A stretch of DNA of 62,295 nucleotides, counting the filler, from Basidioascus undulatus (lineage: Eukaryota): the NCBI GenBank assembly GCA_000826855.1. It is 6 parts of 6 records of this genome, joined end to end, with 100 filler letters (N's around TTAATTAATTAA, not from the genome) between each part and the next. Parts side by side here need not be neighbours in the genome. Positions count along the whole stretch, not along the records: positions 20,834 to 31,139 come from JTLS01001148.1; 5 more parts are not named here. One strand, 5' to 3'. Of this stretch, positions 1 to 62,295 are shown piece by piece. The notes under the pieces were generated by a model. The model was not told the DNA's origin, made no database searches, and saw nothing but the letters and a program-made list of their open reading frames with translations. The translations under genes were made by a program, and so were the position numbers. How positions within the stretch are numbered: position 1 is the first letter of the stretch; each line of letters starts with the position of its first letter.

Positions 1-545
1 GATGGAAAGTTCTGGAAGGGTGGCAACAGGGGTGTGGCTGGGAGGACCTTGGGTGTGATGCAGGGGAGTCTGCTCACAAGAGTGCCCCCTTACCCTCTAC
101 TTGCTCCCTATCTGGTCTTGCTCTCCCACTCCCACCCTAGCCCTAGTCTTTGCCCTAGCCCTACCTTGCTGCATAATCTATCCCTGCCACCATAAAGCCC
201 CGTCAGCTGGTAACCCCACTGTGGTCTGCCCTGCCCAGTCAAATTCTTGACAGCATGTCAAGTTTGACCTTCTGGGGAGCAGGTGGACAGAGGTGCTGGT
301 AGAGACAGGTTGGGGTAAGTTAATCTGATTGAAGGTGCTGTGCATTCAAACATCTGCATGTTTTTAATGCAGTTGTCAGGTGAGGACTGTTGCCCAGAGA
401 AGTCCACATTGTCTAGCCAGCACCCATTATCATTTCTAAATTGACAGCAAGCAATAAAAGGATCATTATGGAAGGGCAGGCAGCGTGTTCACATGGATGA
501 AAAATAAAAATGAAATTAATGTAAAGATCCTCTGGATAGGTATGA
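1..545. repeat. CpG-depleted, probably decayed repeat/transposon-derived sequence at contig end
   Basis: Almost no CG dinucleotides over ~545 nt, against abundant CG in adjacent genes; TG/CA-rich; no intact ORF; short CCCTAG iterations at ~135-165. No family-diagnostic motif seen. Confidence 0.45.
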
Positions 546-567
546 AATGGAAGGGCAAGGTAGGGTC

Positions 568-3500
568 TCAAGCGAAGATCAAGCCGGCTGCACTTTTCTC
601 CTCCCCGGCCCGCTGCTTGCGCTCAAACTCATACTCGCCTGGCGGGTAGCTATCATGGTACAGCAAGTCAGCCATGTAACAGTCCGTGTATCCTATAAGG
701 ATCGCGGAAGCGCAGCAGAAAACATACTCGATCACTTGCACATGTCCCTTCTTGTCCACATACGCACCCTCCGTGGTCGCCTGGACCTTGGCCTCAACCA
801 GGCGCGCAACCTGCTCCTCCGAGATACCCAGGTCATCGCGTGGCGCCCAGATGATGATCTGGTCATCCTTCATCGCGGGCGGGACGAACGCATCGTCAGC
901 CAAGGTCTCGTGGCCGCCCTGCGCGATGCTGCCGATGTCGCGGACACAGTCGAGGGGGCCAGTGGGGTCATCGAGTGCGCCGTTGTCGTCAATATTGTCC
1001 GACGCCTGCGCGTTAGGCTGAGTCGGTGCGGGAGCGTCGCGAGAGGCGTAGTGCGTCACCTGGACACCATTCGCGTCCGCAGATCCCTTCTTGGCGTCTG
1101 AGACACTCTGGCCCGCGCCGAGCTCGGCGAGAGGGACCGAGTTGTCGCCTGATTGACGCTGGAACGAGATGCGCTCATCGTCCCCGACCTCGGTCACGGG
1201 TGTCTCGGTCTGGGAGAACGATTTGCCCGCGAGCGTCAGGGGCAAAGCGTTGATGAGCGGGCCATACGAGCTGTTGATTGTCATATGTAGGAGGGCCTGG
1301 CGATCATGGTATCCACGTCAATCACAGCTGAGCTCGGAAGGAAGGTGAAAAAATGGGACAACGTACAGTGCAGACGATGAGGATGATCATCAAGATGCCC
1401 TGCGGCAGCGCGGCCTGGGACATGTTTCCCTCGGGACCCTTGCGGGCAAGGAAGAACAGCGCAGCGAGACAGACTTGGCTGATGTACATGCCGACGAAGA
1501 TGTGCTGGATGGCCTTCGGGAAGAACAGTCCGCCGGTGTCCGACGACCGAGGCATGTCGTAGACCTGCATAGTGAATGCGTTAGCAAGGTAAGCCAAGGT
1601 AAATGTAACTTTGACAACCAAGGTTGTGACGCACCCAAAGGAACAGGTACTTGTATGTGAAGTAGAACAGGCAGAACGTCACTGTGGCGAGGCCGTTCAT
1701 GACCGGCGCTATGACCGAGTAGGCGAGGGCTGCGTGCGCGATAGAGCAGTTGTCAGCTACTCAGTCCTAGCAGGTTGCGCCCTTTCTGAACGCACTGATG
1801 ACCATCAGGAGAGTGATGTTCGGGAACAGGGTGCCCCAGGCGACACTCGGCATGTCGTGGCGAATATGGAAGACTGAGCGAGGTCTACAGTGCCAAAGAC
1901 ACGCGGTCAGCCAACGCCGCACTGTGACATCCCCAACAAGCGAGCAAAAGCAATCACGCACGTAGATCCCAGGATCCAGAGCTTGACGTAGTAGATGATC
2001 AGGGTGGCGATCTGGAGAAGCGAGCCAGACGAGCCGGACAGGCCTTGGAGAATGACGTAGGTGAGGAAGAAGATGCTTGCGCCGGGAAGGTTGTTGGCGA
2101 GGATGGTTGGGAATGTGGTTGCATTCGCGTTGACAAGAAGGGGAAGCGACTTAATGATTCCGGACGCGAGGGTGACGATCAAGAAACCGTGCTAGGGTGG
2201 ACAAGGAAATCGGAGGTCAGCGCTCATCCTAGCCTACCACTTCAGAGAGAAGTAACACACGATGACGAGGAAGATGAAGTAACGCGTCATGAGCGACAGT
2301 TCGATGCCGGTTCGGCGCGGGATACCTTCGAGTTGGGCGAAAACTGCATGCAACATACGAAAAGTGAGCACGTGTCGTCGCTTCGACGTGAAGGAGGGAG
2401 ACTTACGACGAAGGACGATGGGCAGAAGTAAGAAGAGTACTGCGAGGAGTACGGGCGGAAGGATACCGGAAATGATACCCTTCACCACCCTGGGGAGGGG
2501 TTCGAGCCATCCGAGCCATGGGTATTCCTGAGCCAGCGTGGTGATGTTCGACAAGGCCCCAACGAAGGCAACTGCGCGCGGACACAGCGTCACCGCTGCG
2601 AACTTTCACCTTAAAAAGGAAGCAAGTTAACGCACCTGGGAAAGCCCACAGAATGATCAAGCCCGCGGTGAGTGCGTAGGAGATGAGATGCCGGACCTGG
2701 CGCTCGTAGGGGTTGATCCCGAGGTTGCTCCAGACAATGTCTGCGAGTCAAAAATGAGCTTGAATTATGAGCTTCAATTAATGCGCTTGCGTACCGTCGG
2801 GGCCGACTTCCGTATACTTCTCCGCCATGCGGTACGGGGCGTGGTGCGTGAGCGCCTGGACGCAGAGGTGCGCCGCGATCTGCTGGTTAAAGAGGACGAA
2901 GCATGAGCCTGGCATCACAGCTTCGTGATCAGCATACACGTTCAACCGTAGAGTAGCCGGAAATTCACGCACTAAGCGGCGGGTACTTGTCCGGGTTACT
3001 GGCGACCTCCTTGCGCTCGGCGACGATCTCCTCGTTAAGCTTCGCAATTTCCTCCCTACACCAGTCGATCGTGTCCACCTTCTCGCCCAAGAGACCGAAG
3101 AAGCCAAGCTTGTGCGTCGGCCGCTGTGCGCGGGGCACGAGGCGCTCGGCGACGCCACGCTTCTTCTCCGGGTCCGCGTCGGCCTCGTCGACGACCGTCT
3201 TCTTCGGCGCGGGCTTGCTCTTGTTCGCGGCCTTCTCGCGCGCGAGCTGGAGCTTACGCGCGATTTTCGCGAAAGCCGTGAGCGCCGAATCGAGCTTGCC
3301 GGCCGCCTTCACCCGACGGTCGTGCAGGTCGGGGAGGTCCTTCAGGTCGCTGCAGAAGCCGGCGTATCGTTCGTTAGCAGTCCGAAGCCAGAAGGGGGCA
3401 AGACGCGTGGCGAACGTACTGGTTGATCCAGATCTTACGAGCTTCGCCCGGGAGGAAGGAGAAGATGTGCTTGAGCTTCGCCTGCGTGAGCTCGGACCGC

Positions 3501-4273
3501 GGGACGCCTGTGATCAGGACAGTGTTCGCTTGCGCCGAGAGCGAGTGGTCCTTGTCGATGAGGAAGCGCTGGCGCGCGTTGATAAAGTAGGTCATCTCGA
3601 CCTTGATGTTATAGAGGATCCAGGCTGGGCAGCAAGACTCAAGTCAGCGAAAACCGACGCGGACCCCTTGTTTGTGGTTCGTTCTCCCAGCTCCCATTGC
3701 GAATCATACAGGATCGCGCCACTCACCAGTAAACATCCACGCGCAGATCAAGTGCGCAGCGTAGCGCGGGTACTCTTCATCCGTGTTGACGTTGCCGTAG
3801 GTGAAGATGTTGAGGCCCTTCTGGCCCGCGGTGGGCGCGACGGCGTCGACGGGCATGAGGATCGCCCAGGAGAAAAACCAGATCGGCGCGAGGATCTTGA
3901 CGCAGAGGCGGAGGAAGCGGAGGAACATGAACGAGTCAAGCCCGTTCTTGCGCACTACGTGTGCTAACGGCGCTCGTAGGACTGCGAGAGGCCATGTGAA
4001 GTAGTCGCGAGGGAGGGGCGCTTGGCGGAGCCTGGGGGACGGACACCCTTGTGAGACCTAGAGAGGAAGCGGACTCGCGGATGGGGGCCATGAGAACACG
4101 CACTTTGGAGGAGGGAGGAAGGTTCGGGGCTCGTAGATATTGCGGAACTGCGGCCGCAAGAGCGCGAAGGCGAGGACCTGAGCGCCGAAGACGGCGGCGT
4201 TGAGCACGATCGCGGTCGCGAACGACTCGGTCGACGCCGACTGGGCCTGCTCGGCCGAGGCGCTGTCGGACAT
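568..4273 (-). CDS. OSCA/TMEM63/CSC1 (PHM7/RSN1, DUF221) family calcium-permeable stress-gated channel, multi-exon
   Basis: Exon peptides MSDS...FALLRPQFRNIYEPRTFLPP, NGLDSFMFLRFLR, FVLFNQQIAAH, LANNLPGASIFFLTYVILQGLS, DTGGLFFPKAIQHIFVGMYISQVCLAALFFL, IIWAPRDDLGISEEQV are family-typical; GT-AG introns link them. Confidence 0.93.
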
Positions 4274-5641
4274 CTGGCCGTCGTTGGTGCCCTAAACAGA
4301 GGGTTGCTGGACGATTGGGATGGACTGGCTCGTGGAGCTGTTCGCCGGGCGGGGCGGAAAAAACTCGAGAGGGGGCGGGCGGGATGTTTCCGTGGGCGCG
4401 CTCGCTGTGGAGAGTCTTGTCGTCGATGCCTGCGCGGCAGGTGGTGGTGGTGCGGAAGGAAGAGGGTGGGAAAGACAGGAGCGTGGAGTGGATAGCTGGT
4501 GGCGGATGGTAGTGGTGGCTGGTGGCCAGGAAGGCCTAACAGAACGGTGTGAAGTTTGGGCAATCTCCCTCTCATTTGCGTCCTTCAGGGTCGCGCGACG
4601 CAGAACAAGCGCGCCTCCGATCCCAAAAATCAGTTCCAAATGTCGTCACCAGAGTGCTTAGCACAAACTCTGTGGATCATTGCTTGTTCTTGACTGTCTT
4701 GGGCATCGCCATGCGAAGGAGCGTGTGCGTCTTCTTTGCATTTTTTTTTTTTCACCTGCACTCCAGGCATCTTGCATCTTCCTGCTACAGACTTCCCCAC
4801 AGACTGAAGTGGAACTAGCGGGGTAGTGACAGATGCGCAGTACTCTTTCAGAATCAACGGCGATGTTGAACCACACGTGGTTCCTGCGCCGTCCTCAACG
4901 TCCTCAACGATTCGGAATACATAGTAATGGCGAGGTCAATGGCCAAGGCGTTAACTGAGGCAGCGTCCGGCTAAGGCTAGCCCTCGCCGAGCAACGCCAA
5001 ATTAACGCCTTCAATTTCAAGGACGACTGTGGGGATGCTTCGGCGATATCGCTTTGACTTTGCTTGCACCGAGAAGGAAGTTTGCCAGCAGAGTAAGGAA
5101 AGTCCGGAACAGGTGTGCGAAATGTGCCCAAGAACAGTTCAAGCACAGTTTAAGAACAGCCATGAATATGCTCGGGAACAAATCCTGTGAACTGCGAACA
5201 AGTATGAACAGGCTCTGTGTTCGCGAACTGTTCATAACTGTGTCAACAGCACCTTCCAGAGGCCACCTGGCACAGGCTTATGGAACGGAATGAAACTGAG
5301 CAGAGCGTGGATTGTACAGTTCCATGATGGCTGTGTCGCGGCTCTGTGCTATCAATCAATGTCTTGCAACGTCAAGAGGACAACGTTACTCGGACGGGTG
5401 GTGAGAGACTGCAGTCGATGATTAGGCTTTCAGGCCGAAGCCCTGATAAACTCCTTTTCCCTTTGTGACTGAGAAATTGATATCAGAATACAACATCGTG
5501 CAGCATGATTGATGAGCAGCAAAGGTGGTGAAAATTTTGAATGAGAAGGCAAACGACCTCTTGACGTAGTGTCACATGCGAGCTCGAGGTCCTGAGCCGC
5601 CCATCACCATCTCCTCTCGCCCTCATCACCTTATCCACACC

Positions 5642-6729
5642 ATGGACGCCCCAGACGACCCATTCGCTCTAAAGCTCCCAGGCTCGCACCTCGTCGGCGT
5701 ACCCGGGGCGCAAACAATCCTCTCACGGCTGTCCAACAAGCCGCGCGCGACACTCCTCCACGTCTCACACAACCCCCTCGGGCCGCAGGGCGCCCAGGCG
5801 CTCTTTGACGGGCTCGCGCAGGCCGAGGAGGGCACTGCCGAGCTGGAGGACATTCTTTGTGTTGCGTGTGGGATTGGGGATCAGGGGCTGGAGAGCTTGG
5901 CGAGGTACTTGGAGAGTCCAAGGGGGAGGAAGGTGGGCAAGCTGTGGGTCGGGAATAATGCCATTAGGGTGCGTTCAACTCCGTCTTGCATTCTCAGCAT
6001 CAAAACGAGAAGACATTGATGTTAGACTGACAAGGCCCTATGCTTGTGCGCCAGGGCACAGCGCTCCCCGAGCTCGTCCGCGTCCTCGGCGCACATCCAC
6101 TCCCCTTCCTCTCGCTCTCCACAAACCCTTTCGACCCGGAACGCTCCTCCTATCTCCTCGCGAACCTGTCCTCTCCATCCCTCGAACACCTCGCCCTGAC
6201 GACCTGCCGCCTCACATACTCTCACGCGCCGTTCATCGCGTCGCTCATCTCCGCCCGCGGCCGGCGCTGTCCACGCCTACGCGGGCTCAGCCTCAACGCG
6301 AACGACCTCGGCGTCGCAGGCGTGGGCGTCCTAGCCGACGCACTCGAGCGCGACTGCCTTGGGGTCGTCCAGCTGGACGTCTTCGCGAACGGCGACAGCG
6401 GGGGGAACGCGCGGCTCGAGCTCGCGCTGGGGCGGAACCGGGCGCTCGCGAGCGAGGTCCGGGCCGTGGCGAAGCGGGGGCTCGTCCTCGCTCGGATAGT
6501 GCTTCATGCGCGGAGGGGTGCGGCGGAGGAGGACCGGAAGCGAACGTTCAGGCTGCTGGATCTCCCGCCGGAGTTGTGGGAGGGCGTGGTGCGCGGCGTC
6601 GATAAGAGGAATGTGCTGAGCCAGAGGCAGTGGGGGGAGGTAATGAGGTGGGCGGGCGATAGAGGGACACTTGGGTGCGTGGCGGATGATTTTTGGGAGG
6701 GGACTGGGTGCGATGGATGGGACGATTGA
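5642..6729 (+). CDS. RNI-like leucine-rich repeat protein (2 exons, intron ~5969-6053)
   Basis: Repeated LxLxxNxLG motifs (LHVSHNPLGPQGAQAL, LWVGNNAI, LSLSTNPF, LSLNANDLGVAGVGVLADAL); C-terminal LLDLPPELW...LSQRQW; GTGCGT..CAG intron joins ORFs 5576..6019 and 6040..6729. Confidence 0.8.
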
Positions 6730-8045
6730 TGCAGGCTGTTCTACGCGACGGCGTGTGTTTGTGCAGCTGGAGGTACACCGACGTCCGGTATATCAAAGGG
6801 ATACGAACGGAGACGGTTAGTGGAATGCAGCGGATCGCATGTAAGGAAGAACAACACACGAACTCAAACAGTCGGACACCGCGTGCGTGGTGATGAGCCT
6901 CGTGCCACGTCCCGTTCGACCCTCGCCCATGAGCATCAGTTGGCTCCTTGCCCCCTAACACTCACCTCTCATGATCACTAGGCCCAAATTTGGCAATGAC
7001 CGAACCGATTCTACTGTATGATTTCTCTACACCGGAGGCAGCTGGGAGGCGAATTCAACGCTAATGTTCTCCGTGCTACCCTCTCTTTGACAGCTACGTT
7101 TCAGCTGCTTGCATGGTAGCAGGGATCATCATCGCTTTGGCCTGCAAGTCCCCATGTCCAAAGTACTCGAACTCCCGTGTACTGACCAAGAACCACCTTC
7201 CAAACAGCCGCTTTCTTTCCTGCTCGAAGCCCCTTAACAGCTCTCCAGTTCGTCCGCTTCTTCCTGCCTTCAAAGCCGACTGCACACAACCACTCCCGAC
7301 CCCCGTATAGAACATCCAATACTGAGCCCCGAGGTATCCACCTCTCCCCCATGCCCTCCATTCTCGGCCTCCAATCCAGCGCTCGGAAGCGTTCTAAGCG
7401 CTCGCTGCGAACTTCCTTTGTGGTCGGTGCGTTCCGCTTGACACTAGAGCGATCGGGATATGGGAAGAGAGGGCAGCTGAGGAGATGTGTTGGGTGGGTG
7501 GAAAGGCGAGGAGAGTGAGGGGACGGAGTGGTTGTCTGATTTTAGTGAGAGCGCAGATAGGAAGGAGGGAGTAGAGGGTAGAGGAGTGGGGGCGGAGGAC
7601 GGATGGAATGAGAGGAGGGTAGATTGAAAGGATGGTGGCGGACGCTGCAAGTTGAACCTATGGATCAGCAACTCCTGGCACATGCAGAAATTTGGAAGCG
7701 ATGAAGGGTGGTTAATTCGAGTGTTGAGGATCTATTGTGTGCCAGACGAGTTATCGAGTGTCTTGCAGCGCCCGGTACGCTGGACTACTGCGTTTCAGAT
7801 TTTTCATTTTCTTTGTGACGGGAGGCTTGCCGCAAATTACACGTGCAAGATTCCCTTACGGCACAACCAAACAAAACATCATCGCCGTCCAAGATCAGAA
7901 GACCAGTTACCCGTTGCGGACTCCGCGTGCGTGGCGCTCGTCCTCCCCCTGCTGCTCAAGCAAGTGCGGAGCGAGTCTGCAGTTCGCTTCCTTGTTTTCC
8001 TCTCCACCACCGTTTCATTCGGATCCACGAATCTCCCAAGCAGTC

Positions 8046-8686
8046 ATGTCGTCTGGGTAGTCGAGCGACAGGGAATGGGGACGCTGCAACCAGCTGAGAG
8101 CTGCTGACATCGTTCGACGCTGACAGGTACCTTGTTCCGGTCCTCGTTTCGGCGGTCCTTCTTGCCGTTGTATGCAAGTGGCCTCCAATCAGACACCTAT
8201 GGGTAAGGCGGCTGAACTTTTGTCTGCCAGTCGTCTCCTACTCCATCTACCGCGACTCCATCCGTGCGGTCTTTTCGTGAGTTTCCCCCATCGCTCCTTC
8301 TTCCGGAGCGGGATGCAGGTGTTGAGGCGAGGTACTCGGTACTCATAGGAACGCCAATAAGCGCCTTAAGGACAAAGGGGTGCACGTCTCGTCCGAGGGC
8401 GCGACCATCGTGTGCGACGAGCAGGCTCCGCCCACGGTCGAAGGCCTCAAGCAGCGCATCAAGACGGCTGTGCAGTCCTCAAGCATCGGTAGGCCCTTTT
8501 CACAGCCCCCCATTCCCTTCCGAGCGTCTAAAGGAGCCTAAATTGGGAACAACAGGTCAAGTCGGTGCTCAGACCGACGCACCTGCCAGCGTGAGCGAGT
8601 TGCTTAACCTCCAGGGGAAGACGGACGAGGGCGAGGTTCAGACTGAGGGGGCGGGGAGGTCCGAGAAAGCGGGGAAGACCGAGTAA
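8046..8686 (+). CDS. Small (~125 aa) single-TM hypothetical protein, 5 exons
   Basis: Exons 8046-8056, 8127-8173, 8231-~8276, ~8349-8488, ~8556-8686 splice in frame to MSSGYLVPVLVSAVLLAVVFVSYSIYRDSIRAVFSNANKRLKDKGVHVSSEGATIVCD...KAGKTE*; second intron has a GCAAGT donor. Confidence 0.7.
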
Positions 8687-8859
8687 GAGAGTTGGTCGGT
8701 AGGGGTAGGGTGCCTTGAAGATCTTGAACGTTGAATGAACAGGAAGAAGATGCAGAGTATGGTGCATACAGATGGGCAGCTGTAGTTGCGGCTTATCTGC
8801 ATGAGAAGGCCGGTGCGAGTTGTGTTTGTTTGATAACAAGATTGACCGCGTCGTTCAGG

Positions 8860-10320
8860 AATAATGGGCATGTTTTTCCGGGGAGCAAAGTAAAGGGAAG
8901 CCCCGGTCCCGAAGTCTTTGATGCGAAGAGCTCGTCTCTTCCAGTTCACAGTGACATGATCCTTCGCAAGGAGGTGCACATCGTGGTCGCAGTATGTGCT
9001 AGCCTGAAGCGCTGTCGTCTCGACGCCGGTTCTCCCAGACACTCCACCCGCAGTTGACCCTTCCAGTCCAGCGAGGATCCTGTCAAGATCTCCCTCTGCG
9101 TACTGGGGCACGGCGCCGACGGCTGCGCGCGATACCGCTCGGCGAAGATCGGGTCTCATTCGAAAGCGGCGGAGTGGTAGTGCTGTATTATCAGATCGTA
9201 GGCGAGACGCTCTGCGTTTCGATGGCATGTCATTAATCTGGCAGCCCCACGTCTGAGGTGAACAGAGTAGAGTGGGTGAGGTAAGGACAAACCTGTCGTC
9301 TGCGCGACAGAGCCGTACAACTTCTCGCAAACTGCATCCGCCAACGAGAGCAGCGTCCTATGGTATTAGTTAAACCGATTCTTGTCAGAAGGCGCACTTG
9401 GTTGCGTCTTCGTTCCTCTACGCCAAACGCCCTGCACGCTGACGTCCTTCACATCGAGCGCCATGACCTTCAAGAGCGCGAGGATGAGGACTATGCCCCT
9501 AAAATGCAGCCCGTCTATGGTCGCGCTGGTCAGGTACACTATTAGAGTCTTCGAGTGCCGACGTGAAAAGCGCATGCGCCAACTCTACGCGCTGCCTGTG
9601 GGCAGGCTGATCGAGGTCTCCGAGGGCATTGACTGCAAATCGGAAGAGATTCTCCCAAGACATGAGGATAAGTCCTTCTTAAAAGATCAGACGAGAGCGG
9701 TGACAGTGCGAGCAGATGGAGAGGCTTGCCAAGGCGGACACTGCCGGTCTCGAGCTCGCCACATTGCAGACCCTAGCAGCAACTCTGGATTACTTTAGCT
9801 TTTAGAATTCCAACAAGAACTGGGGCCTAATGAAGGCACCCTACCAACACACGCACCTTCCTCGCGTACCCGATTGCCGCTGCCAGGTCTCCCGCGGCCT
9901 CAGCTGCTACCGCTAGGCCATGGAAGCAATATGCCGCTGCAGGAGATGTGAATCTCAGTACGCTTCGGCTTCAACCACCCCATGAGCATCTCCTACCAAC
10001 ACACCGAATCACGCTCCAATTGCTCCTTCGCAGCTTGCCGGAACCCCTCCCAGTCCTCCTGCCGAATCGCATACTTGATTTGGAGGGTCGTGGCGACCTT
10101 CAGGTCTTCACCGCCTGAGTGCGAACGTAACGCTTCAACCGCTCGTGCGATCGCGTATGTAAACCCTTCGTACGCGCCCGCGGCGGAGGGAGGATGACCG
10201 TCGCGCGAGGCGGGGAAGAAGACGTCACTCCGACCGAGCTCCGAGAGCATCGGCAATACGCTTGCGCTCCGCCTCCTCGGCAACGCGCTGCTCCGCGCGA
10301 CGCTTCTTCTCGTCTGTGAG
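8860..10320 (-). pseudogene. Decayed coding-like region of unknown family, cut at contig end
   Basis: Protein-like stretches (LTDEKKRRAEQRVAEEAERKRIADAL; QIKYAIRQEDWEGFRQAAKEQLERD; CHRNAERLAYDLIIQHYHSAAFE*) broken by stops and frame changes. Confidence 0.3.
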
Positions 10321-10420
10321 NNNNNNNNNNNNNNNNNNNNNNNNNNNNNNNNNNNNNNNNNNNNTTAATTAATTAANNNNNNNNNNNNNNNNNNNNNNNN
10401 NNNNNNNNNNNNNNNNNNNN
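10321..10420. other. Artificial contig spacer (N44-TTAATTAATTAA-N44)
   Basis: Exact 100-nt linker with stops in all six frames; five identical copies in the window. Confidence 0.99.
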
Positions 10421-12319
10421 ACGGCTTCCTCTTCCCCTCCGAAGTCGCGCGGATCCGGTCCGCCCCCTCCGCCTCCCTCCCCGCCTCCGCCCGCCCCTGG
10501 GCCGAGCAGACGTCCTCCTCCGTCTGGCACTGGGCGTACCCGTCGATCCCCGTAGGGTGGCAGCGACCGTACCGTCCCGCCGGGCTCGCCGGCCTGAGCA
10601 CGCGCGAGAGGGTCGAAGCCCTCGTAGAGGGGAGCTGGTTGAGCTATGCGGTGGATGGGAGGGAGGGGAGTGGGGTGAATGAGACGCGGGGGGAGAGGAT
10701 GGAAGGGCGGGAGGTGAGTCCCCAGGCAGGGAAGAGGGATGGGGAGAGGAGAGGTGGGTGGATGCTGATGAGATGGGGGAGGACAGAATGGAGGGACAGT
10801 GATTGTGCATTCGGTTAAGAAGCACGAGTGGTTCCTCGATGCGGCGCTCGCGTTCGAGGACGAGTACTGAGCGCTTCTCTCTATTCCTTCTCTTGCCACC
10901 CGCACGCTTCCACTCCCACTCTCCCCCCTTTCCCACCTATCTTATTCACCCGCCCTCTTTCCCCTCCTCATCTGCAACCTCCTGTTGTCCCATCTTGTTT
11001 TACGCACCACACCACATCACAGCATACAGCATCGTCCATCGTCCAGCATCCACAGCATCACACCCCTTAGCACCTGTACACCCCACCACACCCCCGAAGC
11101 ATCCCGAGCTTCCGCATGTATACCCACGCCTCGCGCGCGTTCACACTGGTGCAACACGACGTCTTTGTTTGGCGGGTCTGGGCTGCGCACTTGGTAGCCG
11201 GAGACCTGTGGCTGCATCGCATATCGGATCGCCAGAGACTGGAAAATACCGTAGAAGATGCGCTCAGATTTTGCGGGTTGCGGTTCAGGGGCGCGGACGT
11301 GATAGCCGTCGTTATACGTGCCCATTCATTGCATGAAGTGCAGACTGCTGCACTGTTGCAAGAAGACCACTGTCATACCGTGCAATGTGACTCGCTTTCA
11401 ATCTAGGAGGTGCTCTATAAAATCTCCGTGGCATCCGACACTCAATGACCTGCCTGAAGTTCTCGCGACGAGAGGTACGCGAAGGGGTTCTGGTGCTCGG
11501 AGACTTGCAGCCGCAATCGCTCCGCTTTGAGCTGCAGGAGTGCAACGGAGGAGAGTGCGGATGCCTGTGTGCTGATATCACAGGTGGCTTTCTCTGGGCG
11601 TATATTCTGCGAGGAAGTTGGGCAGTGAGAGAATACCCAATACAGCCAGCTGAAAGCGTTGTCAGCAGTGTCGCGGGCTGCTCGCATTCCCGACCTCGTA
11701 GACTTCCATGCTCCCTGGGGGGAGTCCGGCGAAAACTTATCCTTGCTAACAAATCATTACGTCTCCCAGTGCGTAATTAAGAAAGAAAGTTGATGTTTGC
11801 GCAACAGCAAAGAGCGAGCGGGCAAACTTTCAGAGTGGGCGTCGCTCCCTTATCATGTATGGAAACAGTTTCACGAGTGGTACGGAGCACAACTGAGACG
11901 ATACTCCAGTAAGCTTCGCTGGAAGGATCGTGGTTGCACTCAGCAGTTACGAACTCACACCGATTCTGAGTGTCAGCATCCCGCTCAGACGCGGAACCCA
12001 CCCACGCCGCCCAAACCTCCCACAAGCAGGCTGCCCACGCCGGTGGGCCTTGACCCAGCTGAGATGGAGGTGTAAACTGATCCGGGTCCCACCTCCACCT
12101 CGCCCACTATGGGGCCCTGGTAATTGTCAAAGACCACGCCGCCCACCCCCGCACTTCCAGCGGGGATGGGCCCCAATCCGAAGCCGATGTCGAAGTAGCT
12201 GGGCGTAGGCCGCGGAGGCCGCGGAGGTCGCGGAGGAGGGGACGCCGCCCATCGAAGTAGTGCCGGTAGGCATGCCCCCGCCCACCTGCCGCCAGGCGTG
12301 CCGACTACGTGAATTATCC

Positions 12320-14346
12320 TAGGAGCAGCAGCCGCGAGCTAAGGCGGCGTTTGTCGTCCTTACGAGGAACGGCGATCTGGTCGTTCTTGGAGAGCATGCG
12401 GGCTATGGAGGACCGGTTCAACAGAAATTTTGGTTGCACGTTCTTTGACCTACTCGTGCTCAATCTGTGCCGTGACCAACGCCTGTTTCTGCAGACGAAT
12501 ATGTCTTCCTGAACGACGAGCCCTTCACCGACGACTTCAAAAATGTACGCTTTCCTGATAATTTCCCCATAGCACACACAGAGTCGTTTTAAACGTCCCG
12601 CTCTTTCTAGCCAAACGCAGGCAATGACCGACGCGCCCTGCCACTACCGTCTCATCCCGCGCCACCACTGGCACCAGCCGGACTGGATCGACGAGGACCG
12701 CGCGGCCAAGGTTCGCAACGAGATGGTCTCCGAACAGGTATTAGGTTGCCTCCCGACACAGCTGCACTTGGTAGTACTCACACGTACACAAACTACAGGT
12801 CATCTACGGACACTCGGTCCCGTACAGGTACGTTGGAAATCTGAGCACGAGCGTAGGCTGCGAAGCTGCGGTGATTGTCGTATACATTCTGTGGCCTGGG
12901 CACACGTAAAGAAACATGGTGAGATTGAGAGCGGGAAAAGGAAGGAAATTGCGTGGGCTGACGGATGGACACGGTTGCCTGTGGCTGTGCAGTGCCGGTG
13001 CGTCGCACGCTGCAGCCGAATGGCAGAATGGCGAACTGTGCGCGCTGATACCTTGTGATGGGACAGATTTAACTCCGGATTCTTCTTCAGACACCCAGTC
13101 CTGGATGCGTACGACTACTACTGGCGCATCGAGTGCGTTTGCCCTTCCCTCCCTCCGCCCGCCCCTGATGTCAACGCCCAATTTACGCCAGGCCTGGGAT
13201 CAAGGTTCGGTTTCTAATTTGCACTGCTATTCATGCATTTGAGTTCACGTAACTTCCCCTCCCTCGGTTCTCAGCTCTTCTGCGACCTCGACTATGACCG
13301 TCCGTCCCTCTCCCTTTTCGCTTACCCTTTCCCGCCCTGCCCATGCCTCTAACAAATCCTGACAATACCACTTCCACGTCTTCAAACCCGCTGGCAGCTT
13401 TCAAGTTCTTTGAAGCAAACGACAAGAACTACGGGTTCATTATCTCGCTGTACGCGTATGCCGAGACGATTACGACGCTGTGGGACACGGTCAACGGTGC
13501 GTCCTTTCACTACCATCTTCCTTCTCTCTCTTTCGCTGGGGCTAGCTCAATCATTGACACTGACTGCGGATACTGGGGGTATATATGGGGAACGCACAGA
13601 GTTCATCAAGACCTAGCCCGAGCTCATCCCGGAGAACAACGCGCTGTCATTCATTTCCGACGACGGTGGGGAGAGGTACAACAACTGTCATTTCTGGGTG
13701 CGTTTGCGAGCGAACCCGTCATTCGGAGAGTAGGGTGGTTGGTCGATTTGTTGCTCTTCGTGTGTGGTCTTCAGAGCAATTTCGAGATCGGTACGCATTG
13801 CACTTCTGCAACCTAGGCAGCGCGCGAGCCGCTCACACGCCCATGGGCGCTTCGCAGGCAACCTCAAGCTCTGGCGCTCGAGGCCTACATGAAGTTCTTT
13901 GACTTCGTCGACAAGAAGGGGGGGTTTCTACTAGAGCGTCCCCGATTCCGTTCCGTGCCTTGCCCTTGGCCTCTCCGGACTGACCTGTCATCCACTCTTA
14001 CAGCGAAGTTTGTTATACATCCCACCACCACCATCTACACCCACCCCCCCTTTCTTGCCGCCGCTGTTCTTTTTGCCTCTCCCGGCTGACCCCTCCTCTA
14101 ATCTATCAGCGCTGGGGCGACGCCCCCGTGCACTCCATCGCCGCCGCACTCTTCTCGCGGCCGGACGATCCACTTCTTCGAGAACATCGGGTGAGCCCTT
14201 AATTTCCGTCTTCCAGGGGAGGCCGAAAAGCGATGGCTTACCCAAGAGAGCCCCCGAGACAGGTACCGCCACGAACCGTTTCAGCACTGCCCGCAGGGCC
14301 CAAAGGCCATCGGGAGGTGCCATTGCGATCCAGGGAACAACTTTGG
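12320..14346 (+). pseudogene. GT15 alpha-1,2-mannosyltransferase (KRE2/KTR/MNT family) pseudogene with introns retained
   Basis: Motifs AAFVVLTRN, SMRAMEDRFN, YVFLNDEPFTDDF, HWHQPDWIDE, VIYGHSVPYRNMCRFNSGFFFRHP, YYWRIEPGIKLFCDLDYDP, YNNCHFWSNFEIG, RWGDAPVHSIAAALF, YRHEPFQHCP; in-frame TAG at 13614-13616; frameshifts near 12380, 13880, 13920-13935, 14160; no N-terminal TM exon found. Confidence 0.88.
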
Positions 14347-14379
14347 TACGTCCACCATTCGATTCGACTTCCATAACAT

Positions 14380-16130
14380 TAGTAGGTCCAGAAGATTTCT
14401 GACTTTTTTGTGGGGTCGCGGCAGACTACGAGGGGTATTCGTGCTTGAAGCGGTACGACGCTCTGTTCCGGCCGCGCGGGCTGTAAGGGAATTTCGTGGG
14501 CGGGCATGGCTGGCCCATGGCGGTGGGGCGGGAGAGGATCTGTTTGAATATCCTGTCTGCCTTGGGACTTTTCGCGAGGAAGGGAGGGGGGAAGTGGACG
14601 TGGCGGAGGCACACGGATTGAGGAGGGTGCTCTGTTGTGATGAGGAGCAGGGATCTGTTGTGATGTTTCTAGGTACCTTGACCTGCATGGTGTATTCTCC
14701 GCACGTGAATTTTTGGGGAAGTCCAGTTACTATGGCGTCCACGCGTATGCATATCCTCAGTTCTGGAAGGGAGGGAAACTGAGCACTGAAGAGCATGCAG
14801 TAATCAGCAACGCCGTCGTAGATTCACCAGATGCAATGCCAACTAGACGCACGCAGTCCTAACCGAGACTGTCTCGAAAGCCGTGTGCGACCTCTCCCGT
14901 GAGATGTTCGGGCCAGGTACGGACGAGTTGCGCGAGGGAAAGGAGTAGGGGGACGTCGCCGGCTCAGGCGCCTGCGCCATCGTGCTCGACGGCTCTTGGG
15001 ATGTGCGCGGAGCCTCCAGTCGCGGCGGGCCGAGCGCGTTATCTGGCCCTTTCCGCGCCCGTTTTCGAAACCCTCTTCGTGCCCCTTCTTGACGACTGTG
15101 CCGCAGGAATCGTATGGGAGCGCGCTCCGTCCAACGAGCGGGCGAATGAATGATTCGTCCTCGTCCTCCTCGAAAGCCTGAGGCGAGAGAGCGTCTGATT
15201 CTGCACGAGAGAGTAGTCTGGATGGGAGCGGAGCTGGACTTCGACAACGCTTCGCTGGGAGAGGAAAGTGAGAGCGCCGCCTCGATAAGAGCTGGGTAGA
15301 GGACGAAGAGCCTTCATCGACATAAGAACGATGCGGAGGCGATACTGATCGACGATGATGCGATACTGATCGACAGGGCGATGAGAGACGACGAGGTGTA
15401 CGACGCGATGTTCCTTCGTTCTCCACGCTATACCCAGGCCTAGATGGCTGGTAACGCGGTGCCGGTTCGAGCTTGAGGAAGCGCGCAGTGAGAGATACGA
15501 ACTTCTCGTGCGATGCGGTCTAACAGCCGAGACGCAGCGTGAGCCTGGTCCGCGTAGGTGACAGTGTAAAACTGCACGAGATCGTCGTGACGCAACGCGC
15601 AGTATCCGACCGAGCCAAAGCCTCGAAGCAGACAGAAGCACCGGGTGGCCGCTCTCTTCTCATACGAGGCGAACATTTCGAAGCCTCTGATGAGCAGCGG
15701 AGGAGCTCGAGGTGGCGGATCGCCGCCGAGTGAGATACGGAGGATAAGCACCCCACGAGACAGAGTAAGGCCGGGTAGGCAAGCGTAAGCCTCGGCTGTG
15801 GTTGTGAAGGTGGTCAAGAGCGTCCACCAGTATTCTGGAACACCCTTGACGCGGACGCACCCAAGCTGGTACAGGAGAACTTGACCGTGGAGCCCTCTCC
15901 AATCGGGTCCGTCGGACGAGGACCTCTACGGATGTCGAGCCTAACAAGGTCATTGTAACACCAGTAAGCAGCGTGATCATGGAGGTATTCCAGAGGATCA
16001 CAACCACACACTTTACCCGTCCGCATTCCCCAGTAGAGGCGAAGGTAGCGAGCAGCTCGGCGTCAGTAACCATCCAGGATTTAGAGGATAGGGCGCGTGA
16101 GGTAGAGATTTTCAAGCCATGCCGGAAATA
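14380..16130 (-). pseudogene. Decayed gene with possible RRM-like segments and an Arg/Ser-rich region
   Basis: VTDAELLATFASTGECGRVK and RGFGSVGYCALR...FYTVTYADQAHAA resemble RRM elements; RS/SP-rich ORF 14824..15426; pieces lie in different frames with stops. Confidence 0.3.
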
Positions 16131-18333
16131 AGTCCTCTGGTCAAGAAGGGAGGGTAGATGACATGTTAAACCGTGGACACTGGGGGGAAACGTGGTGATG
16201 ACGGCAGAAGGGAGAGCGTGCCTGGATGGTTCGCACGCAACACATGCAGATTTTGGCTTTTGCGCTTTTGCTGTCGTTGTCGTTCAAGCCGAATTCAGAG
16301 CGATTGCTGCATCTGGTACATTCAACCTCTGCTTCGGCTTACTTCGTCGGGACGAATATATTAAGATTGAAAAGGTTTTAGATCGACTAAGTTTTGCGGG
16401 ACAGCAGTCATGCGATGATAAAAGGAAGGGTGCGTATGGCCGTCGCTTTCTGGCACCATGGATTGTGTGTGTGTGTGATTGCCGTTCGACGTACCGGATC
16501 TGACCAACATATTTGGGCTTCGATCATGCCATTACACTGCCGCAGTATACCGCTCCAGATCGCTCCTTGTTGAACTGCGCATGCCACTGTACGTAGCGCA
16601 GACTTCAATGGTAGCAGTCCTGCCACTGTCCACCCAGCTGCCTTTCAATAATTGAACCTAGTCATCGTAGCAGGAATGACCCCGAAATGACAGCTCACTT
16701 TTCACGAGAGGCCTAGGGTTGACCCAAGACCGCATCCACACGACTAGCGAAAGCACTCCCCGCGAACGGTACAGCCCGGCAAAAGAAAAGATGCCCTTCA
16801 TGTCGAACGGACGAGCAAAGCAAGAGCACGGTCATTAGTCTGAAGCGCACTAAACGCTCTGCACCTGGCTCCGAACGTACGCGTCCCGGCGCTGGCACAG
16901 GTCTGCGAACGGCATCTTACGGCTCAGCTACTGATCTCAACCGTGGAGGACTGTGGAGAAAGCAGACATGGAAAGAGGCTCATAGTCATGGCGTATCACC
17001 TCTCGTGCTTTTGATACCACATCGTTCTAGATTGTCTCGAGTATCTTGCGGCTCTCCGCACGATAGGGTTGTGGACACCCTCCACCGCCTCCACCTGCAG
17101 CGCTTTTCGCTGCGAATTGAGGCTCTTGAGGAACCGGGTGTAGTCAATCACGTCGCTGCAGTGTTCGAACATCGTTGGTGCTCTGGCGCGGAAGAGCGAC
17201 TCGCCCTCGTCTGTCCAGGTTGGGTTCGGAGGGCGGTCGACTTGAAGAGGTGGCGACGTCGCTTCGGGTAGCGAATCGTTCTTGGAGTCAACTGTTGAGG
17301 CTTGGATCGTGGGCATGTGCCGGTGAGGAGTGGCGCTGGATACTGCAACAGTCGATTGGATCGATAGCGGTGGCGGGTAGAGTGATGGCGAGCAGAGCGG
17401 TTCCGCAAGATTCTGAGACTTGCCGAAACACTGGGGGGCACGCTCGCTTCACAGCTGGAAAACAACTGTTTACCGCCAATTTCCAAGGGTCTTGACAACC
17501 TGTACAAATTACCCTGAACCAGTGTCGCAAGCTACAGCTAGTTTTCTGACCGGCGAAGTGCCACGACAGACTTTCGGATCGCCTAAACGCTTGAAGGCAC
17601 GGCACAATACTCGACCGGTTGGAGGTACTACGCTCGTGTCTCCAAAAGCCTCTTCCAGTCCTTGTCTCATGCTCTCCCCAGCTTGATCACTCTGAAAAGG
17701 CCAGGTATACCGGACTCCCCATAACGCGTCTTTGTGCACTCTGACAACATTCGCATGCACAACCCTTGCAACACGTTATCGCTCATCCTTGCTTTTGCCA
17801 TCAACCTCTCATTTGTTAGGGAACTGAACAGAACAATGTATCTAATGCTAGACAATGTTACAGGCACTCGTGTGGCACCCGTACAGCTGGAGAAGCACAA
17901 CCGCTGCCACAACCGCATTTTCACCGGTCCGTGATCCCTTTGCTTCTGGCCAAATCTACTGTCGCCATTGGTAATAAAATCAGTATCCAGTGTGAACACA
18001 GGCAGGTCATTCACTGCCTATCAGCCATACTTCAATGTTCTACGGAAGTCGCCCCGATCAGACAGCAAGCTTTCACGTCCCACATCCTATCCAGGTAGGA
18101 CAGCGAGTCTATGCGGACTTGGAGTTACCGGCTGCAGATGCTCTTCCAAGCGCTTTTCCTCGTCTTATTCGTCCTCTCTCGGCCTCCGGGGGAAAGTCCC
18201 GCGAGGCATGGCGTGCGCTTTACGCCGCGAGGCCAGCCAGCGCCCCACCGCCAAGCACGAAGAGGAGAAATGCAAAAGTGTTCGTGTCCATGCGAAAATT
18301 CTAAGCGGTCCATCGCCCACTCTGCCTCCCCGC

Positions 18334-20640
18334 TCAGTCGTAAATCTCCGCCATGATGAGCGTCGTGAGCGCCGTCCAGCCCGTAAAGGGGTGACTGTAC
18401 TCTCGCACGATCCATCAGCGCATCGCAGTGAAATGCAGAAGGACGGGAAAGCGCACCTCCGCTGGCCTTTACCCGTCGTCGAGTCGTACTGCTCCCACAC
18501 GTACCCGGTCCGCTCGTACTCCTGCAGCTCCCAAACGATGCGTTGAGCATTGAGCTGATGAGTTGGATGATACGATGAGAATGCAACGCACCTTGAACAC
18601 GTTCCGGATGATGTTATCCCTCAGCTCGTCATAGATTTTCTTCGCGCGCTCCTGGTACGGGCCCTCCTCTCTTGCATACACCTGCCCGCCCAACCCCACC
18701 GCATCAGCATCCTTCCTTTCTGCTTCCAAAAGTGCCACCCGGCCCACGCACGTTATGCAGCGCCCTCAGCGCCATATAGTTCATATGCACCCACACTGGC
18801 CCGCGCCAGTAGTTTTCTCCCTGCCCAAAGAGCGGGTGGCTCGCGCTGAGGCTGCGCAGGCCGTACTCGGACCAGAGGTGCGCCGGGTCGCGCATCAGGT
18901 CGAGCAGCGCGCCGACGTGCGGCGAGGAGGGGGGGAGGAGGTGCAGCAGGAGGGGAAAGAGCGATACGTAGCCCCGGTGGCAGACGTGGTAGGACTCGTC
19001 TGTGGGATGGAAAGCGAGAATGAGCGGGCAGAATCCGGGTGGGGAGAGGGGAAAGGGGAGGGGGGTCGCACCGTCATCGTCGACGGAGGCATCGCAGTAC
19101 ATCTGCTTCTCCTCGCTCCAGTGCAAGTCTGCGGAAACCCATCAGCATCAGCGCCCGACCTCCCTCACCCCACAACCCTACAGCTCACCCTCGATATTCG
19201 CCACAATAGCCTCATAGTTCTTCTCATACTCGTCCAGATCATCCAGCTCGCCCACGAACTCCGCAATCCCCGCCATGGTCTTGGAAAAGCTCGCCATCCA
19301 GCTCGCGAGGTCCAAGTGCAGCTCGCCGACATGGGGCGGGACGGCGCGCGGGTAGTCGTCCAAGCCGCTGGTGAGGACGTGGTCGTGCGTGCGGCCGCGC
19401 CAGCGGTACGCCTCTGTGCGGCTCGTCGCGCGGCGGCCCCACTCCCGGATTTGGCCGCGCTGCGTGGAGCGGAACCAGCGGTAGTGCCGTCGCAGGGCGG
19501 GGTAGATAGAGTAGAGGTAGGACCGCGCGAGGGCGGGGGAGGAGAGGTGCGCGGTGGGGAGGGAAGTTTCCGAGGGGGGGTGGGAGAGGGGGAGCTGCGC
19601 GCTGGGGTTCAGACCGAGCTGCGCGGATAGCGGGTCGGAGGAGGAGGTGCGCAGGCGGTTGATATACGCTGCGATGGCCATGGTGAGGGTTGGCGGGTTC
19701 GCGTAGTGCGGGTACTGCGTTTGGAACTCGGTCGGCACCTGATGCGGGGGCGGGTGAGTGGATGGCGGGCTTTGCTGTGGCTGTGCTAGGGTGGAACGCA
19801 CTCGCGAGCGCGCCTCGTCACCTAGGATTTGCTCGCGCCCGACCCAGCCATCCTCGTCGATGAGCTTGACCCAGTCCTTGAGGATCTCGAGACTGTACGA
19901 AGTGCATTTGAGTATACAAGCGCATGTTAGCAGGTTCTGGTTGGCGCACCTCAGGTCGTTGTCCCACTGCCCAATGATGAGCTGGTGGAAGCCCTCATCC
20001 CTGTCGCGCGCTCCAGTCAGCCTTCCGCTCCCTTCCACCAACAACAACAAAATCATCAAGCGCACCAGTAGAAACCCCTAGGGAAGAACGATCTGCTCGG
20101 CGTCGCCGTAAAAAGACTATTTTGCGGTGTCATCCTCGGCTGTGGCTCGCCGCTCTTCTCGCCCCCGACAAACGCGCCGTCGTCGTCATAGTCATGCACA
20201 AACGAGCGGTCGACGATCGCGGACCCATAGAAGTAGCCGATCCCACCAACCGTGTTGCTCACAACGTCGCGCGCGAACGCGACCTCCTCTGGGGAGAACC
20301 CGCGCGCCCCGAGCTGGAAGGTCGCCTCGAAGCGCGCGTCGTAGGACTCGACGAAGGCGCGCAGGCCTTCGGTGAGGGTGTCCGCTGTGTATTGTTGCCC
20401 GGTGAGTTAGATAACCGGAAGGGGGAGGGCGGGGAAGGACGGACAGTTGAGGGGGGAAGGCGACGAGCCAGAATCGAAGACGATGTCGAACTCGAACGGC
20501 GCGTCGTACGCGCGCTGGAACGCAAAGAGGTTCGCGTTCGTCCGGACTTCGTTGGTGAGCGTATACGCGTACGCAGGGTCCGGCGGGTCGGCGCGCCCGT
20601 ACCGCTGGATCAGGCCGTTCGCGTACTCGACGATGTTCTG
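18334..20640 (-). CDS. CWH41: Mannosyl-oligosaccharide glucosidase I (GH63), 3' part; 5' end lost at contig gap
   Basis: [103 protein letters not shown]...EIYD*. Confidence 0.95.
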
Positions 20641-20733
20641 CTGCAGGAGCTCTGGGGGAAAAAGCAATGCATGAGAATGGTATTTACATAGGAGGATGAA
20701 GGAAAAGGAGGAAGGGGAGGGGGGCGTAAGGGG

Positions 20734-20833
20734 NNNNNNNNNNNNNNNNNNNNNNNNNNNNNNNNNNNNNNNNNNNNTTAATTAATTAANNNNNNNNNNN
20801 NNNNNNNNNNNNNNNNNNNNNNNNNNNNNNNNN
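20734..20833. other. Artificial contig spacer
   Basis: N44-TTAATTAATTAA-N44. Confidence 0.99.
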
Positions 20834-22595
20834 CTTAACTATCTCTCCATCCAGCATCGCCGCGCCCGCATCACCCCCCCCGGTACCCCCCCCGCCTCCG
20901 CCCACGCTGCCTCCGTCCCTGCCGTCCGCCTCTACTCCCAAGCCGACACAGGCTCGCTCTGGTCGTCGCTCAAGCTTGTCATGACGCCCAAGCCGGACGT
21001 CGCCTCCGTCCCGCACAACGTCGTCCTACCGCAGCAAGACGAGCGCGAGGTGTTCAGCTTCCAGGTTGAGGACCTTGGCAACTTCTCGCTCGAGTTCAGC
21101 CTCTACCCGAGCTTCGGGAGCAGGATCATGGGCCGCGCGGTCGCGCTCCCGTCTACGTTCCAGGACGTCGTCAACCAGGCGAGGCACGTCGTCCCGCTGC
21201 TGGACAACCACCTCAAGGTCATCGGCGAGGTGTGTTTTGTTTCGTACCCGGGTCAGTCTCGCTGCGAACGCAGTTTTACTGAATCGCGTGCTCTCGCAGG
21301 TCGCGTTCCAGCTGAGTGTCGTCAAGCCTTTCGAAGGCGTCGAGCTCGCGATGGGCGGCCGCCTCGACACCTACTGGAAGTCGACCGCCCCCTCCAGCTC
21401 CTCCCTCACGCCGTCGCACGCCCACGCACCAACGGCCTCCTCCACGCTCGCGTCTCCCTCCACGCTTTCCCTCGCGCCCGCATCCTCCGCAGCAGCCTCC
21501 ACCACCGCGTCCTCGCTCGTCACGGCCTCGTCCCTCGAGGGCGACTACCTCCGCATCGTCGTGCAGGTCACGCGCGACTTGCAAGCTGTCGCCTACCCAG
21601 ACTGGATCCTCCCTGTGCCGGGCTTGTCGGTCGGGACGGCGGACGTCACCGCTGAGCAGTTTGAGAGGCTCGCGAAGACCGCGGGGAGGACGCTCGAGGA
21701 CGTGATTGCGCGTGCGGGAGGCAGAGATGCACTCGGGACGTCGGCGGCTGCGTGGAATAAGGTCGTTGCGGCTAGCTTGACGCCGCTGTCGACGTTGCTT
21801 GAGGTGCGCATTCACGAAGACGCTCTGATTGCCAGCAGTTTATTGACTATTCCCTCGATTTTTTGTAGACGCTTCCGTCGTCCATAGGCGTCGCGCTCGA
21901 GCTGCGCTACACCGAGTGCGCCGACCGCACCGGGACATCGCACGTCCTCCCCCTTAACGACTTCGTTGACGCCGTCCTTCGCACCGTCTACGCCTCCCTC
22001 CGCACCTCCCCCTCTGCTCCCGTCACTGCGGCTGCAGCAACCTCCGCCCCCGCCGCCTCCGCAAGCCCGTCCCGACGAAGACGACTCGTACTCTCGTCGT
22101 TCGACGCAGACGTCAGCACCGCGCTACAGTGGAAGCAGCCCCACCATGCCGTCTTCTTCGCCGCGAAGTGCGGCCTCGGCGAGCAGGAGGGCGCAGAGGG
22201 CCTGGTGCCTGCCGGCGTCGACTCGGTGCCCCCCTCGTCGCCGAGAAGCGTCCGCCACGTCGTCAAGTTCGCCAAGTCCAACAACCTGCTCGGTGTCCTG
22301 CTGGATGCGCGGATACTGGTGCGTCCTCCCTCCCTAATTTCTCTGCAACTGCCTAGCAGCTCTGACTGACCCTCCGGTCGTGCGTTCTTCTATGTTGCAG
22401 CTCCGCGTTCCCGCCCTCCTCCAAGCGGTCAAAGAGTCCGGGCTCATGCTTGCGACTTTCGGACGCGCCGACGATGTCGCCGCGCTGCGTCAGCTGCGGA
22501 CGACGGGCTCGATGGCCGTTCCCGCGGAGGCGGGTACCGGCCTCGACGCTTGCCTAGTGGATGGGGTCCTGTCCTGCTTCGCTAGCGGGAGTTAA
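20834..22595 (+). CDS. PHO81: PHO81/NUC-2-like CDK inhibitor, C-terminal degenerate GDPD-like part; 5' end (SPX/ankyrin) lost at gap
   Basis: FSLYPSFGSRIMGRAVALP, LDTYWKST, SLEGDYLRIVVQVTRD, LNDFVDAVLRTVY, LSSFDADVSTALQWKQP, VKFAKSNNLLG, VPALLQAVKESGLMLATFG; lacks the GHRG catalytic motif expected in Gde1. Confidence 0.8.
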
Positions 22596-23363
22596 ATGGA
22601 AACGCAGGGGCATCCGGATCTGATTGTCTAATGGAGCTTTGACTTGAACTTTGACTGGGTTTATGCGATGTACGTGCTGTGCGGGCAGGCAGAAGACTAC
22701 GGTGCGAGAGCTCCGATAACCGTCGACATTTCATCTTGTCGCCAGCACACATCTTCAGTTACATAGAACGGAAACCTGTTTCGAAACTTGGAAAGTCTGA
22801 ATTCTGCGACTCCGATGGGTTCATGTTCGTCACCGGCCGAACGCAATGGTGAGGTTCAAAAGACTACCGAGTTGACCAACTCGCATGACCCCGGTTCGTT
22901 TCGAAACTGAGATCTCACGCATATATGCTGATTGGGAATATGAAGGCTTATCTATTATATTTAACCCAACAGGGATCTCAACAGGTTTTGGTTGTCTTCT
23001 AAACTCCTCCGTGCGCGGCACCTGACCAGCCAGTTGGTTCGGGAGAAATGGACGAAACCTGTGAGCACGAAACAGGATTTGAAACACATACACAATTTAG
23101 TGCACCACTTCTGGATAAACTTCTTAAGCAGGAGTCATTTCTGTCCCATGCCGAGCCGTCGCTGCAAGCCTGAGCGAGAGCCAACGCAGCGGGCAGTTTG
23201 GAGCTAGCTGGCTCGCAACTGCGTCTTGGAAAAGCGAAGTTGTATCCGTGGCAGTCGTGATTTGCAATAACGCTCCATACAATAATACAGCCCAATTGTG
23301 AAGCCCTCTAGTGGTCCGTGAGCACGAACCCATTGAAAGTGCACCTGAAAGGTCAAAGCGTGA

Positions 23364-26298
23364 TCAGTACAACACCAAGAGGGAAAACCGCTGTATTCGA
23401 GCGTACTGGAACGGTGCCTCTGCAATGTAATGGTATAGTTAAATACAGCTCCTAAAATGTTCAGCGGCAGACTTACTGATCGACCCAGTCTCGTAGTTGT
23501 TGATGATGGACTGGACCGCGGTGTAGGTACCGGCTCCGAAGAAGTAGATTCTATGGGCTAGCATTCAGCATTCACGCCAACAACCAGGAGCCCGACTGCA
23601 AAGTCGCACCCTACGCCAAAAATTATAACGTTGTAAAAGAATCCAGTAATATTTCCGACGCTCTTGAAGTACTGGCCGCGGTAAAGCTCGAACCAAGCCA
23701 TGGCCCAGAACCTGTTTGGCTCCACTTCAGCACCGCAGGGGAGGCAAAACAGGAGTAATTCGACCTACACGAATCCAAACCAAGAGTCGAACAAGGAGCT
23801 CACTGTGTTCCAGTTGGGTGGTCAGTGGATGAACGCATCGAAGGGGAGACTGCGGCTGGAAGAAGACTTGCTCACTACCCTCGCGCATCACCGCGCCTCG
23901 TAAGCCAACGTCTTACGCTTGAAATGGAACGAATACGCGCAGGAGAGCAGGTCGTTGAAGAATGGAATTGCTTGTCCAATTACGTAGGCAGCGATCCAAA
24001 GTACGAGCGTAATTGCGAGCCACAACGTCCAGCCTTTGACGGTGTGTTGGCGACGGTGGATCTGAAGGAAGAAGGTCGCTACGTCAGGGACAGGTTCCCC
24101 AAGTGCAAAGGCATTCAACTCACAGATTTTTCATCCAGAATCTGGAACAAGACCACCCTTGCGGTAACAAGAGAATACACGCAGCCTGGAAGCATGCAAT
24201 GTGAGCAGGAGCACGCAGGGCGCTTAAACAAAAAAAATTACGAACCGACGACTGGAAGTCGCATATTGTCAGTGTTTAAGAAAGACACTGAATATTTAGA
24301 ACAGACTTACTGATAATAGTAGGCAGAGTCAATGCGGCCACAACTTTGGCGTAAGTCGACAGCAGAGCACCTACGCAAGAAGATCGCCTCAGGGCGGGGC
24401 CGAAATTGACCGACAGACAGAAACACATACCGTAAGCAGGAGCAGTCGTCAAGACCGTTCCAACTTTGTAATAGACTGTTTAAGCGCTTGTCAGTGAAGA
24501 TGTTGTCAGACGGCCAGCAACGTCAGACTGCGGCTTACTGACGGCACCGGCGAGGTTGAACAAGACCAGCTCAGCCGCCATACTGATGTACAGCGCCTTC
24601 GGGAAATCCTGCAATTCTGGAGCTCAGCGAAGGAATTGTGAACATGCCGCAAGGCATACCTCCGGGTTCTTCATGTCACCCACGAAACTGGGGATGAGCT
24701 GGGAACACGGGTCACTTGTCAGTCACAGAACAAGCACTCTAAACAAAATATCAGCCCGATATACCGCTTGCCCGACGAAAGTGTACCTGCACTCGGGGGT
24801 TATGATCAGGGGCAGCTCAGAAAACATTGTAAAGTTTCAACTAACGTGATGTTGACTGCGGAAGCACACCCGACGTCAGCCAACAAACCCGATGCACGGT
24901 GAAAGTGTGCCACGTACGGACGGCGTTCATGCCCTGTACGAACGTGGTTCCCTTTGGGGCCCTAGTAATAAGCGATAAAGATGAGCCAAATAGCGCATGG
25001 TCTACCACTTGAACAGTAGCAACGTACCAGACCGTCCAGGTGATTGGCTCGCCAGTCCAGCCCTGCGGATGATCCTGAACACCCGCGACTGCGATGCATT
25101 TCAGCTACAACTGTTTGGTCTCGGTGTACCCCTAGCACTTACAGATCACTAGTTAGAGAAACGGCTTGTCAGCAGTGTGATGTGTTATGCGCAGAGGGAC
25201 TGGCCAGGAACTCACTGGCCAGGGTGATGCAAATGAACATCGTTGCTGCTGCGAAAATGCCGAGCAGAGACATGTGCTGGAAATCGCGGAAAAGGGAACC
25301 TACGGGACAAAATCAGCAAGACGTAGCTTCAAAACATAGAACAATAGACTAACCGGCAAACATGATGATGGTGATCACCCCCGCAAAGACCTGCGTGCAG
25401 ACACCGGGTTGGTGAAGGGTGTTGAGGGCAACCTGGAACGACGACCGTTGAGTTCCCGCAGAGTGCTAGTATTCATTGTTTCCTTACCGCCCCCGCATTT
25501 GTGTGCAAGGCCATAATGCAACTAAAAAGAGTAGAGAGAAGGACATCAGCCCGACATGGCTCACGCCTGGTGAGAAGTATGGACCCACAGGTTGTTCAGC
25601 AGCAGGCCTATGAAGGCCGCCCACCATCCGATGCGTCGCTGTCCGAACAGGTAGTACCCACTGTATAGATAGTCAGTTTATTGCCATGCGGTCATTGACG
25701 TTTGATGGACACTCACACATCACATATATCGCGAATTTGGTGGTATTTCAGGCAGTATCGCCAGAGAACGTGCGACGTGTAGAGGGTGGTAAGGCCTGTA
25801 GAGTCGGTTCAAGTCAATAAGTTGATGACCCTTGCACCTCGTGAACCTCACGAGCTCAAAGCGGCAGGAGCACTCACCGATAAGAACGATAGTCAAGACG
25901 CCGCCAGCCATTCCAAGCACTTGGAATGAGGACTGCGCACCTCGATCGAATGAGTAAGATGTATCTTGATAAACAAATTGACCTTCTTACAGCCAGGGCC
26001 AGCAATGCAAGGACTGAAAGAGCCCAAGCTTGTCTTCAGCTAGGCACTCGCGGTCGTGCCTCACCATCACACTCACCGATGTATTCCAGCAGGAGCAATG
26101 CTGCCGTCTGTAAAAACGCGCACATGCATCAGCCTCGTTACCTAGCACTAGTGAGGGTATAAAGCACACCTGTTGCCAGGACAAAGCGCGTTCTGGGATG
26201 GCCGCCAGAACGCTTGATTCGGCGTCCTTCTCTACATGGACGCTCCCCTCAGCCCGCTCAACATCCTCCTCGTTATACTGTTTTTCGAAGAGAGTCAT
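23364..26298 (-). CDS. Aa_trans (Mtr-like neutral amino acid) permease with many short exons
   Basis: RALSWQQTAALLLLEYI, VLGMAGG, AMIFAGVQDHP, LNITYTFVGQALIPSFVGDMKNPEDFPKAL, IGQAIPFFNDLLSLMSSLFDSWFGF, GAGTYTAVQSIINNY; last exon and stop are approximate. Confidence 0.9.
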
Positions 26299-27608
26299 TG
26301 CGATCCGCGTAAGAGGTGTAGGGGACGAAAAGCAGACGACCGTCTTCGAAAGATGGGAGTAAGACGATCGCTCAGTGGTGTGTACGTATTTGAGGCACGG
26401 GGCGCGACTTCGGCGTCCCTGCGGCCCCGCACTCAATTGCTTTTTGCATATAATACACGGCAGTATAAGCGCATTACGCCATCGCAAGTGATGATGAGCA
26501 CACAATCTGTGGCGGATATCCACGCGTCGCGAGTTGTCGGAGCCACGAGCGTCAGGGAGCCAAGGCAAGCGCACGGTTATTTTGGTCCCCGATCGGAGGC
26601 GCAGCCGGAGCCCAGGGCCTGATCTTGGCTTGTCATTTCTACGTGTTGATTTGCAGCCACGCAGTCGAGTCGTAATTAACCGTCTTCTTGCTTTTCAGAC
26701 CGCTTCTTCATTGTTACAATGAGCCAGCAAATGGCAGGTCAAAGGTTTGCAGGGATGGAGGTAACACATGTTAACCAGGCGATGGGTACAAGTAACAGTG
26801 TCGGAGCAAAAGCAACGACATCCATACAAGTACTGTAATTCAATAATGAGCAGGAATCGGTTGAGGTTGGACAAAGGTTGGCGTGCTTGAACTTCTCGAT
26901 GAGGGTGACCTTAGCCTGAGAAGAAACTGGACAGTTTGGGACAGTCGACGCCTGAAGCTCTTCGAAGCCCACAGCGACGGATGCGAAGCGAACCTTCCCC
27001 CCGTATCCATCTTGTACTCACAAGATGCTTCGAGAGCATGAACATACGACTTCTAACTTATAGCGTGAAAGTTACGTATTCAGGAATTAAGAGAGCCATG
27101 TTGTTGACCTGAGCTGTCACAGATGTGTGCGGTGGCTCCTGGCCTCAAGTCGGACATGGCCTAAGTGTTGCGCTGGAGTCTTCACTTTATCCTTTGAGCA
27201 AATGTTCTCCCATTCAAAGCTGCCCGAGCTGCCGGTGGACGTATAGTGGAGATATCAATAGCGATAGTGAGGTGGTGTGCTCTTGGCTACGTCGCAACTG
27301 CTCTTCTCTCCCTAAAGCCTGGCCTTCTATTCTGACTTGGCCATGGAATCTGGTCAGGGTACCAAACGTAAAACTTGAAGAGAGTTATTGCCCCACGCAA
27401 CCGCGCACGTAGGCAATACGAAAATCCCGGAGGGTGCCCGCTGATCACTGCGCCTGCGGCCTGCCTATAAACGTGCAAGGTAGGCACTAAGCAGCTCTGA
27501 TTAGGGATTCCCTGGTCTACCGATTGAAAGTTATGAGCAAACTAAATAGCCGCAGATTCCTCCTTCATCCTGCACCGTCAGGATCAAAGGGATGTCAGTG
27601 ATTTTGCG

Positions 27609-27925
27609 GACGCTCTTGAAGTACTGGCCGCGGTAAAGCTCGAACCAGGCCATGGCCCAGAAGCAGTTTCGCTCCGCTTCAGCACCGCAGCGGAGGCACA
27701 AAAGAAGTAACTCGACCTACACGAATCCAAACCAAGAGTCTAACAAGGAGCTCACTGTGTTCCAGTTGGGTGGTGAGTGGATGGACGCATCGAAGGGGAG
27801 ACTGCGGCTGGAAGAGGACTTGCTCACTACCCTGGCGCATCACCGCGCCTCGTAAGCCAAACGTCTTACACTTGAAATGGAACGAATACGCGCAGGCCAC
27901 CAGGTCGTGGAATTGATTGTCCAAT
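27609..27925 (-). repeat. Partial direct duplicate of permease segment 23657-23980 (exons and introns)
   Basis: Colinear, highly similar sequence (GACGCTCTTGAAGTACTGGCCGCGGTAAAGCTCGAACC...TTGTCCAAT) with scattered substitutions and a short deletion near 27905. Confidence 0.95.
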
Positions 27926-28988
27926 AACCTATGTGAGCAACTCACACAGCGTCCACCGTGCCGCCAGCTGGCGCCTGATGAGCATCGTCTCCTTGTGAAT
28001 TTTCTCGAGCTCGTATGAAAAGAACGAAAATACTAAACCATGTGAGGAAGTGGTACATCAGGCAAGTCTGTTTTCGAAGAAACAAGAGAGGTGTTAAGCT
28101 TGAATGGCCGTGCGGCGGTGAGCCGGCACTCGCCAGACAGTTCATAGCAGGGTGCCACGCACGGCAGCTCAAACCCGCTGGACGTCCTGGTGCAAACCGT
28201 CAGTGGAGGGAGTAAGACAACCAAGATTCGGTACATCCTCAGCATAGCTTCCCTATGTACAGATAAGATGAAACTAAGGCACGTTCATCAGGTTCATACG
28301 ACACAATATGGGGGAAGGCTCCACTTTGACTGGGGATGTGACGCCGGGAACAATGGGTTCCGAAAGAATATGCTACTCTTCCACACCTCCAGTGCTTCTT
28401 GGGGGATGCAGAAAACCTGTCCTGACACGACGCGCACATTGCATGTCTCAGAGAGGTTACCTTGCAATTCTATGCGACGCTGTCTTGTCAAGTACGAAGC
28501 CCTCTTTTGTATAGCCTTTGCCTATGCAGAAAAAGTATACGAGCCCCAAGCGAAAGTGGCTGTTGTTTGTTCCAGCTGTTTGCCATGCGAGGTGAGGTGC
28601 GATGGCAGCCACACCAACGAGTTCAACGAAGTAAGAAGTAAGACCTCCAGCATACAAGCAGCAACCGTACCCCAGATGGCGAATTAAGCGCTAAACAGCC
28701 CTTTATACTCTCCGGCTGAGATCTCAAGGATTGCGCATTGTGTTCAGCGGACTCGCTATGTGACTGCGCATCGGGCCAGCGGCATCGCAACGTCGGACAG
28801 CCGCCTTGTGGACGCTTCGTTTTCACATGTGAAGAACGCTCCTTCGTACGGCGAGTATTCGCCTTTCCCATTCCAACACGCGTCTTGACCTCTGCCGCTC
28901 CCTGCTCTTATCGCCAAAAACGCGACCCCCAGCTCACCTCTTCCTACTCGTCTTGAACTCGACCATCTTCATCAACCCTCAAAGCACT

Positions 28989-29448
28989 ATGTGCACGAGC
29001 ATCCGCTTCGACACAGCCCACGTGAGCGGGGTCGCTTGTACTCACTCATAGCGACGCTGACGAGACTGCCCTTAGCTGCGACTGGTACGCCGTCCACTGC
29101 GTTTCTTCCCTTGGCTCTTGATGTCTCCCTGGGTAACACCACTCCTCTGTCAGACGTACCACAGATCAAGGAAGATGGCAAGGACACTGCCGTGGCGGAC
29201 GATTCACCAACCCGCATCCACCGACCCGCAGCCCCCCGAGGTCCCCAAGCAGAGCATGGTCGAGGAGATGGCCACGGGCGCTCCGACGCTGGTGGAGCAG
29301 TGCTTCTCCCGACCCCGCAAGGATCTCTCCTGACACGGGCCTCATGGTGCTTTGCATGGAGGCTCGCGAGGTGTGCCTTGCTGCTCTCGCTCCTGTGCCT
29401 TCGGGGTTGATGACGATGGTCTCGACCATGTATCCTATAGCTTATGAA
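28989..29448 (+). pseudogene. Small spliced hypothetical gene or pseudogene
   Basis: Exons 28989-29021, 29076-29084, 29154-29333 join in frame with good splice signals; a further coding-like stretch in another frame and a GTGAGT intron at ~29449 follow the stop. Confidence 0.4.
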
Positions 29449-30299
29449 GGTGAGTAATCCTCCTGCACACAGGCGCTGCGACTGGACGCTAATGTGGACA
29501 AGCTACCCGAAGTGCAAGGCCGGCGACGACTCGTCGGACCCCGACCTCGACGCGTACGCCGTTGCCAAACCCTTACAGTTGAATGACTCCCCACTTCCAC
29601 ACATTCAAACATCCTAACGTAAAATGCGGACTGTGACTTCCACCGCCTGTGCATTTTTGGCAATAACTTCAAAGAGTAGGCTTGCAATCATACCCTCGAT
29701 ATAGACATATTGGTCCTGGAAACAGGAGGGTTGGGGTACTACCTTTCATGCCGAATGTTCTCCTCGAATGTGTGAACTGGACACATGTGACGTGCGAGAC
29801 ACTGGGTCGGTTCTTTCAGGCGCTTCACAGAATAGAATTCAGGTTCAGCTTACAGGACGTGTCCTTTCCAAATTTCCCCAAAGTACTAAATGAAATGGGT
29901 GCTACCAGATGGACAAACGGAGATGAGTTTGACAGCAACACTTGACAGGCTTGCTTCTTAGAGCCTGTGGTTCACAGCTCCATGGGATGAGGCGACAGAA
30001 GCTGCAGGCATTCTAAAAAGATATCAGTATGGTATGGTATAGGTGTGGAAGCCATGGCAGTGTAGGTCCGTGCGCAGACACTCACAGTGACAAAGGTTCC
30101 GTTCATCTAAAATATGCACGGTGAACCCCGACCAGGTGACGGCTGTATAGACCTTCACCTACTTTCGGTTCTTCGTCTGTGATGACTGTTTGGATCAGTG
30201 GCTTCCAGATTTGATAGCATAGATGTGCACTATGGGCTCTTCTTTGCCCATTCCGTGTCCGTTCCTCGTACGAAATGTGCAACCGCAATTCTAAGCATG

Positions 30300-31139
30300 T
30301 ACAGCCCCGCCTGCAAAGTCCCCTGAGTAGCTTGAGATCATTATAAACTGCACAATATTCTGGTTAGCCCAATATTAAACAGTTATAATGCATGAGGACA
30401 ATACAGCTGTGTCTTCACCGTAAACAATCCAGACCGCTTAGCCGCACTCAGTGGCATTCGAATTGCTGGGAAACGTGAAAGGCAGATACTTCCACATGCA
30501 CTACCCAACAGACTAAAGATGTTCATCATCAAACCAAAGCAATGCAACAGTATGGAAAGCTTAATCACCCTGGTCAAGATACCAGACATCGCACTACTTC
30601 TCCAAGCACTTCTCCTCAAACAACATGATTTCAGCGAGACCCAGGAATCCTCCATGGTGCTGTGAAGCATACAGTGTCCTTCCTCACTGATACTGGCAAA
30701 ACAGGGGAAGTTGCAGGCACACCAAAGTGAAGTCAGTTATCAAGCAGTGGCCTGGGTCATCTTTGAATACCAGGCAGAGCTTCTCAAGATCTGGGAGTTC
30801 CTAAAGTCCATTCATCAACACTTGAGCAATGGTGAGCAAATCCTGGATGAGCTCCTGCAAAGCCAAGTTCAGTTGAAACATCCCAACCTGAAGGTCAAGT
30901 TGTGAAAGTAAAGGAACCCACATGTTGATGCAGGTGAGGGAAAACTTCCATTGTGATTACAAAGCAGCACAGCAGTGGAACAACAATGGGGAGTTGCTTG
31001 AAGAAGGACAGGTGATTGCAGGCCTCAAGGCAGTAACAGTTGAGAATAAGGTGTGTCAATGTCATGAACGTCTTAACAAATATTCAATTCTCGACAACTG
31101 TCAAACCTTGCCACCTCATTTTACGCTCTCACCCTTTCC
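30300..31139 (+). pseudogene. CpG-depleted decayed reading frame at contig end (possibly repeat-derived)
   Basis: One frame is open 30396-30905 except for TGA at 30663; CG is very rare after ~30650. Confidence 0.4.
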
Positions 31140-31239
31140 NNNNNNNNNNNNNNNNNNNNNNNNNNNNNNNNNNNNNNNNNNNNTTAATTAATTAANNNNN
31201 NNNNNNNNNNNNNNNNNNNNNNNNNNNNNNNNNNNNNNN
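31140..31239. other. Artificial contig spacer
   Basis: N44-TTAATTAATTAA-N44. Confidence 0.99.
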
Positions 31240-31640
31240 TCAGCCGCCCTCTCCCACCTCACCCTCACGCCCCCACCCTCCGTCCCCTCCCACCTCACGC
31301 GCGCCTACGCTTCACACGCGCAATACCTGCACAGCGCGTTTTACTCGCTCTGCTCCGACCCTAGCGAACTGGCCTACCTCGCCCACCGCACGTGGGGGGA
31401 CTTTATCCGGCCGTGGGAGGAGGGCGAGTCGGCGGAGGCTGGTGCGTCCTTCTTCCCCTTCCCCTTCTTCCTGTGCTTCTCCCTCTTACCTCTTCCTCCC
31501 CTTCTTTCCCCCTGACCTTCCTCCACCCCGAAGAGCCCACGCCCACGCAGCTCCAATCCCTCTCCACCACTTTCTCGCGCGCGCACGTACCGCGTCTCCT
31601 TGCCTTGCACACTCGCTCCCTTCCCCCTACCTCATTTCCG
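31240..31640 (+). CDS. Internal fragment resembling origin recognition complex subunit 5 (lid region)
   Basis: AQYLHSAFYSLCSDPSELAYLAHRTWGDFIRPW, intron 31442-~31533, then QLQSLSTTFSRAHVPRLLALHTR; resembles my recollection of the ORC5 DxxELxY...WxxFxxP segment; no ORC5 C-terminal domain follows. Confidence 0.45.
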
Positions 31641-33150
31641 GCGATTCTGGCGCGTCTATCCGCACCACCTCTTCCGGGAAGAGCTGCGTCTCCAGCAGCG
31701 AGCAGCCCTACACACCGACGCATTTCATCACTTCCTTGCCCGCGTACCCGACGTGCACGCCAGGCTCCGTCTCGGAGTGTCCTCCGAGGTCGGATAGTCT
31801 GGGCTTGGACGCCGAGTCGGGGGCACTGGAAGAGAAAGGGAAGGGCAAGAAGCGGAGCAAAGAGGGCAAGTCGAAGAATGCTAAGGCGCCGTTCAGCGTG
31901 GACGCGGTGCCTGGTCGGGAGGAAATGAAGTATGCATCGAGCCTTGAGGTCTTCGGTGAGTCTTACTGTCCGCCATTCTCCACATTTTTAATTGAGCGCT
32001 CACCAGGCTACTTTCGCAGACGAGAACGGAAACGGCGTTAAGTTCGGGTCTCTGTTTGCCTATCAGAAGACGCTGAGTGCGTCGCATCTTCACTTGCTGT
32101 TTGTGAGGCTGACTTCTTTTCTTAGTTTTTTTCATTCGGTCCGCATTGTGCGGGCAATGTCTCGACTTCATGAAGACTCTCAGTGCGTCCGCCGTTGCCC
32201 CTGATGAAATCTCCAGTCTGACCGCCCGCTTTTGCAGTCGAGCTCGACACTGCACCTCTCGAGCGTGCTGGCATCCGGATCGTGGTTCTGACCCACGCCA
32301 ACTGGAAGGTTGTCAAGGGCTATAGGGGTACGCTCGCCTGGACTTGGTGTCTCCGTGCCTGCGGATTCCGCTGACTTTAGGCTTTTTGGTACGCTGGACA
32401 GAGGCGATCAAGTGCTCGTATCCGATGTACACCGACCCCAGCAAGGAGCTCTACGTTGCCATGGGCATGACCCGTAGGACGATGGATGTTCGTTTCCACC
32501 CTTTGCTTTATTTCGCAGCTCCACGGCTGACACGGCCTGCCTACAGGGTGGTCCGAGCTGTGAACGGGGTGCATACAACCGCACTGGGTTGTTGTCGCAG
32601 GGTGTCATTGGCATCACCGTACTTTTGTTCGCATAACCCGCCTTCTGTATGATACTAATCATTCGAAATTGACTAGAATTACCTCGTGGTATGTTCCGAT
32701 CCGTCGTTGTTCTTAAAACTCGTGATACTGAACTTGTTGCGCAGCATATGCCGTTGAAGAATCCTGGCGATATCTGGCAGCTCGGTGGAGAGTTCATCCT
32801 CGGCCCTGGTAAGTCAAATGCGCCAATTGGCCTCGCGTGTCGCTGACCCCTCGCATCCGGCAGGTCTGCGCTGCTCTTACGCGCATCGGATGAGCACGCG
32901 GAGGAACCATGCCGAACCGGAGGAGTATGCGCTTTCGCTATCACAACGCTCAGCCAGTCAATCGGCTCACCCATCCTATGCTCACACCTTCAGCGTCATC
33001 CAACACGCCGGCGTCGACCTTCACGCTCCCTCCCCTGCCACGACAGTCAATCCCACGCCCTGGGAAGAATACGACGCGGACGCCGCGATCGCACTCTGGC
33101 GCGAACGCCGGCGCCAGCTCAAGGTCAGTATCGAGACCCAGCATCGCCAA

Positions 33151-33189
<39 letters not shown>

Positions 33190-33351
33190 GTGCCGAGCGC
33201 CGTCAGCGTCAGCGTTATGGACGAACAGGCCTCGTTCGATATCGGCACTGGCAAGAATCGTACTGACGGTGGCAGCTCCGCGGCTGCTCCGATGCGCAGT
33301 TTCGTTCCCCCTCCCCGCGACGCATCCCTCCGCCGCTCGCATAAGCGCTAG
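31630..33351 (+). CDS. AhpC/TSA antioxidant enzyme-like (PRXL2/AAED1-type thioredoxin fold) protein; start not identified
   Basis: SLEVFDENGNGVKFGSL, FFIRSALCGQCLDF (CxxC), YPMYTDPSKELYVAMGM, PGDIWQLGGEFILGPG, CSYAHRMSTRRNHAE; polyQ near the C-terminus. Confidence 0.85.
33148..33189 (+). repeat. (CAG/CAA)n polyglutamine tract
   Basis: About 14 Gln codons in the last exon of the AhpC/TSA-like gene. Confidence 0.95.
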
Positions 33352-34218
33352 GGCTCTTTTGAGTTCGTTTTAGTATAATGTATCAGAATACCACTTTCAT
33401 TTTCGCTGGTTGTATCGCATCACATTCGTTTGCATTCAATCGTTGCCATCTGCACATGATAGCGTATGCGCTTGAGCGGGTCGCAGTCTCAGATCAACGA
33501 AGTCATGAATCTACATGGTGTTCTTTCAGATTCTCGGGAATAGTTCTTCTACTTTACTTGCAGTAATTCATCTTTCCTATGCCGTGATTGTGGCCAGGCA
33601 GACGCCCACGACTGTGGCCGACCAGAGCTAAGCTTGGTGCCGCTGCTACTACTACTGACCTCGATAGCTAATGCATAAAGAGGGTTTGTATTTATTTCAC
33701 CCCCCAATACTAGTCCAATACTACTGACGACGACTGGAGTCACTGAACATGCGTATTTTGCATGAGGGCCTCAGGCCGCAGTCTGACAGCCTCAAAAATT
33801 CACCGCGAAACATGCATGCCCCTCCCATCCCTCAGCCGGACATTTTACATGGTTCCCCAGTCAGTTATGCATACTTGATTAGGTTTAGCGAGTCCTTCTC
33901 TCCATTCGTCCACGATGTACCCGATGTAGGGGTTGTGAAAGTCGGGTTTCACCTCCTCGACTCTTCTTTGTCACGTAACCATTCACTGGTGCGGGGTGTA
34001 TTCCCCTTGAAGACTCGCTATTCATTGTGAACGTCCTAGCATTTCCTACAGATTCCACTTTACAGCTATCAAGGCCTGTCAAGTGCAAGCCGTCATGTAT
34101 GCAGTGACACATGCATTTACTCCTGCCAATGCGAAGGTGATTCCGAGTACACGGTCTCTTCCGCTCTGCCCTTCCTTCCCAAAATTCACGATAGTTCTCT
34201 TACTCACCAACGATCACA

Positions 34219-35930
34219 ATGTCCGAGGCTTTGACCTCCTTGTTTTTGCGCATTCCCGCTTCTCGCCGACTGGGCCCGGCGCAGAAGACGATCTCGTCCA
34301 GTGGAACGTAGTCGACCTCGAGGAGTTCCTCCTTGTCAATCAATCGACGCACGGACTCGTCAAAGGCGAAGTGTACAGGCGCACTTATACCCTCACGCCG
34401 ATGGAAGGCGCATGGAGCGGGACCTCAAAAACGAAGGCGCTGTTTGGGGGAACATTGAAAGAGGCGCCGGCGCTAATCTGCCTGCGGTACATCGGGCACG
34501 TTATATGGGAGGCTCACACATCTTGGGGCAGGAACTTGTCGGTCTATGTTGGCCAGCGGGACCGTGTTTGTCTGCGCCTCAACAACCCGCATCAGCTACC
34601 GGCGCGACCTCCTCCTCTCGACGGTCCGCTCCTGGAGCGATTCCTCTGCGCCCTTCCCAACATGCACACCCTCGGCCTCGGGGTCGACAGGTTTTCAAGG
34701 GGGAGAAACGATATCTTCGAGCCTTGCCAAGCTCCTGCGCCCGAGCCGCTCTTCTCCCCTCTCCTTTCCCTTCCGCTCTTCTCCCCTCGCCCTTCTGCCG
34801 GTCTCGACGCTCGCCATGCTCTCCGGCCTCGAGTCGCTCTTCTGGAGCCCCGCCAAGGACGGCGGCCCGGACGCTCGAAAACGTCACGATCTGTCTGGCG
34901 ACTCAAAGGATTTGCGACGCTAGCGGATTGTCGCAAGACCCTCTTGCAGCGGCGGACGAGTATCTCCTGCCCATGCTGGCCCTTCCTCGTCTTCGGTTCC
35001 TCATGCTGATGGGCAATCTTCTACCGAGCCGAGGGTGGGCCCCCACCTTTTTTGCGAGTCACCCGTCGCTCGTGTCCTTCACGTCAAGCAGCGGTCTCCT
35101 CGTGGTCCCGGAAACCCTCCACGCCTCTCCTATCAAGCTCCTCATCACATCGCACTACGTCCCTTCTACTCCTCTCTCAATCCGTCGCATCTTCCTTGAC
35201 ACACTACCTGGTCCCTCCGAGCGGCTTGTCGAGCTTTGCCCGCAGCTCGAGCACCTTGCACTCGGCCGTACACCGCCGGTCTACAGGAACGAGGCTGCGA
35301 CTCTCGAGCCGCTTACACAGCGCTTGGCAACCTTTCTGTGTAAGTCGAAGTCCCTGCGATCCGTCAAAATGAGGCTCCGTCTGTGGCTCACCCCGCCTGC
35401 CCTCGGCGCCGTGTGAGGCGATGCCGCAAGTCGAGGAGCTCGTCCGCCGGTTGGCCTGGGCGAATAGTGGGCGAAGGCCGCGACTGCGACCCAAACTTCG
35501 ACATCGTCCGTCCGTGCCTTGAGCCGTTGGAGTTTTGAATTTGCTCAGAAACGAACTAAATCATTATCTCTTTTCGTCACAGTCGGCCGATATCTCGGCA
35601 TTCGGCCCTTTGCAGCACCTCCGCACACTTACACTTGTTGACACCCTGCCGTACCCACCAGGGGTTGACAGTTCGAACACCGACGGTCTCAGCGACATTT
35701 TCTCTTTCGACGCTCTCACCGGGCTCGAAGCGGCTAGCGAAAAATCCAGGATTCGACGCCGCTTCACGTCGTTGGTGAAGGAAGAGCGGGCCTGCGTTCA
35801 GGAGCGCGGTGGAGGAGATGGGACGAGTCCTGCCGGCGCTGGAGAGGCTCAGGTGTTCCTCAGACCGGCTGGATAGCTCGGGATCATGGGAGGCATAGAG
35901 GCTGCGGGACGGAACATGGGCCGTTCAGTG
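34219..35930 (+). pseudogene. Frameshifted F-box/LRR-like gene
   Basis: DLEEFLLVNQSTHGLVKGEVYR, FLCALPNMHTLGL, LALPRLRFLML, CPQLEHLAL, FGPLQHLRTLTL are spread over three frames without clear introns at the shifts (~34750, ~34870, ~35400). Confidence 0.5.
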
Positions 35931-37081
35931 GGCGCTCTTGTACAGTTTCAACCGGGTGGTTTGGGATGTCTGAAATTGAAAGGCGGTCGTGGTCTCGCAA
36001 TGCATGCCTGCTAGTTGTGTTTTCACTGCTGGAGCAACGCCTGAAGTTGTGATCTGTTGTGGAACGAATACAATTCTATCACATGCAGTTGGTATGAAAG
36101 ATGGATGTGGCTCTTCGGCTGCGGTAAATGGGCCAGCCAAAAGAAGCCTGAGCGGCAAGAGCCATGACATGCACAGCACGGCGATCGTGAGAGCATGAAC
36201 CAAAGACACTGCCGCTCACACTTTCAGGTAATCCTCCTCAGGTTGCTAATAAATCTTAATATATGCATTATGATGGTAAATCGAAGCTTTGGTGGATGTC
36301 GGCATAGCCACCAAGAAGGTGGTTTGAGCAACACGACGAAGCCTCTCACTTATCAGAATATCCCCTCTGCGCCGAAATATCGAGAGGCGTTCTACCTTTC
36401 TACCCACTCCTAAAAACCAGGCCCAAGTTCTTCGCTCAAGCATAGATGATAGCTCTTGAATGTGAGGAGGTGGACACCCGGCAGTCACCATGGTGTCCCT
36501 TTGCAGCGGTTCGTCACCGCCGTGAAAGGGGCAAAGAGGCCTACGGCCAGTCCGACGGGGTCCTCTCAGAGAAAGTATCTGTAGAAGAAGATCACTTTCT
36601 GGAACGACGAAAACGCGCTAGCGAAGGTACTACACAATTTTGACTGCACCATAGCTGTTGCACGCAGCCATCACTGACGGCCCGGGTGTGTTGCGGACAT
36701 CTACTCTGATGTGCCCCACCCCTTCCGAAGGGATTTCTCTCTCCTTTAACCTTTATTTCCTGATATAAATGTATTCAATGTTCACCTGTAGGCTCAAGTG
36801 CGAAGACCCGAATGTAAGATGATAATTGGCGGTTTAGAGGGCCTGCCGTATCGGCGCAGTGAACTCCAGCCGTCCGAAAGCTGATGGTCCCCTTGCCCGG
36901 ACGTTGCTCTCTCACCGAACACTACCTTCTCGCTCCGTCTCCTTACCCGCTATCTCTATCCGCCCTAACATCAGTACGCCGTGATATCCTCGTGCTGAAA
37001 TAAGTAGCGCCTAGACGCTGATATCGAAATTCGGGCTCTCGTCACTTCTCGATCCGTGCTCGCCAATCGCTAGCCTTCGAT

Positions 37082-37728
37082 ATGGGCCTCGCCGCGACTG
37101 TACTCGGGTTCTCCTCGTTGGGCTTCGTTACCCGCTGCTGGCAGCTTGCCATCGAGCGCCGTCACGTCTTCGACAGTGAGTGTTCGAACAAGGCGATTGT
37201 GGCACGTCAGGAGGTGCCGGGGCGCGGTGATGGAGCGGTCGCGCTTGGGTTCCGGTCGAAGCAGCCGGGCGTGTTCGGGGCCTTGCCTTGGACGGCGGTA
37301 CACTTCGATTTCCGGGGGCTGGTATTATGAAGAGGGTTGCCACACTGTCCGCGGGCTTGGTGTTCGCGGTTGTTGAGCTGGGAAACTGGTGCTGGAGGTG
37401 ACTTCGGCCTTGGACGCGTCGCAACACCCCTCCCTACTCCCAATGCCGTCGCCAACCACTCGCACGTCATTGCACTACCCGCAGACTGAACACATACTCG
37501 GCAATATCTCGTTCCGAGGCACTGACTGCCTGCCCACCCTCTTTCACAGACTTCTACGGCCACTTCATCGCTGCGGGTGCCTTCGGCGGTGTCGGCTACT
37601 ACGTCCACGGCATTGAGATCCACCAGCGTCTCGCGCTAGAGAAGCGGAAGGAGGCGCTCTTGCAAAACCGGGAACGCGCGGCGGAGCTGGCGGCGGCGGC
37701 GGCGGCCGAGTCTGCGCCTGCGCACTGA
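37082..37728 (+). CDS. Mitochondrial complex I 14 kDa accessory subunit (NDUFC2/B14.5b-like), 2 exons
   Basis: 37082-37175 + 37550-37728 give MGLAATVLGFSSLGFVTRCWQLAIERRHVFDNFYGHFIAAGAFGGVGYYVHGIEIHQRLALEKRKEALLQNRER...*. Confidence 0.88.
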
Positions 37729-38283
37729 GGGAAGGGTTGGAATAGTGTAGAGACGGGATACGATAAACTGGACATTGCATGAGCTCTGAGGGCCGAGGTC
37801 GGGGAGTACGGGTTGGAGGGCAAGCATTGCAGGGGATGTTTTGCGTGTACTTGGCAGTTCCTCCGCTGAGAGACCGGAATGCGCTTCGCAACCAAGCGCA
37901 ACAAGTCGCCTGGCGCCGTGGGCTTGTTGTAGGCGATCCGAGTGTATAGGGAGTTGTTCAGTACTCACGGTTCTACACAAGTCGCACTGCAATAGAATGT
38001 TGGAAGAAGACATTGGCCGAGCGTCAGGTTGGACGTGAAGGGGCAACCGAAGCGGAGGCGGCTCGCTCATTCTCGCAGTTGGTCGCACGCGGCTCTCATC
38101 TCCCAAAATTCGGTGGCTCGGCTTGCTCACTCGTTCCGCCTCTTCTCTCCTTCGTCGGCTCAAGCCTGAGCCTTCACGAGTGTTCCCCAGCGTATGTTCT
38201 TCATTTGTCCGAACCTGTACACCAGGGCCAATCCTAACTGATCGGACGACGCCGCGCAGGTTCTCCGCCTCCTCGCCTTTCCT

Positions 38284-40431
38284 ATGTCTGAGCCTTCCGC
38301 CGCCGCCGCCGCCGCTCCCGCTCCGGCCAGCGACCCTTCCAAGCGCAAGTCTGAGGAGGTAGGCACCTCTTCTGAAGCCCCCTCCGACAAGCGCACCAAG
38401 ACGGCGCCAACCTCCGAGGCGTCCACGCCTAGCGGCTCTGCCTCGTCGCGCGGCGGCAAGTCCGGGCGGCGCAACAAGCGCTCGCGCGGGGATAAGCGCG
38501 AGGCGCGGGGACGGGCGGAGGAGTGGGAGGCGCGGAACAAGGAGAAGCGCAAGGACGGCGACACGCGGCGGCAATGGGGCAAGCCTGAGGGCGAGGACGG
38601 GGGCGAGAAGGGACCTCGTCTGCCGAAGCGCAAGGTCGCTGTTTTGTTGGGCTTCTGCGGGACGGGGTATAATGGGATGCAGATGTATGTCTTTCCTTTT
38701 TGGTCCAATGCATTCTTCTCGCAGTCTGCGATATTTGTGGGAGGTCGACCCGGCTGCCGAGCTGAGGGGAATGGTCCTGCTCATCTTTGCCGCCCTGCCT
38801 TCACATCTTCCAGTCAGCCGAGTCAACCTACGAAAACGATCGAAGGCGACTTCTTCGAAGCTCTAGTCAAGGCTGGGGCGGTCAGCGCGGACAACGCTAC
38901 CGACTCGGGCAAGGCAAGTTTGTCGCAGCCTTGCGTTCGGTCGTTCCGAAGCGCACTTGAATCGCATGCTGAAGAACTCGCTCTCTTCACCCGATGCAGG
39001 TCAACCTTCAGCGCGCAGCACGAACAGACGCTGGCGTGCACGCTGCAGGCAACGTCATCAGCCTCAAAATGATCGTTTCGATCCCGGACGTCCCCGACAT
39101 CGTCGCGCACATCAACACCTTCCTCCCGCCGCAGATCCGGATGTGGGGCTTCGTGCGCACTCAGAACTCGTTCGACGCCCGCATCTCGTGCGACAGCCGC
39201 GTGTACGAGTACCTCCTCCCCTCGCACGTCTTCATCCCGCCGGCGCCATGGTCGCGCCTCGGGCAGCGTGTCGGCGTCAAGCACGCGTTCTGGGAGGGGG
39301 CGTCCGCGAGTGACGACAAGGACGAGCTCATGAAGCGCAAGCGCGCGTGGCGGATCGAGCCGGAGCGGCTCGAGCAGCTCCGGAAGGTCGTCAAGGCGTT
39401 CGAGGGCTCGCACAACTTCTGGGCGTACACCGTCGGCAAGGAGTTCAAGGACCGGAGCTCGCAGCGTTACATGAAAGATCTTTCCGTGGGTTTCACGATG
39501 AACCCTTTTCTATTAACTGGAACTCACTCGAGAAATGCTTGTGCAGGTTCGGGATCCTCAAATCATCGACGGCAACGAGTGGATCTCGCTCCGTTTCTAC
39601 GGCCAGTCCTTCATGCTCCACCAGATTGTGCGCTTTACCACTACCAGCATGGAAACCAGCTCGCTTATCTTATTTATGTCCTGCAGCGCAAGATGGTCTT
39701 CATGATGGTGAACACCGTGCGGACGTCGACGCCTGCCGAGCTCAGTAAGCGCCGCCCGTCCGCAGCCGCGCATCTGCCGCTCATATTCATATTTTGCTTC
39801 CAGTCCCCGAGACGTTCGGCCCCTCTCGCGTGACGGTGCCGAAAGCGCCCGGACTCGGTCTCCTTCTCGAGCAGCCGTCCTTCGTCGGCTACAACCTTCG
39901 GATAGACGAGGCGAACGCCAAGCTCGTCGAGCTCAAGTCGGAAGGACGCGGGCCGACGGAGGAGCAGGAGCCAAAGCCCCACATCGACTTTGAGCTCTAC
40001 CGCGAGCAGATCGACAAGTTCAAGCTCGAGCACATCTACAACCGCATTCGGAAGGAGGAGCTTGCTGGCGAGGTGTACGTCCGGAGTTGGTCTATCCGAA
40101 TGGGAAGCTGGACTGACAGCCATCCACCCGCAGCTTCGGCAAGTGGATAGCGTCTATCGACGCGTACGACGGCACTGACTTCGACTGTACTCATCTCACC
40201 CTCTCCCTGCTTGCGACTGCTGATGCTGACATTTGCGACGCAGACCTTGGCGCTACGGGCACGATTCCGGCATCCGCCATTGTGACGCCTGGCGAGAGCC
40301 GCAAGGCCTTCCGCGAGCTCAAGCAGAAGGCGGCAGAGGGCGAAGGCGTCCCGGAACCCGCGGACGAGGTGGAGAGCGATGACGAGGCTGTAGACCAGAA
40401 GAAGATCAAGTCGGGGGAGATGGAGGGTTGA
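38284..40431 (+). CDS. PUS1: tRNA pseudouridine synthase (TruA family)
   Basis: RLPKRKVAVLLGFCGTGYNGMQ, RAARTDAGVHAAGN, CDSRVYEYLLP, FEGSHNFWAYT, GQSFMLHQIRKM, VPKAPGLGLLLEQP. Confidence 0.95.
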
Positions 40432-40655
40432 TGTCTCGACATCATGACGGACAGTACAGACGCTTTGTGCCTTGCTCGCTGCATATGATCGTGACTGTTA
40501 CCGATAAAGACGCGGTACTGGCGCTTGGTTAGATGCCGAGAGGTGAACATAATCCGCAGAAGAATAGCAAATGCAAAGTGTATGAGTTGGGAAAGGATGC
40601 GTGCGAAAGAAAGGGGTCCCGCCCGGTCCATCCATGTCCGCCTCGGACGTTCTAT

Positions 40656-41530
40656 CTACTCGGCCTTCGGCTCTCCCTTCTTCTCGCCCTCTTTCGGCGG
40701 GAAGAAGACATGCCACAGCTCGGGTCTGGCGATATCAACACGGCATTAGTCAAGTGCGTTAAAGGTAGGCCGAAGTACGCACCCATGGAGGATGAAAGCG
40801 ATGCCGACCTCGACGGCGATCAAGACGATGATGATCTGCGAGTGCGGCAGAGGTCAGATGCGCGCCGTGTTCATGTCATGCTGGGTAGGAACGTGGACGA
40901 CGTACGATCTCCATGCGGTGGCCGCTGCTCTGTAAGCGGGAAACCAAGTAAGCGTGCAGTCGAGCATCAAGGCCTGATTCTGACGTACCTCTGCAAGTAT
41001 CTCGCGCAAAGTGGATTGAACCTGTCTCGAGCAAGCGAGTCAGCCGACGTGATGAGGTGCAGAGGGGATTGGAAAAGAAGACGCACGTCCGCAGCGTAGG
41101 TAATCTTCTGATTAACAGCGTTCACTCGGGGTTCGATATCAAGCGCTTTCGAAACCTGCTGGAAGTAATCTACAGCCGAAAGTGTGTGAGGACTGCATAA
41201 CAAGGCGGATTGCAGCGACGGCAGGCTCACCTTCGAGCACCTCCTCTTCCCAGAACACGTCCGGCGCGCCCCAGAAGTCCTCGCCCTCTTCCTCCAGCTC
41301 GAGGTTCAGCCCCTGCCTGAACCGGAGCAACTCGCCCATGCGGCTGACGACCGCCTTGCGGTCCATCTCGGGCGGGACGCGGCCGTGCGCGGCGAGGTAC
41401 GACGGTAGCGTGGAGACGCTCGCGAGGTATCGCGCGAGCTGCGACTCGAGCGCTGAGAGCTTCGCGGAGCGCGAGAGAGCGTGCGAGAAGGAGTACTTCG
41501 CGAGAAGCGTCGGAGAGGCGGGGTGATCGA
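40656..41530 (-). CDS. RMND1/Sif2/DUF155 family protein, 3' part; 5' end lost at gap
   Basis: KYSFSHALSRSAKLSALE, MGELLRFRQGLNL, APDVFWEE, VSKALDIEPRVNAVNQKITYA, HRMEIIIIVLIAVEV. Confidence 0.88.
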
Positions 41531-41544
41531 TTAGGGGGAGTGTA

Positions 41545-41644
41545 NNNNNNNNNNNNNNNNNNNNNNNNNNNNNNNNNNNNNNNNNNNNTTAATTAATTAA
41601 NNNNNNNNNNNNNNNNNNNNNNNNNNNNNNNNNNNNNNNNNNNN
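41545..41644. other. Artificial contig spacer
   Basis: N44-TTAATTAATTAA-N44. Confidence 0.99.
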
Positions 41645-43141
41645 GCGCTGTGCTGCGGCGGCCGCGGCGCGCGAGCGCTGCCGCCTTCGCCGGCGGCGGA
41701 GGAGGAGGCAGAGCGCGAGTAGGGAGGAGAAGAAGAGGAGGGGCAGGACGGTGCAGATTGTGATGAGGCATGCGCGGGAGAGGCCGGCGTGGGCGGCTGC
41801 GGAAAGGGGAGGGAGGAGGGTGAGCGAGAAGGTGGCCGTGGAGCTGAGGTTCGTCCCAATGTCGCGGGCGAGGAGCGACACGCGCACGTCCGCCGAATCC
41901 TCCTCCGCCGGGGGCGTCCCGCGCAGCTCGAGCGCCGCGCTGTCCCAGCTCAGCCACGCGCCCGCGCCGCTCGGGTCAAACGCCGCCGCACGCACGTCCG
42001 TCCCGGACGCGTTGGCGATGTGCTGTGCGAGGCTCGCCGCGAAGGGCGTTCCACGCGTGGCTCGCAGGTCGGGGAGCGCGGAGGAGGCGAAGAGCGGGGG
42101 GTGCACGGTCAGGGAGAGGGTGGTGTTGAGTGGTCTAGAGGAGGAGGCGGAGGAGGACGAGGTGGCGCGCAGGTAGAGCGGGATGAGGGAGGTGGTGCTT
42201 GTGGTGATGGAGGAGAGGGAGGCTGGGACCGTCCCGGCGAGGGTGCCGGTCGAAGCGTCGTAAGCGAGCCAGGGGAAGGAGGCGAGGTCGAACGTGACGC
42301 TAAGGTCCGCGGCGCTCCCCGGCGTCTGGCCGTCCACGAGCAGCTGCTCGAGGGGGAGCGTCCACTGCGCGTGCTCCCCCGCAAGCGCTAGCATCTTCCC
42401 CACCCCCCCGTCATCCCCGCCGCGGAGGACCACTTCGCCCCTCCCCGCCACAGCAAACACGATCTCCGCCTGCGCATCGGCGTAACCCTCCCGCGCACTC
42501 GCAAGCAGCGCGACGCGCAGTGCGCCCTCCCACCCCGCGGGGGCGGCGCCCCAGAATGTCACTGTCTCCGGATCGAATTGCAGCCACTCTGGGAGGGGCG
42601 CGCGGGAGTCGCGCAGGAGCGCGGCATAGGTGGGCTTGGAGTTTGTGGGAGGGAGGAGGAAGGTGGATTGGAGGAGGCCGAGGGAGAACGACCAGGATGT
42701 GGGGATGTAAATTGTTGGAGGCCAGGAGGGGATGGAGGGCGCGACGGTCGCGGAGGAGAGGACACCCCCGCCATTCGGGGCTATCTGGTCCGCTATCGTG
42801 TTGACTATTGCAGGGCGCGGGGACGTGACGAGGAGGAGGTCGAACTCCGACGCGGCCGTCCCGTCCGCATCCCGCGCCGCGATGCTGACCCGCCAGCTCG
42901 CGTCCCCCAGCCCGGCAGGGGGCGTGCCGGTGATGCGCGCGCGGGAGGGGTCGAAGGACGCCCACTGGGGCAGGCCCGAGGCGGAGAGGGACGTGTTGGG
43001 GGAGAAGGTAGAGGGCGAGAGGGCGAAGGAGTAAGGCTCGGAGGGGTGCGCGAGCGGCGGGAGCTGGGAGGCGAGGGAGAGGAGCACGGACGCCGCGGAG
43101 GAGAGCGAGGGTGCGATGAGGAGGAGCGCGAGGGGGAGCAT
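41645..43141 (-). CDS. AXL2: AXL2-like type I membrane protein with cadherin/He_PIG-like repeats; cytoplasmic tail lost at gap
   Basis: Signal peptide MLPLALLLIAPSLSSA; QLPPLAHPSEPYSFALSPSTF; four W-x-x-(F/Y/W)-D...G-x-P repeats; TM segment then RRRRRR stop-transfer. Confidence 0.85.
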
Positions 43142-44744
43142 CGCTGCCGGGCGTGGGGGGGGGTGAGCGGTGAGCTGGGTTTGAGGAGTTGGGCCTGAGT
43201 CCGCACGCACTGACTGTCGGCGGAAGTCGGAGCCTGTAGCGGATGGAGACGAGGTGATGTAGGAGTTCTGAAAGCGAGAAGGATGAGCGCCGGGATGGGA
43301 GCGTCTCGGAGGGAGGGTACACACAGTGCTGATGTCGAAGCGTCTATACGGGCGACGGCGACGACGACGATCAAAGATGAAGATGTCAAAGACTGCATCC
43401 CTCCGCTCTCAGTCCAGCTCAACCCCATCCCATGCCACACCTAGCCCCTCCACGCACCTTATCACACACACCAAAGTCCAGCACGGCTACTCGCAGCGGC
43501 CAGCGTTGCCATACGATCCGATGCTCCGTCCAACGGCGAGCTCAAGCGTTCAAACGGCGAAAGCGATGTGCAAATGATGAGCGTGCGTGAGAATCCACCA
43601 TCCTTCCCTACTTCTTCCTTCTCCTCTTCCTCTGACCCGCCGAGCATGCGGAGGGAATGGCACCCCGACGCGCCGGGCCGCACCGCAAGGGGCTCGGACA
43701 ATTCGAGCTGAGCACATCCGGCGCGACACCTCGTTTCGTTTGGGAAGTTGTTGCGTGCTTGAAGTATATATTGTGTAGTGTGAGGACAGGCACGGGCTGG
43801 GCGAGGGAGAAGGAGGGCAGCGCACATTGAGGGTGAGCGTGAGCGTGAGGAATGAGGCGCGTGAGGAATGCGGCGCGTGCCGGGCGCGTCGGGGAAACGA
43901 CGCGAAACGGGCTCGTTTTGTTTCTTTTCTTCTCGGCGCCTGTTCGCCCAAGTTCGCCTTGCGCGACTGCGCATTCGCTCGCTCGCTCACTGCTATGGAC
44001 GACTTAAACTAAGCCAACTTCAGAAGGCAAGTTTAAGATCAGATGGGAGCTCGGAGTTCCTACCAATGTTAATGGCCGCGTACTGTAAACGCGCTACCCC
44101 TTCCCCTCGGTAGCAGTGCTGTCCGCCCAGCTCAGCCGCCTTCGCCTTCACCCACACCCACGCATCACTCATCCCGGGAAAGCTGCCTCCGGATAAGCTT
44201 TGGAACGACGCACATGCTCATGCTGAGCTCCGAAAGCTGTGTGCTCAGCGCTTGCGAGACCGTTCAAAAGCAGCCGCTACACGCGCAAATCCGACTGCCA
44301 GTGTTTTCCTGTAAGACCGCTGCGTGTATCCTTGCTGGTTCCTTCTTTGAAGCTACATCTTACCCCTCAACCAAACGACCTTGTGCCGAAAGGTGCGCTC
44401 ACACTGCGAGTCGATTCCACTGGCTCCTTCGTTTCCTCAGGCTGGAACAGCGCCGACCAGAACGGACCAATTGACAGTATATCAGACGGCGTCAGCTGAA
44501 GCCATCATTGCAACAGCGACACCATGAGGGGTCCAGAGCTGCACGGTGCCAATTTCATCCAGAACGCCTCCATTGAAGGTGCACCCTGAGAAGTCCAAAC
44601 ATGAATGGCTGCGGCCACACGCGATGACGCTGTACCACTCGGGTCCGAAGCGGGAATAATGCAGTGGAATAAATACAATACGTGGTTTCTAAAATCCTTT
44701 GCTAATGTATGCAATCACTGAAAAAGCTCGTACTCTCTACATAT

Positions 44745-47700
44745 CTACAGCAGCGTCACCGCCACACCAGCCGCAGCCAGCAACGCAGCGAGCGAGCCAG
44801 CACCGACGCCGTTGACGGCAGCGGCCGAGTCGTCCTCGTTCGAGTCCGCTGGCTGATAAGTGGGGCTGCCCCCGTTGGTCGCGTTCTGCTGGATCCACTC
44901 CGGGACACTAGGAACCGCGAGCGAGTCAGCAGTAAAGTTCTGCGTCACAACGCGCGTCTTCTCGGTCTGCGGAGCGAGCGCTTACCTGGGAACCTGCGGG
45001 GCGTAAGGCGCGCCCGACTGACCGGCGGGCACGTCGACCTCCGCGCCGTCCCAGCACCATTGGTCGTAGCACTGCGTGCACTCGGGTGACTCGGGCAGGC
45101 CCTGCCGCTCGACGGAGCGCTTGACGATCGCGCACGCGAGGCACGTGTGCCACGCGTCGCCGAGGAGGTTGTTGAGCGACGCGGACGCCGCGCCGTTGGT
45201 GATCACGCCGTTGGACTCGTCGGTGTCGTATTGGAGTTCTGTGGAAAGGAGAGGGGTCAGTAAAGCAGTACGGAGCTGTCAGAAAGGGACGGGGAGTAAC
45301 GCCGGACGTACTGAAAGTGCTCTGGTTGCCTTCGTAGACGTAAGGGTAGTTGGGAACGCTGGAAAAGGGATGCGGGTCAGCCGAACATCACACGTCATTG
45401 TTCACGACGGTGACAAGTGGACGTACTAGACAATCAGAGGCGCAGTGTGGTTCCTTACATAAGCAGAGTCCAAGTTCGAGACGTCCGAGGCATTGCTGTG
45501 ATGCATTCCCGTCCGGCATCAGCTCTACTGTCCACAATGTCGAGCAACTTGGCTTCCTACTTGTCAGACTCACCAACCGAAGAAAACCGGCCGCTGGTTC
45601 AGCCCCTGCGTGACCATCTGGTGGGTGTTGGGCATGCGCGGGACGGGGACGTCGCGGAAGTCGGTCATGCTCCTATTGTATGTGGCCCAAAGGGACGTGC
45701 CTGTTCCGAAGTTGATCGGTTAGTCTTGGGAAGAGAGCAGTTGAACGTAGGAATGGACCCACCATTCGGCCAGTACGTGTCGGTGTCGGCTGAGGCGTCA
45801 AAGGCGCTGGGTTCGAAAAATGAGCATGACCCTGCCGTCTCACAGGCTCTGCGATGAAGAGCGTACAGGATCACGTCGATGTCACGCTGGGGCTTAAGCA
45901 GCGGCCACAGCCTATACGCGGCAAGAGAATTCCGCCAACTCGCATTCAGAGGTCTTGTTGTTCCGAAGCAAGAAATCACGCACGGGATGTTCTCCAGCGC
46001 CTCGCCGCCGTCGACAAGCTGGACGTTCCTCAAATCCGCAATCTGCACGCCTCAGTCCCACACCTCAGCCTCTGGCTGATATAGAAAAGGTAGTCGAGAA
46101 GATGCACAATGTTAGTGTCGTTCTCCCACCCATAGAATGGGTTGCGCCAGAGCGCAACGTCGTTGTTGCTGTCGTCGAGCTTCTGCAGCGCGTCTTCAAG
46201 GATACCCGTAATAATGCTGTCGGAGTCGCTGGTGGAGAGCCGGGAATCTGTTGTTGATCCGTCAGTCAGTCTTCAACGTCACGCCGGACAAGGTCAAAGC
46301 AGAACAGGAGATGCCGACGGGACGACCGGGACAGTCTTACAGGCCTGGTTGAACAGCGTGCTGCTCGTCCCGACAGTGAAGCCAAAGTTCTCGAGTCTTC
46401 GATGAAGCAAAGCAACACAGCGCGGAGAAGTCAGTATGCTTGCTTAACAGACCGCTTAAAAGACGATTCGTGCGCTTACCCAACAACGCAAGAGTCCGCC
46501 GCGACCGAGCCGTTGATCCAGGGCGTGCCGACATATTCGATCGGGACGAACGCGCCGTATTCGCCGCCCTCCGAGAACCCACCGAGGGGCTCGAACTGAT
46601 CCCCAAACCAATCGCCAGTCAGTAACACACACGCGTAGTGTGTGCGAGAGGAAGACACACAGTACCCCACTCGAAGGGATTGATTTCCCAGATCGACGCG
46701 TTCTGTCCGACACTTTACCACAATGTCAGTCATAACAGTTTCAAATTCAGGATAGAGCAGGAAAATCAGCAACGCACATGACCTGGTCCAGCTCCCTCTC
46801 CAGCGCAATCACAATAGGGAACGGCATCTCGCTGTTCTCCCACGCGCTGGTATTCTTGATCGCGCCCGAGAACGTCGTCGACACGCCGTGGTCCGGGTAC
46901 CGCGAGTTGTCGAGCAGGTGGTACGACAAGGCGCGGCCCCAGAGGTCCTGTGCTCGCGTGTCCAGGTTCAAGTTAGCAGGCGAGGAGGAGGATGGGGAGA
47001 AGGAGGAGGCGGACAGTGATCTGCGTTTGGTAGCCTGCGCTGCGCTTCTCGAGCACGTCGGATACCATGTTGGCGTAGTCTGTGCGGGGAGAGGGTGGGG
47101 ACGTGGCAGGAAGGGAATGGGGGGCAGGACGGACATTCGGTGTCGTCTGCCAGTCCCATGCCGGGGTCGATCAGGCCAGACTGCAGGTTCCACACCTATA
47201 CAGAAGAGAAAATGCGTTCAATTGAGTATGGGGATATTTTGGAAATGCCGGACAGCGTACCTCCGAGTTGAGCGTCCAGGTGCTCTCCAAACCCGCAGCC
47301 GCCACCGAACCAACAAGCCAGCTTCCACCGCTGTTCCACTGCAAGAGTAAGCTCAGCACTCGCTTGCCAAATTTCCAGAAGTTGGTAGAATACGCACGAC
47401 AGCCCCGCAATATAAACACTACTCTGCAGAAGCCCCTTCGTGCTCGCAGGGTTGGTATCGTTCCTCCCATCGAGGGCCGCGAGCGCGCCCGCACCATTGA
47501 GCATCGCGCGGTAGCCGCCTCCGCTGAATGCGAGGGCGACCTTGGGGAGCGCGCCGTCCGCGTCAGTCAGGTCCGAGACAGTGTAGGTGAGGTTCGCGGA
47601 CGAGAGGTAGGACTGGAGAGCGCTGCGCGCGGAGGGCAGGCGCGAGGAGATGTAGTCCCGCTCGGAGGGGGACACGGACTGCGGTTGGGGAGAGAATCCG

Positions 47701-48026
47701 GGTTATGGGGAGGTGTAGAGGAAAGGCTAGGGGGGTAGACGCACAGTTGCATCCCGGATCCAGTCATCGGTTTTCCCGTCGGGGCAGTTGACGGTTTGCT
47801 GTGAAACGCAAGTTCAGTCCGAATCGCAGTGCGCTGCGAGCAACGAAGCACGCACCGGTGCGTAGCTGTCGGAGCCACCAGACTGCCTGCGCTGCAAGTA
47901 CTTCCCAACAGCCTTCTTCGCCACGCGCCGCTGAAATTCTCGGCGCTCGATCTCCTGGGGGGGCGGTGCAGCGAGCGCGAGGGAGCCCAGAAGAGGCAGC
48001 GCGAGCAAGCCAGCTGCCGTGCGCAT
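44745..48026 (-). CDS. PLB1: Secreted/GPI-anchored lysophospholipase (phospholipase B), multi-exon
   Basis: Signal peptide; ALAFSGGGYRAMLNGAG, YIAGLSGGSW, DLWGRALSYHL, GFTVGTSSTLFN, LVDGGEALENIPLWPLL, AFDASADT..WPNG, CLACAIVKRS..CTQCYDQWCWDG; hydrophobic C-terminal GPI signal. Confidence 0.95.
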
Positions 48027-50217
48027 TTTGGGTGTGAGTGGGAGTATGCAGGATGTGGTGAAAGTTGGAAGAGGAGAAGAGAGGAACGAGGGTGGAGCCC
48101 GGCTCCGGTGGGGATTACATATGAAACCTTGGAGGAGGCGGGGCGGCGGGCGTGCTGGGCGGCAAGACGGCGACCGAGGAGGGGATGCGATGATGAGAAG
48201 TGTGAGAACGCCGGCCGGGGCAGCGTCATGCCGCCACGGTAAGGCACCGGCCGAAGGCTTGCCTTCTCATTGAAGTAAAGTTCATTGCCGAAGTTTGGAC
48301 ACAGGCGTCGAAGCTTGGAGAGGCGAAACATTGCGCAAATGCAAGATCGACGTGTGCACGACTCCACCTCGTCGTCGAACCATCTCCTACAGGGTGCGCC
48401 TAGTGCCTGCAGTGCCTGCTCGGCAATGCGCTTTTCACACCGCCGTTCTGTGGGAGAAATAATTTCAATGTACAGGTGCAGTTTGATGAAGATCACGCTC
48501 GAATTAGCAGCGCACGCGTGCGTACGAGAACCAAAAGGGGATGCAGCGGGCGGCGGGCGACTAGGCTGGCTGCGTCATCGCATGCGCCGCATCTTGCTCG
48601 TCGCTGACCGCGACGGTTGGAGGCTTGGGCGATCGCTGCCGCAACATTATTGTCAACATCCTTCGAAGGTGAAGATGCAATAGCGTACAGGCTATGTCTC
48701 ACGTTATAGGCATGCTGTGCCGTGGCTCAATGCCATCCAGTATGCTTGTTCATGTGGGTGAAAAGTTTGAAGGGATGGAACGTCGGAGATCCGAATAGTA
48801 CGCAGAGAGCTGCCCCAGCCATTTGGGGAGGTTTTCCTTTCTTTTAAAAAACAAAACACATCGAATGTACGCACTACTATCCAATACACACTTCCTTCGC
48901 CTATGATCGTTGCAGTTGTCCAAGCCAGTTAACCCTTAGCAGTCGCCTTTATGTTGATGCTCCTTCAAACTTCCAATAATATGCAAGCCGTAGTGCCGCT
49001 TAGACCTCCCAACTCTCCGAAGCTCTCCGTTCGGTGGCAATCTGTTTGTTGCCGCCAGTCCCATCCGATCTGAAAGTGTCAGAAGCATTGCTGTAGGGTA
49101 CCATTCGAAAACCTGCTTCGACCGTTGTGCAGGTAATGATACTATGAGTTAGAGGACTAGATTACAGGATGGAACAAGTACAGGACTCGTCGAGTTTCAG
49201 GGGGATCCGTATGGCAGAGGGGATTAGAGGGTTACCGTTGGATCTGCGCAATTGGACGGTACGACGGCTGCCGTAGCTTGTGCAGCCCCCGCAAGTCTCA
49301 ACTGAAATCAATTGAGAAAAAACCCGAAGTAATAGAGTAAAATTTCTCTTGAGAGTGGAGGATTGATTGCACTCAAGGGGGCAAGTTAGTTTCGCACATT
49401 CCTCGGCAACTCGCTGTCTCCCAGCTTTCACCCGAATCCGCTCTTTCACCGCACTATGGCACTTCCACTATCAACATAATTAAGCATGTCGACGTTCAGC
49501 TCTGCTTGGACCAAAGGCGATGAGCGGCTCTACCGCGAATGGGGCCTGCATACTACGTCGGCAGCAGACTTCACAGCCGAGCAGGCGCAAGCTACGGCGG
49601 TGTGGAAGAAGATGATCAGCGAGACCACCCACCAGTACTTCCGAGGACAGGGGCTCTGTTTGCTGCTCAGCTCCCGGTCAGTGGTGCGCGGCGGAGCAGT
49701 GCTGAGATAGTTGAGCAAGCAGACCGCGAACATCCGACTGGGTGAGTTGGGGCGCCACGGTTCGCCTGGCGACCCAACGCGACGCCTGGAGAGGAGTCGC
49801 GTAACGAGGCGGGTACGTTCCCCACCTGTTCTTCCCGAGGCGACCTTGGATCTGCCGCCTTTGACAAACCCCATTCATAGTGACATTCGACCCAGAACAG
49901 CCTCCCTAGCTCACCCAGTCCGAGTCCACCGACATCCCCAGCTGGCCGTCACCCGCCCTCTCAGAGTCGACCTCTTCCGCGGCGGTCCTTTTGTCCTCGC
50001 CGCTCTCATCACCCCCTGTGAAGCCGCGACGGCCCTTTACCACAGACGACGCTGTTCGACATGTACATTCTTCGAACTCCCGGCCGAGATAGATGGCGGT
50101 TTTTATGTGTGCGGTATGCCACTGCGCAAAAACCCTCGCAACCAACCAGCACAAGCTCCAAAAAGCTTAGTCGCAGATTTCTATTCTTTCCTCCCATCTC
50201 CGGCGCATCCCTCACGC

Positions 50218-51937
50218 TCAAGCACTCCTGACCTTCTTGCCCTTCTTCACCTTGGCCTTCCCCGCGCCCGCCCCGGCAACCCGCTTCCTCCGCTTCCCGC
50301 CCTCGAACGCCTTGGCGCTCTTGAAGTCCCGGCCGAGGATGTCCTCCTTCTTGACCTCGTAGATCCGGACCTGCGTACATCCATCCCTTGTCAGCGATCG
50401 GGGAAGGATGTGGTTAGAAGACGAGGAAAGCAAGAAGACGCACCAGCCAATTCTCCGAAGTGAACGCCTCCTCGAGCGAGTCGAGCTGCGGGCCCTGCGC
50501 AGGCATGCGCGCCTGGCGTACGCGGTCGACGACCTGGCGCCCGCCGAAGAGGTCCGCGAAGCGGTGGTACGACATCTTGTACCTGTTGATGACATCCAAG
50601 CGGCCTGGATCAGTACGTGTGGGGAGGGAAGAGAGACGGAAGACATGGGCGCAGACGCACATCAGGCTGTTCTGCATTGCCGGGCTCGCGTCCGCGTCGA
50701 CCTTGTACTCGCCGCGCTGGGTAAAGTAGTCGCGCTCCCTGATCTCGTCCGGCCAGACGCCCTCGGCGATGCGGACCATCCACTGTTGCCGCATCACAAT
50801 CAGCCCGACGCCCGCGTCAGTCTTGTTTCTCGCATCGCGCAGGCACACAGGAAGACTGTGATGAGAGAACAAAAGGTGTGGAAGAGCATGCGAGCCCCTC
50901 GCACGCCGGAAAAGAGAAAGAGGGAAGGGAGAACGGAATAGAACACAAGCCGAAGGGGCCGGGGGTAAAGAGCAAAGCCCAAAGAGCAAAGCTCAATAGA
51001 AGCGTTGAGAAGAGGAGGGGAAGAGACTGGTAAGAAGGACGAAAAGACGCACCAAGAACTTGTTGATATCGTCGCCCGAGTACCCGAGCAGCCCGCCAAA
51101 GATGACGAGCACGTGCGTGACGTCGTGCTTGCGCAGGATCGGGTAGGCAACCTCCTCGCGCGAGGACATGATCTTGCCGACCGTGGCGATCTGCGTGCGT
51201 GCGTGCGTGCGTCAGCACTTACGTCCCGCGGAGGTTGGGGAGAAGAGGGGACGGACGTGGGTGTTGTTCCAGCTGTGGGTGGAGTGGGTCGTTTAACGCG
51301 CATAGGAAGGCAGGAAGGAGATAGGAAGGGGAACGCACGTGTTGTTGTCCACCAGAGTCGTCCGGCCCGCCATGCCCGCAATCTTTCACGTCCGATCGCC
51401 CGGTCAACCACAATACACACAATTGCCAGGCACGAAAGTTAAGCCCAAGCCACGCACCTGGTACCCGTAGTCCCACCAGCTAGCAATGACCGCGTCCTCT
51501 GGCGTAGTCTGGTTGATCCAGTTGCTGCCCGCCCACCCCACCAATCAGCCTCCCTACCCTTTCCTCTCTCCCTCTCCTCCTCGGCGCGACTCACTAAGCC
51601 TCCCTAAAGTCATCGATGATATGCTGGTTCCCGTCGGCCCCGCGCGTAGCGAGCACGACGCTTGGGCTGGAGTACGCCTGCGCAGTGACCCATGTGCAGT
51701 GCATCACAAACAGGCTCAAGAGCAGCCCCACGACGGTGAGGACCACCCCGCGCGTGTCCTTGCCGTACACGCCGACGTCGACGGCCTTCACGCGGCCGAT
51801 GAAGAGTCCCTTGGCCGTGTCGAGCGGGGAGGCGGCAGCGTCCGCGGCGGCGGCGGCGACGGCGGCCTTTTTCGCGGCCTTCTTGGAGAGAGAGCCGGTG
51901 GGGGTGGGGGTGGGGGGGGAAGCGGAGTCGGGCACGG
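50218..51937 (-). CDS. STT3: Oligosaccharyltransferase catalytic subunit, 3' part; 5' end lost at gap
   Basis: [89 protein letters not shown]. Confidence 0.97.
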
Positions 51938-52037
51938 NNNNNNNNNNNNNNNNNNNNNNNNNNNNNNNNNNNNNNNNNNNNTTAATTAATTAANNNNNNN
52001 NNNNNNNNNNNNNNNNNNNNNNNNNNNNNNNNNNNNN
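51938..52037. other. Artificial contig spacer
   Basis: N44-TTAATTAATTAA-N44. Confidence 0.99.
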
Positions 52038-52113
52038 TCCGATCTGGGGAGGAAAGGCGGGGGAAGGAAAGGCGGGGGAGGGAAAGGAGGGGGAGGGAGA
52101 GAGGAGAGACGCA

Positions 52114-53235
<1,122 letters not shown>

Positions 53236-53549
53236 TCAGCTGCGTGCTCAAAGGGGCGGAGGCGAGGGCGACAGCTGGCTGGGACAGGAGGGCGCTGCGG
53301 GCGGCGCTGTGAGATGGCCTCGCGGGATGCTCAGCGCTGGGAAAGGGCTGATATTCGACAGAGGATGAGAAATGTGGTCGTATGAGAGCGGTGACTGCGA
53401 AAGTGAATGTCCAAGTGATAGTATGGCCAGCGGGAGAGCCCAAGTAACGTGCGCGACCGTAACGCCGGCCTGGCACCCTTCGCGCTGCCGCTGAACCTCA
53501 ACCAACTCTCGCACTCTACACTTTCACCGTGCATTTCACATCCACATAA

Positions 53550-56500
53550 ATGTCGACCTCACAGCCACTACCGGTGTCGACGTCGACCACGTTTCTTGGC
53601 GACCTCCTCTCCCAGGCGCGCGGCCTTAACACCCACCTCGCCCGCCCCGACCTCCCCCAGATCCAGTTTGGGCTCGACGAGGTCGAGAACCAGAGCCGCA
53701 AGCTCGTAAACAAACAGCGCGGGGAGGTCGACAGCAGGGCGTGAGTTCCTTTCAGTGGGGAAGGTTTGCGGGTGGAGGCAGCTGCTGAGGTGGGCGCGGG
53801 GCGCAGACACTACCTCCTTGCGAGCGGAGGCTTGAACGCGAGCGAGCTCGCGCAGAAGATCGGGGGCGTCAATGCCAACTTGGCTGCGACCTTCGAGCCC
53901 CTCCAGCCGCTGCACGACAACGATGTCGAGGTGCGTACGCGTATCCATCTTATTCATGCACATTTCTGACAAAGACCTGTTGCAGGGCTACCTCCGGCAC
54001 GAGCACGAGCAGATCATCGTGTCTGCCATCGAGGAAGGCCGGCGCGAGGTCCGTCTTCTTCCCCGCCCCTGCCTTGCTTCGACACGCTGCAGAACTGATA
54101 GAGTGGGACTGGGTGATTCTCAGACCCTCAACGACTTCTATACCACCCTCTCCTCCAACATGCAGCGCGACTGGGAGCGCCGTAAGCGCGCCATCTTTGA
54201 CGAGCTAGGGCAGCACGCGAACGCTTCCCCCGACGCGCTCGGCGAGTCCTCCTTCGGGCGGAGCACGCGTTCCCGGACCGCCGCCGTTCGTTGCCCATCC
54301 CCCATCCCACACCCTCTCCCCCCTAGCTCACCCCCTCCGCGCAGGCCGAAGCCCTCCCCTCCGCGCCCTCCACCCTCGCGATGCACACGCGCATGATGGC
54401 GTACGACGGCGTCGTCAAGCGGCTGAACGAGTACCGGCTGCAGGGTTACAACTTCGGGCTCGTCTCCACCTTCCACGACGCGACGCGTCAGCTCGCGCAG
54501 ACGGACCAGCGCGCGGCGGGGACCCTCGAGTGCTGGGCCCTCTTGCAGCACACGCTGCGCGAGCGCGCCGTCATCGGGGGCGAGTTCCAGCGCGCGGCGC
54601 TCAAGGAGCGGGAGTACGCGGGCGCGTACTTGAGGAGCGAACAGGAGAGCGAGGAGGCTAGGGGGCTCAGGAGGAGCTGGGCGGAGGGCGCGAGAGAGTT
54701 TTTGGAGGAGCAGTGAGTCTGGCTTCGCGCGCTGTCCTGGGATCTGGCGGGATGGGGGACGCTGGCTGGACTGGGGCTGAAGATGGCGCTCGCAGGTTTA
54801 CCAAGCACGTCGAGAAGCTCATCATGCAGTACCCCGCACAAGCGGAGGTCGGCGGCGTCCCGAGCATCCATAACAAAATCCGCGGGTACATCAACATCAA
54901 GTACCGCAAAGGCGGTCAATGGTCCGACCCAAAGCTCGAGGTTCGTTCCTGACCTGCTGGGGTGCTGGCGGTATGCTGAGGCGGTAGACATGCGAACAGA
55001 TCATCGGCGGCCAACCGCTTTGGGCGACGCTCTTCCTTCTCCTTCGGTCGGGGCACCCTCACGAGGCCCTTGAGCTCGCCGCGCAGTCTGAAGACGCGCT
55101 TCCTCGCCCCGAGCGCGAGTTCGTCCCGTACTTCAAGGCCTGGCTGGACTCTCCGGACCGGCGGTACGTCTCCCAGTCTGTTTTCCTTTCTCCACATTGA
55201 GCTGAAAGGGCATACTCGCGTCCCCCAGCCTGCCGAAGCAGCTGCGCGACCGCTTCCTAGCGACGTACAATACGCGCATCAGGTTCGCCGCGGAGGGCGG
55301 GTCGATCGACCCGTACAAGCACGCGCTCTACAAGCTCATCGGGCGCGCCGAGCTCTCGCGGCGGAACCTGCCCATCGTGACGCAGACGACGGAGGACTGG
55401 CTCTGGCTGCAGCTCGCGCTCGTGCGCGAATCCGCGCCGGGCGAGGACCCGCCCGCGGAGCAGTTCGGCCTCCGCGAGCTCGCTGCGCTGCTCGTCCGCT
55501 TTGGGGCGAACCACTTTGATCCGAAGGGGAACGCGCCGGTGAAGTACTTCAAGGTACTGCTGCTTAGCGGGCAGTATGAGCGGGTGAGTTTTGGGGTTTG
55601 GGTGGTGCGAGGGGTGGGAGAGGCTGCTGATAAAGGAGGGAGGGAATGGTAGGCCATCGCTTTCCTCTACAACACCTCCCAGCACCAGGTCGACTCCGTC
55701 CAGTTCGCCGTCGCGCTCGCGTACTACGGTCTCCTCCGCGTGCCCGAAAAATCCCAAACGTCCGAGATCGAGCTCCGTGCGTCTCTTCTCTCTCTCTCTC
55801 CTCTCCTCTCTCAACCTCCCTCCGCTCATCACCGCCTCCGCACGCACGCTCCAGTGACCCTTGACGCCTCTGGCCAGCCCGCGCTCGACTTCGCGCGCAT
55901 CCTTCACCGCTACACGCGCCTCTTCGCGCGCTCCGATCCCTACGAGGCGCTCCAGTACCTGTACCTCATCTGCCTGAGCGCGGACGCCCCCCCCCCCATC
56001 GGCGAGCAGCAGGTCGCGCTCTGCCACGCGTACATTAAGGACCTCGTCCTCGAGACGCGGGCGTACGCGCAGCTCCTCGGCGACATCAAGCAGGACGGGT
56101 CAAAGGTAGTGAGTCCGCCCGCCCGTGGTCGTTTCTCCCGATCTCCGGTTCTCTCTGCGCCGATGGTGATGTGGTGTGTGCGGTGGGATGCAGCCCGGCG
56201 CGATCGAGCGCGACCTCAAGCTCATCCGCCTGCGGGACGAGCGCGAGTACCTCCTGAACATCGTGAAGGCCGCGGCGGCGCGCGCGGAGTCAGAGAAGCG
56301 CGTGTCGGACGCGATTCTGCTGTACAACCTCGCAGACGAGTACGACACGGTCGTGGCGGTCCTGAACCGCGAGCTGGGCGCGTCCCTCGCCCAGCCGGCC
56401 TCGGCGCACGTCCAGCCCCCGCCGATGCCGCAGGGAAGCCTCGCTGCGACGGACGACATTGTTGCGCTTGCAAGGAGCATCCTCGACCACTATGTCCGTA

Positions 56501-57123
56501 CCGCGCGCATCGCGCACCGCGTTAGCCAGAGGAACCGCGAGACGTGCGCGGTCCTCCTCCGCCTTAAGGAGGCGATGGCGACGTACGAGGAGGGCGCGCT
56601 CGAGGCGGCGCTATCGGTGAGTCGCTGCCGATCTGCTTCATCGTGGCTTCTGTTTGGGTGTGGGGCGTTCGCGCTGATGAGGGCGCTGCGGCGGGGTGGG
56701 ACGGCAGATCATCGAGGAAGTGAACCTCCTCCCGCTCGACGGCGAGCTCGTGACGATCAAGCGCAAGGCCGAGGAGTTCAAGGACGTCGACGAGCCCATC
56801 GCCCGCAACTTTTCCGACATCCTCCTCGTCACCATGAACATCCTCTACAAGATCTACGTCCTCCTCAAGGAGTCGCCGTATGGCGACGCGAGTCGGCAGA
56901 ACGTGCGTCCCATTTCCTTCCTTTCCTTTCCGTCCCTGCCCGGCTCGCAGGCGGATGTGGAGCTGATACCGTGGGTGGATGGGTGGACGGGTGGACGCTA
57001 CAGAAGCTCGCGCAGATCAGGGCAAAGGCGCGCGCAGTGCACGTCTTTGCCGGCATGCTCAAGTTCCGGATCTCGGGCGACGTCTTCCAGCAGATCAACA
57101 GGCTCGACGTAATGATGACCTGA
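53550..57123 (+). CDS. NIC96: Nucleoporin Nup93/Nic96, multi-exon
   Basis: DLPQIQFGLDEVENQSRKL, HYLLASGG, YLRHEHEQIIVSAIEE, DWERRKRAIFDELG, AREFLEEQF, AEVGGVP, DPYKHALYKLIGR, TTEDWLWLQL, VLLLSGQYERAI, ALQYLYLI, FAGMLKFRI. Confidence 0.95.
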
Positions 57124-57779
57124 GGGGAGGGGAGGGGAATGGAGCTTGCTTGCGCAGTATACACCACATCATCGATCTGCACTATTGTATTGGGACCTGA
57201 TGTTTGATGCGGTTGAGATGAGATGAGGCTGGGGTGAACGCACGCTGACGCGTATGCGACATCAGAAGACGTGTTCGAGCTTTCTTAGATGTGAACATAG
57301 ACATAGAGCACTCGAATACCGCCTGCTAGTTGCTACAGGCGGTACTCCTGCCTCGCAATGCCAGGCTGCGATGTTGGCTGGTAAAGAAATTCTCAAGCGC
57401 GAGCGCTTGACCGCCGTCGCGCGCGCGGCCGTCGTGCTCGCGTTTCACCACCCCCCGCTATCCTTGGCCACCGCTTCATTTACCGTATACCCTTCATTAT
57501 CACCCTGATCCACGCGCATCATGACGCCGTACCAGCTCCGTAGTGCGCTTGCCACAGCGGCAGAACGCTCGGGGATGCGTGAGGGCGCTATACCCATGAT
57601 CCGCATTTACTCACTTTGTGAGCCTCTTGCTTTCGATCGACCTCCGCATCCCAAGTCCCTCTTGGGTTCACATCAACTCCCGCTCGATATTCGATAATCG
57701 CGACGGACGGACGCGTCGCGCACACACTCTTTAATCTCACTCTCTGGCCCTCCGCGAGGCACCAGCGCACCCGACGAGG

Positions 57780-58716
57780 ATGCCCTCTTCCCGGACACTC
57801 CTTCCCCTCCTGCTCCTCTTCTCCCCCTTCTCATCCGCAACCGCCAACCACCATAAGCCCCTCCCGCTCCGGAAACACCACGCGCTCGTCGTCCCGCGCC
57901 AGCAAGCCGCGGGCAGCGTGTCGCTGCCGACGCCCTCCGCATGCTCCGCGTCTTGCGAACCGGTCTCCTCGTCGCTGACGGTTTGCGGAGGCACGGACGA
58001 CACGTGCCTGTGTGAGGATAGCCTTCTGAGCGGGATGAAGGCGTGTCTCGACTGCTCGAAGGGCGTTGTAGCGCAGGGAGAGGTCACGCAGGACCAGATC
58101 GATCAGGCTGACGGTGCCTACCAGGGTGAGTAGTCGCGTCTTCTTTTTGCCTCTCCCTTCTCTCCTGTTGCGGGCGCAACACGAACAAGCACCCGGCTGA
58201 CGCACACGGGAGTTCTCAGGCCTGGCAAACCACTGCGCCGCACGCAGCTCGACCAACTCAAGCTCGCCCCGCCCAATCCTCCTCAACCCCGCCAGCTCCA
58301 CCGGGGCCGCGGCCGCTGGAGTGTCCCAGACGACGTCCCTCCCCTCCACGCTGCTCTCCAACCCGTCCGTCACGGCCTCCGCCCCGCCCGTTGCGTCCAC
58401 GCTCCCAACCAGGCTCATGCTCAACCCCAACGCCCCTGCCGAGACGTCTTCCTCCTCGTCCGCGACGATCCGGAGCACCAGCAGCAGCAGCAGCAGCAGC
58501 GCCGCCGGCGGGGGCGCGACGCGCGCCGCGGAGCCGACCATCACGGGCGGTGGGGCCGTGCTCGGCCCCAACGGGCACTTGATTCGGCCTGTCGAGGGCG
58601 GGGACGCGAGCAGCGGGACGGAGACGGTCGATTCTGCGGCTGTCCGGCAGCCTTCGCCGATTGCCTGGCTAGCGGCTGCGGGCGCGGCGATGGTAGCGGG
58701 ATGGGCTCTCGCTTGA
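57780..58716 (+). CDS. Secreted, probably GPI-anchored Cys-rich (CFEM-like) Ser/Thr-rich surface protein, 2 exons
   Basis: Signal peptide; CSASC...C...DDTCLC...CLDC...C domain; S/T/P-rich stalk; hydrophobic C-terminus WLAAAGAAMVAGWALA*. Confidence 0.8.
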
Positions 58717-59883
58717 CGCGAGGAGTTGGAAGGGGCGGCATGCATCACATTGTTCAACCAAACAAGGACATGACTGGCAGTCGAACACTTGGCCATCTGA
58801 ACACTGACAGGAAATACTTCGCAAAGTCCGCAAGATGTACACTTGCGCCCATGGGAAAAGAACGAAACGGAAGAGAAGTAATAAAGGCAGATCTGTTAAG
58901 CGCGCTTAGACAGCACATGTGGAACGTACCCAAGTCAGAAGTGCGTCAAGCCTGACGGGCTTTCGATACGCGAGAGGAACCACGGCCCTCGCGATGGAGC
59001 AGTAAGGTAGCATTCAAGTCGTGTTGCGTCCATGAACCGGGTAAGAACATCGCTGGCAGTCAGGCGCCCTGCCATCTTTGCATACCCTCTTTCTGAAGCA
59101 AGAGCGTTGGCGGGTCCCGGTTGGTGGCAGGTAGGTGCCTCGCAGCGTTCGTTCGCTGAGCGTCCGCCGTCAGCTCCGGCGTCGCCGGGTTATAGTCCAC
59201 AAACCGTGACAAGCTTCAGGACGCTGTGGCATATGGCCCGTCAAGCAAGAAGTTGTCACGATAGATGTGAATGTGTAGGGAAGATCGAATGTATGGGATG
59301 CCGGGTTGAACGATGGGCAATCGGGGCATGGTGAAGATGCAAGCGGAACCTCCTCCGACCCCAAAGCATCATCAAGGTTGACCGTCGTCCAAGCCAGATG
59401 CTCCATCCATGGTGAGCCATGAACTGGCAATGCGTACCTGCGAAGACCATGTGCATCTGCTCAACGCCCGGAAGACCTGATTCCGGAATGATCGGCGACG
59501 ACAGCAGATCGAAAAGCGCGCATCGGCCGAGGGTCGTGGATAGGGAGAAGAGGCGCTGGATTGAACGGTGTTGCTGTTGCAGACCTCGCCGTATACCGGG
59601 TCATACACTGGCGGGTTTCGGGAGGAAAGAAAACAGAGGAGAATGACACGCGTACGTGATGGTGGACGGAGTAATGTGGCGATTCAAGACAGACGAAACG
59701 CTGGCCTTGAAGCTCGAAGCTCCGCCGCGCGATTCCCCCAGGTCTGAAGCTGTTTCCCGCCTCGCCGCCCTTTTCAGCCCCTCTTTTTTCGACATCCACC
59801 ACCATCCTATCCTCGAAATCACAGTCATTCGTCATTTTCGCCGCAGTCTTTCTGTATTCTATTATACACATCAGAGCACCCAA

Positions 59884-62228
59884 ATGCTCTCCGACTATAC
59901 GTACTACCTTTCCCAAGCCCTGCCCGACCGGTCTGCACTGGAATCCTCTCTCGGGACCTGGGGCGGCGTCCTAGCTGGTTCGGTCGGCGAGGCGTCTTTC
60001 GTCGTCGTCGATCCGGACACGTCCGAGGGCGCTGAGCTTGTAAGCCGCCTGGGCTGGCTGCCGCAAAAGGACGCAAAGAAGGGCGCCTATCGGGGGACGT
60101 GCGTCACCGCCAAGTGGGTGTGGACTCAGCTCGAGCATACGCTCGAGGACGCGGTGGAGAAGATGGAGCTTAGGGTGCTTGCTGCCGGAGGTGACGCGGG
60201 AGACATCCTGGAATCGGTTCGTGCCATATTCGCAAACTACGTGGTGAACTCTCAGCAAGGACTGACCGGGCCGGGCTGTTTTTCATCGTGTAGTTTTCGG
60301 ACTGCGACGAGATGGACGAGGACCTCATACCTCTCTGCCCTTTTCTTCCCGAAGTATGCCGATTCTTTTTAACGATACCTCTAGCGACGCGACGATTGCG
60401 GACGTGCGCTGACGCTGCTGCACCGAAGAGCTCGACTGCACCGATTTACGCTCTTCGCAACCGAGCAGATCTCAACAACCACTCGCACCCATCATCCTCC
60501 AATCCCCTACGCGTACGACTCGTCTTACGCTCCTCCTCTCTCACGCCCCGCCAACACGCCCACCTCTTCTCTCCATACCCCTCCAAGCCCCCCTCGTCGC
60601 GCGCGCCTTCCGAAGCGTCTGCCAAGCCCTCGGCTCGCAAAGGCGTCGACGCCGATGGCGTCCGAACCGACTTTGACGAGAAAGTCGCAGCTGGCGAGGA
60701 TGGCCGGCCGGCATGGTGTCCTATTGTGGGGTGCGAGCGGCATTACAAGGGCGAGTCTCTCGTTCATTCTTTCACGTCCTACCCCATTGTTTCCTTTGAT
60801 ACTAACCTCAGGTTATGCGGATGTAGATTCGAAGGGACTGAGCCAACACTTCCGCCGCGCCGGCCATCACGGACTGCTCGCGCGCCAGCTATGGGCGAAG
60901 CTCAAGAGGGCTGGACGACTGCCGTCGCACCTCTTCGCCGCGCCGGAGTCCCCTGAGAGGGATTCGACACCGACAAAGCTGGAGAATCCTGAAGAGAAGT
61001 CTCCTAAGAAGCGCCGGCTCCCCTTGCCCGTCAGCGTGCGTTGTTCACGGTCCTTGCGCGACCCGAGAGCCACTGACCTGTTGCGGATCGCAGGATCCGA
61101 CGTTGCCTTCTCCCGGACCGGCCGCGGCTGCGACGTCCTGGGCTATCCTTTCATCAGATCAAACAGATCAAGCAGCAGTGAGCATTATTTGGTCGGTCCA
61201 CGCTCTGGATACTGAAGCCGACGCGACAGGCGCCAGCTACCGTTACAACCTCCGGCATGGTGCGCAGCCACGCCTGCCCCGTCTGTGGAAAGTCTTACTT
61301 GATGGAGAAGAAGCTGGTGCGTTTTGTATGAACTGAGATTCCAGGCCTTCGAGCAGCGCGCTGACCCTTCTCGACCGCAGCGCACGCACATGCTCAAGCC
61401 CGCCTGCGCCGAGCGGCTGCCGTCGGCGGACGTGCAGAAGCTGCAGAACGGCCAACGTGAGGCAGTCTTTGTGGGTATTTGCAGGCTGCCTGATCTGAAA
61501 TTTGGAACAGTGCCTTCCCAACTCCGCGACAACAAGCTCGAGCGTCTCCCAAGCCCGGCATCGGTAATGGGCTCTGCTGCGCCTCCACAGGCTGCTGCTC
61601 CTTCCCCGCCCGAGCCGATGGAGGACGACGAAGAAGACCAACTTAAGGAGGAGCCGTCCGATGTGGAAGAGAAGGTAAGTCTCTTAGTCGTCCCCCGCTC
61701 AAAACGATGTCGGCTGACAGCGGCACCTTTGACCTGCACCTTCCAGTCCGACGACCGTTCCACGCCCGACTCGATGCTGTCCTCGGCACTCCCGCCCTCC
61801 ATGCGCAACTTCGCCAGCCCCGCACCAGCCCTCGGCCTGCGGCGCATCACCTCTACCCCCGCATCCTTGGCACCGCCGACCATGCCCCTTCCCCGTCTCC
61901 CGAAGTTCGCCCTGCCCTCGGCCTCCCCCTCGGCAGCCCCCTCGACCCCGAACCCGACGCTGAGCACGCCCACGGGCGACCTCCGCCCGTTCAAGTGCCC
62001 AAATCCGAGCTGCGCCAAGAGCTGGAAGAACAAGAACGGACTGGTGAGTTGGCCTGTCGCCTCTCGGCATGAAGTTGGTGGTTGACACGGTGAAGGGGGA
62101 TGCATCGGGAATAGAAATACCACCTCAACCACGGGAACTGCAACGGCGTCCTGTCGAGCATGAGCCGCGACGACGCGAACGCGCTCGAGCGGCCCTTCAT
62201 GTGCCCCGTGCCAGGCTGCAACAAGCGT
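59884..62228 (+). CDS. Zinc-finger protein with N-terminal BRCT-like domain and Sfp1-type C2H2 fingers; 3' end not resolved
   Basis: YYLSQALPDRSALESSLGTWGG...FVVVDP...CVTAKWV (BRCT-like); fingers CPIVGCERHYKDSKGLSQH, CPVCGKSYLMEKKLRTHMLKPAC, RPFKCPNPSCAKSWKNKNGLKYHLNHGNC, RPFMCPVPGCNKR. Confidence 0.75.
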
Positions 62229-62295
62229 GGAAGACGAGGAGGGCAGGTTTGGTGTCGGATAAGGAAGGGAAGGGAAGCCCGACTGCTGCTGCTGC

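What the first reader, a model, noticed from the sequence alone, without database searches (positions are those of the whole stretch)
23803..23940. A 3-nt micro-exon (TGA) between two GC-AG introns in the amino acid permease
Seen (minus strand): ...CTC TCC T | GCGCGT..GCTTAC..GGGTAG (66 nt) | TGA (23872-23874) | GCAAGT..CTGAC..CACAG (69 nt) | TG AGC TCC. Inclusion gives NDLLS-L-M-SSLFDSWFG, which matches the Mtr-family sequence as I recall it; skipping stays in frame but deletes one Met in a TM region. Both sub-introns have normal length and their own branch point, whereas a single 138-nt intron would be long here. Inference: an extreme micro-exon, probably spliced by ordered intron removal, and a possible one-residue alternative switch.
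Basis: partly seen in the sequence, partly recalled or inferred. Interest (0 to 1): 0.8.

Follow-up and report, generated by a model that had tools for sequence, protein, structure and literature searches.

The report
Probable 3-nt exon in fungal permease
An amino-acid permease gene of an intron-crowded basidiomycete fungus very probably contains a three-base exon (TGA) between two unusual GC-AG introns; such tiny exons are already known in related fungi and no RNA data could be had to confirm it.

Summary
On the minus strand the exon ends at 23941. A 66-nt GCGCGT..TAG intron follows, then TGA (23874-23872), then a 69-nt GCAAGT..CAG intron, and the exon resumes at 23802.

The gene (23308-26298) is a 464-aa Aa_trans permease with 26 introns. 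The other 24 introns are GT-AG and 51-82 nt long, so a single 138-nt intron would be 12 SD too long.

Including TGA gives NDLLS-LM-SSLFDSWF. This aligns to 66 homologues with no gap. Skipping leaves a gap in a column filled in 66 of 66, and the GT-AG alternative (GTAAGA donor) adds 7 residues in columns filled in none. LM is the commonest pair at this site (59 of 143). It lies inside a predicted membrane helix.

Relatives have a GT-AG intron exactly where the second intron sits. The first intron is seen only in this window. Its branch site and acceptor are weak.

No RNA run was listed, so inclusion, splicing order and any isoform switch remain inferred. Three-nt exons, and GC-AG introns beside microexons, are already published for basidiomycetes. 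Verdict: probably real (about 0.7), a new member of a known kind, of modest interest.

The parts
23308..26298 (-). Whole coding region of the Aa_trans (AAAP-type) amino acid permease: ATG 26298-26296, stop TAG 23310-23308, 27 exons and 26 introns in the inclusion model, 464 aa
   Evidence: My own spliced protein-to-genome alignment against P0007 and P0014. The reconstructed ORF is 464 aa and 57% identical to the Mrakia frigida protein P0007 over 477 aligned columns. P0007 hits PF01490 at 5e-37.
23941..24061 (-). 121-nt exon encoding IHRRQHTVKGW...IPFFNDLLS plus the first base (T) of the Leu codon
   Evidence: Translated alone it hits Pfam Aa_trans at E = 8.4e-4, 18.5 bits, which is below the 25.6-bit cut-off. 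It is 68% identical to the best library relatives.
23875..23940 (-). Intron 1, 66 nt, GC-AG (GCGCGT...GGGTAG), phase 1 in the Leu codon; found only in this gene and its partial duplicate
   Evidence: The donor score without position +2 is 6.58 bits (real introns average 5.24). The acceptor score is -0.39, the lowest in the gene. No sampled relative has an intron at this position.
23899..23905 (-). Best branch-site candidate of intron 1, GCTTACG (branch A at 23901, 26 nt from the 3' end); non-consensus
   Evidence: score 3.58 against mean 7.0, sd 1.8. Five of the 24 real introns also lack a purine at this position (CTCA), but none has CTTA.
23872..23874 (-). Proposed 3-nt exon TGA. It completes T|TG (Leu) and starts A|TG (Met)
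   Evidence: Including it gives a gap-free fit to 66 homologues. LM is the commonest pair at this site, 59 of 143.
23803..23871 (-). Intron 2, 69 nt, GC-AG (GCAAGT...CACAG), phase 1 in the Met codon; the position is shared with relatives
   Evidence: donor 7.34 bits, branch site ACTGACC 8.44, acceptor 5.40. Locus L018 has a 74-nt GTGAGT..CAG intron at the same codon and phase. Fragments P0004, P0005/P0080 and P0068/P0081/P0082 read into an intron at that point.
23820..23826 (-). Branch site of intron 2, ACTGACC (branch A at 23822, 19 nt from the 3' end)
23769..23802 (-). 34-nt exon: TG of the Met codon, then SSLFDSWFGF and two bases of Val
23911..23916 (-). GTAAGA, the only in-frame GT donor alternative (rival models C and E)
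   Evidence: Donor score 1.83 bits. Model C adds 7 residues in alignment columns that no homologue fills.
27596..27931 (-). Partial, degenerate duplicate of 23644-23986 (89.8% identity over 344 aligned columns). It keeps GCGCGT, TAG|TGA and GCAAGT
   Evidence: It has an 8-nt deletion in the upstream exon and has lost the acceptor of the next intron. No other part of the gene lies nearby.

Best explanation
TGA (23874-23872) is a real, normally included 3-nt exon of a functional basidiomycete amino-acid permease gene. It sits between two U2-type GC-AG introns of ordinary length (66 and 69 nt). Its bases complete a Leu codon (T|TG) and start a Met codon (A|TG), giving the family's usual ...NDLLS-LM-SSLFDSWF... 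inside a transmembrane helix.

Inferred history: the downstream intron is the older one, because relatives have a GT-AG intron at exactly that position. The upstream intron was gained 3 nt before it in this lineage, which stranded three exon bases.

Inferred mechanism: the 3' splice site of intron 1 and the 5' splice site of intron 2 are only 3 nt apart, so the two introns must be removed one after the other. Intron 2 has the strong branch site and acceptor, and its donor lies about 50 nt from that branch site, whereas the upstream donor lies about 118 nt away. Intron 2 is therefore probably removed first. Once it is gone, TAG is the only YAG left after intron 1's branch site, and TGA is retained.

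What is shown: the sequence, the gene model, homologue spacing and intron-position sharing. What is inferred: inclusion in mRNA, the order of removal and the history.
For: 1. Sequence and coordinates are exact.

2. Gene model: 26 introns and a 464-aa open frame. The other 24 introns are all GT-AG and 51-82 nt long (mean 60.9, sd 6.2). The lengths 66 and 69 fit this range (z = 0.8 and 1.3); 138 does not (z = 12.4).

3. Protein fit. With all small exons included, the protein aligns to 66 homologues with no gap in any column that at least 90% of them fill. Skipping TGA leaves a gap in a column filled in 66 of 66.

4. Homologue spacing. There are always two residues between ..LL[S/A/G] and SSLF. 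This held in 42 of 42 proteins matching the strict motif, and in 47 of 56 motif occurrences in the loci by the strict motif; 8 of the other 9 also show two residues by eye, and the ninth (L018) has an intron there. It also held in 92 of 92 informative proteins out of 97 examined. No homologue was one residue short.

5. TGA encodes exactly the modal pair: LM in 59 and LI in 58 of 143 proteins.

6. The site lies within helix 384-411 of the AlphaFold model of homologue P0007 (mean pLDDT 90.6).

7. Both GC donors match the gene's donor profile apart from position +2: 6.58 and 7.34 bits, against a mean of 5.24 for real introns. They rank in the top 0.7% and 0.2% of 456 other G[TC] sites in the gene region.

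8. Intron 2's position and phase equal those of a GT-AG intron in L018. Six read-through fragments break at the same point. The Naganishia cerealis protein P0096 lacks 10 residues spanning the site, which I read as a missed small exon.

9. Chance: 0.2% of 200,000 shuffles give a comparable solution.

10. The same gene has other very small exons of 6, 10, 6 and 13 nt. The 6-nt exon (25143-25148) likewise splits a 127-nt interval into 67 + 54 nt and removes a 2-residue gap.

11. Precedent in print. Coprinopsis cinerea has 27 exons of 3 nt (PMC12230235, passages). GC-AG introns flank microexons in basidiomycete yeast bglA genes (PMC9142197, passages).

12. The partial duplicate keeps both GC donors and TAG|TGA, so they are not read errors and they predate the duplication.
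Against: No transcript evidence was available.

Intron 1's 3' half is weak. Its best branch site scores 3.58, about 2 sd below the mean. Its acceptor, GCGAGGGTAG, scores -0.39, below all 24 real introns (minimum 1.52) and no better than 61% of 145 unused AGs.

My own spliced aligner, with its default penalties (GC intron 16, gap 6), chose the single 138-nt intron plus a one-residue gap against both guide proteins. The choice depends on those penalties.

Two adjacent GC-AG introns are a priori rare. GC-AG is reported at under 1% of introns in model organisms and GT-AG at 98.7% in fungi (PMC7072748, passages).

No sampled relative has the same arrangement, so there is no conservation test of the microexon itself. 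The closest homologue is only 57-58% identical.
Confidence: 0.72

Rival explanations
1. One 138-nt GC-AG intron (GCGCGT at 23940 to CACAG at 23803) is removed as a unit. TGA|GCAAGT is then a bypassed relic of the ancestral exon end and donor, and the permease is one residue short (NDLLS-L-SSLF).
For: The product stays in frame. It uses the strong branch site and acceptor and avoids intron 1's weak branch site and weak acceptor. My spliced aligner preferred it at default penalties. The T-to-C change at +2 of the old donor could be early decay.
Against: The intron would be 12 sd longer than the gene's other 24 introns. The deletion falls in a column filled in 66 of 66 homologues, inside a membrane helix. 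No homologue is one residue short. The inserted 66 nt end in YAG exactly at the TGA, which this model does not require (about 1 in 32 by chance, my own estimate). GCAAGT is closer to the branch site than GCGCGT and scores higher, so it should win the competition for it (inference).
Confidence: 0.13
2. A canonical GT donor is used instead: GTAAGA at 23916. It is joined either to CACAG (114-nt intron, model C) or to GGGTAG (42-nt intron, model E, followed by TGA and intron 2). Either way the exon is extended by CAYSFHFK.
For: Both versions stay in frame and avoid at least one GC donor. The open frame does run through this stretch.
Against: The donor scores only 1.83 bits. Lengths of 114 and 42 nt both fall outside the 51-82 nt range. 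Model C puts 7 residues, including His and Lys, into alignment columns filled by 0 of 66 homologues, in the middle of a helix. BLAST scores against the three best homologues are lower than for the inclusion model.
Confidence: 0.04
3. Both forms are made in regulated proportions, giving a one-residue (Met) isoform switch.
For: Both products are in frame, so nonsense-mediated decay would not remove the skipped form. The weak 3' half of intron 1 could make the choice tunable.
Against: No data bear on this. A one-residue shift in a helix that never varies in length among homologues looks more like a defect than a regulated alternative.
Confidence: 0.05
4. The site is a lesion. The 66-nt insertion is poorly spliced or not spliced, and the gene is on its way to being a pseudogene.
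For: Intron 1 has the weakest acceptor in the gene and a non-consensus branch site. Retaining it gives a stop after 19 codons (read). A decayed partial copy lies 4 kb away.
Against: All 27 exons give an uninterrupted 464-aa frame that fits 66 homologues without gaps. The arrangement predates a duplication that is now about 10% diverged, yet the gene is still intact.
Confidence: 0.06

Closest known systems
3-nt and smaller internal exons of Coprinopsis cinerea (long-read annotation, PMC12230235; passages read)
   Same: A basidiomycete with intron-dense genes and internal exons of 3 nt or less: 27 exons of 3 nt in 26 genes, 57 of 2 nt and 13 of 1 nt. Automatic annotation misses them.
   Different: Those are backed by full-length transcripts; this one is not. 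The passages I read do not say whether any is bracketed by two GC-AG introns. Omitting this one does not break the frame.
One-nucleotide exon of Fusarium CYP621A genes (PMC12940212; abstract and passages read)
   Same: The reasoning is the same: an intron more than twice the median length (139 nt against 56) hides a tiny exon that restores a conserved motif.
   Different: That exon is 1 nt and restores the frame, its borders are AG and GT, and it is confirmed by read archives and conserved across orthologues. Here the exon is 3 nt, it is neutral to the frame, both donors are GC, and no orthologue with the same structure was found.
GC-AG introns flanking microexons in bglA genes of basidiomycete yeasts (Hamamotoa singularis, Rhodotorula minuta; PMC9142197; passages read)
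   Same: Basidiomycete genes with about 20 introns of about 60 nt (59 +/- 8 and 60 +/- 4), several microexons, and a GC-AG intron next to a microexon. The intron statistics are the same as in this gene (60.9 +/- 6.2).
   Different: There is one GC-AG intron per gene there, and the smallest exons are 5-18 nt. Here both introns around a 3-nt exon are GC-AG.
Spliceosomal twin introns (stwintrons) of fungi (search listing and abstracts only)
   Same: Two adjacent U2-type splicing reactions that must occur one after the other within a single intervening stretch.
   Different: In a stwintron, removing the internal intron rebuilds a splice signal of the external one, and nothing is left between them. 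By inspection, no nested GT/GC..AG removal here rebuilds a donor, branch site or acceptor in frame, and three bases stay in the mRNA.
Neutral amino acid permeases of the Aa_trans / AAAP family (Pfam PF01490). The link to the Neurospora mtr type is my recollection; several hits are named 'neutral amino acid permease'
   Same: 57% identity over the full length to the Mrakia frigida member, with conserved motifs such as IPFFNDLLSL[IM]SSLFDSWFG.
   Different: This gene has far more introns (26) than the relatives examined (10-18), and almost none are at shared positions.

Membership tests
Aa_trans amino acid transporter (Pfam PF01490) | Match to the family profile above the curated cut-off | tested here: met
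   The 40-aa exon alone scores 18.5 bits, below the 25.6-bit cut-off. The spliced 464-aa product is 57% identical over 477 columns to P0007. P0007 scores 128 bits, E = 5e-37, over profile positions 2-408 of 410. Membership is therefore indirect, through homologues. The joined protein itself was not scanned.
U2-type GC-AG intron | GC at +1/+2 with otherwise consensus-like donor positions | tested here: met
   Scores without +2 are 6.58 bits (GCGCGT) and 7.34 bits (GCAAGT), against a mean of 5.24 for the gene's 24 GT introns. They rank in the top 0.7% and 0.2% of 456 other G[TC] sites.
U2-type GC-AG intron | Branch site CTRAY 8-45 nt upstream of a YAG acceptor, and a length typical for the genome | tested here: inconclusive
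   Intron 2 meets it: ACTGACC 19 nt upstream, CAG acceptor, 69 nt. Intron 1 has only CTTAC (3.58 bits) and a purine-rich TAG acceptor (-0.39 bits), although its 66-nt length is typical.
Internal microexon (3 nt or less) | The bases are present in mature mRNA between two spliced junctions | not testable with these tools
   No RNA run was listed and no genome is held.
Internal microexon (3 nt or less) | Inclusion is needed to reproduce the conserved protein sequence and length | tested here: met
   Inclusion gives no gap against 66 homologues. Skipping leaves a gap in a column filled in 66 of 66. The encoded LM is the modal pair.
Stwintron (spliceosomal twin intron) | Excision of an internal intron regenerates a canonical splice signal of an external intron, and no exon bases remain between them | tested here: not met
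   I inspected all in-frame GT/GC..AG combinations. None rebuilds a donor, branch site or acceptor. The solution that fits the homologues keeps 3 nt.
Introner or duplicated-intron origin of intron 1 | Significant sequence similarity to other introns | tested here: not met
   The local alignment score of intron 1 against intron 2 is 12, reached by 48% of 2000 shuffles. The pair ranks about 213th of 325 intron pairs. In the window the gene region matches only the partial duplicate.

The most novel reading that the evidence does not exclude
GC donors may be favoured at introns that bracket ultra-short exons in basidiomycetes. When a 3' splice site and the next 5' splice site are only 3 nt apart, a weakened U1 contact (C at +2) could be what allows strictly sequential, downstream-first removal without exon skipping.

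In this gene the only 2 GC donors among 26 introns are the two around the 3-nt exon. By my own calculation, two randomly placed GC donors would form this particular pair 1 time in 325, though the test is post hoc. A published note reports GC-AG introns next to microexons in two basidiomycete yeast bglA genes (PMC9142197).

If this is general, GC-AG next to an over-long intron would be a usable signal for finding hidden microexons.
Probability: 0.12. Interest if true: 0.6.

Novelty: new member of a known kind. Interest (0 to 1): 0.38.

Why it matters
If the 3-nt exon is real, automatic annotation of this genome will either delete a residue from a transmembrane helix or mis-model the gene. The Naganishia cerealis relative P0096 lacks 10 residues spanning this site, which I read as a missed small exon.

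The locus would also be a compact natural substrate for studying how a spliceosome that works by intron definition handles a 3' and a 5' splice site only 3 nt apart, with both donors GC.

It may also show how a microexon is born, by gain of an intron 3 nt from an older one.

It does not open a new category. Exons of 1-3 nt are documented in fungi.

Tried and rejected
RNA evidence: no RNA holder was listed for 23300-25500, so read laying could not be used. No whole genome is held for this window.

Single-intron solutions that would keep the extra codon: moving the donor and acceptor by 0-3 nt gives GC-CA, CG-AC, GC-CA or CG-AG borders. None is plausible (read).

Stwintron-type nesting was rejected by inspection.

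Origin of intron 1 as a duplicate of intron 2, which would have explained two GC donors, was rejected. Their similarity is no better than that of shuffled sequence.

RNA structure that might bring the sites together or mask them: folds of intron 1, of intron 2 and of the whole 138 nt are no more stable than shuffles, with z = -0.10, -0.18 and +1.40.

A window-wide estimate of GC-AG use with my splice-site profiles was uninformative. Candidates with GC were as frequent as the GA and GG controls: at a total score of at least 18 there were 25 with C, 23 with A, 25 with G and 48 with T. That scan did reveal the partial duplicate.

My spliced aligner cannot decide between inclusion and skipping, because the outcome depends on the chosen gap and intron penalties.

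The first, broad alignment (A1) was not accepted as a query for the metagenome scan. A trimmed alignment of six sequences (A2) was used instead.

Closer relatives were sought without success. The best library hit to the 40-aa exon is 68% identical. None of the 57 metagenome loci has the two-intron arrangement.
Full report
**Observation.**
- The exon ends ...AAC GAC CTG CTC TCC T at 23941.
- GCGCGT...GGGTAG occupies 23940-23875 (66 nt).
- TGA is at 23874-23872.
- GCAAGT...CACAG occupies 23871-23803 (69 nt).
- The exon resumes TG AGC TCC TTG TTC GAC at 23802.

**The gene.** The 40-aa exon upstream gives a weak Pfam Aa_trans match (E = 8.4e-4, below the cut-off). It also finds fungal Aa_trans proteins.

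I wrote a protein-to-genome aligner that allows GT/GC-AG introns in all phases, and ran it with two full-length relatives as guides: P0007 from Mrakia frigida and P0014 from Mixia osmundae (names; alignments). The result is a gene from ATG 26298 to TAG 23308.
- In the inclusion model it has 27 exons and 26 introns and encodes 464 aa.
- It is 57% identical to P0007 over 477 columns, and P0007 matches PF01490 at 5e-37.
- Named relatives are all basidiomycetes: Mrakia, Phaffia, Naganishia, Leucosporidium, Rhodotorula and others, some called 'neutral amino acid permease'. None is closer than about 58%.
- The source is therefore a basidiomycete lineage not closely represented in the libraries. This is an inference.

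**Intron statistics.** The other 24 introns are all GT-AG and 51-82 nt long, with mean 60.9 and sd 6.2. A single 138-nt intron would lie 12.4 sd above the mean. The lengths 66 and 69 are ordinary.

There is one more over-long interval in the gene, 127 nt at 25215-25089. It behaves the same way. It splits into 67 + 54 nt around a 6-nt exon, TGATCT (25148-25143). The Mixia-guided alignment chose that split, and it removes a two-residue gap. Further exons of 10, 6 and 13 nt occur. This gene therefore routinely depends on very small exons.

**Which splice model fits the protein family.** I compared four models.
- Inclusion gives NDLLS-LM-SSLFDSWFGF.
- Skipping gives NDLLS-L-SSLF.
- The only in-frame GT donor, GTAAGA at 23916-23911, gives NDLLS-CAYSFHFK-L(M)-SSLF, with an intron of 114 or 42 nt.
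- Single introns shifted by 0-3 nt to keep the codon would need GC-CA, CG-AC or CG-AG borders.

When added to an alignment of 66 full-length homologues (A4), the inclusion product has no gap in any column that at least 90% of them fill. The skipping product has a gap in a column filled in 66 of 66. The GTAAGA model places 7 residues in columns filled in none.

Motif counts agree.
- In the first protein set there were 59 motif occurrences. 42 matched a strict downstream motif, all at a spacing of two residues.
- Of the other 17, 10 show L[I/M]SSLF and then run into a later intron, 1 is ambiguous, and 6 run into an intron right at the site.
- In the 57 metagenome loci there were 56 motif occurrences. 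47 had strict spacing two. Eight more show spacing two by eye. L018 has an intron there. L002 has its intron five codons upstream and reads LLSLISSLFDSWF.
- Of 97 further proteins, 85 matched strictly and 7 more by eye or by local alignment, making 92 of 92 informative. The other five are truncated or mis-modelled at that point.
- No sequence is one residue short.

The pair encoded with TGA, Leu-Met, is the commonest one: LM in 59 and LI in 58 of 143.

In an AlphaFold model of P0007 (mean pLDDT 90.6) the pair (residues 390-391) lies inside helix 384-411. A one-residue deletion there would rotate the conserved SSLFDSWFGF face; that consequence is an inference.

**Splice signals.** I built profiles from the gene's 24 GT-AG introns.
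- Ignoring position +2, GCGCGT scores 6.58 bits and GCAAGT 7.34 bits. The leave-one-out mean for real donors is 5.24. Only 0.7% and 0.2% of 456 other G[TC] sites in the gene region score as high.
- Intron 2 has a canonical branch site (ACTGACC, 8.44 bits, 19 nt upstream) and a normal acceptor (5.40 bits).
- Intron 1 is weaker. Its best branch candidate is GCTTACG (3.58 bits against a mean of 7.0, sd 1.8).
- Its acceptor, GCGAGGGTAG, scores -0.39, below every real acceptor (minimum 1.52) and no better than 61% of 145 unused AGs.
- GTAAGA scores 1.83.

Shuffling the interior of the 138 nt gave a comparable 3-nt-exon solution in 0.2% of 200,000 trials (donor at least 5 bits, hydrophobic residues, both halves at least 45 nt). 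At the loosest threshold the figure was 1.9%.

**Relatives and history.** Locus L018 has a 74-nt GTGAGT...CAG intron at exactly the codon and phase of intron 2 (..GTC A|gt...ag|TC AGT TCG CTC TTC). Six read-through fragments (P0004, P0005/P0080, P0068/P0081/P0082) translate L/V-S-[G/E/K].. at that point, as expected for ..TTG A|GTGGGT, A|GTGAGT and A|GTAAGT. The Naganishia cerealis protein P0096 lacks 10 residues spanning the site, which I read as a missed small exon.

Otherwise intron positions in this family are highly fluid. In P0007 coordinates, none of the window's 25 positions (single-intron model) coincides exactly with any of the 18, 10 and 10 positions in L002, L018 and L004. Positions in the poorly aligned N-terminal parts are unreliable.

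Intron 2 is thus the one shared position, and nothing like intron 1 was seen elsewhere. The simplest history is that a 66-nt intron was gained 3 nt upstream of an older intron (inference). Intron 1 is not a copy of intron 2 or of any other intron in the gene.

A 336-nt partial duplicate of this part of the gene lies at 27596-27931 (89.8% identity).
- It keeps GCGCGT, TAG|TGA and GCAAGT.
- It has an 8-nt exon deletion and has lost the next acceptor. No other part of the gene is nearby.
- It shows that both GC donors are real bases and that the arrangement is older than that duplication.

**Mechanism (inferred).** The 3' splice site of intron 1 and the donor of intron 2 are 3 nt apart, so both cannot be engaged at once and removal must be sequential.

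The two donors compete for the strong branch site ACTGAC. GCAAGT is about 50 nt from it and has the higher score. GCGCGT is about 118 nt away, far beyond the spacing seen in any other intron of the gene. Intron 2 should therefore usually go first.

After that, the only YAG downstream of CTTAC is the TAG at 23877-23875, and TGA stays in the mRNA. On this view the weak 3' half of intron 1 threatens efficiency (retention, which gives a stop after 19 codons) rather than inclusion.

None of this is shown. No RNA run was listed, and my aligner picked skipping at its default penalties, a choice that depends on those penalties.

**Comparison with what is known.**
- Long-read annotation of Coprinopsis cinerea reports 27 exons of 3 nt, 57 of 2 nt and 13 of 1 nt (PMC12230235, passages).
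- A 1-nt exon in Fusarium CYP621A was inferred from a 139-nt intron and confirmed with reads (PMC12940212, abstract and passages).
- Basidiomycete yeast bglA genes have about 20 introns of about 60 nt, several microexons, and a GC-AG intron flanking a microexon in two species (PMC9142197, passages).
- GC-AG is reported at under 1% of introns in model organisms, and GT-AG at 98.7% in fungi (PMC7072748, passages).
- My searches turned up no case of a 3-nt exon bracketed by two GC-AG introns. They cover open-access text only, and I did not open supplementary tables.
- It is not a stwintron. No nested excision rebuilds a splice signal, and three bases remain (inspection; stwintron papers seen as listing and abstracts only).

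**Verdict.** The microexon reading is the best supported (about 0.72), but only on comparative grounds. It is a new member of a known kind. The double GC-AG bracket and the apparent recent birth next to an older intron are its points of interest. Ordered removal and an isoform switch are untested.

Noticed in passing
window 25143-25148 (minus strand), between introns 25215-25149 and 25142-25089: A second hidden microexon of 6 nt (TGATCT) between two GT-AG introns of 67 and 54 nt. If it is skipped, the interval is 127 nt and the protein loses two residues (MI) in columns that at least 90% of 66 homologues fill.
   Followed up: partly
window 24846-24855, 24246-24251 and 23407-23419 (minus strand): Further very small exons of 10, 6 and 13 nt in the same gene. 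Overall there are 26 introns in a 1395-nt coding sequence, far denser than the 10-18 introns in the relatives examined.
   Followed up: partly
window 27596-27931 (minus strand): A partial duplicate (89.8% identity) of 23644-23986, lying about 4 kb upstream in a stretch with lower G+C and no clear genes. It keeps both GC donors and TAG|TGA, but has an 8-nt exon deletion and has lost the next acceptor. It is probably a pseudogene fragment.
   Followed up: partly
whole gene, compared with loci L002, L004 and L018: Intron positions in this permease family turn over almost completely between basidiomycete lineages. In P0007 coordinates, 0 of the window's 25 positions coincide exactly with the 18, 10 and 10 positions in three relatives. 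The only shared position is that of intron 2.
   Followed up: partly
protein P0096 (Naganishia cerealis) and P0126 (Naganishia friedmannii): These database proteins lack or garble the ..VPFFNDLLAL.. stretch. This is probably because a roughly 31-nt exon between two introns was missed in annotation; the read-through fragments P0068/P0081/P0082 show such an exon.
   Followed up: no
window 10321-10420, 20734-20833, 31140-31239, 41545-41644 and 51938-52037: Five regularly spaced pairs of 44-nt N runs (masked stretches). None touches the finding.
   Followed up: no
window 24001-32000: G+C drops to 0.52 here, against 0.56-0.63 in the rest of the window. The stretch covers the intron-rich permease gene and the apparently gene-poor region upstream of it.
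   Followed up: no
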